40,000 bases of DNA from Veillonella dispar (GTDB taxonomy: Bacteria > Bacillota > Negativicutes > Veillonellales > Veillonellaceae). A program made the translations under genes and the position numbers. The stretch is taken from positions 601,952 to 641,951 of the forward strand of contig NZ_LR134375.1 in NCBI RefSeq assembly GCF_900637515.1, in the 5' to 3' direction. This document shows, piece after piece, positions 1 through 40,000 of this stretch. The notes under the pieces were generated by a model. The model was not told the origin of the DNA. It did no database searches and worked only from the letters and a program-made list of their open reading frames with translations. How positions within the stretch are numbered: the first letter of the stretch is position 1; the number at the start of each line of letters is the position of its first letter.

Positions 1-2
1 GA

Positions 3-1142
3 CTGCATAACCATCAAGATGAGCTAAAACGTTTCGCTAAGGTATTAAAAGAGGTATTCTTTGAGAAGCTTTCAAAGGTCGTAGGTTATAAAGTCAAACG
101 CATTAGACAAGGCGTACAGGTATCTAACAATTACGGAGCCTTCGATAACCTACTCCATAACTTAGTATGGAAATTACAAGCTCCGGATGCACCGGCTATC
201 AATGATAGTCTTAAACAAGACTATGACGATTACTATAATCATAAATTCCCTAATGAGACACTCGGTATGGATAACGTATTAGAGTTAACGATAAAAGGCG
301 ATTCCTTTGTAAAGGCCTTAATCAAGGCTCACAACCTACCTGATGCTAGATGGGTTCGCCGGTTACTACATGACAGGCCTTTCTTCTATACGAAGATCAT
401 CAAGGTTATGGCTACGTTATTTAAGAACAAGGACTATCAAAAGGCTATGGTCGATGTCGTTAAAGATAACGCTGATAATACAAGTTATATTCAGTCATGG
501 CCCTTATGGCGAGATGACCGTGACTTATCGGTCATTCGTAAATTTGTTAATATCCTTAGTCATCAATACGGTGAGCGCCAGGCGTTCTTATTCATTAGAA
601 ACGCGCCTTCCTATCATGATATTAGAGATACAGCTAGTATGTATTTTGAGTTATCAAGAAGTCGCCGTAAAGAGGTTTGGGCTAGTCGCATCCAAGTGCG
701 TAACCTACATGACACAATCTCTAGAACGCAAAAGTTCGATAAAGTGGAAGACGAAATCGTTCAGCAGCGTAAAGCACATCGTGCATTAGCTGACATGGTT
801 AACGGTTACCGCTTCATGGCAATCGGTTCTACTCACGGCATCATTGATATGGGTATACAGCTTAATAACTGTGTAAGCTCCTATATCAAGAAGGTGAAAG
901 CAGAAACGTGCGCTATCGTAGGTGTCTATAAATGTAACGAGCCTGTAGCGTGTATCGAGGTTAATCCGAAGAATGATGCGGACGACTTCGTAGAGATACA
1001 CCAGGCTAAACTTAAAAACAATCGTGGCGTATACGAAGACCACGATATCAACGGAGCTGTAACGCAGTGGGTAGCATCTCACGGCTTATGCGTTCCGGCG
1101 TATGTACGAGATATCCAGTTTGCGAAGGGAGGAGCGATGTAA
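3..1142 (+). CDS. Phage hypothetical protein, 5' end outside window; C-terminal PcfJ-like region
   Basis: The frame is open from nt 3 to TAA 1140-1142, so tracked ORF 267..1142 is probably only the distal part. The segment GIQLNNCVSSYIKKVKAETCAIVGVY...ACIEV recalls the PcfJ-like conserved core (from memory, not searched). Confidence 0.45.
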   Translation: MHNHQDELKRFAKVLKEVFFEKLSKVVGYKVKRIRQGVQVSNNYGAFDNLLHNLVWKLQAPDAPAINDSLKQDYDDYYNHKFPNETLGMDNVLELTIKGDSFVKALIKAHNLPDARWVRRLLHDRPFFYTKIIKVMATLFKNKDYQKAMVDVVKDNADNTSYIQSWPLWRDDRDLSVIRKFVNILSHQYGERQAFLFIRNAPSYHDIRDTASMYFELSRSRRKEVWASRIQVRNLHDTISRTQKFDKVEDEIVQQRKAHRALADMVNGYRFMAIGSTHGIIDMGIQLNNCVSSYIKKVKAETCAIVGVYKCNEPVACIEVNPKNDADDFVEIHQAKLKNNRGVYEDHDINGAVTQWVASHGLCVPAYVRDIQFAKGGAM

Positions 1143-1143
1143 T

Positions 1144-3558
1144 ATGGATACTACTATCATCATAGCTACGGGCAGAAGTCGCTCCGCCCGTAGCTGGAAG
1201 TCTCAGAAGATGACTTGGAGTGCTTTGGTCAGTAAATTGGCTGAACCAACTGTAACGAACGAAACGGCTGCTGAATACGCCAAGATGTCTAAAGCTGATC
1301 AGGGGCAAAAGAAAGACGTTGGCGGTTTTGTAGGTGGCTATATTCCTAAAAATGGTAGACGGATTAGAGTGGCTGTTAAAGAGAGATACTTAATCACTCT
1401 TGATGCGGATAACCCTGGCGAAGATTTCATCGTAGACCTAGATATGGAATTAGGCGGTATGGAATATGTACTGTATAGTACACACAGCCACACAGCTGAC
1501 AATCCTCGCTACCGCGTGATTATCCCCGTGGATAGACCGATGACACCGGATGAGTATCAAGCAGTCTCGAGACGGATTGCTGATAACATCGGCATTGAGT
1601 TCTTTGACCCATCCACGCACCAGGCTGAACGGCTTATGTATTGGCCAAGCCATCCTAAGGACGTCGAGTATGTATACCAACATAGCGAAGGCTCACTTGT
1701 TTCAGTAGATACCTATTTGAGTACCTACAGAGATTGGCGAGATACAAGCCTTTGGCCAACATCGGAGAAGGAATCACAAATTCGCCTTGATGCGGCTAAG
1801 AAGCAAGGCAACCCTTTAGAGAAAAAGGGCCTTATCGGTGCTTTTTGTCGATGCTACAGTATCACGGAAGCTATCCATAAGTTTCTCCCTGAAGTCTATG
1901 AACCTACAGCTGTAGAAGACCGGTACACATATGTAGCCGGTAGCTCGGTAGGTGGTTTAGTTATTTACGATAACGATACTTTTGCTTACTCCAACCATGC
2001 AACTGACCCAATCAGCGGTAAGCTCGTCAATGCGTTTGACCTTGTCCGGATCCACTTATTCGGAGATAAGGACCCAGCCGATGAGACCAGCGTCACTAAA
2101 CTTCCAAGCTACAGGGACATGATTGACTTTGTGAACGAAGACGGCGCTGCGCCAATCCTGCTCGATAAGGAACGTATGGCCGATATGGAGTTCGAGGACA
2201 TCACAGACGATGACGAGGACTTTTTATCAAAGCTTAAACGTGATAAAAACGGTACCCCTGAATCTGATGTGTACAACTGCTTAGTCGTCCTTAAGCAAGA
2301 CCCAGCGCTCAAAGGTAAAATCCGTCTCGATGAATTTGCGCACCGCTTAGTCGTGATTGACGACCTTCCTTGGCGTGGTAAGGACGAAACCCCTTACTGG
2401 ACGGATACTGACGATGCATGCTTACGTAACTACTTCGCTACGAAATACCTCATCAAGGGTAAAGGCATCATCGACGATGCGCTCCAGGAAGTCACGCAAG
2501 ATAATAAGTTCCACCCTGTGCGTGAGTATCTAAAGGGGCTAACTTGGGACGGCGAATGTAGACTAGATACTCTCTTCATCGATTATATCGGTGCGGAGGA
2601 TACGGAATACATTCGCGCGGTTACCCGTAAATGGATGTGTGGCGCGGTAGCTCGTGTTATGGATCCAGGCGTTAAGTTTGATACGGCGATTGTGTTGTAT
2701 GGTTCTCAAGGTCTTGGTAAATCCTTAATCCTAGAACGCTTAGGCCGTAAATGGTTTAATAACTCACTCGTTGACATCAAAACCAAAGATGCCCTAGAAC
2801 AAATTCAAGGCTCTTGGATAGTCGAACTTGCCGAACTGGCACCTACCTACAAGAACGATAATGAAATCGTTAAAGCCTTTATCAGTCGTACCTCTGACCG
2901 GTTCCGTTCTCCATATGGGAGACGCACCGAAGAGTACCCTCGCCAGTGTGTGTTCGCTGGTTCTACTAATAATCTTATGTTCCTTAAAGACCGTACCGGT
3001 AACCGCCGATTTTGGCCAATTACTGGCGATAAGGACCGGAAGACAAAGCACTCCTGGGACTTGTCAAAAGATGAAATTGACCAATTATGGGCAGAAGCGT
3101 TCGTGTATTGGTCTGAAGGTGAGCCTTTGGTATTGGAAGGAGCACTTGAAGAGGAAGCCCTTAGAATTCAATTATCGCACACTGAAGGCGGTGAACTAGT
3201 AGGACTCATTGAGGAATACCTCGAAATGCTACTACCTGAAGACTGGGAAACAATGGATATCTACGACAGACGAGATTACGTTGCTAATTATGGCGATGAC
3301 GATCATTGCGGTTCAGTGCAGCGGGAACGAGTGTGTGCCCTTGAGATATGGTGTGAAGTGCTTGGCGGGGACAGGAAGAACCTGCAGAACGCAAAGGCTA
3401 GAGAGATTATTGACATCTTACAATCAACGCCAGGCTGGAACCCATATACAAAAGGGACAGGAAAAGCACGTTTTGGCAGGCTTTACGGTCCACAGAGAGC
3501 GTTTATAAAGGAAGGTGCAGACCTCCTATCAATGTATAAACAAAATCAAGGTAAGTAG
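1144..3558 (+). CDS. Replication protein: primase-polymerase-like N-terminal region fused to a VirE/VapE-family P-loop NTPase
   Basis: ATG 1144 follows RBS GGGAGGAG (1127-1134) and the upstream stop, so I prefer it to the tracked 1102 start. Walker A is GSQGLGKS, Walker B-like is WIVELAEL, and GSTN...DRTGNRRFWPI is typical of the VirE family. It sits directly upstream of the iteron cluster. Confidence 0.8.
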   Translation: MDTTIIIATGRSRSARSWKSQKMTWSALVSKLAEPTVTNETAAEYAKMSKADQGQKKDVGGFVGGYIPKNGRRIRVAVKERYLITLDADNPGEDFIVDLDMELGGMEYVLYSTHSHTADNPRYRVIIPVDRPMTPDEYQAVSRRIADNIGIEFFDPSTHQAERLMYWPSHPKDVEYVYQHSEGSLVSVDTYLSTYRDWRDTSLWPTSEKESQIRLDAAKKQGNPLEKKGLIGAFCRCYSITEAIHKFLPEVYEPTAVEDRYTYVAGSSVGGLVIYDNDTFAYSNHATDPISGKLVNAFDLVRIHLFGDKDPADETSVTKLPSYRDMIDFVNEDGAAPILLDKERMADMEFEDITDDDEDFLSKLKRDKNGTPESDVYNCLVVLKQDPALKGKIRLDEFAHRLVVIDDLPWRGKDETPYWTDTDDACLRNYFATKYLIKGKGIIDDALQEVTQDNKFHPVREYLKGLTWDGECRLDTLFIDYIGAEDTEYIRAVTRKWMCGAVARVMDPGVKFDTAIVLYGSQGLGKSLILERLGRKWFNNSLVDIKTKDALEQIQGSWIVELAELAPTYKNDNEIVKAFISRTSDRFRSPYGRRTEEYPRQCVFAGSTNNLMFLKDRTGNRRFWPITGDKDRKTKHSWDLSKDEIDQLWAEAFVYWSEGEPLVLEGALEEEALRIQLSHTEGGELVGLIEEYLEMLLPEDWETMDIYDRRDYVANYGDDDHCGSVQRERVCALEIWCEVLGGDRKNLQNAKAREIIDILQSTPGWNPYTKGTGKARFGRLYGPQRAFIKEGADLLSMYKQNQGK

Positions 3559-3943
3559 GTGTGTCCAATTATTTGAGGTGTGTCCAATTATTTAATAGGT
3601 ATGAATGTTCGTAAAAATAAATATTCAGGCCTATACATCGATTAATTTTGATATAGTGCAATAATTGGACACACTAGACACGCTTGGACACACTAATTGG
3701 ACACGGGCAAAAAGCGGATAACTGCTAAACTAAATAGTAAAGTGTGTCCAGTGTGTCCAATTATTTATATAAAAATAAAAAAATAAATATATGAATAATT
3801 GGGTGTATATATATAAGCGTAAAAAACGCAAATACGCGTATATATATATGTTGGAAGAAAATTGGACACTTCGGACACACCCCCCCCATAAATCCAGTAA
3901 CGGCGCGGGTTCATAGGCGTGTCCGAGGGTGTGTCCAATTATT
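3558..3943. repeat. Iteron cluster with AT-rich centre: putative phage replication origin
   Basis: There are eleven GTGTCC-core repeats. Direct copies: 3558-3574, 3577-3593, 3742-3750, 3751-3766, 3917-3924, 3928-3943. Inverted copies: 3660-3674, 3684-3693, 3694-3704, 3861-3869, 3872-3880. Five carry the full GTGTGTCCAATTATT. They flank a strongly AT-rich stretch (~3767-3850) and a C8 run (3880-3887). Confidence 0.65.
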
Positions 3944-3964
3944 AAATGAGAACGAGGTGAGAAC

Positions 3965-4297
3965 GTGGAAAAAGACATCGAGCGATGGTTAGGAAATCAA
4001 CTCAAAAAAATGGGGTGCATATATATGAAATTCGTGTCACCTGGAAATGATGGGGTCCCGGATCGGATTATTGTACTTCCCGGAGGCGGTGTTATATTCG
4101 TCGAGTTAAAGGATACAAACGGAAAGCTAATGGCTAACCAACGAGTACAGATTTCACGATTACGAAAGCAGGGCGCTTTGGTGTTTGTGGTAACCGGGAT
4201 GCCTGATGCCAAGTTATTTGTTGAAGATATGGAAAGGGCGATACATGGACTTTCATCCACACGAGTACCAAAGCATTGCAATACAACGAATCATTGA
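3965..4297 (+). CDS. VRR-NUC domain nuclease
   Basis: GTG start follows GAGGTGA. GVPDRIIVLPGGGVIFVELKDTNGKLMANQ fits the PD-(D/E)xK core of VRR-NUC proteins. The usual pairing with an SNF2 helicase gene is present. Confidence 0.7.
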   Translation: MEKDIERWLGNQLKKMGCIYMKFVSPGNDGVPDRIIVLPGGGVIFVELKDTNGKLMANQRVQISRLRKQGALVFVVTGMPDAKLFVEDMERAIHGLSSTRVPKHCNTTNH

Positions 4298-5612
4298 CAA
4301 TACCCATTACGGCTTGTTATTGGATATGGGGTTAGGTAAAACCATATCTACACTCATTGCGATTGAACGGCTTATGTATGACTACTTTGATATTAAAAAA
4401 GTATTACTCATCGCACCTAAGAAGGTAGCAGAGTCTACATGGGCCCAAGAAACGCAAAAATGGAGTGCAACAAGACGTTTAATGGTGGCTAAGGTGTTAG
4501 GTTCCGAAAAGGAACGTATACAGGCCTTAGAGAGTGAATCTGACGTTTATGTGATAAATCGTGAAAACGTGCAGTGGCTATATGAGTACTATCGTAAGAA
4601 AAAATCGTTCCCTTTCGATATGTTAGTCATCGATGAGAGTTCTTCGTTTAAGAACCCGCAGGCAAAACGGTTTAAGGCGATTCGTAAACTTCGACCATTG
4701 TTTAAGCGTATCGTCATTTTAACAGGTACACCGGCACCTAATACCTTACTTGATATTTGGGCGCAAATGTACCTCTTAGATGGCGGTGAACGATTAGGTA
4801 AGACGATTACTGAATATCGTACCCGGTATTTTACACCGGACAAAACCAACGGGCATGTCGTGTACAGTTACCGATTACAGCCAGGTGGAGACAAAGCGAT
4901 ATTCAGCAAGATGCAGGATATCTGCATGAGCTTAAAAGCGAAGGACTATCTTACACTACCTGAACGTATCGAGAATGTCATCACAGTAGAGATGAACCCT
5001 AAAGAATGGGAACTCTATAAACAGATGGAACGTGAGCACGTGCTTAGCTTAGCCAGTGATGACGACGTAAGTGCACTTAATGCAGCAGCACTCGCTGGTA
5101 AATTGTTACAACTAGCGAATGGATCCATTTATAACGATGATGGTGAAATCGTAGTTGTCCATAACGAGAAGATTGAACGCTTGAAAGAATTGGTAGAAAC
5201 GAATGAAGGAAAACCGATGTTAGTGTTCTACAACTTCAAGCATGACCTTCAATCTATCAAAGAAGCGTTCCCGAAAGCCGTCGAGCTTAAGACCGATGAT
5301 GATGTAGCGAAGTGGAACAAGGGCAACATTCAAATGTTACTGGCGCATCCCGCATCAGCAGGGTACGGCTTAAATCTGCAAGCCGGCGGTAATATCATTG
5401 TATGGTATGGACTAACGTGGAGCCTTGAACAGTATCAACAGGCGAACGCACGACTTCATAGACAGGGGCAAACACAACCCGTGATTATCCACCATTTAGT
5501 CACTAAGGGCACGATGGACGAGCAAGTCATGAAAGCGTTAGAACGCAAAGAAGCGGGGCAAGATGCCCTCTTAGAAGCTATTAAATATCGTAAGGAATTG
5601 TATAAGGAGTAG
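4245..5612 (+). CDS. SNF2/DEAD-like family helicase
   Basis: Motif I is LDMGLGKT, motif II is VIDESSSF, motif III is LTGTPAPN and motif VI is RLHRQGQTQPV. ATG 4245 (MDFHPHEYQ) is preferred to 4206, but the start is uncertain. Confidence 0.85.
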   Translation: MDFHPHEYQSIAIQRIIDNTHYGLLLDMGLGKTISTLIAIERLMYDYFDIKKVLLIAPKKVAESTWAQETQKWSATRRLMVAKVLGSEKERIQALESESDVYVINRENVQWLYEYYRKKKSFPFDMLVIDESSSFKNPQAKRFKAIRKLRPLFKRIVILTGTPAPNTLLDIWAQMYLLDGGERLGKTITEYRTRYFTPDKTNGHVVYSYRLQPGGDKAIFSKMQDICMSLKAKDYLTLPERIENVITVEMNPKEWELYKQMEREHVLSLASDDDVSALNAAALAGKLLQLANGSIYNDDGEIVVVHNEKIERLKELVETNEGKPMLVFYNFKHDLQSIKEAFPKAVELKTDDDVAKWNKGNIQMLLAHPASAGYGLNLQAGGNIIVWYGLTWSLEQYQQANARLHRQGQTQPVIIHHLVTKGTMDEQVMKALERKEAGQDALLEAIKYRKELYKE

Positions 5613-5616
5613 AACT

Positions 5617-6114
5617 ATGCAAAAGAAATGTAGACGATGCGGGGACACATTCACAGTAAGAACTCACGAGGACTATTGTCCTGAGTGTGAGAAAGTTATG
5701 ACACCTCCTGGTGCAGGCGTGAGTAAAGAGTTAACCTGTGAGGGATGTGGCACAACCTTCATTCACAAAAAAGAAAAAGCGCAAGGTCGTTGGCCTAAAT
5801 ATTGTCCGGAGTGTCTACCTAAGTATTCGAAGGTACCTAAGAAGAAGGAAGTAGCGGTAGAACCGGTAGCCCAAACTATCGAGGAGCATGAAGTTAAGGC
5901 CATTAAAGAAGATGTTATCAACCACCCTTCACACTACACACGGGGCAAGATTGAGGTTATCGATTTTATCGAGGATCAACAACTTCCGTATCATCTAGGT
6001 AATGTTATCAAGTACATCGCAAGAGCAGGGTATAAGGGTGACAAACTCGAAGACCTAAAAAAAGCGCGGTGGTACTTAGACCGTTACATCAACGAGGTAG
6101 CGCAGCATGAGTGA
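5617..6114 (+). CDS. Zinc-ribbon plus DUF3310-like protein
   Basis: AAGGAG RBS. The N-terminus has CxxC...CxxC pairs (CRRCG, CPEC, CEGCG, CPEC). The C-terminus, HPSHYTRGKIEVIDFIEDQQLPYHLGNVIKYIARAGYKG...DLKKARWYLDRYI, matches my memory of the DUF3310 signature. Confidence 0.65.
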   Translation: MQKKCRRCGDTFTVRTHEDYCPECEKVMTPPGAGVSKELTCEGCGTTFIHKKEKAQGRWPKYCPECLPKYSKVPKKKEVAVEPVAQTIEEHEVKAIKEDVINHPSHYTRGKIEVIDFIEDQQLPYHLGNVIKYIARAGYKGDKLEDLKKARWYLDRYINEVAQHE

Positions 6115-6535
6115 TTATAAAGAAAAGGCGACTGCGTATCTGCAAGATATCAAGCTGATTGCGATTCGTATTCAATCACTACGGCAAGATATTCGCAAAT
6201 TGCAGTATGATATCATCACCTTATCGGCGATTGATTATTCCAAAGACAGAGTATCAGGGGGCGGTACTCCAGTAGGTCTTGAAGGGGACGTAGCAAGACT
6301 TGTTGATACAGTAGATGCCAAAAAACGGGAGATAGCAAAGCTTATTGCTAAAAGGGAAGAAGCAAGGGCTTTAATTGAAAAGATAGAATGTATACCAGGG
6401 CGTATTATATTAGCGCAAGAGTACATTAACGGGGCATTCCCTAAGAAGGTGCAAGCGATGATATATTACGAAAAAAGCAGTTACTTCAATTTAAAAAATA
6501 AAGCGTTGAACGAATTAGGGGAACTCCTTTCATAG
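6107..6535 (+). CDS. Putative late-gene transcriptional regulator (ArpU/RinA/DUF1492-like, sigma region-4-like C-terminus)
   Basis: A 142-aa protein immediately upstream of the packaging genes, which is the usual position of late activators in Firmicute phages. Family assignment is by size, position and loose sequence feel only. Confidence 0.4.
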   Translation: MSDYKEKATAYLQDIKLIAIRIQSLRQDIRKLQYDIITLSAIDYSKDRVSGGGTPVGLEGDVARLVDTVDAKKREIAKLIAKREEARALIEKIECIPGRIILAQEYINGAFPKKVQAMIYYEKSSYFNLKNKALNELGELLS

Positions 6536-6536
6536 T

Positions 6537-6570
6537 GGAGTACTTTGGAGTGTTTTGGAGTGTTTTGGAC
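6537..6570 (+). repeat. 3.4 tandem copies of a 10-bp unit GGAGT(A/G)(C/T)TTT
   Basis: GGAGTACTTT GGAGTGTTTT GGAGTGTTTT GGAC begins 2 nt after the regulator stop codon. The 10-bp (helical) phasing sits just upstream of a TATAAT box. Confidence 0.8.
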
Positions 6571-6599
6571 TTAAATGAACCGACTTGACAAGGTATAAT
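6565..6599 (+). promoter_or_regulatory. Candidate late promoter (perfect -10 TATAAT at 6594-6599, poor -35)
   Basis: TATAAT at 6594-6599. The hexamer at 17-bp spacing is TTAAAT (6571-6576). The TTGACA at 6585-6590 is too close to serve as a -35. The phased repeats lie immediately upstream. Confidence 0.35.
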
Positions 6600-6660
6600 G
6601 TAGTTGTGAAAGGTGTCATTAGTCATCTAACACAAATCCTCTCTTATACACAACTCGGCA

Positions 6661-6690
6661 AAAAGCACGGTGATGACGACCGTGCTTTTT
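6661..6690 (+). terminator. Intrinsic terminator (usable in both directions)
   Basis: Stem AAAAGCACGG (6661-6670) pairs with CCGTGCTTTT (6680-6689) around a 9-nt loop. There is an A-run before it and a T-run after it. Confidence 0.75.
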
Positions 6691-6972
6691 GTTGTATGTA
6701 ACATTGTAAATACAGGGGCCCGTATTTATGGTGTAGGCGATCGCGTAAGCTAAGGAGAGGGAATATGTAAAAATGAAATTTACCGCACAATGAAACCAGG
6801 GCGAGCCGAATATGTCCACATACATTTCAAAGCTTATACATTATGAGCTTGCCCTGTATCGTTGTACGCTGACATCTGATGACTAGAACTAGTAGTCCTC
6901 CGATAACTATATAGCCTAACAACAACCAACTAGTCATCGGATTTGAGCGTACAAATTATAAAGGTGAAAGGT

Positions 6973-7167
6973 ATGAGCACAGAAGTCAAATGCATTAAAC
7001 GTAAATGCCTGAATAATAAAAACGGCGTTTGCACGGCGCAACTAATTGAATATGACGGTCTGTGTCAAACCTATATCACACACGACCAAGCACACAAAAG
7101 TAATTGTGGATTATGCACTCGTTCGCACGGCCGATTTAAGAGAAACAGCCGTGATGTATTAAGATAG
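6973..7167 (+). CDS. Small Cys-rich protein, DUF1540-like
   Basis: ATG 6973 follows AAAGGTGAAAGG. VKCIKRKCLNNKNGVCTAQLIEYDGLCQTY fits the C-x4-C...C-x-A..I...C pattern I associate with DUF1540. Confidence 0.45.
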   Translation: MSTEVKCIKRKCLNNKNGVCTAQLIEYDGLCQTYITHDQAHKSNCGLCTRSHGRFKRNSRDVLR

Positions 7168-7182
7168 CCAGGAGGTGAGATA

Positions 7183-7626
7183 GTGGCTGCATTAGCAAAT
7201 AAACGACACGAAAAATTTTGTCATGAGTACATCAAGGATATGAACGCTACACAGGCTGCTATTCGCACTGGTTACTCTGAGAAAACAGCTAAAATGCAAG
7301 GTAGTCGCTTGATGACTAATGATGACATCAAGGCAAGGGTCAAAGAGCTCCGTGACGCCTACTTCAACGAAAACATCATGACGGCTCAGCAGGTCGAGTA
7401 TGAGTTAACACGAATCGCACTGGGGCTCTCAAATGAAAAACAAGTGGTTATCGAGGGCACTGGGGAAGGATGTTCCGAAGCCCGCATTATCGATAAACCG
7501 CCTGACGAGAAGTCGAGACTGAAAGCCCTGGAGCTCATGGCAAAACGGCATAGAATACTCAGCGGTGATACGACTATCGATATTAAGCCTGTACTCATCG
7601 TAGGTGGTGACGATATTGCAGACTAA
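7183..7626 (+). CDS. terS: Terminase small subunit (Terminase_2 / P27-type)
   Basis: GTG start follows GGAGGTGA. The N-terminus KRHEKFCHEYIKDMNATQAAIRTGYSEKTAKMQGSRLMTNDDIKARV is the classic small-terminase HTH signature. Confidence 0.85.
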   Translation: MAALANKRHEKFCHEYIKDMNATQAAIRTGYSEKTAKMQGSRLMTNDDIKARVKELRDAYFNENIMTAQQVEYELTRIALGLSNEKQVVIEGTGEGCSEARIIDKPPDEKSRLKALELMAKRHRILSGDTTIDIKPVLIVGGDDIAD

Positions 7627-8854
7627 TAGAGTGTACTTGCCGGATATTGTAGGCAAGGGATACGGTGCTTTTTGGCGGTTCAAAGGTCGTTATAAAGTAG
7701 TCAAGGGCAGTCGTGCCAGTAAGAAGTCTTCTACGCAGTCTCTAAAAGTCATTGTGGAGATAATGGAGAACCCTTGTATTAACTGGTTAGTCGTTCGTAA
7801 GACAGAACGGACTTTGCGTGACAGTTGTTTCGCGCAACTCAAATGGGCTATGCGCCAGTTGAAGGTGGAGCGGTATTTCAAATGTTCCGTATCTCCACTT
7901 GAGATAACGTATATCCCAACAGGACAGAAGATTCTATTTCGTGGTCTCGATGATCCTTTAAAGGTAACGTCCATTACTGTTGAAGTCGGTGCTTTGTGTA
8001 GGCTATGGATTGAAGAAGCTTACGAGATTATGAGTGAAGATGCCTTCAACAGACTGGATGAATCTATTCGTGGTCAGTTGCCTGACGGTTTGTATCACCA
8101 GGTAGTCTTAACTTTTAACCCGTGGTCCGATAGGCACTGGTTAAAGAAGCGCTTTTTTGATGAACCTAGTGACAACGTTCTAGCCATGACTACGAATTAT
8201 CTGTGTAACGAGTTCTTGAGTGAATCTGACTTAGTGTTATTCGAAGAGATGAAGAAGAACCCTAAGCGGTATCAAGTAGCAGGGCTCGGTAACTGGGGCG
8301 TTGTTGAAGGCCTGGTTTACGAAAACTGGAAAGAACAAGAATTTAGTGTTGATTATATTAGAGGTCAAACCGGTACCAAGTCCGCGTTTGGCCTTGATTT
8401 TGGTTATACGGTAGACCCTACAGCGCTAGTGTGCATGCTTGTTGATATGGTGAATAAGAAAATCTACATATTTGACGAGCTGTACGAAACAGGGCTTACG
8501 AATCAACAATTAGCATCCCGCATCATTGATATGGGTTACGCTAAAGAGAAGATAAGGGCCGATAGTGCCGAGCCTAAATCTATTGAGGAATTGTACCAGG
8601 CAGGGTTAAAAGGAATAACCAGGGCACGCAAAGGTAAAGACAGCATATTAAACGGCATTCAGAGGATACAAGACTACGAATTAATCGTTCACCCAAGATG
8701 CGTTAATGTGCTGCGTGAATTATCCACGTACCAATGGGCGAAGGATCGCTTTGAGAAATACACAGGGAAACCTGAAGACGAAAATAACCATGCTATGGAT
8801 GCTATGCGGTATGGTTTAGAAGATATTAATGTAGAAAGGTGGTCGTTTGATTGA
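7604..8854 (+). CDS. terL: Terminase large subunit (PBSX XtmB-like)
   Basis: RYKVVKGSRASKKS is a Walker A-like motif. Nuclease-type acidic motifs are GLDFGY, ADSAEPK and HAMDAMRY. It overlaps the terS end. The exact start (GTG 7604 or GTG 7631) is uncertain. Confidence 0.85.
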   Translation: MVTILQTNRVYLPDIVGKGYGAFWRFKGRYKVVKGSRASKKSSTQSLKVIVEIMENPCINWLVVRKTERTLRDSCFAQLKWAMRQLKVERYFKCSVSPLEITYIPTGQKILFRGLDDPLKVTSITVEVGALCRLWIEEAYEIMSEDAFNRLDESIRGQLPDGLYHQVVLTFNPWSDRHWLKKRFFDEPSDNVLAMTTNYLCNEFLSESDLVLFEEMKKNPKRYQVAGLGNWGVVEGLVYENWKEQEFSVDYIRGQTGTKSAFGLDFGYTVDPTALVCMLVDMVNKKIYIFDELYETGLTNQQLASRIIDMGYAKEKIRADSAEPKSIEELYQAGLKGITRARKGKDSILNGIQRIQDYELIVHPRCVNVLRELSTYQWAKDRFEKYTGKPEDENNHAMDAMRYGLEDINVERWSFD

Positions 8855-10266
8855 TATTATCTCAGCTGTGGGACCGCATCATAAAAGGTTCCGCGACTAT
8901 GTCGGAACGCGAGTTCCTACAAGCACAACTGCGTAATTTTCTGGGTAGCGAACAGCGTAAAACGATGTGTACTGCTATCGATTATTATGACGGTAAACAT
9001 GACATTTTGAATAAGCAACGATATGTTATTGGTGAGGGTAATACGCGAATAGCGTTACAGGGTGTCCCTAACAATCAGATTGTGGATAACCGATTTGATG
9101 ATTTAGTAGACCAAAAGGTTAACTACTTATTGTCTAAGCCGTTGGATATTAACGCAGATGATGACGAGCTCGATAAGATGTTTGGTATTCAGTTCCAGCG
9201 TTTGTTGAAGTCTGTCGGTAAGTTCGCAACGATGGCGGGTAAGGCGTATATACACCCTTACATAGGCATCGACGGCACGCTAAAGTTTAAGATGATGAAA
9301 CCGCATCAGGTTTTACCATTTTGGGCAGATGAGGAGCACACACAACTAGATGCGTTCTTATACTTGTACGATATTGAGTACTACACAGGGTTAGAAACTA
9401 AGACCATTCATAAAGTGGAATACTACACACCGAATGGAATTCAGTATTACATATGGGATACGGAACGTTTACTTCCGGACCCCGATAAAGAAGATACTGC
9501 TAATTTTGCGATTGCCGATACACCTTATAACTGGGAACGTATTCCTCTCATTATGTTCCGTGCGAATGAATTCGAGCAACCGCTTATCGATAAGGTTAAA
9601 TCCTTGCAAGATGCACTTAACCGGTTACTATCTAACTTCCAGGATAATATGGAAGAAGATATCCGCAGCACAATTTTGATACTACAGAACTATGACGGCG
9701 AAAATCTAGCTGAGTTCCGTCAAAATCTTGCTTCGTATGGCGCGATTAAGGTTCGCACAGTAGATGGTGTCAACGGTGACGTGAAAGCCCTAAAAATAGA
9801 GGTGAATAGCGACAATTACCAATTACTGATTAACATTTTGCGTAAGGCTATTATCGAGAACGGACGGGGCTTTGATGCTAAGGACGATCGTATGGCTAAC
9901 AATCCAAATCAGATGAACATCATGTCCATGTACTCTGATATTGATTTAGATGCCAATGAAATGGAGCTAGAGTTTAAATCTAGCTTACACGATTTGATGT
10001 GGTTCGTTAACACGTATCGTGGTTTAACTAATCAAGATACAGTTGAAGAAGTGGACTTCATATTTAATCGTGACCTACCTATCAATGAAGGCGATACGAT
10101 TAATAACTGTAAAAATTCCGTTGGTATCATATCCAATGAAACCATTATTGCAAATCATCCTTGGACCACAGATGCTGCGGAAGAACTTGCAAAAGTAAAA
10201 AAGGAACAGTCCGAAGTAACAGCAGATTTTGTTGTACCGAACGGCGGTGAGGCAGATGGCGAATGA
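8851..10266 (+). CDS. Portal protein (SPP1 Gp6-like)
   Basis: 471 aa, directly after terL with overlapping stop and start. Acidic C-terminus. Called on size and position. Confidence 0.75.
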   Translation: MILSQLWDRIIKGSATMSEREFLQAQLRNFLGSEQRKTMCTAIDYYDGKHDILNKQRYVIGEGNTRIALQGVPNNQIVDNRFDDLVDQKVNYLLSKPLDINADDDELDKMFGIQFQRLLKSVGKFATMAGKAYIHPYIGIDGTLKFKMMKPHQVLPFWADEEHTQLDAFLYLYDIEYYTGLETKTIHKVEYYTPNGIQYYIWDTERLLPDPDKEDTANFAIADTPYNWERIPLIMFRANEFEQPLIDKVKSLQDALNRLLSNFQDNMEEDIRSTILILQNYDGENLAEFRQNLASYGAIKVRTVDGVNGDVKALKIEVNSDNYQLLINILRKAIIENGRGFDAKDDRMANNPNQMNIMSMYSDIDLDANEMELEFKSSLHDLMWFVNTYRGLTNQDTVEEVDFIFNRDLPINEGDTINNCKNSVGIISNETIIANHPWTTDAAEELAKVKKEQSEVTADFVVPNGGEADGE

Positions 10267-11278
10267 TTACTGGGAGAAACGATATGAGCGCTTACTAGAT
10301 GAATCGTTTCAAAAAGCGAATCTCACTGATGCGGAAATCAAAGCTAACTACGCCAGGGCGTTACGCAGGTTAGAAAAGGCTATCAACGATTGGTATCGCC
10401 GGTTCGCCACAGAAAACGGACTTCAATTAGCCGAAGCAAGGAAACTTCTGAACGCCTACGAGATGAAAGCCTTTAAAATGGATTTAGCTGAATTCAAGGC
10501 AGAGGCTAAGAAACTCGGCGTATCTGAAGAACACCAACAAATGCTATCGAACGCATCCATTCGTGAGCGGTTAAGCCGTGAACAGATGCTGTATATCAAT
10601 GTGGTTCACGAGCTCGAAATACTGGCTCAAAAGCAGAGTATTTCACTTAACGACTTATTGAAAGACGTGTATCAGTCCTCCGCGTATAAGTCCGCATATA
10701 CAGTGCAGACGCAACGCGGGGAATATTCACCTATTAATACGATTGATAGTAAGCGTGTTGATAGCGTGGTTCACAGTCAATGGGCGAGTGATGGCAAGGA
10801 CTTCAGTAGTAGGATTTGGGGCGATACAAGTAAGCTAGTAGCTAACTTGCAGAATGATTTCACCCAAGCCCTCATTATTGGGCAAGGGGCGGACACGATG
10901 GCAGATAATCTACATAAGCGGATGAAGACATCATACAGTAACGCTAAGCGATTAATCGAAACAGAGACGGCACGGGTTCACGAGCAAGGGTTTCTTGATA
11001 GTATGAAAGACCTAGATGTCGAGGAGTTAGAGATACTGGCTACACTCGATAGTCATACTTCTTCCATCTGCAGACACATGGACCGTAAACGTGTCAGAGT
11101 CGTTGACGCTAAACCGGGCGTAACGGTTCCGCCGTTCCATTGCTATTGCCGGTCAACTACAATTCCATATATCCCAGGACTCGAGGGCACTCGAACAGGT
11201 AGAAGTCAGAACGATAAGAGTACTGATTTTGATGGTGCGATTACCTACGAGGAATGGGAAAAAGAATATATCAATTAG
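10256..11278 (+). CDS. Minor head protein (Mu F / SPP1 gp7 family)
   Basis: ATG 10256 (MANDYWEKRYE) follows GGTGAGG. ETETARVHEQG and the C-terminal CRHMD...PPFHCYCRSTT are typical of the Mu-F-like head morphogenesis family. Confidence 0.75.
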   Translation: MANDYWEKRYERLLDESFQKANLTDAEIKANYARALRRLEKAINDWYRRFATENGLQLAEARKLLNAYEMKAFKMDLAEFKAEAKKLGVSEEHQQMLSNASIRERLSREQMLYINVVHELEILAQKQSISLNDLLKDVYQSSAYKSAYTVQTQRGEYSPINTIDSKRVDSVVHSQWASDGKDFSSRIWGDTSKLVANLQNDFTQALIIGQGADTMADNLHKRMKTSYSNAKRLIETETARVHEQGFLDSMKDLDVEELEILATLDSHTSSICRHMDRKRVRVVDAKPGVTVPPFHCYCRSTTIPYIPGLEGTRTGRSQNDKSTDFDGAITYEEWEKEYIN

Positions 11279-11301
11279 CAGCGGAAACGCTGCTTTTTTA
11301 T
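11278..11301 (+). terminator. Intrinsic terminator
   Basis: AGCAGCG gaaa CGCTGCT followed by TTTTTTA. Confidence 0.65.
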
Positions 11302-11400
11302 TGCCATTTTAGTATTGTTGGGCGATAACTAACAAGACCGTAGCCGTGAGGTGTGGCTCACGAAAATAAAGCGAAATGGGTATTTTTTAAGGAGGTCACT

Positions 11401-12015
11401 ATGACTAAGGAAGAATTGTTAGCACTAGGATTAACTGAAGAACAGACTGCTAAGGTCGTTGAAGACTATGGCAAGAATTATGTGTCTAAGGATCAATTCA
11501 ATGCTAAAAACGAGGAACTCAAATCCGTAAAAGGGGAACTCACGACTCTTAATAGCGAGATTGATAACCTCAAAAAATCTAATGCAGATAATGCGGAGCT
11601 TGCGAAACAAATTGAAACGATGAAAGCTGATGCAGAAACTCGTAAAGCTGAATACGAGGGTAAAATCGCACAACTTGAAATCGACAATATTGTTAACGTA
11701 GCATTGTCCAACGCAAAAGCTAAAAACAACGTTGCGGTCCGTGCACTCTTGGATTTAACCGGTGCAAAAGTGAAGGACGGCAAAATTAAAGGATTAGATG
11801 AACAACTTGCAGAAGTTGCCAAAGCTAATCCTTATTTATTTGGGGAAGCGTCTGCCCCTAAAGGTGTAGCGCCTGGTAATCCTGGCGGTAAAGCACCAAG
11901 CAGCGCAGTAACTAAAGAAGACTTCGCTAAAATGACATACTCTCAACGTGCGGAGTTATTCGCAAACGACATTGATCTTTACCATTCATTAACAGGAGGA
12001 AACGCTAATGAATAA
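11401..12015 (+). CDS. Head scaffolding protein (GP20-like, coiled coil)
   Basis: ATG 11401 follows AAGGAGG. The sequence is Lys/Glu/Ala-rich and predicted coiled coil. It lies immediately upstream of the capsid gene. Confidence 0.7.
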   Translation: MTKEELLALGLTEEQTAKVVEDYGKNYVSKDQFNAKNEELKSVKGELTTLNSEIDNLKKSNADNAELAKQIETMKADAETRKAEYEGKIAQLEIDNIVNVALSNAKAKNNVAVRALLDLTGAKVKDGKIKGLDEQLAEVAKANPYLFGEASAPKGVAPGNPGGKAPSSAVTKEDFAKMTYSQRAELFANDIDLYHSLTGGNANE

Positions 12016-12892
12016 ACAATTCTCTTTTAATTTACAAACATTCGCAGCAGGTCCTACGCAAACTGCTAATGTAGTTAACCCTCAAGTAATGGCGGACATG
12101 GTATCCGCAGGTTTACCAAAAGCTATTAAATTTACTTCTATCGCTAAAATCGATAACAAATTGGCAGGCGTGCCAGGTAACGAAATCACTATTCCAGCAT
12201 GGGGCTACATCGGTGACGCGGAAGACATCGCAGAAGGCGTAGAAGTAACTGCAACTCAAATGTCCACATCCGTCGCTAAAGCTAAAATTAAAAAAGCAAT
12301 GAAACGCGTTGACATCACAGACGAAGCTAAATTGTCCGGTTATGGCGACCCAGTAGGCGAAGCTACTCATCAATTACGTTTGTCCTTGGCTTCTAAAATC
12401 GACCAAGATGTAGTAACAGCTCTTGGCGGTGCTACTCTTGCAGTAACTGATACTAAAGTTATCTCCTATGAAGGTATCGTTAACGCAGTAGACAAATTGA
12501 ACGAAGAAGACTACGTTGAAAAATATTTGTTCGTAGCACCTTCTCAAATTACTGCACTTCGTAAAGACCCTAACTTCATCGACAAAACAAAATACGGTAA
12601 CGACGTTATGATGACTGGTGAAATCGGTATGATTGCCGGCTGTCGTGTTGTAACATCTCGCCGCATCAATGATACTGGCGCAACTATCGACAACTTCATC
12701 GTTGGCGTATCTGCAGAAGTGGAAGATGGTACTCCTGTATTACCTGCTGTAACAATTTACATTAAACGTGACGTTGTTGTTGAATACGATCGTGTTCCTG
12801 AAAAAGGTATCGACAAATTCGTTGCTAACGAACACTACGTTGTTGCGTTGACTAACCAATCCAAAGTTGTAAAAGCTACATTCAAAAAATAG
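12008..12892 (+). CDS. Major capsid protein
   Basis: 294 aa, follows the scaffold gene with an overlapping stop, strongly expressed-type codon usage. Called on position. Confidence 0.75.
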   Translation: MNKQFSFNLQTFAAGPTQTANVVNPQVMADMVSAGLPKAIKFTSIAKIDNKLAGVPGNEITIPAWGYIGDAEDIAEGVEVTATQMSTSVAKAKIKKAMKRVDITDEAKLSGYGDPVGEATHQLRLSLASKIDQDVVTALGGATLAVTDTKVISYEGIVNAVDKLNEEDYVEKYLFVAPSQITALRKDPNFIDKTKYGNDVMMTGEIGMIAGCRVVTSRRINDTGATIDNFIVGVSAEVEDGTPVLPAVTIYIKRDVVVEYDRVPEKGIDKFVANEHYVVALTNQSKVVKATFKK

Positions 12893-12895
12893 TAG

Positions 12896-13273
12896 GTGAA
12901 TAATATGACCACGAAAGAGACAGTTTTACAAATTCTTGAATCGTGGCTCGGGTATGATGCAATTTCTGATATAAATATCATTGAGTATATGATTGATGCG
13001 GAAACACAACATATCCTCAATGATATCAATCAGAAGGAATTACCTAGCGAATTACAGCACGTTCTCGTATATCGTGTAATTGGCAGCTATATCACCACAA
13101 ACAAAAATAAATTGATTGAAGCCGACGGAGAAATGGCGAGCTCCATTAAAATGGGCGATACTGAAGTTCAATTTAAAGGAACCGACAAGGCATCCCGTCT
13201 CCAAGAATTGGACACCGCTTTGAGTGGATATGGAAGGGGTGACCTAGCATGCTTCCGACGGCTAAGATGGTAG
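12896..13273 (+). CDS. Head-tail connector protein (gp6-like)
   Basis: Size and position after the capsid gene. GTG start. Confidence 0.5.
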   Translation: MNNMTTKETVLQILESWLGYDAISDINIIEYMIDAETQHILNDINQKELPSELQHVLVYRVIGSYITTNKNKLIEADGEMASSIKMGDTEVQFKGTDKASRLQELDTALSGYGRGDLACFRRLRW

Positions 13274-13620
13274 ACGCTGCTAGAAAGCAGTTAGAACGAT
13301 TATACGATTGTACGTGTTATGTTATCTCCGAAGTGGATGCAATGGACCCCGATACTGGAATTATGAGTAAAACTGCCAGTAGAGAGGGTCCTTTTGCTTG
13401 TAGAATTAGCTATAAAACTCTCTCTACAGGTCAAATCGCTGAGATTGCGAAATTTAGTACCACCACGGTACTTTTCACCGCTCCGGAGGTAATCATACCT
13501 AATGGGGCTCGAATCGAGCTTATAGGGCGAAATACGAAGCAACTTTTTCGCAGTGCCTCGATTTCTGCACGATATGACACCCACCAAGAGGTGCAACTCG
13601 AAAATTTAGAGGTGCATTGA
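13249..13620 (+). CDS. Head closure / head-tail adaptor protein
   Basis: Position in the head-tail joining block, with overlapping gene ends. Confidence 0.45.
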   Translation: MLPTAKMVDAARKQLERLYDCTCYVISEVDAMDPDTGIMSKTASREGPFACRISYKTLSTGQIAEIAKFSTTTVLFTAPEVIIPNGARIELIGRNTKQLFRSASISARYDTHQEVQLENLEVH

Positions 13621-13621
13621 C

Positions 13622-14140
13622 ATGGGTGTTGAATTTAACATGGAAGATTTTGCTGAATTTAATCGAAGCCTGGTCAAACTGAGTCAATCAGGTAGCCTTC
13701 AGAATTTCAACAAGCAAGTTGTGAAGGAAATGGCCAGCGTGTATGTGCGTGAAGCTAAATTGAATACACCAGTCGGGAAACGATCGGTTAAATTCATGCA
13801 AAATGGTCAAGTACAAACAAAGTACTTTGATAGCGAGCATACTCGCCAATCGTGGAGTGTTGGTAGATATCGACTGGACGATAGAACCGGACGGGTTAGG
13901 GTGTTTAACACATCCTCTTACGCCTCGTTTTTAAATGATGGGCATCGGCAAGAAGTTGGGAGATTTCTTCCGTGGATAGGCCAATCTAAAGGTGGAGTAA
14001 TGCAAGGCGGTAGACTGAAAAAGCCTTGGGTAGATGGTGCGTACATGCACGAGAAAGCTGAAAAGGCACTCAGTAAAAACGCTAAACGTATTATGGAAAT
14101 TGCATTAAAGAAATGGATTGAAAAGCATGGTGGATTCTGA
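13622..14140 (+). CDS. HK97 gp10-like head-tail joining protein
   Basis: The N-terminal pattern FNRSLVKL...VVKEMASVYVREAKLNTPVGK resembles the HK97 gp10 family. Position also fits. Confidence 0.5.
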   Translation: MGVEFNMEDFAEFNRSLVKLSQSGSLQNFNKQVVKEMASVYVREAKLNTPVGKRSVKFMQNGQVQTKYFDSEHTRQSWSVGRYRLDDRTGRVRVFNTSSYASFLNDGHRQEVGRFLPWIGQSKGGVMQGGRLKKPWVDGAYMHEKAEKALSKNAKRIMEIALKKWIEKHGGF

Positions 14141-14564
14141 TGTATTAACAGCCGTATCTAAAGCCGTACATACGGCACTTAACGTGCCTATATACCTAGA
14201 ATTCAAAGAAAACAATATGACATTCCCCTGCGCATATATCAAGCTGATTGAACCTAGTATGGGTAGACATGTCGGTGATCTTTACAATACTTCTTTGGAT
14301 TTAGACATCATGTATTACGCCAATAATCTTGATGTGGTTACTGATACGCGAAAACTCATTGATATTCCTAGTGTGCTGTACCTACTGCTTGAATTTGTAC
14401 AAGTTGGGGAACGTACAATTATGGGCACTGGCATGAAATATAAGATTTCAGACGGTGTGCTGCACTTCTTCGTGACGTATGAAAACATACTCCGGAAAGT
14501 GGCCAAACCCGTCGAGCGGATGAAGCACATGGAATTAACGGAAAGGGTAAAAGATGGCAGATGA
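14127..14564 (+). CDS. Tail completion / hypothetical structural protein
   Basis: Called on position. ATG 14127 is preferred to the tracked TTG 14118. Confidence 0.4.
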   Translation: MVDSDVLTAVSKAVHTALNVPIYLEFKENNMTFPCAYIKLIEPSMGRHVGDLYNTSLDLDIMYYANNLDVVTDTRKLIDIPSVLYLLLEFVQVGERTIMGTGMKYKISDGVLHFFVTYENILRKVAKPVERMKHMELTERVKDGR

Positions 14565-14745
14565 AAAAGAAACAGTCGAAGTAACGGCTGAACAACAATT
14601 TGATGCTTACGCTATCATTGCATCTGACAAGTACAGACGGTATCGTGATTTACTCACTTGCCTTCTTAACGAAGATGAAATGTATACGGAAAGCGACATT
14701 GATAAGATTTTAAATCAGGCATTAAACACGCCTGTGAAAGGTTAG
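14554..14745 (+). CDS. Small hypothetical structural-module protein
   Basis: 63-aa ORF translationally coupled between neighbouring genes. Confidence 0.4.
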   Translation: MADEKETVEVTAEQQFDAYAIIASDKYRRYRDLLTCLLNEDEMYTESDIDKILNQALNTPVKG

Positions 14746-14751
14746 TGAAAT

Positions 14752-16107
14752 ATGGCATTAGGTGGTGGCACATTCTTATTCCACAATAAAGTATTGCCAG
14801 GTACTTATATTAACTTCGTATCCAAAGACCGAGCATATGCAGAAGTATCTGACCGTGGCTTTGGCGCGATGATGCTCTCCTTTGATTGGGGCCCAAGTGG
14901 CGAAGTGTTCCGTGTAGATAACGACACATTCCAAAAGGATTGCCAAAAATACTTTGGTTATGACTACGGCCATGACAAAATGAAGGGCTTACGTGACTTG
15001 TTCCGTGGCTTGAAAACTGGTTACTTCTACCGCTTAAACTCTGACGGTGCGCAAGCTACAAGCACAATCGGTAAAGCAAAATATAAAGGTATTCGTGGTA
15101 ACGATTTGGGTGTATCTGTTCAAGCTGATCCAGATAACACAGGTAAATTTATCGTAACTACTTACCTCACTACAGGCGATGTTCGTAAGGCAGTAGATAT
15201 TCAAAAGAACTTGAAGAATGCGACAGAACTGCAAGATAACGATTACATCGTATTCACTAAAACTGGCGCATTAACTACTACAGCTTATACTGCACTATCC
15301 GGTGGTACTAACGGCTCCACAATCACCGTTAAGAACTACCAAGACGGCATTGATATGCTTGAACCTTACTACTTCAATACGTTGGGTTACGCAGGTGCGG
15401 ACGACACAATTAAGAACTTACTTATTGCATTTACTAAACGTTGCCGTGAACAAAGTGGCGCTAAATTCCAATTAGTGATTCATGGTAAGACCGGGGTCAA
15501 CTATGAAGGTGTTATCTCCATCCTTAATGACGTAACCGATGAAGGTGCCGAAAGAGGCTCTTTGGTGTACTGGACATTAGGTCAAGAAGCATCTTGCAAT
15601 ATCAATGCTACAGTAGGCAATATGATTTATGATGGTGAATACACTGTAAACGTTAAGTACAAACAGTTCGAACTCGAACAAGCTATCAAAGATGGTATGT
15701 TTATGTTCCACAATGTCACTGACTCCGTTGGTGGTAATATCCAAGGCGACGTACGTGTATTGAAAGACATCAACACATTTACTGAATTCAGTAAAGCTAA
15801 AAACCGCGACTTCTCCCTTAACCAAGTCATTCGTGTATTGGATAACTGGGCAGTTGACGGCGCTAGACTGTTCAATAAAACACATCTTGATAAATCCCCT
15901 AATGACCAAGCTGGTCGTGAGTCCTTATGGGGCGACCTTGTATATCTTGCTGAGCAATACCAAAAGGTACGTGCTATCCAAAACTTCGATGATAAGGATA
16001 TCCCAGTACCTACACAAGGCGATAACAAGGAAGATGTATTGGTTAACGTACAATTACAGCCAACTGTGGCTATGGAAAAATTGTACATGACTGTTGTAGT
16101 AGCCTAG
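14752..16107 (+). CDS. Tail sheath protein (XkdK-like)
   Basis: 451 aa, followed by tube, chaperone and tape-measure genes in PBSX order. Confidence 0.8.
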   Translation: MALGGGTFLFHNKVLPGTYINFVSKDRAYAEVSDRGFGAMMLSFDWGPSGEVFRVDNDTFQKDCQKYFGYDYGHDKMKGLRDLFRGLKTGYFYRLNSDGAQATSTIGKAKYKGIRGNDLGVSVQADPDNTGKFIVTTYLTTGDVRKAVDIQKNLKNATELQDNDYIVFTKTGALTTTAYTALSGGTNGSTITVKNYQDGIDMLEPYYFNTLGYAGADDTIKNLLIAFTKRCREQSGAKFQLVIHGKTGVNYEGVISILNDVTDEGAERGSLVYWTLGQEASCNINATVGNMIYDGEYTVNVKYKQFELEQAIKDGMFMFHNVTDSVGGNIQGDVRVLKDINTFTEFSKAKNRDFSLNQVIRVLDNWAVDGARLFNKTHLDKSPNDQAGRESLWGDLVYLAEQYQKVRAIQNFDDKDIPVPTQGDNKEDVLVNVQLQPTVAMEKLYMTVVVA

Positions 16108-16118
16108 GAGGATAACGT

Positions 16119-16613
16119 ATGGAAAATGAAATTTTAGATGCATTGAAAACGATGGATGCAGCTGACGTTGTTTCTTCTAAATTAGCGTCTTGCTATATCG
16201 TAGAGAACGGTAACCGATACTTACTGTTTCAAGCTAAGAAACTTAGCGCAAAAATTAAAAAGAATAAAGAAAAAGTGGCAATCTTGGGCCGTATTGGTGC
16301 GGGTAATAAGTCTACCTCCGTAGAATACAGCGGTAGCTTAACGATTTACCACAACACAGCTTTATTCGATAAGATGGTTGAAAAATACTTGAAAACCGGT
16401 GTGGATACATACTTTGACATGCAAGTAGTAAACAACGATCCAACATCTAAAGCAGGTCGCCGTTCTGTAATTCTAAAAGGTGTGAACCTTGACGAATTAA
16501 CAGCAGCTGAATTTGACGCTGAAGGCAAATACATCGAACAAGAACACAACTTCACTTATGAAGGTGTTAAATATGTTCAACACTTTAATGAATTAGACGG
16601 GATGCAAGCCTAG
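16119..16613 (+). CDS. Tail tube protein (XkdM-like)
   Basis: 164 aa, directly after the sheath gene. Confidence 0.75.
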   Translation: MENEILDALKTMDAADVVSSKLASCYIVENGNRYLLFQAKKLSAKIKKNKEKVAILGRIGAGNKSTSVEYSGSLTIYHNTALFDKMVEKYLKTGVDTYFDMQVVNNDPTSKAGRRSVILKGVNLDELTAAEFDAEGKYIEQEHNFTYEGVKYVQHFNELDGMQA

Positions 16614-16632
16614 AGCTTGCTCCCTTTTTTTT
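16599..16632 (+). terminator. Intrinsic terminator overlapping the tube stop codon
   Basis: GGGA-t-GCAAGC ctaga GCTTGC-TCCC followed by T8 (16625-16632). Confidence 0.65.
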
Positions 16633-16646
16633 AGGAGGTTTTTACA

Positions 16647-17075
16647 ATGGCTGAAAATTTAAGCGCATTCCTTAAACAAAACGTTGATGTAGTCAATGAG
16701 ACTGAATACGTAGCATCTAAACGTATCAAAGTGAATGGTGAGCCAGTAGCATGGAAGATTAAAACATTAGCTACTGACGAAACAGAAAAGATGCGTAAGA
16801 AATACACTAAACGTATTACAGACCGCATCACTCGTCAATCTGAAGAACGCTTCGATGCGACTGCATACAACGAAGATGTGCTATCTAAGGCAATCACTTA
16901 TCCTAATCTTTATGATGCGGAACTTCAAGATAGCTGGGGTGTTACTGAACCAGTTGAGCTCGTAAAAGCAATGCTCACACCAGGTGAATACGCTGACCTT
17001 TTGGCAGCAGTAACAGAAGCCCAAGGCTATGATGTAGGCATGGAAGATAAGGTAAAAGAAGTAAAAAACTCCTAG
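16647..17075 (+). CDS. Tail assembly chaperone (XkdN-like), zero-frame product
   Basis: AGGAGG RBS, located between the tube and tape-measure genes, acidic C-terminus. Confidence 0.75.
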   Translation: MAENLSAFLKQNVDVVNETEYVASKRIKVNGEPVAWKIKTLATDETEKMRKKYTKRITDRITRQSEERFDATAYNEDVLSKAITYPNLYDAELQDSWGVTEPVELVKAMLTPGEYADLLAAVTEAQGYDVGMEDKVKEVKNS

Positions 17076-17245
17076 AATCCAATGAAACAGAAACGATGTT
17101 CGCATATTTGGCATTTGTTAAATACCATATGCGACCTTCTGTTTTTGCGGATATGGACATGAATGAAAAGGCTGTAGTAATTGCCTTTATTCAGCAACAT
17201 GCTAAAGATGAGCAAGATGAAATGAATAAGGCAAAAAGGGGGTAA
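17051..17245 (+). CDS. -1 frame extension of the tail assembly chaperone (G-T-like frameshift product)
   Basis: The -1 frame is open 17051-17245. The slippery heptamer A_AAA_AAC at 17063-17069 lies in the correct phase 4 nt before the zero-frame stop. The extension ends 3 nt before the tape-measure ATG. Confidence 0.65.
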   Translation, partial: GKRSKKLLESNETETMFAYLAFVKYHMRPSVFADMDMNEKAVVIAFIQQHAKDEQDEMNKAKRG

Positions 17246-17248
17246 TGA

Positions 17249-19264
17249 ATGGCTACACTTTCTAACTATATAAGCCTCTCTACTAATATTCCTAATGCTA
17301 TGAACGCAGCCGCAAACGCAACAACTAAAGCCTATCAATCCATGAACACACTTCACAATAAGATGAACGGTGTATCGAACGCTAGTGAAACACTAAAGGC
17401 TAGCATGGGCGGTATCATGAACAGCTTCGCCGGTAACCTGTTGGCTAGTACCGTGATGAATGGCATTGGCGCTATAAAAGGCGCCATTGAATCGATTCAA
17501 GATACTGCTACAGAATGGGCACAGGTGCAAGCTCGCCTTAAATTGGTAGCCGGAAGCCAGGAAAATGCCATTTACCTAAATAAGCAGATATTTGAATCCG
17601 CACAGCGTGCAAGAGGTGGGTATTTGGAAATGGCAGACGCCGTAATCCAGGTATCTCAATCCGCACATGATGCGTTCCCGGACCCAAGAAAAGCCGTAGA
17701 ATTTATGGAGGGTATCCAAAAGGTATTCGCTATTGGCGGTGCATCGAAAGAAGCACAAAAGAACGCCATGCTTCAGTTGACACAAGGTCTAGCATCTGGT
17801 CAATTACAAGGTGACGAATTCAGGTCTATTGCTGAAAACGCGCCTATGATTGAAAACATCATTGCGAAATCTATGGGCGTATCTCGTGGCGAACTTAAGA
17901 AGCTGGCATCGGAAGGCAAGATTACCGCTGAAGTAATTAAAAACGCTATTATGAATAACTTGCCTGAGATTGAAAAGCAGTTTGAATCGCTTCCTAAAAC
18001 ATGGGGCGATCATATGCAGTCGATTAAGAATAAAGCTATTCGGGCGTTCGAACCTGTGTTCCAACGAATATCTGACCTTGCTAACAGCGAGGGTATCCGT
18101 GAGTTAGTGGACAACGTAACGGGAGCTATCCAAATGGTAGCACCGGTATTCTATTGGCTCGTAGGTGTTATCGGTGAAACGATTAATACTGCAGTATGGG
18201 CATTTAACACATTATCTAACTTTGTTAGACAGCACTCGTCTATCATGTATACAGCAATGATAATACTGGGCGGTGTAATGGCGTTTTATGCAATCCAGGC
18301 CGGTATAGCAGCCGGAAGAACGATTCTCGCTGCCGGTGCTATGGCGATTAAGGCCGTAGCAGACTGGGCTGAAACTGCTGCCCTTTTGGCAATGATTGTA
18401 GCTCAAGAAGGATTGAACGCCGCATTATATGCGTGTCCGTTAACATGGGTAATCGGCTTGATTGTTGCAGTTATAGTCATAATCTACTTAGCTGTAGAAG
18501 CTATTAACTATTTCTGTGATGCGAATATCAGCGTGCTGGGAATCGTAGTTGGTGCTTTTTGGGCGTTCGGTTCCGCTATTTTCAATGTGTTCGCATTGGG
18601 ATGGAACATTATCGCAGCATTTGTTAATTTCTTGGCCAACGTATTTAAAGACCCATTACATGCCGTCGCTAACTTGTTTATCGATATATGGAACGGTATT
18701 TGGCAATTCGTGAAAGCTAGAATTAACGACATCATAGATGCGATTAATAAAATCCCAGGCGTAAATATCGATAAGGTAGGCGGGTCTACTGGCGTATTAG
18801 AACGATTTGAGATTGCCGGCGGTGAAACCACTGTCATGGGCAAAATGGATTATTCTAGCGTTACAGGGGCTTTCGGGGAAGGCTATAACATTGGGGCTAA
18901 CCTTAGCCTTGGCGATTTGATGCCTAACATGCCTAACATTAAAACTCCTCAAGAGTTTGACGCTAGCAAAATTACTCCAGGCGCGGATCATGATGCGGCT
19001 GATAAGACTAAGAAAAACACAGGCAAGACTGCCAAGAACACAGGCAAGATTGCCAAGTCTATCGACATGACAAATGAGGAAATCAAGGCACTCCGTGAAA
19101 GCGCTATCAATAAATCGTTGAAGAAATGGCAAGATGCCAACGTGATTCACATTCAAATGAATAACGATGTGGAAATAAACAACGGTACTGATTTAGACGG
19201 CTTTACAAGTCAAATCTCGAAAGGCTTGAAAGACGCGTTCGCAATTCAAAGGGAGGGAATCTAA
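17249..19264 (+). CDS. Tail tape measure protein
   Basis: 671 aa. Helical N-terminus, hydrophobic Ala/Gly/Ile-rich central segment. Position after the chaperone pair. Confidence 0.85.
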   Translation: MATLSNYISLSTNIPNAMNAAANATTKAYQSMNTLHNKMNGVSNASETLKASMGGIMNSFAGNLLASTVMNGIGAIKGAIESIQDTATEWAQVQARLKLVAGSQENAIYLNKQIFESAQRARGGYLEMADAVIQVSQSAHDAFPDPRKAVEFMEGIQKVFAIGGASKEAQKNAMLQLTQGLASGQLQGDEFRSIAENAPMIENIIAKSMGVSRGELKKLASEGKITAEVIKNAIMNNLPEIEKQFESLPKTWGDHMQSIKNKAIRAFEPVFQRISDLANSEGIRELVDNVTGAIQMVAPVFYWLVGVIGETINTAVWAFNTLSNFVRQHSSIMYTAMIILGGVMAFYAIQAGIAAGRTILAAGAMAIKAVADWAETAALLAMIVAQEGLNAALYACPLTWVIGLIVAVIVIIYLAVEAINYFCDANISVLGIVVGAFWAFGSAIFNVFALGWNIIAAFVNFLANVFKDPLHAVANLFIDIWNGIWQFVKARINDIIDAINKIPGVNIDKVGGSTGVLERFEIAGGETTVMGKMDYSSVTGAFGEGYNIGANLSLGDLMPNMPNIKTPQEFDASKITPGADHDAADKTKKNTGKTAKNTGKIAKSIDMTNEEIKALRESAINKSLKKWQDANVIHIQMNNDVEINNGTDLDGFTSQISKGLKDAFAIQREGI

Positions 19265-19948
19265 ATGTATTACTTCTATATGGGGACGATGCAGATACCG
19301 ATTCCCCCTAAAGAATTAACCACTACTATCAACGGCAAGAACGAAACAATGGAGTTATTGGGGAAAGGCGAAGTTAACGTTATTAAGCCGGCAGGGCTTA
19401 CAGACCTTGCTTTCAAATTCTTATTGCCTAACTCCGATTATCCATTTAATGAGTCCTTGCTGTTTAAATCTAAGAAGGCTAAGTACTATATCGATGAACT
19501 CGAAAAGCTTAAGACTACAAAGACGATCTTCCAATTTATCGTGGTACGAATGAAACCAGGCGGACAGATGCTAGCCATGACTAACATGAAGTGTACGCTC
19601 GAAAACTACGTCATAGAAGAAGATGCGGACAATGGCTTTGACTCCTACGCTAGCGTTACTTTGAAGCAGTGGAAGCCTTGGGGTGCCAAACGCATCGAAG
19701 TAAAAACTGATAAGGACGGTACTGCAAAAGGTAGCGTTAAGTCGGATAGGCCTACAGACGGCAAGGTGGCCGCATCAACTGCTAAGGTATCCAAAGGGCA
19801 GACATTGCAGCAAATCGTTAAGAAGCAACTAGGTAATACGGATAACCTATTCCAAATCGCAGCACTTAACAAAATCGCTGTGCCTGCTATCTTGGGAGTT
19901 GGCCAAGTCGTCCAGCTTAAACGAGAGGGTAATAACGAATGGCTATAG
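19265..19948 (+). CDS. LysM-domain tail protein (XkdP-like)
   Basis: C-terminal LysM-like sequence VSKGQTLQQIVKKQLGNTDNLFQIAALNKIAVPAILGVGQVVQLK. Confidence 0.7.
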   Translation: MYYFYMGTMQIPIPPKELTTTINGKNETMELLGKGEVNVIKPAGLTDLAFKFLLPNSDYPFNESLLFKSKKAKYYIDELEKLKTTKTIFQFIVVRMKPGGQMLAMTNMKCTLENYVIEEDADNGFDSYASVTLKQWKPWGAKRIEVKTDKDGTAKGSVKSDRPTDGKVAASTAKVSKGQTLQQIVKKQLGNTDNLFQIAALNKIAVPAILGVGQVVQLKREGNNEWL

Positions 19949-21495
19949 ATGAAAAGAAAACAGTCGAAAAATCTCAAATCAAAGGCACTATCATTCCGTT
20001 ACCCATGCCGGTGCAACTACACTATGAGCTAACCATCAGAAACAAAAGCACTGGTGATTTATGGCTCATAGAACCTGAAGACGGCGTACAAATTACGAGA
20101 GCAGTTGACTGCGTTCCAAGTAAGATGACATTCAAAGTACCTAAAGACCCTAACCTCAATTTTGAAGAGGGTGATACTGTTAAGTTCACCCTAAACGGAG
20201 GAGCGGTGTTCTTTGGGTATGTCTTTGAGAAACAGCGTGACGGCAAGAACTCTATATCAGTAACTTGCTATGATCAGATACGCTATCTCAAGAATAAAGA
20301 TTGTTATGTTATCGGAGCTATGACTGCGACTGAGTTCATCAAAATGGTGGCAGAAGACTTTGGATTGAAATGTGGTTATATGGACGATACCGTATGGAAA
20401 ACTCCGGAGAAACCGCAAACCATATTCAAAGATAAGTCGTTGCAAGAAATGATATGCCAATTACTCGATAAAACGGCTATATACACGCCTAATCATGCGT
20501 TCTATCATTTGTACGATGATGCGGGTGAGTTACGGCTAGCATCGTTTGAGACTATGAAGACCGATATTTACATTGATGATGAGTGCATGGAAGACGTGCA
20601 GTACACAACTTCCATAGACAAGGAGACATACAACTATGTAAAAATCGTCCGTACAGTCCCGAACGGTGCATCAAGTAAATTGGAGAACACATTCATCGCC
20701 AAGGACGACAAGAACATCGAGAAATGGGGCAGATTACAGTATCTGCTCATTCCTAAAGAGAAGGACATCAACGCAGTAGCGCAAGCCAAGGCAATCATGG
20801 CTCACAAAAACAAAAAGAGCCGTGAGATTAAGTTAAAAAATGTCATTGGCGATGTGCGTGTGCGTGGTGGATCCTTGGTGTACATCAATCGAAACTTTGG
20901 CGATATGATTGTTAATAATTACATGATGGTATCATCTGTTACTCATACGTTTAAAACAGGATTTCACGGAATGGATTTAGATTTACGATACGTTGATAAT
21001 GATGCGGCTTATGAAGTTGCAAAAGACGAAGACGCAGAAGCAGTTAAGAAAATCGAAGCTGCTAAAAAGACCAAAAGCTCCGCAGTCGCTACTGGTGCAG
21101 GCGGTACAGCTGGCCAAGTTGACACAGCTTTCAGTTCTAATGATGGCCGAGTATCCCAATATGGTAAACAGGGTTGTGCGGACACAGTATGTGCTACTGG
21201 GTCTTGGTACAATTCAGATTTGAAAGATGAGTACAACAAAGGCACGGCAAGGGTTGATACACTTCGTCAAAATCTCGAGGCTAAAGGTTATACAACGGAA
21301 CAATTCAACGGATACGCTAATAAAGGCGACTTGTTGATTTATGGTGATGATGAGCACGTTGTTATTGCCGATGGTGCAGGCGGGTGCTTCGGTAACTCTT
21401 CGAGCCGAGGTTATGCTATGAAGTATGGCAACGCAAATTATGCATGGCATAATGACGAAGCGCCATCTAAGATTATTCGAATGGGGGCTAAATAA
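19939..21495 (+). CDS. XkdQ / gpD-like baseplate hub protein with C-terminal Cys-His peptidoglycan-hydrolase-like domain
   Basis: PBSX gene order. The C-terminal ~110 aa carry YGKQGCADTVC ... DLLIYGDDEHVVIADG, a Cys...His spacing typical of NlpC/P60-CHAP-type hydrolases. Confidence 0.6.
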   Translation: MAIDEKKTVEKSQIKGTIIPLPMPVQLHYELTIRNKSTGDLWLIEPEDGVQITRAVDCVPSKMTFKVPKDPNLNFEEGDTVKFTLNGGAVFFGYVFEKQRDGKNSISVTCYDQIRYLKNKDCYVIGAMTATEFIKMVAEDFGLKCGYMDDTVWKTPEKPQTIFKDKSLQEMICQLLDKTAIYTPNHAFYHLYDDAGELRLASFETMKTDIYIDDECMEDVQYTTSIDKETYNYVKIVRTVPNGASSKLENTFIAKDDKNIEKWGRLQYLLIPKEKDINAVAQAKAIMAHKNKKSREIKLKNVIGDVRVRGGSLVYINRNFGDMIVNNYMMVSSVTHTFKTGFHGMDLDLRYVDNDAAYEVAKDEDAEAVKKIEAAKKTKSSAVATGAGGTAGQVDTAFSSNDGRVSQYGKQGCADTVCATGSWYNSDLKDEYNKGTARVDTLRQNLEAKGYTTEQFNGYANKGDLLIYGDDEHVVIADGAGGCFGNSSSRGYAMKYGNANYAWHNDEAPSKIIRMGAK

Positions 21496-21908
21496 TGGAT
21501 AGCGAGTACATGAAAATCGTTAATACGATTAAAGAAATAGCGAGCACCGTCATATCAAACGGCGAGCCTATGGAAGTAATCGTCGGCGAAGTTGTCAGTA
21601 TATCACCGCTTGCTATTAAGATTGACCCTAAGTTAACAGTACCTGAAGAGAATATTATTCTTACCAAAAACACCTGCGAATGGACTATGGAGATGAGCGT
21701 TGATCATGTTACAGAAAACCGAGCAGGTGGCGGTGGTATGGCTGAATACGCAAGCCATAACCATGAGTACAAAGGGCGTAAGAAGTATCTTGTTCATAAC
21801 CAATTAGTGATGGGCGATAAGGTCATTATGCTGAAGGAAACCGGCGGACAGCGTTACATAGCGTTAGACCGATGGTATAACCCGAATAGGGGGTGCACGA
21901 CTAAGTAA
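21495..21908 (+). CDS. XkdR-like baseplate protein (DUF2577-like)
   Basis: Size and PBSX synteny. Confidence 0.5.
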   Translation: MDSEYMKIVNTIKEIASTVISNGEPMEVIVGEVVSISPLAIKIDPKLTVPEENIILTKNTCEWTMEMSVDHVTENRAGGGGMAEYASHNHEYKGRKKYLVHNQLVMGDKVIMLKETGGQRYIALDRWYNPNRGCTTK

Positions 21909-22339
21909 TGGCAGATAATTTACTATTACCAAAACAAAATAACGATGCCCTTATTCCTGATACAGTGAATTACATTGAACCGTCGCATACGTATGATGTT
22001 GATTTTAGAACGGACAGCCAAATTAGGGGCTATGCAGATAAGTTGCGAGCTATGGAGCAAGCAATTTATAAAATCATCAATACGGAGCGATACCAATATA
22101 TCATTTACAGTTGGAATTACGGCATCGAACTACAAGACTTATTCGGACAGCCAATTCCGTATGTGTACGCTGAGTTACAGCGACGCATAGAAGAGGCTTT
22201 ACTGAATGACGACAGAATAACTAAAGTATATAACTTTGATTTTAGCCACGAAGGTGGCGACGTCATGGTTGAGTTTGATGTAGATACCATCTATGGTACG
22301 CTACAAAAAATCAAGAAAGGGGTGAAAGGTATTGTATGA
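21908..22339 (+). CDS. XkdS-like / gpW-like baseplate wedge protein
   Basis: Size and PBSX synteny, directly upstream of the baseplate J gene. Confidence 0.5.
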   Translation: MADNLLLPKQNNDALIPDTVNYIEPSHTYDVDFRTDSQIRGYADKLRAMEQAIYKIINTERYQYIIYSWNYGIELQDLFGQPIPYVYAELQRRIEEALLNDDRITKVYNFDFSHEGGDVMVEFDVDTIYGTLQKIKKGVKGIV

Positions 22340-23411
22340 GCATATGACGGCCAATCGAATTGAAAAACGAATGCTCGATAGAGTTAAAGATGAATTCGAT
22401 CGGCGCGAAGGTAGTGTTATATACGATGCTACAGCTCCGGCAAGCGTTGAGTTTGCAGAACTATATATCCTAGCCGATGTGATTCTGAAACAAGCGTTTG
22501 CAACGACCGCAGACCGGGAATTCCTAATACTTCGTGCTGCGGAGTTTAATATTTACCCGGAACCTGCAACGCAAGGCGAATTTGAAGCTCAGTTCAATAT
22601 GGAAGTACCGATTGGCTCCAGGTTTAATTACAATGAATACAACTTTGTTGTAACAGAGGTAATCGACGACGCGGAACATAAGTACAAACTTAAATGCGAA
22701 CAGTACGGACGCACTCCTAATGCGACCACAGGTGATATTACGCCAATCCAAGGTATTAATGGCCTTACCTCTGCTAAGATATTGAAGAATATCACGCCTG
22801 GCGAAGATGAAGAAGACACAGAAGTATTCCGAAAACGGTACTTTGATGCTTTGAAATCAAAAGCCTATGGCGGTAATGGTGCGGATTACAAGGAAAAGGT
22901 ATTAGCTATCCCTGGCGTTGGCGGTGTTAAAGTATACCGCTGTTGGAATGGCGGTGGTACCGTTAAGCTAGTTGTATTGAATAGCGACTACAAGCCTGCA
23001 GCAGATGAACTGATTAAGGAAGTAGAGAACGTTATAGACCCAGCGCCAAAAGGCAAAGGGTACGGGCTTGCTCCTATCGGCCACACCGTAACAATCGAAA
23101 AGGCTGACCCGGTAACGATCAACTACCGAATTGAAGTCACCATGATGAGCGGGCACAACGTCAATGAAATCCAAACTCTTGCCGAGAACGCTATCAAGCA
23201 ACGACTACTTCTCCGCGCTAAGGAATGGTGTAATCAAGACGAGAAGGAACATGTTATTCTTCGGACTAGTCTTGTAACGGCTTTAATGGTTGAGCTTCCT
23301 AGTGTTCTTGACGTAGGTAGGATTACTATAAACGGTGCTTCTGTTTCAAAACTCGAATTGAAGGATAATCAAATCCCAGTAGTAGGGACGATTACTTTGG
23401 TGGCAGTATGA
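22332..23411 (+). CDS. Baseplate J-like protein (XkdT-like)
   Basis: 359 aa, called on synteny. The start is TTG 22332 (after GGGGTGA) or ATG 22344. Confidence 0.7.
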   Translation: MYEHMTANRIEKRMLDRVKDEFDRREGSVIYDATAPASVEFAELYILADVILKQAFATTADREFLILRAAEFNIYPEPATQGEFEAQFNMEVPIGSRFNYNEYNFVVTEVIDDAEHKYKLKCEQYGRTPNATTGDITPIQGINGLTSAKILKNITPGEDEEDTEVFRKRYFDALKSKAYGGNGADYKEKVLAIPGVGGVKVYRCWNGGGTVKLVVLNSDYKPAADELIKEVENVIDPAPKGKGYGLAPIGHTVTIEKADPVTINYRIEVTMMSGHNVNEIQTLAENAIKQRLLLRAKEWCNQDEKEHVILRTSLVTALMVELPSVLDVGRITINGASVSKLELKDNQIPVVGTITLVAV

Positions 23412-24040
23412 TTACAGACTTTGGGATTTTTAAACGGGATATTGATATCTCACAATTCGCCGTTCCGTTAACTCGAGATTCTCGGGATATCCAAGAAGTC
23501 TATCGAGTAGAATCTGCAGAACTACAACTGCTATGGGATATCATGCTAGATATCTTTAAAGAAGAATACATCTATACTGCAGCAGATTACGGGCTTGAAG
23601 CATGGGAACAAATATTAGGCATCAATCCTCCGGATTTGACAGACACAGAAGGACGCAGAAGTGAAATACTATCAGTATTAATCGGACAGCGTCCTTTTAC
23701 TATGCCAAAAGTGCAAGAAATGCTTAACTTCAAGTTTGGCAATCATGTAGTAAAGCACTCTGTTGTATCTGATAGATACGAGTACTGGCTAGATGTAGTC
23801 GATGGATTTGAATCACAGCTCAACAATATTGTCGATTATGTGGAGCCGTTAATACCTAAGAACTTAATCATCAAGACAAAAAGTACTACAAACATTAACG
23901 GCGAAATATATGTAGGCGCTATATCTGATGTATACGAGTCCTTCCATGTCGGAGCGGCATTAGATAAGTTTGATTTCAAAGTAGGCTCTGACATTAACAT
24001 AGGCATGAGCTTCGACGTATTAGAAACAATTAAAGTATAA
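23408..24040 (+). CDS. XkdU-like tail protein (DUF2313-like, gpI-like)
   Basis: Follows baseplate J with an overlapping stop. Called on size and synteny. Confidence 0.5.
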   Translation: MITDFGIFKRDIDISQFAVPLTRDSRDIQEVYRVESAELQLLWDIMLDIFKEEYIYTAADYGLEAWEQILGINPPDLTDTEGRRSEILSVLIGQRPFTMPKVQEMLNFKFGNHVVKHSVVSDRYEYWLDVVDGFESQLNNIVDYVEPLIPKNLIIKTKSTTNINGEIYVGAISDVYESFHVGAALDKFDFKVGSDINIGMSFDVLETIKV

Positions 24041-24049
24041 GGAGAACAC

Positions 24050-24955
24050 ATGGCTTCTATTTATCCAAATACACGATTAACCAATTATGGCCGTGAGTTA
24101 ATCGCAAGATCGCAAGCAACCGGCAAGAAGTTGCAATACATTAAGCTAGTTACTGGTGACGGTCAGCTTGATAATCAAAATATCGATACTATGACCTCTG
24201 TACTAGCCCCAAAATTAGAGTGCCCGTTCACTTCGGGCGGTGAATTCGTAGGCGACGGCCAATTTAGAATCGAATTTGCGGTTAGTAACAGCACAGTGAA
24301 TAGCGGGTTCTTCGCTAGAGAGTTAGGCGTATATGCTAACCTTGAGGGTGAATCTGATTCCGCTGCTAAACTAATTGCATATAGCAACGGCGGAAACTAT
24401 GCTTCCTATATTCCGTCTAAGGAAACACCGATTAATTCTAAAGTGTTTTCTTTAGATGTAGTAATCGGTAACTCTACGAATGTAACAGTTAAGAAGATTG
24501 ATGCGGCATACCTCACACGAGGGGCATTAGATTCTCATAACCGTGATACAAGCGCACACTCAAATATCACAGACCAAATTAAGGCGATTCTCGGAAGTGC
24601 GAACTGGAACGACTCCCCGGCCAGTACACTTGTTACAATTAAAAACTTATTAGGACAAGGCGCTATCGTGGCATCTAAGCTCGACGCTAATGCGGGGTTT
24701 GTAAAGTTCGCTAATGGTTTCACTATCCAGTGGGGAATAGGAGGGCAGGATAACGTGACCAAAAGTGAAGTAAGATTCCCAATCAAATTCACAACGCTAT
24801 TTATGGCCAACGCTATTGATGCATACTGGTCAGGTTCTGACACGCCTAGGTATTTCGCTAACTCCGTGTCGGAGAGCAACTCCACTAAAGCCGTATTTTC
24901 GGCAAGCGATAGATACGCTGCTTCTTATTACTGGTTTGCTCTAGGGATTATCTAG
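24050..24955 (+). CDS. Tail fibre protein: tail-collar-type N-terminus plus currently expressed C-terminal tip A
   Basis: AAGGAG RBS. The N-terminus TNYGRELIARSQATGKKLQYIKLVTGDGQ resembles the Mu S / P2 H tail-collar fibre domain. The variable tip starts after IQW (codons 226-228). Confidence 0.8.
   Translation: MASIYPNTRLTNYGRELIARSQATGKKLQYIKLVTGDGQLDNQNIDTMTSVLAPKLECPFTSGGEFVGDGQFRIEFAVSNSTVNSGFFARELGVYANLEGESDSAAKLIAYSNGGNYASYIPSKETPINSKVFSLDVVIGNSTNVTVKKIDAAYLTRGALDSHNRDTSAHSNITDQIKAILGSANWNDSPASTLVTIKNLLGQGAIVASKLDANAGFVKFANGFTIQWGIGGQDNVTKSEVRFPIKFTTLFMANAIDAYWSGSDTPRYFANSVSESNSTKAVFSASDRYAASYYWFALGII
24727..24734 (+). repeat. Putative recombination core A (CCAGTGGG) inside the fibre gene
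   Basis: Identical 8-mer in the same reading phase (cCAG TGG g = Gln-Trp) as cores B and C. Confidence 0.6.
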
Positions 24956-25185
24956 TTACCTATGATAATGAACATAATCTGATCACCAACGCCTTGCTGT
25001 CCTCTATAGTCACTATCCTTATATGTTAGCTGATTTCTAGAAGTCGATAAAATGATTTCAGAAAATGAATAATCACCGTTATATCTTGCGGTAGAAACGG
25101 CGATAGTCTTGTTACTGAACTCTACCGGGTAGCGCACAGTCCAAGGCTTAGGTTGATTATAGGCGTTAAATAATACCCACTGGAT
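24952..25185 (-). other. Silent tail-fibre C-terminal cassette C (no own start or RBS)
   Basis: The minus-strand frame is open from 25185 to the TAG (complement of 24952-24954). It reads IQWVLFNAYNQPKPWTVRYPVEFSNKTIAVSTARYNGDYSFSEIILSTSRNQLTYKDSDYRGQQGVGDQIMFIIIGN, paralogous in length and pattern to tip A. Confidence 0.7.
25176..25183 (-). repeat. Putative recombination core C (CCAGTGGG on minus strand)
   Basis: The plus strand reads CCCACTGG. The core is in frame with Gln-Trp at the head of cassette C. Confidence 0.6.
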
Positions 25186-25186
25186 A

Positions 25187-25429
25187 TTAATTCTTCCCTA
25201 CGGCCATCCAAACAAAACTACCTGTGTCCGCTCTGTCGGTTAAGAATCGGATGGTGTTTCTATTAGCTTGAGAGAACCCACTGTTCCAAGTAATAAAACA
25301 TTTTGCGCCGGAAGTATCAACACTAACAGAGTCATCGGTGGCTAATGCAATTAGCACAGTGCTGCTAATCGGTAGCGAAACATCTTTATAGTATCTATTA
25401 GAATCAAACCAAGTTATCCCCCACTGGGG
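25187..25429 (-). other. Silent tail-fibre C-terminal cassette B (no own start or RBS)
   Basis: The minus-strand frame runs from 25429 to the TAA (complement of 25187-25189). It reads PQWGITWFDSNRYYKDVSLPISSTVLIALATDDSVSVDTSGAKCFITWNSGFSQANRNTIRFLTDRADTGSFVWMAVGKN, paralogous to tips A and C. Confidence 0.7.
25420..25427 (-). repeat. Putative recombination core B (CCAGTGGG on minus strand)
   Basis: The plus strand reads CCCACTGG. It lies 4 nt from the recombinase stop codon and is in frame with Gln-Trp at the head of cassette B. Confidence 0.6.
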
Positions 25430-25431
25430 AG

Positions 25432-26277
25432 TTACTTTAATAATTCTATGGACTTGCGTAGCTCACGAATGGTCTTATGTGTGTATACCCTAGTAGTGAT
25501 ATCACCTTGTTTATGGCCTAGCAAGGAGCGTAATGCGTTAGGTGGCGCTACCGCATCAAGTAGACTTGCAAATGTGTGCCGGGTATCGTGGATAGTATGC
25601 TTGCAGTTAAGCTGTTTCATAATATTATGGAAATGCTTACGGAACGTTGTATAGCTGATAGTGAATAGGTAATCGCTAGTATGTAGTTGCTCTATTATAG
25701 GCATGATGCGGTGATGAATGGGAATGATACGACCTTCACCGGCTTTAGTTTTGGCGTGTCTTACGATAAGGTATGATGATCGTCTATTGATATCTTGCCT
25801 ACGTAAGTTAAGGAGCTCACCTATGCGTAGTCCGGTGTAGAGCAGTATTAAAATCATGCGGGAATAAGATGTATCTATTGCCCATAATTTGTTGATTTGT
25901 TGGCGAGTGAATACTCTTCTCTTAATCGTCGGTCTATTGGGCCCTAGATTTAGGTGCAGGGCGTAATTAGTGACAGAGTAATCTCTAATGATTGCGTAAT
26001 TGAATAATTGATTAAGTAATGTACGGACTTTCTTACAAGATGAGTAGGAAAGTCCTTTTACGCGCATGGAATCAATCACATTTTGAAGGTGCTGAAAATG
26101 AATATCCGTGATAGACATATCCGCTATGTTGGATATGTGTTTAAAAGCAATGTGATAAGACTTAACAGCGCTATTAGAAATAGTCTGAGAGTGAATAGGC
26201 AACCACTCGTTAAATAGTTGCCTTAATGTAATGGTATTGCGTTGTCTACGTTTTAGTATAACTGCGTAACGGCGCAT
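25432..26277 (-). CDS. Tyrosine site-specific recombinase (candidate fibre-tip invertase)
   Basis: GGAGGTG RBS. Catalytic residues occur in order: R (TGLRIGEL), K (HAKTKAGEG), HxxR (HDTRHTFAS), H (LLGHK), Y (TRVYTH). It is the only clearly coding minus-strand gene in the phage part of the window. Confidence 0.85.
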   Translation of the reverse strand: MRRYAVILKRRQRNTITLRQLFNEWLPIHSQTISNSAVKSYHIAFKHISNIADMSITDIHFQHLQNVIDSMRVKGLSYSSCKKVRTLLNQLFNYAIIRDYSVTNYALHLNLGPNRPTIKRRVFTRQQINKLWAIDTSYSRMILILLYTGLRIGELLNLRRQDINRRSSYLIVRHAKTKAGEGRIIPIHHRIMPIIEQLHTSDYLFTISYTTFRKHFHNIMKQLNCKHTIHDTRHTFASLLDAVAPPNALRSLLGHKQGDITTRVYTHKTIRELRKSIELLK

Positions 26278-26303
26278 AATTTCACCTCCGAAAGGATACT
26301 ACT

Positions 26304-26696
26304 ATGAATCAATATGTATTTGTATTGAACGAAATGGGCGAACGAATTACGTCCTATGTTGATAATACAGTAACGCAAGAGCAGTTGTTAGCAACTGCAA
26401 AACAAGAATGGCCAGATGCAAAGGATTATATTTACTCTACAGACGGCGATAGTATGCTAGATGAATTTATGAAAGGTAAATTCTATGTAAACGGCAAGTT
26501 TGTCGAACCTGCTCCGTATGTTCCTACCAAGGAGGATAAGATTAATGCGATTAAATCTGAATACGAGCCGCGCTTCAAATCCTTAGAAGAGGCTCAGCGC
26601 AGATTGTTATTAATGGGAAAACCTACTGGGGCCATTAGTGCACAATATATCAAATTAAATACCGAAATGGTAACACGTATTAAGGAGGTACAATAA
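26304..26696 (+). CDS. Hypothetical protein (possible fibre assembly/chaperone role by position)
   Basis: 130-aa ORF with an AAAGGA RBS. No recognisable motif. The functional guess rests on position only. Confidence 0.35.
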   Translation: MNQYVFVLNEMGERITSYVDNTVTQEQLLATAKQEWPDAKDYIYSTDGDSMLDEFMKGKFYVNGKFVEPAPYVPTKEDKINAIKSEYEPRFKSLEEAQRRLLLMGKPTGAISAQYIKLNTEMVTRIKEVQ

Positions 26697-26697
26697 T

Positions 26698-26862
26698 ATG
26701 CCTAAATATATCGGAGAAAGTAAAGTACCTGTTATGGAATTTTGTGAGTACTGCTGGGAAGTGCTTAACGAAGACGGAACATGCCCAACAGAGGGCTGTG
26801 TCCATAATGATTTAATGGACGAGGTACACGAAGATGAAACTACCAGTCCTACACAACTTTAA
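26698..26862 (+). CDS. Small zinc-ribbon-like protein (54 aa, absent from the ORF track)
   Basis: ATG 26698 lies 9 nt after AAGGAGG and 2 nt after the upstream stop. It translates to [54 protein letters not shown], with CxxC ... CxxxxC. TAA at 26860-26862. Confidence 0.5.
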   Translation: MPKYIGESKVPVMEFCEYCWEVLNEDGTCPTEGCVHNDLMDEVHEDETTSPTQL

Positions 26863-27172
26863 TGCAATTAAAGGGGAAGTGATTTCTCTTAGCATTGGTT
26901 ATAACAATGTTGTTGCAAGTGAAAGTTTGTTCGCCTGTGTTCGTAAATATTCTCCGGACGAAGAATATAAAGCTAAGTTCGATATTGACGTGTCTACCGA
27001 CGAGCTAGAAAACGATGAAGCATCTAAAATCACTCTTTCGTTGGATACAAATGCCCTAGCAGTCGGTAAATACCAATGGGACTTATTTATTTGGAATGGC
27101 GACCACCCTATCAAATGTCTAGTTAAAGGACAAATTACTATAGTCGAAGGCGTTAGCAATAGGGGGAAATGA
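26834..27172 (+). CDS. Hypothetical protein (small beta-rich, fibre-associated by position)
   Basis: 112-aa ORF. Its stop overlaps the start of the collagen-like gene. Confidence 0.4.
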
Positions 27173-28488
27173 TGGACGAACTACACATTCACGAAAATAA
27201 CGAAACGATCAAAGTTAAAGACAATACTCAAATCGTTAAACTGCAAGGACCGAAAGGAGACCCTGGGCCACAGGGCCCTCCTGGTCCTCCAGGTCCACAG
27301 GGTGAACCTGGTCGAAATGGTATTGACGGAATAAACGGAGAACAAGGGATACAGGGCATTCAAGGCCCGCCTGGTATTCAAGGACCTCCTGGTAAAGATG
27401 GTCTTAAAGGTGAACCCGGAACTCCTGGACAACGTGGAGCGGATGGCGAACGAGGGCCACAGGGGCCACCTGGACCGAAAGGCGAACCGTTTAAGTTCTC
27501 TGACTTCACACAGGAGCAACTTAATGCACTTAAAGGACCGAAAGGTGATAAGGGCGAACAAGGACCTCCCGGTCCTCCTGGTACTGGTGGCACAGGTGGA
27601 GCAGACTTGTCGGATTATACTAAGAAAGCTGACGCCGAAAATCTTTATCTTAAGAAAGTAGACCTAAGAGCTTATCTTACTATGCTCGGTGACCCTAAAT
27701 ATGCACTTAAAACAGAGTTAAATAATTATTTATCTAACACAGATGCGGCTAATAATTATGCTCAAAAAGGCTGGGCAACTCAAACGTTTGCATATAAAGG
27801 TGATTTAGGTGTCTATATTAAGAAATCCGAAATCGGTCAATATGCATTAACACCTGGTGATGCTTCTAGTCGTTACGTCAATAAATTAGAGGGGCAGTCC
27901 TTCGCTCAAAAATCTGAATTAAGTGATTATGTTAAGAAAACTGAAATTAATCAGTATACATCAAGTACACAAGGGCCGCCAGGGCCTAAAGGAGAGCCGT
28001 TCAAATATTCTGACTTCACGCAAGACCAACTTAATGCACTTAAAGGGCCAAAGGGTGATAAAGGCGAGCCGTTCAAGTATTCTGATTTTACGGCGGAACA
28101 ATTACTAGCATTAAGAGGGCCTAAAGGAGCCCCTGGGAGCGGTGGGGGACAAGTAACTTCACAACCAGTCGAAATATATGAAGTTGTTTGGGGTAATGCT
28201 ATAGCCAGTAACCCTGGTGCTGATAGAGGTTACTTAGCGTTTGACCCCTTAACTGGTTGGGGATACTTACATTTTGATTTTAAATTGAAAACCCCTTCTG
28301 GTAATGGCAATATGGTAGCATCGCTTCCACCAAATGCGCCAGTTGCAGTAAGGCTAATTGAAAGAAGCGTTGATGCAAGTAACAATAGCATTTATGTTGA
28401 ACGAAATAGCCGTATAATTAAGGGTTGGGGTGTACCGGCGAACATGCGGTATATTATTGATATTATTGGTTATTGGAGAAAGGTGTAA
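27169..28488 (+). CDS. Collagen-like repeat tail fibre / receptor-binding protein
   Basis: 27 uninterrupted Gly-X-Y triplets (about 27247-27489). Three copies of the EPFK(F/Y)SDFT..QL.AL(K/R)GPKG module. Fibre-type D/E-L-S-x-Y-x-K-K repeats. A ~110-aa non-repetitive C-terminal domain. Confidence 0.75.
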
Positions 28489-28491
28489 TAG

Positions 28492-28821
28492 ATGTGGACT
28501 TGGCAATTTGAATTGAATGACATCTTAACCACTCTTACGATTGTAGGTGTGGTTGCAGGTGCAGGATATAGATTATTGATTATTCCGTTGTTACAACAAT
28601 TAGACTCACAACGGATGCAAGATAATCTTATCTTTCAAGAAAAATGGGGTGTATTAACTGATACACTAAAAGATTTGAAAGATGAAATTAAATTATCACG
28701 TGCAGAGCGAATAAAAGCTGAGAGCAAGCAAGTATTACTATCTGCAAAAGTTGAAGCATTAGAAGTACGTGTTGAGGATATTAAGGATGAACTTCATGAA
28801 CATACCTCAAAAGCTCATTAA
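28492..28821 (+). CDS. Membrane-anchored coiled-coil protein of the lysis cassette (XhlA-position analogue)
   Basis: N-terminal TM segment LTTLTIVGVVAGAGYRLLIIPLL followed by a charged coiled coil. Located immediately upstream of the holin and amidase genes. Confidence 0.45.
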   Translation: MWTWQFELNDILTTLTIVGVVAGAGYRLLIIPLLQQLDSQRMQDNLIFQEKWGVLTDTLKDLKDEIKLSRAERIKAESKQVLLSAKVEALEVRVEDIKDELHEHTSKAH

Positions 28822-29128
28822 TTCAATTAAACAATCTTATAAATCTGTGAGGGTGGCTAACATCCACCCAACAGGTATTTTAGCTACTCGGGCGCTAGTG
28901 TTTATTATGCTAGTGCCTATTTTATTGGTGGTCACTCAATATGTTATGTCCTTTATTAGTGGGTACGTGTCAGACGAAGCGAATAAGCTGATTAATGTAG
29001 GCATCAATATTATTGACCACATATTCATACCTAGTGTCTTAACAGCCATTGTAGGCTTCTTAGGGCTTTGGGTAGACCAAAATAATAATGGTATTCCCGA
29101 TAGATTAGAAGAGGAGGATAAACGATGA
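28787..29128 (+). CDS. Holin (two TM segments, charged C-terminus)
   Basis: TM1 is ALVFIMLVPILLVVTQYVMSF and TM2 is IFIPSVLTAIVGFLGLWV, with the tail RLEEEDKR. The stop overlaps the amidase ATG (ATGA). Possible starts are ATG 28787 and ATG 28796. Confidence 0.65.
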   Translation: MNFMNIPQKLINSIKQSYKSVRVANIHPTGILATRALVFIMLVPILLVVTQYVMSFISGYVSDEANKLINVGINIIDHIFIPSVLTAIVGFLGLWVDQNNNGIPDRLEEEDKR

Positions 29129-29643
29129 AAGTATTTATTAATCCTGGCCACGATATCAACTTAGATAGTGGCGCAGTTAATCCTGTATATGGAACACGCG
29201 AATGTGACGTGGCACGTGATGCGGGCAAGATGTTAGCGTGTTACTTGGAAACAGCTGGATGCGATGTGCGCACCCTACAAGATGATGATTTAGGGCTTGT
29301 ATGTTCCGAAGCTAATTCTTGGGGCGCAGATATCTTCGTATCGCTTCATTGTAATGCGTTTAACACAGAAGCCCGTGGCACTGAGACTTTGTATAAGTCT
29401 TTTAACGGGCAACGATTAGCAAACGACATTCAAAGTCAAATAATCCGCAGCATTAATACGGTAGACCGTGGAGTTAAGAAACGTGATGACCTTTGGGTGC
29501 TAAATGGTACGGACGCAACTGCTGTATTAGTTGAAATGGCGTTCATTGATAATGAAGAAGATCATACTATGCTGACTAATGATTTAGATACTATCGTTCG
29601 TGCCATTGCTAGGGGGATTACTGACTACGCAGGAGGAATATAA
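29125..29643 (+). CDS. N-acetylmuramoyl-L-alanine amidase endolysin (Amidase_3)
   Basis: MKVFINPGHD..DSGAV, E in the RECD region, and SLHCNAF are typical of the CwlA-type zinc amidase. Confidence 0.85.
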   Translation: MKVFINPGHDINLDSGAVNPVYGTRECDVARDAGKMLACYLETAGCDVRTLQDDDLGLVCSEANSWGADIFVSLHCNAFNTEARGTETLYKSFNGQRLANDIQSQIIRSINTVDRGVKKRDDLWVLNGTDATAVLVEMAFIDNEEDHTMLTNDLDTIVRAIARGITDYAGGI

Positions 29644-30128
29644 TGTATGACAAAATCAAAGTTTTACTTAATAGCCTTAGTTACCGCCATGCTGTTATCG
29701 GTGGTATTGTGCTCCTCTCCATCTTTTGCCTCTGGTATATCTTCCACGAGCCAAGCGGAGCCAACCATAACGATTCCCTTAACACAGTGGAACGAATTGA
29801 AAGCCAACAACGAGAAAGCATTAAGCTTAATAGAGACATCCAGTCTGCCATTGACCGAGGCACAGTCCTTAGTCATGAAGCAAAGGGAAGAATTGAACGA
29901 AGCACACAATACAATCTCGACATTGGAAACCGAATTAGTGAAAGCCAAAATGCTATCCATGAAGCAAGAAGTTACCTTATCAGAAATGCAGAACTCATTG
30001 ACCGAATTGAAAGGGCAAATCAACAACGACAAACGAACTATCAAGCGACTACGGACGCAACGCAACCTATCTCAGATGGTGGGAGCGGGAGCAATAATCG
30101 GAGTAGTGATTCATCGGTAAAGAGGTGA
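29643..30128 (+). CDS. i-spanin-like protein (N-terminal TM plus coiled coil)
   Basis: The ATG overlaps the amidase stop. TM segment AVIGGIVLLSIFCLWYIF followed by Arg/Glu/Gln-rich helical sequence. Last gene of the lysis cassette. Confidence 0.5.
   Translation: MYDKIKVLLNSLSYRHAVIGGIVLLSIFCLWYIFHEPSGANHNDSLNTVERIESQQRESIKLNRDIQSAIDRGTVLSHEAKGRIERSTQYNLDIGNRISESQNAIHEARSYLIRNAELIDRIERANQQRQTNYQATTDATQPISDGGSGSNNRSSDSSVKR
29647..30120 (+). CDS. Fully overlapping +1-frame ORF: signal/lipoprotein-like N-terminus, coiled coil, C-terminal hydrophobic tail (o-/u-spanin-like?)
   Basis: It shares the AGGAGGA RBS (29631-29637). MTKSKFYLIALVTAMLLSVVLCSSPSFASG looks like a signal peptide. A heptad-like middle follows, then the C-terminal MVGAGAIIGVVIH. 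Which frame or frames are translated is unresolved. Confidence 0.35.
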   Translation: MTKSKFYLIALVTAMLLSVVLCSSPSFASGISSTSQAEPTITIPLTQWNELKANNEKALSLIETSSLPLTEAQSLVMKQREELNEAHNTISTLETELVKAKMLSMKQEVTLSEMQNSLTELKGQINNDKRTIKRLRTQRNLSQMVGAGAIIGVVIHR

Positions 30129-30170
30129 TCCAAATATCTCCCTAGCCCTGCGAGGGTGGACGTAAGGCAA

Positions 30171-30204
30171 GCCCCAGGTAAATAGTACCTGGGGCTTTTT
30201 TTTT
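30171..30204 (+). terminator. Intrinsic terminator ending the late/lysis operon
   Basis: GCCCCAGGT aaatagt ACCTGGGGC followed by T9. Confidence 0.8.
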
Positions 30205-30323
30205 ATTTGACATCATTTTGACATCATTTTATTAAAAAATATATAGAAATATAGTTAAATGTGATACTATGAAATGCAGTAAAATACTGTGTTTATAGAA
30301 TTTGTCATTACCTATATAATTAA

Positions 30324-30368
30324 CTCTTAATCAGGGTGTCCAGGGTTCGAACCCCTGGTGGTCCACCA
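30324..30368 (+). tRNA. tRNA 3'-half remnant (anticodon loop CTCTTAA = CUU Lys-like, T-arm, acceptor, CCA); not an intact gene; probable attR
   Basis: Anticodon loop CTCTTAA, stem half TCAGG, variable GTGTC, T-arm CAGGG TTCGAAC CCCTG, acceptor 3' strand GTGGTCC, then A and CCA. No matching 5' acceptor strand (GGACCAC), D-arm or anticodon-stem partner lies upstream. Confidence 0.6.
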
Positions 30369-30373
30369 AAATA

Positions 30374-30399
30374 ACCCGCACAGTAGTGCGGGTTTTCTT
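30374..30399 (+). terminator. Intrinsic terminator after the tRNA remnant
   Basis: ACCCGCA cagtag TGCGGGT followed by TTTTCTT. Confidence 0.6.
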
Positions 30400-30414
30400 A
30401 TTATTGTCTTTAGA

Positions 30415-31155
30415 CTGGTTCGCGACGTAGTCGCGAATCATAAAACCACCCGCTATGCGGGTGCGGCAACGAAAGTTATACAAAAAAATCACCTTGCTTA
30501 AGTATAATGTAGGTGTTCAAGCCGCATTATATACAAAAGAAAGGTGATTTTATATGGCAACAAAGACACAGAGCCTTGCGCACACAAAATGGTTATGCAA
30601 ATACCACATAGTATTTACACCTAAGTATAGACGTAAAGTTATATATAATCAATACAGAAATAGTTTACGTGAAATATTGAGACGTTTATGTGAATATAAG
30701 GGCGTCAAGATTATAGAGGGGGAGCTTATGGCTGATCATGTGCATATGCTAGTATTAATCCCGCCTAAAATATCAGTATCATCTTTTATGGGATACTTAA
30801 AAGGGAAAAGTGCACTAATGATGTTCGATAAACACGCAAACTTAAAGTATAAATTTGGAAATAGACACTTTTGGTCCGAGGGTTATTATGTTAGTACAGT
30901 AGGTTTAAATGAGGCTACAGTAAAGAAATATATACGTGAGCAAGAGTTACATGACCAAATGAAAGATAAACTTAGTGTAAAAGAATATGAGGACCCTTTT
31001 AAGGGTAGCAAGTAATACACATCCCCTTTAAGGGGAACGTTACGAGTCAATGGCTATGCGGCTTGAACGTAGTGAAAGCCAGCGCCTTTAGACGCTGGCC
31101 TAGTACTACGGGCTTATAGCCCGTGAGCAAACCACCCGTTTTACGGGTGGTTCTG
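30415..31155 (+). mobile_element. IS200/IS605-family insertion sequence (tnpA only); ends approximate
   Basis: A Y1 transposase gene flanked by subterminal hairpins at 30419-30437 and 30447-30463 (left) and 31078-31099, 31108-31124 and 31130-31152 (right). The CCACCCG...CGGGTGG hairpins at the two ends are similar. Confidence 0.6.
30554..31015 (+). CDS. tnpA: IS200/IS605 family Y1 (HUH) transposase TnpA
   Basis: 153 aa. LAHTKWLCKYHIVFTPKYRRK, HUH motif HVHMLV, and the catalytic-Tyr region SEGYYVSTVG. Confidence 0.9.
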   Translation: MATKTQSLAHTKWLCKYHIVFTPKYRRKVIYNQYRNSLREILRRLCEYKGVKIIEGELMADHVHMLVLIPPKISVSSFMGYLKGKSALMMFDKHANLKYKFGNRHFWSEGYYVSTVGLNEATVKKYIREQELHDQMKDKLSVKEYEDPFKGSK

Positions 31156-31277
31156 ATTATCTATTTGTAATCTATTTGTATATTGTAATGAAATTAAATA
31201 ATGTATATATTATAGACAATAAAGATGTAATAGCTTATGATTGCTATATAATAATTTTTCTCATTAGGAGGTACCCA

Positions 31278-32219
31278 ATGGCAGTAGATGTTTCTAGAAC
31301 ACAAGATGTATATAAAGATGCAGGCCAAAGTGTTAACTTTACAACCTTATTATTAAATCGCAAAGATCGTGACGCAGAACTTGAAGTTATCCAAGATATG
31401 GCAGACCGTATCCAAGCCATTAAACGTTCTGTTAGTATTCGTGCGAATGGTGAAGGATTGGGTATTGCCTTTGGTTTTAGCCGCAAAGCATGGGATTATT
31501 TGTTCCCTAATGCACCGGTACCAAAAGAGTTAGAAGATTTCCAAGGTATTAAAGGGGATAAACAAGACGTACCAGCTGTAGCAGCAGATTTATTTTTACA
31601 TGTACGTTCTAATGATGAATCCGTTACGTATACTGTAGTAGATCAAATTATGGGATTCTTACGTCCTATTACATCTGTAGTCGATGAAACTCATGGTTTC
31701 CACTATGAACAAGGTCGTGCTATCATCGATTTCGTTGATGGTACTGAAAACCCTGTTGGTCAAGAGGCTGTTGAGTGGGGGGTTATTGGCGATGAAGATC
31801 CTGAATTCACTAATGGTTCTTATGCATTTGCTCAAAAATATGAACATGATCTTGATGCATGGCGTGCACTTCCTACGGAAATGCAAGAAAAATTCATTGG
31901 CCGTCGTAAATTCAGTGATATTGAATTAGAAGATGATGAAAAAGATCCAGCAGCTCATAATGTAGTGGCTCAAGATAATCGCGATGATGAAGAACATAAA
32001 ATCGTTCGTATGAACGTACCGTTTGCTCAACCTGGACAAGGTGTACGTGGCACATACTTTATCGGTTATGCTCGTTACTGGGATGTAACTAAAACAATGC
32101 TTACTAATATGTTTACGCAAAACGATAAATTGCTTGATTATTCCAAACCTATTACAGGTATGCTTTTCTTCATTCCATCCCTTGATACATTGGATGCTAT
32201 TGCAGAAGGCGAGTTATAA
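31278..32219 (+). CDS. Dyp-type peroxidase
   Basis: ATG 31278 follows AGGAGG, preferred to the tracked 31176 start in AT-rich sequence. Contains the FVDGTENP motif (GxxDG) and has the family-typical length of 313 aa. Confidence 0.8.
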   Translation: MAVDVSRTQDVYKDAGQSVNFTTLLLNRKDRDAELEVIQDMADRIQAIKRSVSIRANGEGLGIAFGFSRKAWDYLFPNAPVPKELEDFQGIKGDKQDVPAVAADLFLHVRSNDESVTYTVVDQIMGFLRPITSVVDETHGFHYEQGRAIIDFVDGTENPVGQEAVEWGVIGDEDPEFTNGSYAFAQKYEHDLDAWRALPTEMQEKFIGRRKFSDIELEDDEKDPAAHNVVAQDNRDDEEHKIVRMNVPFAQPGQGVRGTYFIGYARYWDVTKTMLTNMFTQNDKLLDYSKPITGMLFFIPSLDTLDAIAEGEL

Positions 32220-32324
32220 TCGACATAGCTATTTGATGTATATTTTTATAGTTCGTGATGCTCTATTTTGTTAGCAGTAAACAATTCGAGTAAAAATATC
32301 ATTTAATTCTATAGAAGCGCTCCT

Positions 32325-32350
32325 TTTAGGGGCGCTTTTATGCTATAATA
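32325..32350 (+). terminator. Intrinsic terminator
   Basis: AAGCGCTCC tttta GGGGCGCTT (one G-U pair) followed by a T-rich tail. Confidence 0.5.
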
Positions 32351-32398
32351 AATCTATTAAACTCGTAAAATCCATTGTAGTTATGAATGAGGTATTTC

Positions 32399-33898
32399 AT
32401 GAATTATACTAGCACCCGCGGTACCGTTGCGGTAAATGAAACATATGCATTGTTGCACGGCTTAGCAGAGGATGGTGGTCTATATGTACCATCTTTATTC
32501 CCTACAAACTGCTTAACTTACAATGATGTGAAAGATAAAAACTATCAAGAGGTAGCAGCTGTTGTATTATCCAAGTTGTTCCCATGTTTCTCAGAAGCTC
32601 ATTTAAAAGAAATGATCAACTCTGCATACAGTGATGCTAATTTCAGCACTCGTGATATTGCACCGTTACATTCCTTATTAGAAAAGGTTTCTGTCCTAGA
32701 ATTATTCCATGGCCGTACACAAGCTTTCAAAGATATGGCATTGTCTTTATTCCCATATCTATTAGTAGCGGCAAAAGAGGCTGAAGGTGAGAAAAAAGAG
32801 GTTCTTATCTTAACGGCTACATCTGGTGATACAGGTAAAGCTGCCCTTGAAGGCTTTAAAGATGTACCTGGTACTCACATTCAAGTATTCTACCCAACTG
32901 ATGGCGTAAGTCCAATGCAAGCTGAGCAAATGCAAAAGCAAGAAGGGGACAACGTTAATGTTACTGCGATTCACGGTAACTTCGACGATGCGCAACAATT
33001 CTTGAAACGCTTATTCGTTGATAAAGATACTGCAGAAGAGGTTGCTGCAAAAGGTGTTATGTTCTCTAGTGCGAACTCTATTAACATTGGTCGCTTGGCA
33101 CCTCAAGTGGTGTACTATGTGAATGCCTATGCAGAACTTGTTGCACAAGGTGCCATTCATGAAGATGAAGCATTCAACGTTGTGGTGCCAACTGGTAACT
33201 TCGGTAATATTTTAGCTGCTTATTATGCTAAAAAAATGGGTATTCCTATTGGTAAATTGATTTGTGCATCTAACCAAAATAACGTGCTTACTGATTTCTT
33301 TGAAAGTGGTACATACGATATGAACCGCCCATTCTATACAACGATTTCTCCGTCTATGGATATTCTTGAGTCTTCCAACTTTGAACGTTTCTTATACTAT
33401 ATCTCTGGTGAGGATAGTGAACGCACAGCTGGTTGGATGAAAGATCTTAAATCTACAGGTAAATTGACTGTAAACGAAGAAGAATTCAACCGCGTTAAAG
33501 CTAATTTTGCAGGTGCTTATGTAGATGACGAAGAAACAAAAGCCATCATTGAGCAAGTGTACAACTCCTATGGTTATGTAATGGATCCTCATACAGCGGT
33601 AGCTATGGGTGCATACATGAAGGAATTAGAGAAACACCCAGAAGATGGTGCGCGTCATACAATTATTGCATCTACTGCACATCCATTTAAATTTCCTACA
33701 GCTATTTGTGAAGCTTTAGATATTAAAGTTGGTGATACACCATATGAAAGCTTAGATAATATTTCTGCTGTAACGGGTGTAGCATTCCCTAAACAATTGG
33801 AAGCATTGAAATCTAAACCATTGCGTTTCACAAAAGCAATCGATAAAGAGAATATGAAACAAGAAATTCTTGATTTTGTAGATACATTCTCTAAATAA
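32399..33898 (+). CDS. thrC: Threonine synthase
   Basis: N-terminus MNYTSTRG, PLP-lysine motif TQAFKDMAL, about 500 aa. ATG 32399 is preferred to 32387. Confidence 0.85.
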   Translation: MNYTSTRGTVAVNETYALLHGLAEDGGLYVPSLFPTNCLTYNDVKDKNYQEVAAVVLSKLFPCFSEAHLKEMINSAYSDANFSTRDIAPLHSLLEKVSVLELFHGRTQAFKDMALSLFPYLLVAAKEAEGEKKEVLILTATSGDTGKAALEGFKDVPGTHIQVFYPTDGVSPMQAEQMQKQEGDNVNVTAIHGNFDDAQQFLKRLFVDKDTAEEVAAKGVMFSSANSINIGRLAPQVVYYVNAYAELVAQGAIHEDEAFNVVVPTGNFGNILAAYYAKKMGIPIGKLICASNQNNVLTDFFESGTYDMNRPFYTTISPSMDILESSNFERFLYYISGEDSERTAGWMKDLKSTGKLTVNEEEFNRVKANFAGAYVDDEETKAIIEQVYNSYGYVMDPHTAVAMGAYMKELEKHPEDGARHTIIASTAHPFKFPTAICEALDIKVGDTPYESLDNISAVTGVAFPKQLEALKSKPLRFTKAIDKENMKQEILDFVDTFSK

Positions 33899-33902
33899 TA
33901 GG

Positions 33903-33938
33903 ATGCCGCCTTTCGCTAGAAGGGCGGCATATATTTTG
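33903..33938 (+). terminator. Intrinsic terminator
   Basis: ATGCCGCCTTT cgctag AAAGGGCGGCAT-type stem (33903-33913 pairs with 33920-33930) followed by ATATTTT. Confidence 0.5.
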
Positions 33939-34042
33939 GTTTTATATATTCCGTATCTCCTGTATAATAGATTGCTAAGATAGATAATACAGGGATAGTA
34001 ACTATTTAGTTGTACTATAGTGTATTTGTATAGGGAGGTAGT

Positions 34043-34930
34043 ATGGCTAAAAAAGGTCTTATGTATGCATTATTGTCGGCACTCTTATTGAGTACGATGA
34101 ATTTATTTGTAAAGATGCTAGGCTCTAACATTCCATCTGGGGAAATTGCCTTTTTCCGTGGTTTATTTGGAACCATAGCTGTTCTCATCGTTATGTATAC
34201 CCGAGGTATCCGATTCTCGAAAGAGGATAGAGGACATCTTGTTATGCGTGGCTTATATGGCGGCTTTGGCATGGTTTGTAACTTTATTGCCTTAGTGCAT
34301 TTAAAGTTATCTGATGCAACAATTTTATTTCAAACATCAGGTATATTTGTATTGATATTTAGCGCCTTATTTCTTAAAGAACGGGTACCTAAAGGGGCTG
34401 GTAAATGGCTTCTTTTGATCTTTGTAGCTGTAATGGTTATGGTAAATCCATTTAGCTTTACCGGCTTTACTTGGTTTGCCTTAGTAGCTATTTTAGGGGC
34501 TGCTTTATCTGCGGCTGCGTATACAACGATTCGCCTTATATCTAAGCGAGGTAAGCATAGTAATTTCGAAATTATGGCGTATTTTATGATTACAGGTATG
34601 ATTGCAGGACTTGTTACAACTGATAAACTCGTTATGCCGCAGGGGACAGATTGGCTTATCATCTTGGCGATTGGTGGTATTAGTGTAGTGGCTCAGTTCT
34701 TCTTGACTGGTGCCTTTGTTACCACAAATGCTGTAGTGGCACAATTCTTACAATATGTTGGTGTATTCATCAGTTCCTTCTATGGCTTCTTGTTCTTTGG
34801 TGAAAGCTTATCTATTGAAACGATAGGCGCTGGTGTGGCGATGTTCGTATCTTCTGTTATGTTGGCTCGCCTCAAAGAACAAAGTGGACCTTTACAAGAA
34901 GGAAAGGTTATAGAGGATAAAATTAAATAA
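34043..34930 (+). CDS. EamA/DMT-family transporter
   Basis: 295 aa with about ten hydrophobic segments and a two-fold internal repeat architecture. GGGAGG RBS. Confidence 0.7.
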   Translation: MAKKGLMYALLSALLLSTMNLFVKMLGSNIPSGEIAFFRGLFGTIAVLIVMYTRGIRFSKEDRGHLVMRGLYGGFGMVCNFIALVHLKLSDATILFQTSGIFVLIFSALFLKERVPKGAGKWLLLIFVAVMVMVNPFSFTGFTWFALVAILGAALSAAAYTTIRLISKRGKHSNFEIMAYFMITGMIAGLVTTDKLVMPQGTDWLIILAIGGISVVAQFFLTGAFVTTNAVVAQFLQYVGVFISSFYGFLFFGESLSIETIGAGVAMFVSSVMLARLKEQSGPLQEGKVIEDKIK

Positions 34931-35105
34931 TTGTCGAATCTATACAATAATAGACGTTGTATGACAGTAGAGGTGCTAATCACATTCGTGATTGGCACCT
35001 TTTAACATGGTGCGAAAAGTACGCATAAATACTGATTTATTACAATTTTAGATTGACCTATGAAAAACTATATTAAATAAATTCGAAAAACTACATCGAA
35101 AAATA

Positions 35106-35134
35106 TTGACATCTCTTCATCTTTCTTTTATGAT
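35106..35134 (+). promoter_or_regulatory. Sigma-70-type promoter upstream of mscL
   Basis: TTGACA (35106-35111), 17-bp spacer, TATGAT (35129-35134). Confidence 0.5.
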
Positions 35135-35187
35135 TAGTACAGTTATTAACGCATTCTCAATTAAGTGTATCTAGGAGTAGTGAGAAC

Positions 35188-35655
35188 ATGAAAGATTTTT
35201 TGAACGATTTTAAAGCTTTTGCATTCAAAGGTAACATGATGGACCTAGCTATTGGTATGATTATTGGGGCTGCTTTCACAGCGTTGGTTAACTCCGTTGT
35301 AAGCAACTTGTTCATGCCTATTATCAGTTTGTTCACAGGCGGTATTGATTTCAGTAACTTATACTTGCCATTAAATGCTGCATCTAAAGATGCATTCATG
35401 GCTGGTGCTGATATTAATACAGCTCGTGCAGCTGGTTCTGTATTGCCATACGGTACATTCATTACCGACTTGATCCAATTCTTGATCTTGGCATTCGTTG
35501 TATTCTTGATGGTTCGCGCATTAGCTAAAATGATGAAAAACGCGAAAGAAGAAGAAGCTGCTGAAGCACCTACAACTAAAGAATGTCCATTCTGTAAAAC
35601 AGAAATTCATATTGATGCAGTTAAATGTCCTAACTGTACAGCAGATTTGAAATAA
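35188..35655 (+). CDS. mscL: Large-conductance mechanosensitive channel with C-terminal zinc-ribbon extension
   Basis: MKDFLNDFKAFAFKGNMMDLAIGMIIGAAF is the canonical MscL N-terminus and TM1. The C-terminus has ECPFCKTEIHIDAVKCPNC. Confidence 0.9.
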   Translation: MKDFLNDFKAFAFKGNMMDLAIGMIIGAAFTALVNSVVSNLFMPIISLFTGGIDFSNLYLPLNAASKDAFMAGADINTARAAGSVLPYGTFITDLIQFLILAFVVFLMVRALAKMMKNAKEEEAAEAPTTKECPFCKTEIHIDAVKCPNCTADLK

Positions 35656-35678
35656 TTCAAATTTAAAGCTACATAAAA

Positions 35679-35708
35679 GGAGTAAGGCCTAGGCCTTACT
35701 CCTTTTTG
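35679..35708 (+). terminator. Intrinsic terminator
   Basis: GGAGTAAGGCC ta GGCCTTACTCC followed by TTTTTG. Confidence 0.8.
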
Positions 35709-35826
35709 TTGTATTACGCCAGCTTTCTAGTATAAAATATAAGTATATAATAGAAATATATAATATTAACTTTAACGCGAAATTCTTGTGCGTGTATTAT
35801 AAGATGTTTTTGGAGGACTTATATAT

Positions 35827-36876
35827 ATGGAAAAAAAACCTCTAGTTGTTGTAAATGGTTTAGTCCGTAAAGATGCAATTGCTTATTTAAAAGAGCACGT
35901 AGATGTGCGCCAATGGACTGAAAAGACTGTAATGCCTCGTGAGACATTAAAGGAATGGCTCGTTGATGCGGATGGTTTGTGGTGTGTTCGCCCTTTAGAT
36001 GTAGATGGTAATCTTGTAAAAAATGCACCTAATTTAAAGGTTATTGCTCAAGCAGCTGTGGGGTATGATAATGTAAAAATTGATGAATTAACAGCAGCAG
36101 GCATTCCTTATGGCAATACGCCAGGTGTTCTTAATGAAACCGTAGCAGAGCTTGCTTTTACATTAATTGCCACTGCTAGTCGTCGTATTCTGGAAAATGC
36201 TAATTTCGTAAAAGAAGGACGTTGGGCTCAAAGACCATCTAATATTAAAGGCTTTGATTTGAGTCGCCGTACCCTTGGTATTATTGGGATGGGGGCTATT
36301 GGTGTATCTATTTCTCGTCGTGCTCGTGCATTCGGTATGACCGTGGTATACCATAATCGTAATCAGCGTATTGATGACAAGATTCATAAAACTACGTATA
36401 TGGAATTAGATGACTTATTAGCTACTAGTGATGTAGTTTGTGTGATGGCTCCACTAACAGATGAAACATATCACATGTGTGATGAAGCATTCTTCAAAAA
36501 AATGAAGAATACTGCTTTGTTTGTTAATGTTGGCCGTGGACCTATCGTTGATACAGATGCTTTGATTAGTGCCTTAAAAACAGGTGAAATCGATTACGCA
36601 GCACTTGACGTAACTGATCCAGAGCCATTGCCAGCAGATCATCCATTATTGGATGTTGAGAACTGTCTTATCGTACCACATATTGGTTCTTATACTGATC
36701 GTACGCGTTATGATATGTCTATTTTGACAGCTGACAATATTATTGCTGGCGTTCATAAGAAACCATTAAAGACCTGTGTTAATGAAGAAGTTAACTATAA
36801 GAAACCAGAAATGGATGTAGAGTCTGCCTTAGAAGAGCTTAAAAAAGCTGGTGTAGACTTAGCTGATTTCGACTAA
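35827..36876 (+). CDS. D-isomer-specific 2-hydroxyacid dehydrogenase (glyoxylate/hydroxypyruvate reductase-like)
   Basis: NAD-binding motif GIIGMGAIG, catalytic-region motifs VNVGRG and PHIGS. It carries an extra ~30-aa acidic C-terminal tail. Confidence 0.8.
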   Translation: MEKKPLVVVNGLVRKDAIAYLKEHVDVRQWTEKTVMPRETLKEWLVDADGLWCVRPLDVDGNLVKNAPNLKVIAQAAVGYDNVKIDELTAAGIPYGNTPGVLNETVAELAFTLIATASRRILENANFVKEGRWAQRPSNIKGFDLSRRTLGIIGMGAIGVSISRRARAFGMTVVYHNRNQRIDDKIHKTTYMELDDLLATSDVVCVMAPLTDETYHMCDEAFFKKMKNTALFVNVGRGPIVDTDALISALKTGEIDYAALDVTDPEPLPADHPLLDVENCLIVPHIGSYTDRTRYDMSILTADNIIAGVHKKPLKTCVNEEVNYKKPEMDVESALEELKKAGVDLADFD

Positions 36877-36943
36877 TATCACAAGACCTCAAAAGATATG
36901 CGGTATTATGCAAAATATGGTAAAATAAAAGAATATTTATCCT

Positions 36944-38647
36944 ATGGAGGTTAGAACGTTGGAACATAAAGATATTGAAAAAACTGTAGCTCCTGAAGAA
37001 GTTGTATCTGTTAACTTTATCGAAGCTATCATCAACAAAGATAACGAAACTGGCAAATACGGTGGTCGTGTGTTAACTCGCTTCCCACCAGAACCAAATG
37101 GTTACTTACATATTGGTCATGCTAAATCTATTTGTCTTAACTTTGGTATTGGCAAACAGTACAATGGCTTAACAAATCTTCGTTTTGATGATACGAATCC
37201 TGCAAAAGAAGATGTTGAATACGTAAACTCCATCATGGAAGATGTAAAATGGCTCGGCTTTGATTGGGCTGATGAACCACGTTATGCATCTGACTATTTT
37301 GGTCAAATGTACGAATATGCTAAGAAATTAATTACTCTTGGCAAAGCGTATGTAGATGATCAAACGGCTGATGAAATTAAACAAACCCGTGGCGATTTCT
37401 CTACACCTGGTGTTAATAGCCCATACCGCGATCGTAGCGTAGAAGAAAACTTGAAACTCTTCGAAGAAATGAAAGATGGTCAATACGCTGATGGTGAAAA
37501 GGTATTGCGTGCAAAAATCGACATGGGCTATCCTAATATCGTTATGCGTGACCCTGTTCTTTATCGTATTGTAAATGCAGAACATCATAACACAGGCAAT
37601 GAGTGGAAGATTTACCCTATGTATGACTTTGCTCATCCTATTGAAGATGCTATCGAACGTGTTACACACTCTATCTGTACTTTAGAGTTTGAAGTTCATC
37701 GTCCATTGTATGATTGGGTACTTGAGGATTGGGATGATACTGAAATTCCGCAACAAATTGAATTTGCTCGTTTAAATGTAACTAAAATGGTTATGTCCAA
37801 ACGTAAATTACGTGCACTTGTGGAAGCTGGTCTCGTAGCTGGCTGGGATGATCCTCGTATGCCTACTATTTCTGGCTTGCGTCGTCGTGGTTACACGCCA
37901 GAAGCGATTCGTGATTTCTGTGATCGCATTGGCGTCGCTAAAGCAGATAGCGTTGTTGATATTGCTTTGCTTGAGTTCTGTATCCGTGAAGATTTGAAAC
38001 TCAAAGCTACACGCCCTATGGTAGTTATTGATCCTGTGAAAGTTGTTATTACGAACTATCCAGAAGGTCAAGCTGAACTATGCACAGTTGAAAATAATCC
38101 AGAAAATGAAGAGTTGGGTAATCGTGAAGTTGTATTCGGTCGTGAAATCTACATTGAACGCAATGACTTTATGGAAGAGCCAGTTAAGAAATTCTTCCGC
38201 TTGGCACCAGGTAAAGAAGTACGCTTAAAAGGTGCATACTTCATTACATGTACTGATGTTATCAAAGATGAAAATGGCAATATTACAGAAATACACTGTA
38301 CATATGATCCAGAAACTAAGAGCGGCAGCGGTTGCACTCGTAAGGTAAAAGGTACATTGCATTGGGTTGAAGCATCTACTGCAGTAGATATCGAGTCCCG
38401 CTTGTATGATTACTTGCTTAAAGAAGACTCTGATGGTAAAGACTTCTTAGGCGACTTCAATCATGAGTCCCTACAAGTATTCCATAGTAAAGGGGAAGCA
38501 TGTCTTGCTAATACTGTACCAGGAGACCATTTCCAATTCTTGCGCCAAGGTTACTTTGTAACTGATAAAGATAGTACACCAAATCATATCGTAATGAACC
38601 GTATTGTTGGTTTACGCGATAGCTGGGCTAAGGCACAAAAAAAATAA
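36944..38647 (+). CDS. glnS: Glutamine--tRNA ligase
   Basis: HIGH motif (YLHIGHAKS), KMSKS-type motif (VMSKRK) and GlnRS-typical blocks ([20 protein letters not shown]). The start may instead be TTG 36959, which follows GGAGG. Confidence 0.9.
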
Positions 38648-38682
38648 TTTAGTCAGGCATATACGTTGCTAAGATAATGATA

Positions 38683-38713
38683 AAGAACCGCTCCATTAAG
38701 GGCGGTTCTTTAC
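38683..38713 (+). terminator. Intrinsic terminator
   Basis: AAGAACCGC ...loop... GCGGTTCTT followed by TAC. The T-run is weak. Confidence 0.5.
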
Positions 38714-38774
38714 TACTGTGTTGTTACTATAATGTTGAGCGTTTGTGACATTAACATTTCATTAGAGGAGACAT

Positions 38775-39410
38775 ATGAAAAAATTAGTATTACTTGCTAC
38801 TGCAGCTGCTGTATTAGTATCTGTTCCAGCAATAGGTTCTGCAGCAAACATTAAGTCCGTTTTGAATAAAAGTCAAACTGTAACATACCAAGGTGTTAAA
38901 TTGCCTGAAGGTGTTGCCATGTATCCGAACAATCCTAAAGCGCTATTTGCTGGAGATGCTAAAAAGGATATAAAGTCTGTTCTTGTTGAAGCCGGTGCAA
39001 CTTCTGCAGATGTATATACATTAAATGTTAAAAACGAAAATGAAATGCATTATGCAGTGTATGCTAATGTAGTATTAGGGAAACAGTTATCTAGTCGCAT
39101 GAGTGAAACAAAACATGTAAATACTGATCCATCTGCCCTTGGTGCATTAGCAGCTGCTATTAATAAGGGGGATAGCCCGGTACTTGGTACTTTTACAGTG
39201 GTAAAATCATTAGTAAAACAAGGTAATGCCTATGAGGGTACATTAAAATATAAAAGTGTAGCTAATAATAATTCTTATAATGAAATCTTGCATATTAATC
39301 TTTCTGAAGATAAATATACAGGCCCAAACGCACGTTTCATCGCCATTGATGAAGCTAATGATGCTGCAATTTACCCTAAAGTAAAAGGTTTGCTTAATGC
39401 CAAAAAATAA
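38775..39410 (+). CDS. Secreted hypothetical protein
   Basis: Signal peptide MKKLVLLATAAAVLVSVPAIGSAA, GAGGAG RBS. No recognised domain. Confidence 0.6.
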   Translation: MKKLVLLATAAAVLVSVPAIGSAANIKSVLNKSQTVTYQGVKLPEGVAMYPNNPKALFAGDAKKDIKSVLVEAGATSADVYTLNVKNENEMHYAVYANVVLGKQLSSRMSETKHVNTDPSALGALAAAINKGDSPVLGTFTVVKSLVKQGNAYEGTLKYKSVANNNSYNEILHINLSEDKYTGPNARFIAIDEANDAAIYPKVKGLLNAKK

Positions 39411-39440
39411 ATAATTATTGAAAATATATATCAATTATTC

Positions 39441-39469
39441 TTGACAATTTTTCTCATCAAGAGTACTAT
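39441..39469 (+). promoter_or_regulatory. Sigma-70-type promoter
   Basis: TTGACA (39441-39446), 17-bp spacer, TACTAT (39464-39469). Confidence 0.45.
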
Positions 39470-39532
39470 GAGCATATAGGAATTATTCTCATTAGAGAGG
39501 GTTCTAATGATGTGCAACAGGCAGGTACTATT

Positions 39533-40000
39533 ATGATGAATTCAATTGACCATATCATTGGATATCATTGTGCACCGGCAATTCGAGGTATTAAGCTTTC
39601 GAATTTGGTTTCTATTCCACGGGACATGAATGAACAAATCCAATTTGTATTGACAGAATATAATAAAGAGTTCAATGAAAAAGGATTGTTCTTCTTTGAA
39701 TTATGTCGCTGTAAAGCGCGTAGACTGTTATTGGTATTCCGCGAGAAGCAATTACGAGACTATGTACGGCAACCTGCAGTGATGACATTTTTGAAAGCCT
39801 ACGGTTATCATGATCGCATGAGCATTATGGAGATGCTTGAGCATTTAAGATACCGTATGGAAGCGAGTGTTGATTTTCCACATGAAATTGGCGTATTTCT
39901 AGGTTATCCATTAAAAGATGTGAAATGCTTCATTTCTCTTCGTGGCAATGGATATCATATGTGTGGAGAGTGGAAAGTATACCATGATGTGGTAAACGCA
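39533..40000 (+). CDS. DUF3793-like protein, 3' end outside window
   Basis: The frame is open from ATG 39533 to the window edge (156 codons), so it is absent from the ORF track. FPHEIGVFLGYPLKDVKCF matches my memory of the DUF3793 signature. Confidence 0.55.
   Translation, partial: MMNSIDHIIGYHCAPAIRGIKLSNLVSIPRDMNEQIQFVLTEYNKEFNEKGLFFFELCRCKARRLLLVFREKQLRDYVRQPAVMTFLKAYGYHDRMSIMEMLEHLRYRMEASVDFPHEIGVFLGYPLKDVKCFISLRGNGYHMCGEWKVYHDVVNA

Follow-up and report, generated by a model that had tools for sequence, protein, structure and literature searches.

A Veillonella prophage locus that very probably exchanges the receptor-binding tip of its tail fibre by multiple DNA inversions

The described system that most resembles the locus analysed here is the Rin shufflon, found in prophages of Bifidobacterium breve and Bifidobacterium longum (Mavrich et al. 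2018, PMC6109161) and also in Eggerthella lenta prophages (PMC8778435). It combines constant N-terminal and variable C-terminal parts of a receptor-binding protein (RBP) with an armless tyrosine invertase, and no chaperone is described for its invertible segment (PMC6109161). Its crossover site, rix, is an asymmetric 11-mer, TTCCCTAACCC, and the RBP modules were likened by the authors to those of the lactococcal phages TP901-1 and 1358 (PMC6109161). A tail-fibre shufflon has further been reported for a BV01-like phage of Phocaeicola vulgatus, with all configurations seen in read data, in a 2026 preprint whose text leaves the recombinase class unstated (PMC13596623). Multi-state fibre shufflons with serine invertases are represented by gin of the Enterobacter phage FRphi (PMC13418256) and by the multi-inversion, multi-state switch Min of p15B, as cited in PMC6109161. 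Beyond virion proteins, tyrosine recombinases act in the hsdS shufflons of Type I restriction-modification systems (surveyed in PMC9881135 and PMC7672463).

Beside these systems we place a locus from the window, by which we mean the whole 40-kb stretch of Veillonella dispar DNA that was analysed. Veillonella are abundant among the commensals of the mouth and gut, and their phages have barely been studied. The locus (Table 1) is very probably a multiple-inversion switch, or shufflon, that exchanges the receptor-binding tip on the tail fibre of a prophage with a contractile tail. The constant part of its fibre gene encodes the N-terminal region for attachment and, immediately before the switch point, a conserved ~58-aa adaptor (residues ~170-226), and site 1 is embedded in the Ile-Gln-Trp-Gly codons where the tip domain begins. 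Cassettes B and C are promoterless and lie inverted behind the fibre gene; their 5' ends carry neither an ATG nor a ribosome-binding site, and the ORFs listed within them are no more than internal fragments, of 56 and 61 aa, that start at GTG. Three tip cassettes of ~230 bp each fill the 706-bp invertible region with zero spacer, and the stop codons of cassette B and tip A even overlap in the palindrome CTAG (24952-24955). After rechecking of ORFs, translations, cores and recombinase, the anatomy given in the first-pass annotation proved correct in every detail, including its claim that the flipped DNA holds no chaperone gene, the three cassettes being its entire content. A promoter and terminator scan of 23.8-27.3 kb gave counts not above those in shuffled sequence, and NCBIfam matched neither the fibre nor any of the three small ORFs downstream of it. 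Separately, the region 26304-27172 may encode a fibre chaperone, on a non-significant PHROG match only (E 0.06).

Table 1. Coordinates of the fibre gene, tip cassettes, crossover sites and recombinase in the window
Feature	Position	Strand	Basis
Constant fibre-gene part, codons 1-226	24050..24727	+	ORF listing
Tail-fibre ORF with tip A, 301 aa	24050-24955	+	ORF listing
Recombination site 1	24722..24739	+	core CCAGTGGG at 24727-24734
Tip A, expressed: QWGIGGQDN...WFALGII then TAG	24728..24955	+	translation, Pfam PF21882
Silent cassette B: IQWVLFNAYN...FIIIGN*, 77 codons + stop	24952..25185 (25185->24952)	-	translation
Site 2 (cassette B) core	25176-25183	-	
Silent cassette C: PQWGITWFDS...VWMAVGKN*, 80 codons + stop	25187..25429 (25429->25187)	-	translation
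Site 3 (cassette C) core	25420-25427	-	
Shufflon recombinase, 281 aa, complete	25432..26277	-	Pfam PF00589, PF14659

In the 40-kb window the 8-bp core CCAGTGGG has exactly three copies, one at the start of each tip cassette; shuffled sequences held 0.36 copies on average, and three were reached in 1 of 100 shuffles. All three cores contain Gln-Trp in frame (in the fibre Q227-W228, at 24728-24733). The consensus of 141 unique sites is an imperfect palindrome of ~17 bp whose centre is the G of CCAGTGG. At the outer boundary, the outer arm of site 3 overlaps the stop codon of the recombinase gene (25432-25434), which lies 4 bp from the outermost core.

The first-pass annotation had assigned the fibre N-terminus to the tail-collar type. 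Its identity as a tail fibre stands, with strong matches to PHROG tail-fibre families (phrog_7037, E 3e-35), whereas the collar assignment has only a match below threshold behind it (Pfam PF12571, 19.2 bits against a cut-off of 23). All three tips are homologous to a solved fibre tip, that of the AP22-gp53 type (~75 aa). Tip A and tip B match Pfam PF21882 (Gp53-like_C; cut-off 24.9 bits) with E 1e-8 (36 bits) and E 1.1e-5 (26.3 bits), respectively; tip C alone falls below this threshold, but is linked to the other tip families by profile-profile comparison (hhalign, 94.4% probability, E 8.8e-8). The tip profile matches residues 88-163 of the AP22 gp53 tail fibre (PDB 4MTM, E 2.5e-5), the match starting exactly at QWG. 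The AF2 model of the fibre with tip C is poor outside the tip (mean pLDDT 42.6, tip ~70-76); Foldseek with this tip ranked the R2 pyocin fibre and 4MTM highest, at marginal E values of 1e-3 to 5e-3. Profile comparison places the tips in one family, and the two minus-strand segments are homologues of fibre C-termini, as had been proposed. A diversity-generating retroelement was set aside as an explanation, since there is no reverse transcriptase in the vicinity and the tips fall into discrete families that differ over their full length.

The protein next to the outermost cassette is indeed a complete tyrosine recombinase, with a Phage_integrase domain (PF00589, E 1.6e-19) and a SAM-like core-binding domain (PF14659). 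In alignments with solved Xer-type enzymes, R151, H230, R233, H255 and Y265 occupy the catalytic positions, the best solved relatives being XerC-like 4a8e and XerA 5hxy; the Xer models of NCBIfam all match below threshold. The enzyme has no domain other than the core-binding and the catalytic one, an arm-binding domain being absent. The gene sits between tail-fibre genes and is convergent with the fibre gene.

The products predicted for such a switch exist. Joining 24050-24727 to the reverse complement of cassette B gives P0220 (302 aa), and joining it to that of cassette C gives P0206 (305 aa, present on 20 contigs), each 100% identical end to end to the natural protein, so that the alternative junctions predicted from the window are found in nature. 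Locus L336 is 100% identical to the window over 3177 bp on the left, 2033 bp on the right and the three cassettes, and L340 over 827 bp, 2033 bp and the three cassettes. In both, the arrangement is C+ B+ A-: the whole segment is inverted relative to the window, the constant fibre part remains 100% identical, and cassette C is expressed in frame, as it is in P0206. Tip A lies silent and inverted beside the recombinase in these two loci and in L006, and cassette B is expressed in frame in P0220 and in L342-L344 and L012. The A/B/C set occurred in four arrangements (A+B-C-, B+A-C-, C+B+A- and C+A+B-); the term 'three-state' used in the first-pass annotation therefore holds for the protein isoforms and fails for the DNA, which has more than three arrangements.

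The same picture emerges from the wider sample of 77 related Veillonella-phage loci, which contain 2-4 cassettes from ~10 tip families in many arrangements. Between L019 and L021 an inversion is the sole difference (flanks 99.9% and 100% identical, cassettes 100%), and L095 and L100 carry the same four cassettes, all 100% identical, in different arrangements. Every breakpoint in this sample falls within the 8-bp core, with left flanks constant and right flanks exchanged. Across isomers, the base at -1 goes with the left flank and that at +8 with the tip, which places the crossover inside the core. In each of the 77 decomposed loci the '+' cassettes come first, in one run, and the '-' cassettes follow in another, as befits a switch because inversion between inverted sites conserves this property. 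In IMG/VR, a public viral-contig collection, 22 of 80 contigs end no more than ~1 kb from the recombinase stop codon, inside the shufflon, and 7 of these 22 start within a few bases of a core; such breaks are expected if isomers coexist in one sample. Isomers from different samples with 100% identical flanks prove that inversion took place in the very recent history of the lineage.

How, then, does the locus compare with Rin? We recovered a Rin locus (L290) that carries the same rix 11-mer and in which the architecture could be seen directly. Both systems have a constant N-terminal RBP or fibre gene followed by several promoterless C-terminal cassettes, and every cassette has a short crossover site at its 5' end, the one inside the expressed gene included. 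Both have an armless Xer-like tyrosine recombinase of ~280-300 aa that is convergent with the fibre gene and has its 3' end at the outermost site, and both phages encode a separate canonical integrase elsewhere. In both cases isomers were found by genome comparison, and the absence of a chaperone from the invertible DNA of the Veillonella locus is matched by none being described for Rin. Three features of the Rin type are present here, namely at least two promoterless C-terminal cassettes, an armless recombinase distinct from the integrase, and inversions at short 5' repeats. The combination, which the first-pass annotation did not recognise as a described phage system, had been described as Rin (PMC6109161; PMC8778435).

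The differences from Rin lie in the parts. The Veillonella recombinase is 20% identical to the Rin protein of L290, no closer than it is to the integrase of its own phage (22%), and a phmmer search against the ORFs of 64 rix-bearing loci gave no match at E <= 0.001, with one marginal, unrelated match at E 0.007; orthology was rejected on these two grounds. The crossover site is CCAGTGGG, the near-palindromic CCAGTGG(G) in Gln-Trp-Gly codons, and not the asymmetric rix. The tips are AP22-gp53-like and ~75 aa long, in contrast to the TP901-1 RBP-like tips of 95-100 aa in Rin, and the Veillonella phage has a baseplate and contractile tail and a diderm Negativicute host, whereas the hosts of Rin are Actinobacteria. 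Judged by these comparisons, the likeness to Rin is one of architecture, not of lineage, and the locus would add to the phage-borne armless tyrosine invertases a second example that is not orthologous to the first.

The other switches stand further away. The serine-invertase systems Gin (Mu), Cin (P1), Pin (e14), Min and FRphi also swap the C-terminal part of a fibre by inversion, which alters their host range. Mu and P1 carry the U/U' chaperone gene inside the invertible DNA. The Veillonella enzyme, in contrast, has tyrosine-recombinase domains only and no resolvase/invertase (serine) domain, its invertible DNA is free of a chaperone gene, and its cassettes are single small domains. In the R64/IncI plasmid shufflon, the tyrosine recombinase Rci (384 aa), whose gene flanks the shufflon, acts on sfx sites in pilV and swaps the C-terminal segments of this conjugative pilus adhesin by multiple inversions; sfx is short, at 19 bp, with 7 bp of spacer and conservation in just one arm. 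As R64 is commonly described, the locus differs in its target, a phage fibre and not pilV, and in its site, a two-armed imperfect palindrome as opposed to the single conserved arm of sfx. The BV01-like shufflon likewise has three cassettes, which are non-homologous there and overlap the distal end of a tail-fibre gene, and a flanking recombinase; it differs in its directional 10-bp motif, TGGGAGAACT, its 1.7-kb region with larger cassettes and six isoforms, and the phylum of its host. The hsdS shufflons share silent inverted partial genes beside an expressed gene, and a small adjacent tyrosine recombinase that exchanges specificity domains at short in-gene repeats, but act on a DNA-specificity subunit, not a virion protein, with inverted repeats that are usually longer. 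The type of tip switch has thus been known since 2018 through Rin, while the Veillonella system itself appears to be undescribed: literature searches that covered few subscription journals found no Veillonella shufflon. A nucleotide search of GenBank phages with the 4.9-kb region gave zero matches.

In the mechanism we propose, the adjacent recombinase would bind two cores of opposite orientation and, by strand exchange within their 8 identical base pairs, flip the intervening DNA. Inversion between sites 1 and 2 would bring tip B into frame and inversion between sites 1 and 3 tip C, and inversions between an inner '+' and a '-' site would reorder the silent cassettes; only the cassette fused to the constant part would be translated. 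A lysogen population and its phage progeny would then comprise subpopulations with different tips and presumably different receptor specificities, amounting to bet-hedging on host range. That the tips differ in receptor specificity, and that switching proceeds at an appreciable rate within one lineage, we infer.

Catalysis by the adjacent enzyme we likewise infer, solely from adjacency and co-inheritance, and an invertase of the host or of another phage might instead act on the sites in trans, with the Xer-like enzyme serving, for example, in dimer resolution. Precedents for action in trans exist, such as Mpi of Bacteroides fragilis (cited in PMC6109161). Yet the shufflon has a fixed outer boundary in the recombinase gene, with its stop codon within the outer arm of site 3, and recombinase, cassettes and adaptor travel together between two phage backbones. 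Moreover, this geometry recurs in the Rin locus, which evolved independently, the rin stop codon of L290 lying 5 bp from the first rix site. We consider action in trans very unlikely.

Could homologous recombination or mosaic exchange between co-infecting phages, without any programmed switch, produce the arrangements? Cassette alleles are evidently exchanged between lineages, since in L006 cassettes A and C are 99.6-100% identical to those of the window and B only 85%; cassette number varies from 2 to 4, and the whole module is common to two backbones. However, all breakpoints fall in one 8-bp core, too short for efficient RecA-dependent exchange, the isomers are 100% identical apart from orientation, the order of '+' and '-' runs holds without exception, and contig ends coincide exactly with cores. 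Mosaic exchange accounts for how diverse the cassette pool is but not for the flips, and as an explanation of the arrangements it is extremely unlikely.

PHROG and public sources label the recombinase 'integrase', and its nearest phage proteins are ordinary integrases, at no more than 35% identity. The left end of the prophage lies outside the window, so a second integrase is not visible in this copy; an exact look-up of the window's first ORF (PcfJ-like) returned no record, and the lysogeny module was examined through relatives. A complete 40.3-kb relative encodes, in its lysogeny module beside a repressor and an ImmA-like (peptidase M78) gene, a separate canonical integrase of 357 aa, 22% identical to the shufflon recombinase, and CCAGTGGG is absent near the right prophage end (~30.1-30.5 kb), inside the window. 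That the recombinase is simply the prophage integrase or its leftover, and the minus-strand segments decayed, functionless fibre fragments, is refuted by this separate integrase and by natural isomers in which the 'fragments' are intact and expressed in frame, and with the gene lying inside a tail-fibre module and encoding no arm-binding domain, the probability we leave to this reading is negligible. Mid-genome 'integrase' matches in Fusobacterium and Butyrivibrio phages were set aside as lysogeny-module integrases of ~340-360 aa that are not fibre-linked.

Phages of this family turn up very often in public data, the protein collection including 3421 relatives of the fibre and 932 of the recombinase. 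Once the tip switch is validated, host range would not be defined by one prophage sequence, and short-read assemblies would break or freeze arbitrarily at the locus. Host-range prediction and phage engineering in Veillonella would have to include the cassette pool of ~10 tip families. The very short, nearly symmetric site and the many natural isomers make the locus useful for asking how directionality is controlled.

The recombinase adjoins the cassettes in all 77 decomposed loci, on two phage (baseplate) backbones, a constancy that is partly by construction, as the loci were gathered by a recombinase search. On the second backbone, the adaptor is ~97% identical though the fibre is 36% identical overall. 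We tentatively propose, at slightly under an even chance, that the 58-aa adaptor, two to four AP22-gp53-like tips and the armless recombinase form a portable, independently evolved module that moves between unrelated contractile-tail Veillonella backbones, and that its near-perfect palindromic site is oriented by one central base pair (CCA-G-TGG or CCA-C-TGG). If so, the locus would lend itself, as a tractable natural system, to the question of what makes armless tyrosine invertases prefer inversion to deletion, raised as open in the Rin paper (PMC6109161). The one enzyme could then, besides inverting, now and again delete DNA, and deletion would account for loci that have one or two cassettes and for the hybrid junction in L009.

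The decisive test of the switch comes from natural isomers of the window's own phage. The first-pass annotation had predicted that recombination would replace the expressed fibre tip (tip A) with either of two silent minus-strand cassettes, B and C, and both fusions exist in nature: the B fusion is 100% identical to a called fibre protein, P0220, over all 302 aa, and the C fusion to another, P0206, over all 305 aa, the latter found on 20 contigs. Two related loci, L336 and L340, have 100% nucleotide identity to the window, which in L336 (from SRR22519746, with 12 similar places besides) takes in all three cassettes, 3177 bp on the left and 2033 bp on the right. Cassette order in both is C+ B+ A- (fibre side first, signs giving orientation), the exact product of recombination between the sites of tip A and cassette C (sites 1 and 3). 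Recombination of site 1 with the cassette B site (site 2) yields B+ A- C-, found in loci L342-L344 and L012, while the C+ A+ B- order of L338 takes a second step. The window's own arrangement recurs in L004 (ERZ28635873). Few purely computational checks give evidence this strong that a feature is real. Switching may proceed at an appreciable rate within one lineage.

The shufflon region is part of the prophage tail module and is extremely compact. The stop codons of tip A and cassette B share CTAG at 24952-24955, the first codon of cassette B lies 1 nt from the stop of cassette C, and 4 bp separate site 3 from the recombinase stop codon. The minus-strand translations proposed earlier hold (lengths in the table), as do the positions and orientations of the core CCAGTGGG, which has just three copies in the 40 kb (mean expectation 0.36 in shuffled window sequence), every copy containing an in-frame Gln-Trp pair.

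Features of the tail module and its surroundings (window coordinates)
Feature	Coordinates	Strand	Length	Remark
Baseplate_J	22332-23411			5' of fibre gene
Mu gp48-like protein	23408-24040			5' of fibre gene
Tail-fibre ORF	24050-24955	+	301 aa	ends in tip A
Cassette B	25185->24952	-	77 codons + stop	silent tip
Cassette C	25429->25187	-	80 codons + stop	silent tip
Tyrosine recombinase			281 aa	SAM-like core-binding domain and catalytic domain
Three small ORFs	26304-27172		130, 54, 112 aa	between recombinase and collagen-like fibre
Collagen-repeat fibre	27169-28488			downstream
Amidase	29125-29643			downstream
IS200-family (Y1) transposase	30554-31015			just past prophage lysis genes

Are the silent segments homologues of fibre C-termini, as first annotated? 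Profile searches bear this out: cassette B, likewise tip A, scores above the threshold of Pfam PF21882 ('Putative tail fiber protein gp53-like, C-terminal'). Cassette C alone falls under that threshold, its homology emerging from profile comparison, in which the C-type tip profile aligns end to end with that of the other tip families (94.4% probability, E 8.8e-8). The pooled tip profile matches residues 88-163 of 164 in a solved fibre, 4MTM, described as the gp53 tail fibre of Acinetobacter phage AP22 (E 2.5e-5), the match beginning exactly at QWG and finishing at WIAIG. An AF2 model of P0206, the natural C-tip fibre, is poor overall (mean pLDDT 42.6), with values of ~70-76 over residues 211-305; of its top three Foldseek matches in the PDB, all at marginal E-values, one is 4MTM and the other two are R2 pyocin fibres. 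Every cassette is thus one complete distal fibre domain, with the switch point at the domain boundary. The tips probably differ in the receptor they bind.

A wider sample was gathered via the recombinase (100 loci), of which 76 could be decomposed and were analysed with the window, giving 77. Each carries 2-4 cassettes drawn from ~10 tip families (60% amino-acid identity), and every tip opens with QW and closes with a run of hydrophobic residues and then Gly. Without exception (77/77), a run of '+' cassettes is followed by a run of '-' cassettes, a property that inversion between inverted sites conserves. Pure isomers are common: between L019 and L021, with flanks at 99.9% and 100% identity and cassettes all at 100%, one flip is the sole difference, and L095 and L100 arrange the same four identical cassettes differently. 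A de Bruijn assembler breaks contigs where two arrangements coexist in one sample, and short-read assemblies systematically break at the shufflon locus. Of 80 IMG/VR contigs, 22 end inside it (all within L024-L097, e.g. L056, L063, L079, L093, L030, L048 and L069), 7 of the 22 starting 0-5 bases from a core; as indirect evidence, these breaks are consistent with mixed arrangements within samples.

At all sites in the 77 loci, the left flank is fixed and the right flank moves. Position -1 stays linked to the left flank and position +8 travels with its tip; the exchange therefore takes place within CCAGTGGG. The consensus of 141 unique sites, T-n-n-CCAGTGG-G-[G/T]-A, forms an imperfect palindrome around the G of CCAGTGG, and the 7-bp core is asymmetric only at its central base pair. 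Since the core is otherwise palindromic, the enzyme may occasionally delete rather than invert. Deletion variants comprise L009 and the two-cassette loci L022, L028, L036, L058, L074, L089, L268 and L269. Between the recombinase stop and the fibre constant part of L009 (4853-5108), tip C is the sole remaining tip, and the recombinase-side junction joins the site 2 left flank to site 3 (GAATTAATA/CCCACTGG/GGAGTTACT), as would result from recombination of two inverted sites aligned the 'wrong' way; this is a single contig, with misassembly possible. A near-copy of the core, CCCACTG, lies in cassette C at 25277-25283, lacks the final G and the flanking arms, and is kept in C-type tips. It is a breakpoint in 0 of 77 loci, so the arms matter besides the core.

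The adjacent recombinase is probably the inversion catalyst. It is too short to hold an arm-binding domain, its closest solved relatives are XerC-like (4a8e) and XerA (5hxy), and the catalytic residues of these enzymes line up with its R151, H230, R233, H255 and Y265. Close relatives carry the Veillonella name in public sources, and a scan of species-representative genomes found the enzyme only in V. parvula, V. dispar and further Veillonella. In V. parvula UTDB1-3 the locus is a version with two cassettes (NZ_CP019721.1, 1,094,505-1,102,353). That an invertase acting in trans performs the inversion is very unlikely: the recombinase gene forms the fixed outer edge of the shufflon and travels with the cassettes and an adaptor, the last ~58 fibre residues before the Gln-Trp switch point (~170-226; 24557-24727), between two phage groups. 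The adaptor is ~97% identical between these groups (window versus L014:5366-6274), whose fibres are ~25-36% identical outside it (36% overall) and whose baseplate genes differ, Mu gp48-like in one and P2 I/GpU/gp25-like in the other. Together with the cassettes, the recombinase and the downstream ORFs, the adaptor acts as a single exchangeable unit. Slightly less probable still is that the arrangements reflect ordinary recombination between phages, which accounts for mosaic cassette alleles such as the L006 cassette B at 85% but leaves unexplained the flips, with breakpoints confined to 8 bp, between genomes that are identical in all other respects. Hardly tenable is the reading of the recombinase as the prophage integrase: a complete 40.3-kb relative encodes a separate integrase of 357 aa, which has the longer N-terminus usual for such enzymes and shares 22% identity with the shufflon recombinase; its gene adjoins those of the repressor and an ImmA-like protein (peptidase M78), between the modules for lysogeny and lysis. 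The check for the core at the prophage ends, run on the right end, found no copy of CCAGTGGG there (~30.1-30.5 kb, placed within the window because the transposase and host genes come after the amidase).

The combination was not recognised at first as a described system, but it has a precedent in Rin, the tyrosine invertase of a Bifidobacterium prophage RBP shufflon (Mavrich et al. 2018, PMC6109161). There, a constant RBP N-terminus is joined to variable C-terminal cassettes of 95-100 aa at 11-bp crossover (rix) sites, the armless, Xer-like invertase lies on the far side of the cassettes, and the phage has a separate integrase. A later paper reported Rin from prophages of Eggerthella lenta (PMC8778435), BV01-like Phocaeicola phages carry a multi-cassette tail-fibre shufflon (2026 preprint, PMC13596623), and multi-state serine-invertase shufflons include Min of p15B (cited in PMC6109161) and gin in FRphi (PMC13418256). 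Among 64 Rin loci recovered from IMG/VR by the rix pattern, L290 has five rix sites separating the RBP gene from the gene of a 296-aa tyrosine recombinase. The stop codon of the latter and the first rix are 5 bp apart, which matches the Veillonella geometry. However, the two recombinases share 20% identity, the Veillonella enzyme being no closer to that of L290 than to its own phage's integrase, and the crossover sites and tip folds are unlike Rin's. The Veillonella system thus works like Rin but belongs to a separate lineage. Precedents exist for its mechanism class, its architecture and its biological logic; the novelty lies in the host clade, phage type, tip domain, site and recombinase lineage. 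Our literature search, thin in subscription journals, turned up no account of a shufflon in a Veillonella phage. To a specialist, it is a clean, useful example more than a surprise.

The three small ORFs are conserved, always after the recombinase and before the collagen-like fibre, and match no family. The 112-aa ORF (26834-27172) has a non-significant likeness (E 0.06) to an L-shaped tail-fibre assembly protein family; lying outside the invertible DNA, it is a candidate chaperone for the fibre. Across phages with an identical recombinase protein (window; L004-L023), the collagen-repeat fibre gene varies from 301 to 742 aa, presumably by Gly-X-Y repeat expansion and contraction, a second source of fibre variation independent of the tip shufflon. 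The IS200-family transposase gene lies at or beside the right attachment junction; host genes start at ~31.2 kb and include a Dyp peroxidase, threonine synthase and a class I Glu/Gln-type aminoacyl-tRNA synthetase. In a related complete phage, a YadA-type trimeric autotransporter adhesin gene with head, stalk and anchor domains (L117:3909-5447) lies in the early region, between DUF2800 nuclease and ssDNA-binding protein genes. Its product is a possible lysogenic-conversion adhesin; the equivalent region of the present prophage falls upstream of the window.

Follow-up and report, generated by a model that had tools for sequence, protein, structure and literature searches.

A probable phage-encoded shufflon for tail-fiber tips in a Veillonella prophage

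Bacteria of the genus Veillonella belong to the core flora of the human mouth and gut. The prophage locus described here raises a simple question: why does one 8-bp sequence, CCAGTGGG, recur within a tail-fiber gene and at the start of two silent gene segments lying between that gene and a recombinase gene? We analyzed a window of 40,000 nt from Veillonella dispar (NZ_LR134375.1, 601,952-641,951 of the forward strand; GCF_900637515.1). Based on our analysis, the locus is very probably a shufflon, a multiple-inversion switch encoded by the phage itself; the prophage has a Mu-like baseplate. Its features are listed below; the coordinates of a preliminary description of this DNA were all correct on re-check.

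24050-24726, plus strand: constant part of the tail fiber, residues 1-226 (ORF 24050-24955; PHROG tail fiber; Pfam PF12571, PF21882)
24727-24734, plus strand: crossover core A, expression site, CCAGTGGG, codons Gln227-Trp228 (extended conserved site 24724-24736)
24735-24955, plus strand: tip A, currently expressed (..GIGGQDNV..ALGII; TAG stop 24953-24955; Gp53-like_C 40.1 bits)
24952-25175, minus strand: silent tip C (QW followed by VLFNAYNQ..IIIGN and stop; Gp53-like_C 31.1 bits when fused)
25176-25183, minus strand: crossover core C, exact copy of CCAGTGGG
25184-25189, minus strand: left half of site C, mobile and non-coding (TAA-TAT on the minus strand; includes the tip B stop codon)
25187-25419, minus strand: silent tip B (QW followed by GITWFDSN..AVGKN and stop; Gp53-like_C 20.4 bits when fused, below cut-off)
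25420-25427, minus strand: crossover core B, recombinase-proximal (within the near-palindrome 25417-25429)
25432-26277, minus strand: tyrosine recombinase of 281 aa, putative invertase (PF00589; stop 25432-25434)

Three in-frame cores and their alternative tips

The three cores, oriented plus, minus and minus, are the only exact copies of CCAGTGGG in the whole 40 kb. At least three crossover sites in both orientations, as expected for a shufflon, are thus present. Dinucleotide-preserving shuffles give an expectation of 0.36 copies, lower than the 1.2 originally estimated, and at least three copies appeared in 1 of 100 shuffles. The flanks of cores A, C and B were re-read identically as ctatCCAGTGGGgaata, atatCCAGTGGGtatta and ctccCCAGTGGGggata. 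All three cores are read in the same frame (xxC CAG TGG Gxx), each falling on Gln-Trp where the constant part of the fiber meets a tip of 73-80 codons; the residues at core A are Ile226-Gln227-Trp228-Gly229. The phasing of the cores at the constant/variable boundary is therefore as first reported.

The fiber ORF matches the PHROG tail fiber family (3.1e-35), with a weak match to PF12571 at its N-terminus and PF21882 spanning residues 219-299. Its constant part ends in GFVKFANGFTI, the beginning of the Gp53-like_C tip domain, and all three tip fusions align over the whole Gp53-like_C profile, tip B scoring below the cut-off. The locus thus combines a constant 5' gene part with several in-frame alternative 3' segments. 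Alignment to the Pfam profile suffices to place the crossover within the tip domain.

Segments are packed with zero spacer, and every position reported for this packing was confirmed. Tips A and C lie tail-to-tail, their stops (TAG 24953-24955 and the complement of 24952-24954) overlapping as CTAG. The tip B stop (25187-25189) is 1 nt ahead of the tip C Ile codon, while core B lies 4 nt from the recombinase stop and within ccccactgggg (25419-25429). This tight packing is common to the entire family of related loci. We also considered the hairpin at site B as a terminator-like element; such hits were no commoner than in shuffled sequence (3 vs 2.1).

These features suggest the following mechanism. 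The fixed 5' part of the fiber, 228 codons long, ends in the first strand (..GFTIQW) of the small C-terminal Gp53-like tip domain, and each of the tips A, C and B begins with the 8-bp core. The 281-aa recombinase would pair the fixed fiber core with an oppositely oriented core and exchange strands inside it, most likely across a 7-bp overlap, CCAGTGG. The DNA between the paired cores would then invert and fuse another tip in frame. Tips A and C would move as one tail-to-tail block and tip B with its own non-coding left half-site. In the window, four configurations would be reachable, with each of the three tips expressible.

Reassortment and inversion in related Veillonella loci

Aligning homologous loci had been proposed as a check, and we did so for 88 contigs of related Veillonella phages or prophages, which carry 2-4 sites each and share a conserved site of ca. 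13 bp. Each of the 237 exact cores is located between the recombinase stop and the fiber's constant region, with none outside. The core is kept at 237 of 240 homologous sites, which does not bear out the refuting case of loci that conserve tips without the core. Scattered copies, which would have spoken against a crossover site, were likewise absent (0 in 559,813 nt flanking the related loci); this is no evidence of avoidance because these loci are near-copies of one another.

The flanks reassort at the core, as expected if the 8-mer joins alternative tips to a constant fiber in an inversion system, the role originally proposed for it. Eight left-half and 11 right-half families combine freely. 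In related loci, the left half at the end of the fiber constant part (..GGTTTCACTAT) precedes six different tip families and the one at the recombinase 3' end (..AAGTAACTCC) ten, while the site C type of left half (..TTAATAT or ..TTAATAC) recurs with other tips attached. The bases at -2/-1 always go with the left flank and those at +1/+2 with the right, and both exchanges therefore fall inside the 8 bp.

Inversions can be read from near-identical genomes. Nine contigs whose recombinase genes are at least 99.5% identical display six arrangements in which all four of their tips reach the expression site; arrangements were read from metagenome assemblies, of which L002, L038 and L062 are visibly chimeric. 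Segment order and orientation thus differ among these near-identical genomes, pointing to an active multiple-inversion system. The tips of the window take part in this variation: tip A is present in both orientations among relatives, tip C occupies the expression site in L031, L052, L067, L069 and L073, and tip B does so in L075 and L077. Further, 24 of the 88 contigs end within the array, nine of these no more than 13 nt past a core, and tip switching would explain these assembly breaks.

The preliminary description had likened the sites to sfx sites, which limit Rci to inversion. In the related loci the arrays persist, but L069 and L052 correspond to L067 and L073 minus one 235-bp unit, exact from core to core, and look like deletions of one cassette. 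Such cassette-number variants with exact core-to-core junctions indicate that the reaction may not be strictly inversion.

An explanation without any programmed recombination would hold that the 8-mers are kept only by the IQWG motif of paralogous tips, the silent copies being decaying duplicates. QWG is indeed a general Gp53-like_C motif, and the solved short tail fiber gp92 has ..LQWGTG.. at the same place (E 0.064). The site is, however, constrained at the DNA level, with synonymous positions fixed against codon bias. Gln at the sites is encoded by CAG in 237 of 240 cases, although CAA is generally preferred (167 vs 86), and the third base of the Gly codon, at +2, is a purine (A or G) in 75 of 80 distinct right halves, whereas 74% of Gly codons are GGT or GGC. 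As cassette order and strand also vary among near-identical genomes, non-coding left halves reassort and assemblies break at cores, we regard this explanation as extremely improbable.

The recombinase and the extent of its site

Between 21 and 28 kb of the window, the PF00589 protein is the sole recombinase. It matches PF00589 over residues 123-269 with 70.8 bits (cut-off 27.1), and its catalytic residues R151, K176/178, H230, R233, H255 and Y265 align to the XerC-like structure 4a8e, placing it in the tyrosine recombinase superfamily. A SAM-like core-binding domain begins at residue 17 and the protein ends 16 aa past Tyr265. Its position, together with the parallel divergence of enzyme and core, suggests that this adjacent enzyme is the catalyst. 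In sister modules, recombinases 47-50% identical accompany the cores CCAAGGGGGA or CCAAGGT at a homologous Ile-Gln-Gly position, with up to 6 sites per array; enzyme and site therefore differ together.

Alternatively, the inversions might be real and carried out by another agent, either a trans-acting invertase of the host or RecA-type recombination between the short repeats, the 281-aa protein being an integrase or a relic. Invertases acting in trans exist (Mpi, cited in PMC6109161), and L141 has two unrelated ORFs between recombinase and array. However, homologous recombination requires much more than 8 bp, and the junctions are nonetheless exact; the core sequence also changes with the recombinase clade. 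Moreover, every complete locus of families 1 and 2 has a core directly next to the recombinase stop, and in 82 of 231 complete sites the stop codon itself serves as left arm of the proximal site. The gene lies in the tail module, away from the prophage ends, and no core was found at the prophage-host junction. Another agent is thus very unlikely, and we favor the adjacent recombinase as the invertase.

Across the family, all 48 distinct left halves have T at -3, and the base at -1 is in every case a pyrimidine. Among 80 distinct right halves, 70 have G at +1 and 63 A at +2; window site B is off consensus here, with G in place of A. The T and A at +4/+5, reported as conserved from the window, proved specific to it, since T occurs in 54 and A in 31 of the 80. 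Conservation ends 2-4 bp beyond the core on the right. The left flank is less conserved, being variable save for the T at -3 and the pyrimidine at -1, which mirror the right flank. The initial reading had seen no dyad partner arm; these four positions do form a near-palindrome, and the common recombinase-proximal site is the 13-bp near-palindrome TCCCCA-G-TGGGGA. The conserved sequence of ca. 13 bp is far below the typical length of a tyrosine-recombinase site.

In a one-arm model of the Rci type, the site is asymmetric: one monomer specific for core and right flank recruits a second non-specifically to the variable left flank, and this asymmetry restricts the enzyme to inversion. The better conserved right flank fits this model, as does the sister family, where all 14 of 14 tip families have GGAA, whereas in the left arm only the T at -3 and the A at -6 are retained; the sfx model is that of PMC11852207. 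On the other hand, the left arms of both families always have T at -3, which mirrors the A at +2 and indicates a dyad, and the conserved right arm covers 2-4 bp, not 12. The enzyme, ending shortly after its catalytic tyrosine, has no counterpart of the C-terminal domain on which the Rci model depends and no detectable similarity to IncI plasmid Rci (E<=1e-3, 72,556 plasmid records). Apparent deletions between directly oriented cores likewise speak against a restriction to inversion. We therefore consider the one-arm model possible but rather unlikely.

A bolder and doubtful proposal is that invertases of this clade need only ca. 13 bp, i.e. the 7-bp overlap and three arm bases on each side. 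A change of one or two central bases (CCAGTGG, CCAAGGG, CCAAGGT) would give them a new specificity, and inversion would be favored without an arm-binding domain, accessory sites or an Rci-type C-terminal domain. To our knowledge, this would be the smallest functional site for a tyrosine recombinase. If true, the clade would offer a set of compact, mutually orthogonal invertase/site pairs and make the long-standing directionality question for armless invertases directly testable. Longer relatives of the recombinase have an N-terminal extension of ca. 60 aa, to which Pfam gave no name and which is probably an arm-binding domain. One of these longer enzymes, P0319, also adjoins a tip array, and 'armless' is therefore no rule for the clade.

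Known shufflons and significance

The system is of the same kind as the Rin shufflon of bifidophages and the BV01-like shufflon, a kind thus already known from two other gut phage groups; in our literature searches, no shufflon had been described for a Veillonella phage. The Rin shufflon of the Bifidobacterium prophages Bb423phi1, Bl30698phi1 and Bl157phi1 is also phage-encoded. A tyrosine recombinase without an arm-binding domain lies at one end and the constant N-terminal part of a receptor-binding protein at the other, with a short asymmetric repeat (11 bp in Rin) ahead of each variable C-terminal segment (PMC6109161). In both systems, inversions were inferred by genome comparison, and how deletion between direct sites is avoided is a common question (PMC6109161). 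The likeness is one of layout: here the core-binding domain starts near the N-terminus, the gene abuts the array and the repeat is short, asymmetric and rare elsewhere. Rin differs in its actinobacterial host, siphovirus morphology and TP901-1-like receptor-binding protein, compared with a Negativicute host, a Mu-like baseplate fiber and Gp53-like_C tips. The cores are unrelated (TTCCCTAACCC in Rin, CCAGTGGG in Veillonella), the latter being read in frame as Gln-Trp within the tip domain. BV01-like phages of Phocaeicola vulgatus carry a tail-fiber shufflon whose multi-cassette array overlaps the distal end of the fiber gene, with a flanking recombinase and short directional motifs, and all of whose configurations are seen in populations (PMC13596623). 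Its 10-bp motif TGGGAGAACT has conserved extensions of 14-18 bp, in contrast to the ca. 13-bp Veillonella site, and its three non-homologous cassettes yield six variants differing in length, whereas the Veillonella tips are homologous domains of equal size (PMC13596623).

The proposed resemblance to the R64 sfx sites holds for function and partly for form, the right flank being better conserved, but not for membership. Rci is 384 aa in length, and the Veillonella enzyme has neither detectable similarity to it (E<=1e-3) nor its type of C-terminal domain. In an indirect test for Rci, tblastn against the 72,556 plasmid records at E<=1e-3 returned 80 records, of which none is listed under Escherichia or Salmonella. 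R64/IncI Rci-sfx likewise is a tyrosine-recombinase multiple-inversion system with its gene beside the array, in which two-headed segments lie tail-to-tail and supply alternative 3' ends to a constant 5' gene part; its core is ca. 7 bp long and its left flank less conserved (PMC11852207, PMC5430464). Its target, however, is the pilus adhesin PilV, and its sfx sites are 31 bp long with a 12-bp conserved right arm and conserved repeats of 19-23 bp (PMC11852207, PMC5430464), an architecture absent here, where conservation stops just right of the core. Rci also needs its extra C-terminal domain (PMC11852207).

The serine-invertase switches (Mu Gin/G segment, P1 Cin, p15B Min) similarly swap the C-terminal host-range part of a myovirus fiber by inversion, and p15B Min is also a multi-segment shufflon (PMC6109161). 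They differ in recombinase family and chemistry, serine vs tyrosine, and with no serine recombinase gene at the invertible segment the locus does not fall in the Gin/Cin/Hin/Min class. Serine invertases depend on enhancer/Fis. In Mu, the invertible segment also holds a fiber-assembly gene, whereas here only a tip of 73-80 aa is exchanged.

Tip switching is likely to alter host range. With a switch among up to six receptor-binding tips, host range would become a population property of the phage rather than a fixed trait, and deposited tail-fiber sequences of such phages may be arbitrary or chimeric. Barcoding and pathway shuffling already make use of shufflon invertases (PMC11852207), and such tools would benefit from a very short site. 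The related enzymes with their differing short cores are a natural data set on site specificity and inversion bias.

Among 50,697 GenBank phage records, blastn of the locus gave no match and tblastn of the recombinase found relatives of at most 34% identity only, none of them in Bifidobacterium phage records at E<=1e-10. The three relatives that were inspected are ordinary integrases beside lysis and lysogeny modules, not shufflons. For P0124, whose context was obtained by exact-protein look-up, a metagenome scan for relatives returned nothing close. The phage module is very common in human metagenomes, where the recombinase has matches in 932 protein clusters (90% identity), one with 2,207 member sequences; homologue lists are saturated by sequences more than 90% identical.

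Array layout and prophage setting

Three copies of the 8-bp core CCAGTGGG are present in the 40 kb, at 24727-24734 (+), 25176-25183 (-) and 25420-25427 (-). Shuffles of the window gave an expectation of 0.36 copies, with three copies reached in only 1 of 100 shuffles. At all three cores the reading frame is xxC CAG TGG Gxx. The array and its neighbors are arranged as follows:

22332-23411, Baseplate_J, Mu-type baseplate gene upstream of the array
23408-24040, Mu gp48, Mu-type baseplate gene upstream of the array
24050-24955 (+), fibre ORF, the core forming its Gln227-Trp228 codons
24952-25188 (-), tip C, stop-free reading frame opened by the core (..NIQWVLFN..IIIGN*)
25187-25432 (-), tip B, stop-free reading frame opened by the core (..PQWGITWF..AVGKN*)
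25432-26277 (-), recombinase gene, its stop codon 4 nt from core B
26304-26696 (+), 130-aa gene (phrog_32639), function not assigned, starting 26 nt from the recombinase gene start on the opposite strand

The stops of tip A, which occupies the expression site, and tip C overlap in CTAG (24952-24955), while 1 nt separates the tip B stop from the Ile codon preceding core C. The preliminary description of the region agrees exactly with the sequence as regards the three cores, frames, stop overlaps and spacings. A candidate terminator at 25417-25440 (+), on the late-gene strand, comprising the site B near-palindrome TCCCCCACTGGGGA and a T-rich stretch, was rejected (3 such matches vs 2.1 in shuffles).

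Fused to the constant part of the fibre, all three tips align across the whole 84-position Gp53-like_C profile (40.1, 31.1 and 20.4 bits, the third being below the cut-off of 24.9). Tip-to-tip identity is merely 29-36%, shared constant stretch included. Since the constant part provides roughly the first nine residues, the crossover falls within the domain, in the motif that is most conserved, which guarantees frame and fold for any tip. Tip switching would be expected to affect host range.

The array lies in a prophage within the Veillonella chromosome and is followed by the conserved 130-aa gene, a collagen-like fibre and an amidase. The 130-aa gene is kept beside both shufflon families, that of the window and a sister family, and could encode a fibre-assembly factor serving all tips. 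The collagen-like fibre (439 aa, 27169-28488, +) is a second fibre outside the invertible array, with three internal copies of a GPKGEPFK(F/Y)SDFT..QL.AL(K/R)GPKG unit. Phage lysis genes stop near 30.1 kb and host genes begin at 31176 (Dyp peroxidase, threonine synthase (thrC), EamA transporter, GlnRS); no core copy was found at the prophage-host boundary (ca. 30200-31170).

Rearrangement among related loci

A recombinase scan of viral contigs yielded 80 loci (86-96% protein identity), and eight loci from genome contigs brought the set to 88. Relatives of the recombinase occur in V. parvula, V. dispar and uncultured Veillonella genomes. Using blastn with window segments, tip order and strand were found to vary widely. 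The related loci total 617,677 nt and contain 237 exact cores, every one of them in the interval from the recombinase stop to where the constant region ends; the remaining 559,813 nt have none. The 231 sites with complete flanks comprise 8 left-half and 11 right-half families that reassort: the constant-region left half (..GGTTTCACTAT) joins six tip families and the recombinase-proximal left half (..AAGTAACTCC) joins ten. Positions -2/-1 are always those of the left family and +1/+2 those of the right, which places both strand exchanges inside the 8 bp. Among nine contigs, with identities of at least 99.5% for the recombinase gene and at least 99.1% for tips A, B and D (the last a fourth tip of relatives), six arrangements occur, each of the four tips being found at the expression site. 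All rearrangement evidence comes from comparing assemblies, some of them chimeric (L002, L038, L062); judged in this way, the related loci show an active shufflon.

In 24 of the 88 contigs the contig end lies inside the array, nine times within 13 nt past a core, which is how assemblers behave when a sample holds several arrangements. In three contigs (L038 4001-6886; L002 5324/5776; L062 5330/5776), one left half-site appears on both strands or the recombinase gene is present twice, in facing copies. These are most likely fold-back misassemblies at inverted cores, so database entries for this region need reads behind them before they can be trusted.

An altered core was found at just three homologous sites, with a single base changed in each: CCAGTAGG (L024 4851), CCAGTGGA (L028 5095) and CCAATGGG (L043 2182), the last being synonymous and affecting the central base. 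All three may be sites that have become locked naturally. Further, the G run at the core 3' edge differs by one base in some silent recombinase-proximal cassettes (L049 2324, L071 4857, L030 1052; CCAGTGGGacgcg vs CCAGTGGGgacgcg, ggcttaac vs gcttaac). Placed at the expression site, a tip with such a variant would be frameshifted; the cause could be genuine slippage or an error in sequencing.

Enumerating inversions between cores of opposite orientation gave four reachable states for the window, with tip A expressed in one, tip C in one and tip B in two. For four-site relatives 12 states are reachable, six of which were seen. Cores C and B, 244 bp apart, are direct repeats between which an enzyme without bias would excise tip B; the arrays nevertheless persist. 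Three three-cassette loci (L069, L052, L075) equal four-cassette loci (L067, L073, L077) minus one exact 235-bp core-to-core unit, the product expected from recombination between directly oriented cores, with 607/608 and 873/900 flanking bases identical for L069/L067. Deletion, or its reverse, thus occurs on some time scale. We infer an inversion bias and a minimal site for the recombinase; how inversion is favored over direct-site deletion is a problem also raised for the bifidophage enzyme Rin (PMC6109161).

Crossover site and recombinase

With the core read as 7-bp CCAGTGG, both adjoining flanks fit 5'-A-n-T-M-Y (left arms ACTCC, ACTAT, AATAC etc.; right arms on the other strand ATTCC, AATAC etc.), and the commonest recombinase-proximal site, TCCCCA-G-TGGGGA, is a 13-bp palindrome save for its central base. 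A dyad, short and weak, thus exists, at odds with the earlier remark that no dyad-symmetric partner arm could be seen. The proposed asymmetry of the site holds in that conservation is higher in the right flank than in the left, and the T and A at +4/+5 thought to be conserved are no family feature judging by related-locus flanks. Overlaps of tyrosine recombinases are 6-8 bp long. Together with the dyad and a sister locus (L140) in which two of six sites retain only CCAAGGG, this points to a 7-bp overlap CCAGTGG with cleavage points symmetric about the central G.

The QWG motif is general to the Gp53-like_C domain, and ..LQWGTG.. stands at the same position in a solved short tail fibre (weak match, E 0.064); protein conservation could therefore account for part of the repeat. 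It leaves synonymous positions unexplained, and the DNA itself is constrained too. The Gln codon is CAG at 237 of 240 sites, while phage genes favor CAA (167 vs 86). At +2, after GG, 63 of 80 distinct right halves have A and 12 have G, against a codon usage in which 74% of Gly codons are GGT or GGC. Translation never reaches the left halves of silent sites, yet each of the 48 distinct left halves has T at -3 and a pyrimidine at -1.

The adjacent 281-aa recombinase is the putative catalyst of the inversions. It matches PF00589 (70.8 bits), with a SAM-like core-binding domain from residue 17 and the catalytic residues present (R151, K176/178, H230, R233, H255, Y265). A C-terminal extension is absent and there is no space for an N-terminal arm-binding domain. 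Relatives at 35-49% identity mostly have 335-345 aa, with ca. 60 extra N-terminal residues that Pfam does not name; a tip array also accompanies at least one of these longer enzymes. Among isolated phages, the closest relatives (at most 34% identity) are ordinary integrases, as inspected in three, and NCBIfam gave only sub-threshold Xer and integron matches.

Known systems and sister modules

Tyrosine-recombinase phage shufflons are already known, and the Veillonella system adds another. Rin, with an 11-bp rix site, was reported as the first phage-encoded tyrosine invertase (PMC6109161), and a BV01-like Phocaeicola phage array uses a 10-bp motif with extensions (PMC13596623). The functional archetype is the R64 shufflon, with 31-bp sfx sites containing a 12-bp conserved arm and an Rci enzyme with an extra domain (PMC11852207, PMC5430464); similarity of the Veillonella enzyme to Rci was not detectable, with no Escherichia or Salmonella record matched by tblastn at E<=1e-3 among 72,556 plasmid records. 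Mu, P1 and p15B reach the same outcome via serine invertases. No publication describing a shufflon in a Veillonella phage came up in our literature search. The system stands out in three respects: the site is very short, almost a palindrome, and lies in frame within the tip domain; the system is abundant in human samples; and there is a natural series of enzyme/core pairs, represented by the following sister recombinases:

P0123 type, 301-308 aa, 48% to the window enzyme; 44 viral contigs (L093-L136; e.g. L119 3489-6777); core CCAAGGGGGA
P0124, 271 aa, 47% to the window enzyme; L140 369-3329; core CCAAGGG(GGA)
P0319, 336 aa, 49% to P0124; L141 5001-7094; core CCAAGGT

Identities among these enzymes, or between them and the window enzyme, are 47-50%, and enzyme and core differ together, core differences being mainly central (CCA-GT-GG, CCA-AG-GG, CCA-AG-GT). 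P0123-type arrays share the architecture of the window, with the core directly after the stop codon, and keep T at -3 and GGA on the right. Complete ones have 2-6 sites. The constant junction reads ..FGGLIIQGG.. and tips are freely variable. P0124 is encoded within the same kind of baseplate J / gp48 / fibre module. The modules also have the downstream 130-aa gene in common, which suggests that fibre, array and recombinase move between related phages as one cassette.

The P0319 contig ends 5 nt past a core. Between its recombinase stop and first tip core (6004-6671, -) lie ORFs of 123 and 74 aa without Pfam match, so the proximal site is not always fused to the recombinase stop.

Follow-up and report, generated by a model that had tools for sequence, protein, structure and literature searches.

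A small tyrosine recombinase in a Veillonella prophage as the probable invertase of a three-site tail-fibre shufflon

What is the function of a small tyrosine recombinase whose gene lies inside a prophage, antisense to the late operon, between a tail-fibre gene and the lysis genes? We addressed this question in the window analysed here, a stretch of 40,000 nucleotides to which all positions refer and which contains the right-hand ~30 kb of a Veillonella prophage and, beyond them, chromosomal DNA. The late genes all lie on the plus strand and include the small terminase subunit (7183), the portal, a PBSX/Mu-like baseplate (YQBQ, Baseplate_J, Mu gp48-like) and the fibre gene. Baseplate_J, the Mu gp48-like gene and the fibre gene precede the recombinase locus; collagen-like fibre, XhlA-like, holin-like, amidase and spanin-like ORFs lie beyond it, the last ending at 30128, and from 30554 onwards the DNA is chromosomal (IS200 TnpA, Dyp peroxidase, threonine synthase, GlnRS). 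These domain and PHROG matches of the neighbours bear out the position given in the preliminary description, which placed the recombinase between the fibre gene and the collagen-like fibre and lysis genes. It had also called the recombinase the only convincing minus-strand gene of the phage region, and indeed the only other minus-strand ORFs that fill gaps in the plus-strand gene chain between 1 and 30300 are two promoterless fibre cassettes; the lysogeny module of complete relatives, likewise on the minus strand, is located outside the window. The recombinase locus itself comprises three features.

25432–26277, minus strand: tyrosine recombinase of 281 aa, armless, the putative fibre invertase (ATG start, domain matches, catalytic residues)
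26278–26303, between the two genes: head-to-head spacer of 26 nt with back-to-back Shine-Dalgarno motifs, GGAGG for the recombinase and AAAGGA for the plus-strand gene
26304–26696, plus strand: g130, the conserved divergent partner gene (PHROG 32639 match)

The 281-aa protein matches the Phage_integrase domain (Pfam PF00589, E=1.6e-19), and its residues 17–106 match SAM-like core-binding domains (PF14659, PF13102). The full R-K-HxxR-H-Y set reported earlier for this ORF could be located as R151 (TGLRIGE), K176/K178 (HAKTKAG), H230 and R233 (HDTRHTF), H255 (LLGH) and Y265 (RVYTH); in alignment A2 the K176, H230, R233, H255 and Y265 columns are invariant and R151 is nearly so. The protein thus has both the catalytic residues and the core-binding domain of the tyrosine site-specific recombinase superfamily. 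The gene is real, as more than 1000 homologues are on record, with a top identity of 94% and with Veillonella sp. or V. parvula as the named sources.

The recombinase gene ends with the stop codon at 25432–25434 and starts at 26275–26277, 26 nt from the divergent ATG of g130 (26304–26306), as had been described. This spacer is ~100% conserved in 79 loci, and the equivalent junctions of more distant relatives measure 26–61 nt. Homologues of g130 with 30–42% identity adjoin the recombinase in loci L249–L255 and L258, so that g130 is its constant neighbour in all lineages examined; the two may have a functional connection, with g130 acting, for instance, as fibre chaperone or accessory factor. 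The best-conserved stretch of the locus among 74–79 relatives, with variable flanks, is 26001–26320, which reaches from the 5' third of the recombinase gene through the spacer to nt 17 of g130; this conservation could reflect embedded promoters or regulation, or the boundary of a mosaic module. A candidate uniquely ultra-conserved block at 26191–26320 was dropped, as conservation proved patchier and the whole 5' third of the recombinase gene is kept.

Further downstream, the collagen-like fibre protein (27169–28488) has G-X-Y tracts and a GEPFK(F/Y)SDFT.EQL.AL.GPKG unit that is present in three repeats, and homologues of it follow the recombinase in L250. After the amidase gene, two plus-strand ORFs of 161 and 157 aa (29643–30128 and 29647–30120) overlap almost totally in different frames, one with an N-terminal membrane helix and the other with a signal or lipobox-like N-terminus. 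They look like an embedded spanin pair of near-equal length, and the same pair is found at L167 12764–13253.

The fibre gene and the DNA separating it from the recombinase contain the candidate substrates of the enzyme.

24050–24955, plus strand: tail-fibre gene, 301 aa (PHROG 7037 tail fibre; Pfam Gp53-like_C at aa 219–299)
24727–24734, plus strand: core 1 (CCAGTGGG), in frame in the fibre gene as I-Q-W-G
24952–25188, minus strand: silent cassette A, an alternative 78-aa fibre tip, promoterless, reading N-I-Q-W-V... from core 2 in a frame open to the stop
25176–25183, minus strand: core 2, inverted relative to core 1, preceding silent cassette A
25187–25435, minus strand: silent cassette B, an alternative 82-aa fibre tip, promoterless, reading V-T-P-Q-W-G-I... 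from core 3 in a frame open to the stop
25420–25427, minus strand: core 3, inverted, 4 nt past the recombinase stop, the fixed end of the shufflon, preceding cassette B

The constant part of the fibre gene consists of codons 1–224 (24050–24721) and is conserved among related loci, and the expressed tip, S0, which begins at 24722, is variable. Exactly three copies of the 8-mer core occur in the 40 kb, and all of them are the core sites listed above. Cassette A gives a weak Gp53-like_C match. The resident tip and cassettes A and B have only Q-W and a few other residues in common, a low likeness that is expected for alternative receptor-binding tips. Two further candidates, a degenerate core-like sequence inside the recombinase gene (26201–26211) and a direct repeat, D1, were judged to be probable chance occurrences.

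This arrangement suggests a simple mechanism. Recombination of core 1 with the inverted core at 25176–25183 or at 25420–25427 would invert the DNA between the cores and replace the last ~75 fibre codons by cassette A or B, and the reading frame would be held through the encoded Q-W motif. The outcome would be three alternative receptor-binding tips, which presumably change the host range.

We compared the window with 80 related IMG/VR loci (Veillonella phage contigs) whose recombinases are 88–96% identical to the window protein. BLAST of window segments recovered four cassette orders among close relatives, namely S0+SA+SB+ (the window order), SA-S0-SB+, SB-SA-S0- and SB-S0+SA+, which, as read from the contigs, are those expected from inversion. 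Cassette A is joined to the fibre constant part in five loci (L052, L067, L069, L072, L073) and cassette B in six (L068 and L075–L079). In a four-site lineage, with left flanks named a–d and right flanks 1–4, the pairings are a1 b2 c3 d4 (L071), a2 b1 c3 d4 (L067), a4 c3 b2 d1 (L068), a3 b1 c2 d4 (L077) and a4 c2 b1 d3 (L072), with all breakpoints exactly at the core; the flanks of the core are also reassorted in L075. The core is invariant over all loci (75 in the flank comparison), in which 30 left flanks combine with 57 right flanks, and the flank that carries the recombinase stop codon (the left flank of core 3, with the last recombinase codons) pairs with at least 12 different right flanks. 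Nearly all loci have a plus-strand core in the fibre gene and a minus-strand core right after the recombinase stop, with two to four cores in total.

Of the 80 contigs, ~15 terminate at a core. L038 is a palindromic contig, centred on the region, that carries two facing recombinase copies across the cassettes (1258–4559), most likely an assembly artefact arising from the inverted sites. Contig ends at cores and a chimera of this kind are typically seen when a sample contains mixed orientations, of which they are indirect evidence here.

If the 281-aa protein acts on the fibre, integration should be the task of another enzyme, and the preliminary description had placed the true integrase beyond the left edge of the window. 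Using loci that match the left-most window gene and the repressor of the relatives, we reached the left ends of related prophages. There, ~10.7 kb left of window position 267, a lysogeny module contains cro-like, cI-like and ImmA-like genes and a 357-aa integrase, which has 22% identity to the 281-aa protein and ~36 extra N-terminal residues (GRYQVSKMINGKRKYFYG...). The right prophage end within the window shows the matching attachment site.

30208–30229, plus strand: two tandem TGACATCATTT repeats, proposed P-arm sites of the arm-bearing integrase (the same repeats lie between integrase gene and core in L176, L161, L246 and L248)
30323–30368, plus strand: attR core, the 3' 46 nt of tRNA-Lys(CTT) from anticodon loop to CCA (identical to the 3' part of the intact tRNA-Lys in L246 and L248)

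A tRNA remnant at 30324–30368, ~4 kb from the recombinase, had been named as the apparent prophage end; it does mark attR, with its start corrected by 1 nt to 30323. The same 46-nt segment is present in contigs in the attP form, where the integrase stop is followed by TGACATCATTT-type repeats, three in number, then by a terminator hairpin and the 3' segment of the tRNA, and finally by the right end of the phage with two more repeats, so that arm-type repeats flank the att site of the 357-aa integrase on both sides. The attL counterpart was found in two Veillonella MAGs (L246, L248), in which the integrase adjoins an intact tRNA-Lys(CTT), and this second integrase beside an intact tRNA is what the preliminary description had suggested looking for. 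ARAGORN found no tRNA adjoining the integrase in the IMG/VR contigs, because these are in attP form; the intact copy was seen only in the two MAG loci. Within the window, ARAGORN found no tRNA and an Rfam search gave no matches. In four contigs (L186, L188, L201, L216), the genes of the integrase and of the 281-aa recombinase occur together, separated by ~3.7 kb that include attP. As the relatives are 97–99% identical to the window in its left-most gene and share its att core, we infer that the window prophage has the same integrase of its own.

The surroundings of the att site vary among these phages. The terminator hairpin by the att core (30373–30394) has its loop in either orientation, cagtag or ctactg, when compared with L176 9334–9351 and L161 9328–9345, and L246 has a third loop sequence. 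L167 contains tandem prophages, in which the integrase and att junction are followed by the lysis module of another phage (9544–14375). Phages across L161–L240 that are otherwise alike differ by the exchange of two integrase alleles (at least 95% and ~56% identical) and of left-end modules that have no relation to one another. On the chromosomal side, the IS200-like Y1 transposase gene (30554–31015) lies directly right of attR, with hairpins ahead of it at 30447–30463.

We then placed the 281-aa protein among tyrosine recombinases. NCBIfam gave sub-threshold Xer and integron matches only (XerA 75 bits with a cut-off of 220, XerD 62 with a cut-off of 330), with no FimB/FimE, Bacteroides Tsr or PsrA invertase model among the matches at E<=0.01, and PHROGs assigned the protein to phrog_1, 'integrase'. 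A megablast search of 23000–30400 against cultured phages gave no match. In tblastn, the closest cultured-phage relatives were arm-bearing integrases of Fusobacterium, Butyrivibrio and Ruminococcus gnavus phages (phrog_1), 27–35% identical over the core-binding and catalytic domains; all are canonical integrases of 341–421 aa and, unlike the window protein, have an additional N-terminal domain and are encoded between lysis and lysogeny modules, next to att. The nearest clusters in a library of 1.84 billion protein representatives show 32–49% identity and are mostly 325–370 aa long, and residue ~14 of the query aligns with their residue ~65. Only 13 residues precede the core-binding domain in the 281-aa protein, as opposed to 50–65 more in the homologous integrases, and alignment A2 shows that this extra N-terminus (xPNGYGSIxKLSGxRRRPY...GYF.T..EA) is common to bona fide integrases; that of P0143 gives a weak Arm-DNA-bind_4 match. 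By these comparisons, the 281-aa protein is devoid of an arm-binding domain and groups with integrases rather than with Xer or Fim. Its earlier characterization as a core-only recombinase of Xer- or Fim-like size therefore stands for the missing arm-binding domain, but the nearest relatives are arm-bearing phage integrases and not Xer, Fim or Bacteroides invertases.

The genomic context of these relatives is informative. Six of them (P0122, P0123, P0124, P0125, P0126 and P0128; 42–49% identity) occupy the same position: they follow the baseplate and fibre genes, run antisense, face a g130 homologue head-to-head and lie ahead of the lysis genes. The locus of P0122 (L251) has the same CCAGTGGGG core in inverted copies. 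The conservation of this fibre and lysis context over such deep divergence, down to 42–49% identity, supports the invertase role. Against it count P0130, a bona fide integrase among the nearest relatives at 43% identity, and the phage integrases at 27–35%; the gene of P0130 adjoins a repressor, as does that of P0143 (35%). A domain of ~60 aa at the N-terminus, homologous to the arm-binding domain of true integrases, is kept in P0122, P0125, P0126, P0128 and P0134 (L251, L252, L254, L255, L258), P0123 retains a remnant of it together with an internal deletion that removes the Arg-I region, and P0124 is fully armless like the window protein. Since several fibre-associated relatives keep the N-terminal domain, size is not diagnostic, and small size as a mark of the invertase role was dropped in view of relatives of 324–365 aa in the same fibre context.

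The full domain (P0122, P0125, P0126, P0128, P0134), the degenerate form (P0123) and the armless form (window protein, P0124) all occur at fibre shufflons, and in the closer clade all recombinases are head-to-head with g130 and antisense to the late operon. It is possible, and we propose it tentatively, that the fibre-associated recombinases are a lineage off arm-bearing phage integrases in which the steps from integrase to invertase are preserved. If the arm domain or the antisense layout sets the timing or direction of inversion, for example by confining it to the lysogen, these proteins would form a natural series for the gain and loss of directionality control.

Altogether, we put the probability at roughly 0.85 that the 281-aa protein is the dedicated invertase of a three-site tail-fibre shufflon, and that a different, 357-aa integrase at the far left prophage end acts on the tRNA-Lys(CTT) att site with its arm-type repeats for integration and excision. 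The dedicated invertase proposed at the outset is well supported, on comparative grounds, by the sites, the in-frame cassettes, the reassortment at the core and the conserved context. The role of the protein as catalyst of the inversions is suggested by adjacency and co-occurrence. One point counts against this explanation: the three sites share only ~8–10 bp, by which the recombinase-binding arms are not delimited.

That the 281-aa recombinase is instead the prophage integrase, or integrase and invertase in one, acting at the tRNA-Lys att site 4 kb away, we consider extremely improbable. Its closest sequence relatives do include canonical integrases, and its distances of ~4 kb from attR and ~3.7 kb from attP in the circular form might seem compatible with such a role. 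However, relatives have the distinct 357-aa integrase right beside attP or attL, including cases in which one contig contains both genes; arm-type repeats flank the att core on either side and the 281-aa protein has no N-terminal domain; and the fibre core CCAGTGGG is absent from the att region. Neither the lack of another integrase nor an att core like the fibre cores, which the preliminary description had named as counter-evidence, is therefore what the relatives show. Thus, of the features expected of a lambda-type integrase, the 281-aa protein has neither the N-terminal domain nor the position next to att, from which it is separated by the lysis genes. It is also very improbable that the gene is the decaying remnant of an integrase, with inversions that date far back or are the work of another enzyme acting in trans. 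The loss of the N-terminal domain, which homologues have, and the Arg-I deletion of P0123 would fit such decay, but the ORF is intact, with all catalytic residues, in more than 1000 homologues at 88–96% identity. Moreover, switching appears to be ongoing, because contigs break at the sites and closely related loci differ in cassette order alone.

A separate issue is how a dedicated fibre invertase in this position would be controlled. The preliminary description suggested that late transcription reads antisense through the recombinase gene and silences it during lytic growth, so that switching would take place in the lysogen alone and all phages of one burst would have the same tip. The end of the late and lysis transcription unit is marked by one feature.

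30169–30197, plus strand: strong intrinsic terminator (12-pair stem and T-run)

Terminator prediction gave nothing convincing between the fibre stop codon (24955) and 30169, and the 26-nt spacer has no room for a promoter, so that the late genes beyond it need either read-through or a promoter inside the recombinase gene; late transcription running antisense through the recombinase gene is thus plausible. The head-to-head antisense layout with g130, kept in six lineages at 42–49% identity, and the position of the best-conserved part of the locus in the 5' third of the recombinase gene and the spacer are also consistent with antisense control. On the other hand, promoter prediction gave no significant candidate on either strand: in scans for promoters and terminators around the recombinase, matches were no commoner than in shuffled sequence, and by eye there was no convincing sigma-70 promoter for either divergent gene. 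In the P0134 lineage (38% identity, fibre-associated, with the QWG motif and cassettes), the recombinase is co-directional with the g130 homologue and the late and lysis genes on two independent contigs (L258 5001–6098 and L259 613–1710), and antisense placement is therefore no general requirement. In phage Mu, slow Gin inversion leads to near-clonal bursts without antisense control, and slow inversion would by itself suffice here. We thus regard silencing of the invertase by late antisense transcription as rather unlikely. As an aside, the fibre tip of L258 is interrupted by a run of Ns, a hint that the shufflon was difficult to assemble.

Few phages have been characterized from Veillonella, an abundant commensal of the mouth and gut, and the prophage family described here is very common in human metagenomes, with more than 1000 near-identical recombinase homologues and many contigs of ~40 kb. 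With a working fibre shufflon, one lysogen could release phages with up to three to four receptor specificities. This would affect the prediction of host range as well as metagenome assembly, in which contigs break at the sites. Annotation is affected too, as databases call the recombinase gene an 'integrase' and take it to mark prophage boundaries. The family would also represent a compact inversion system, in which the enzyme has 281 aa and the core 8 bp.

Shufflons of this type have been described before in Bifidobacterium phages, and the Veillonella prophage probably has another. Prophages of Bifidobacterium breve and B. longum contain the Rin shufflon, in which Rv cassettes are flanked by an armless XerD-like tyrosine invertase; it also has a constant Rc gene and rix sites of 11 bp, and the integrase is separate. 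Rin was presented by its authors as the first tyrosine-family invertase encoded by a phage (Mavrich et al. 2018, PMC6109161). The Rin shufflon has since been noted in Eggerthella lenta prophages (PMC8778435), and programmed inversions of phage tail genes are a recognised class (PMC9881135). We found no published report of such a shufflon in Veillonella. As in Rin, an armless phage tyrosine recombinase flanks one end of an array of promoterless cassettes for receptor-binding C-termini, with the constant N-terminal fibre gene at the other end; a short asymmetric crossover site, to which the inversions map, is repeated before each cassette; relatives show multiple orientations; and a separate canonical integrase lies elsewhere in the prophage, here seen in relatives. 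The system differs from Rin in its host, Veillonella (Negativicutes), in the PBSX/Mu-like contractile-tail baseplate of its tail module, in its core, CCAGTGGG as opposed to the 11-bp rix TTCCCTAACCC, and in its 2–4 sites compared with ~5 cassettes; in addition, several relatives keep an integrase-type N-terminal domain. No Bifidobacterium phages were among the tblastn matches to cultured phages at E<=1e-8, and it is by its architecture that the Rin shufflon is the closest precedent.

The comparison extends to older inversion systems. In the shufflon of the IncI1 plasmid R64, the gene of the Rci tyrosine recombinase lies beside the array, and multiple inversions swap the C-terminal segments of the PilV adhesin. 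Unlike the system in the window, it is plasmid-borne and acts on a pilus, Rci has ~384 aa with a C-terminal extension and the sfx sites are 19 bp long; the likeness of the 281-aa protein to Rci is not significant past the general tyrosine-recombinase family. Switching of fibre tips by site-specific inversion beside an invertase gene is shared with the Gin/G segment of phage Mu, Cin of P1 and Min of p15B, and the likeness to Mu includes the gene order of baseplate J (gp47), a gp48-like gene, the fibre constant part, the invertible tips (G segment) and the invertase (gin). Gin, Cin and Min are serine recombinases that need an enhancer and Fis, whereas the window enzyme is a tyrosine recombinase. 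By this analogy, the window recombinase would be a non-homologous replacement of the Gin-type enzymes with the same function.
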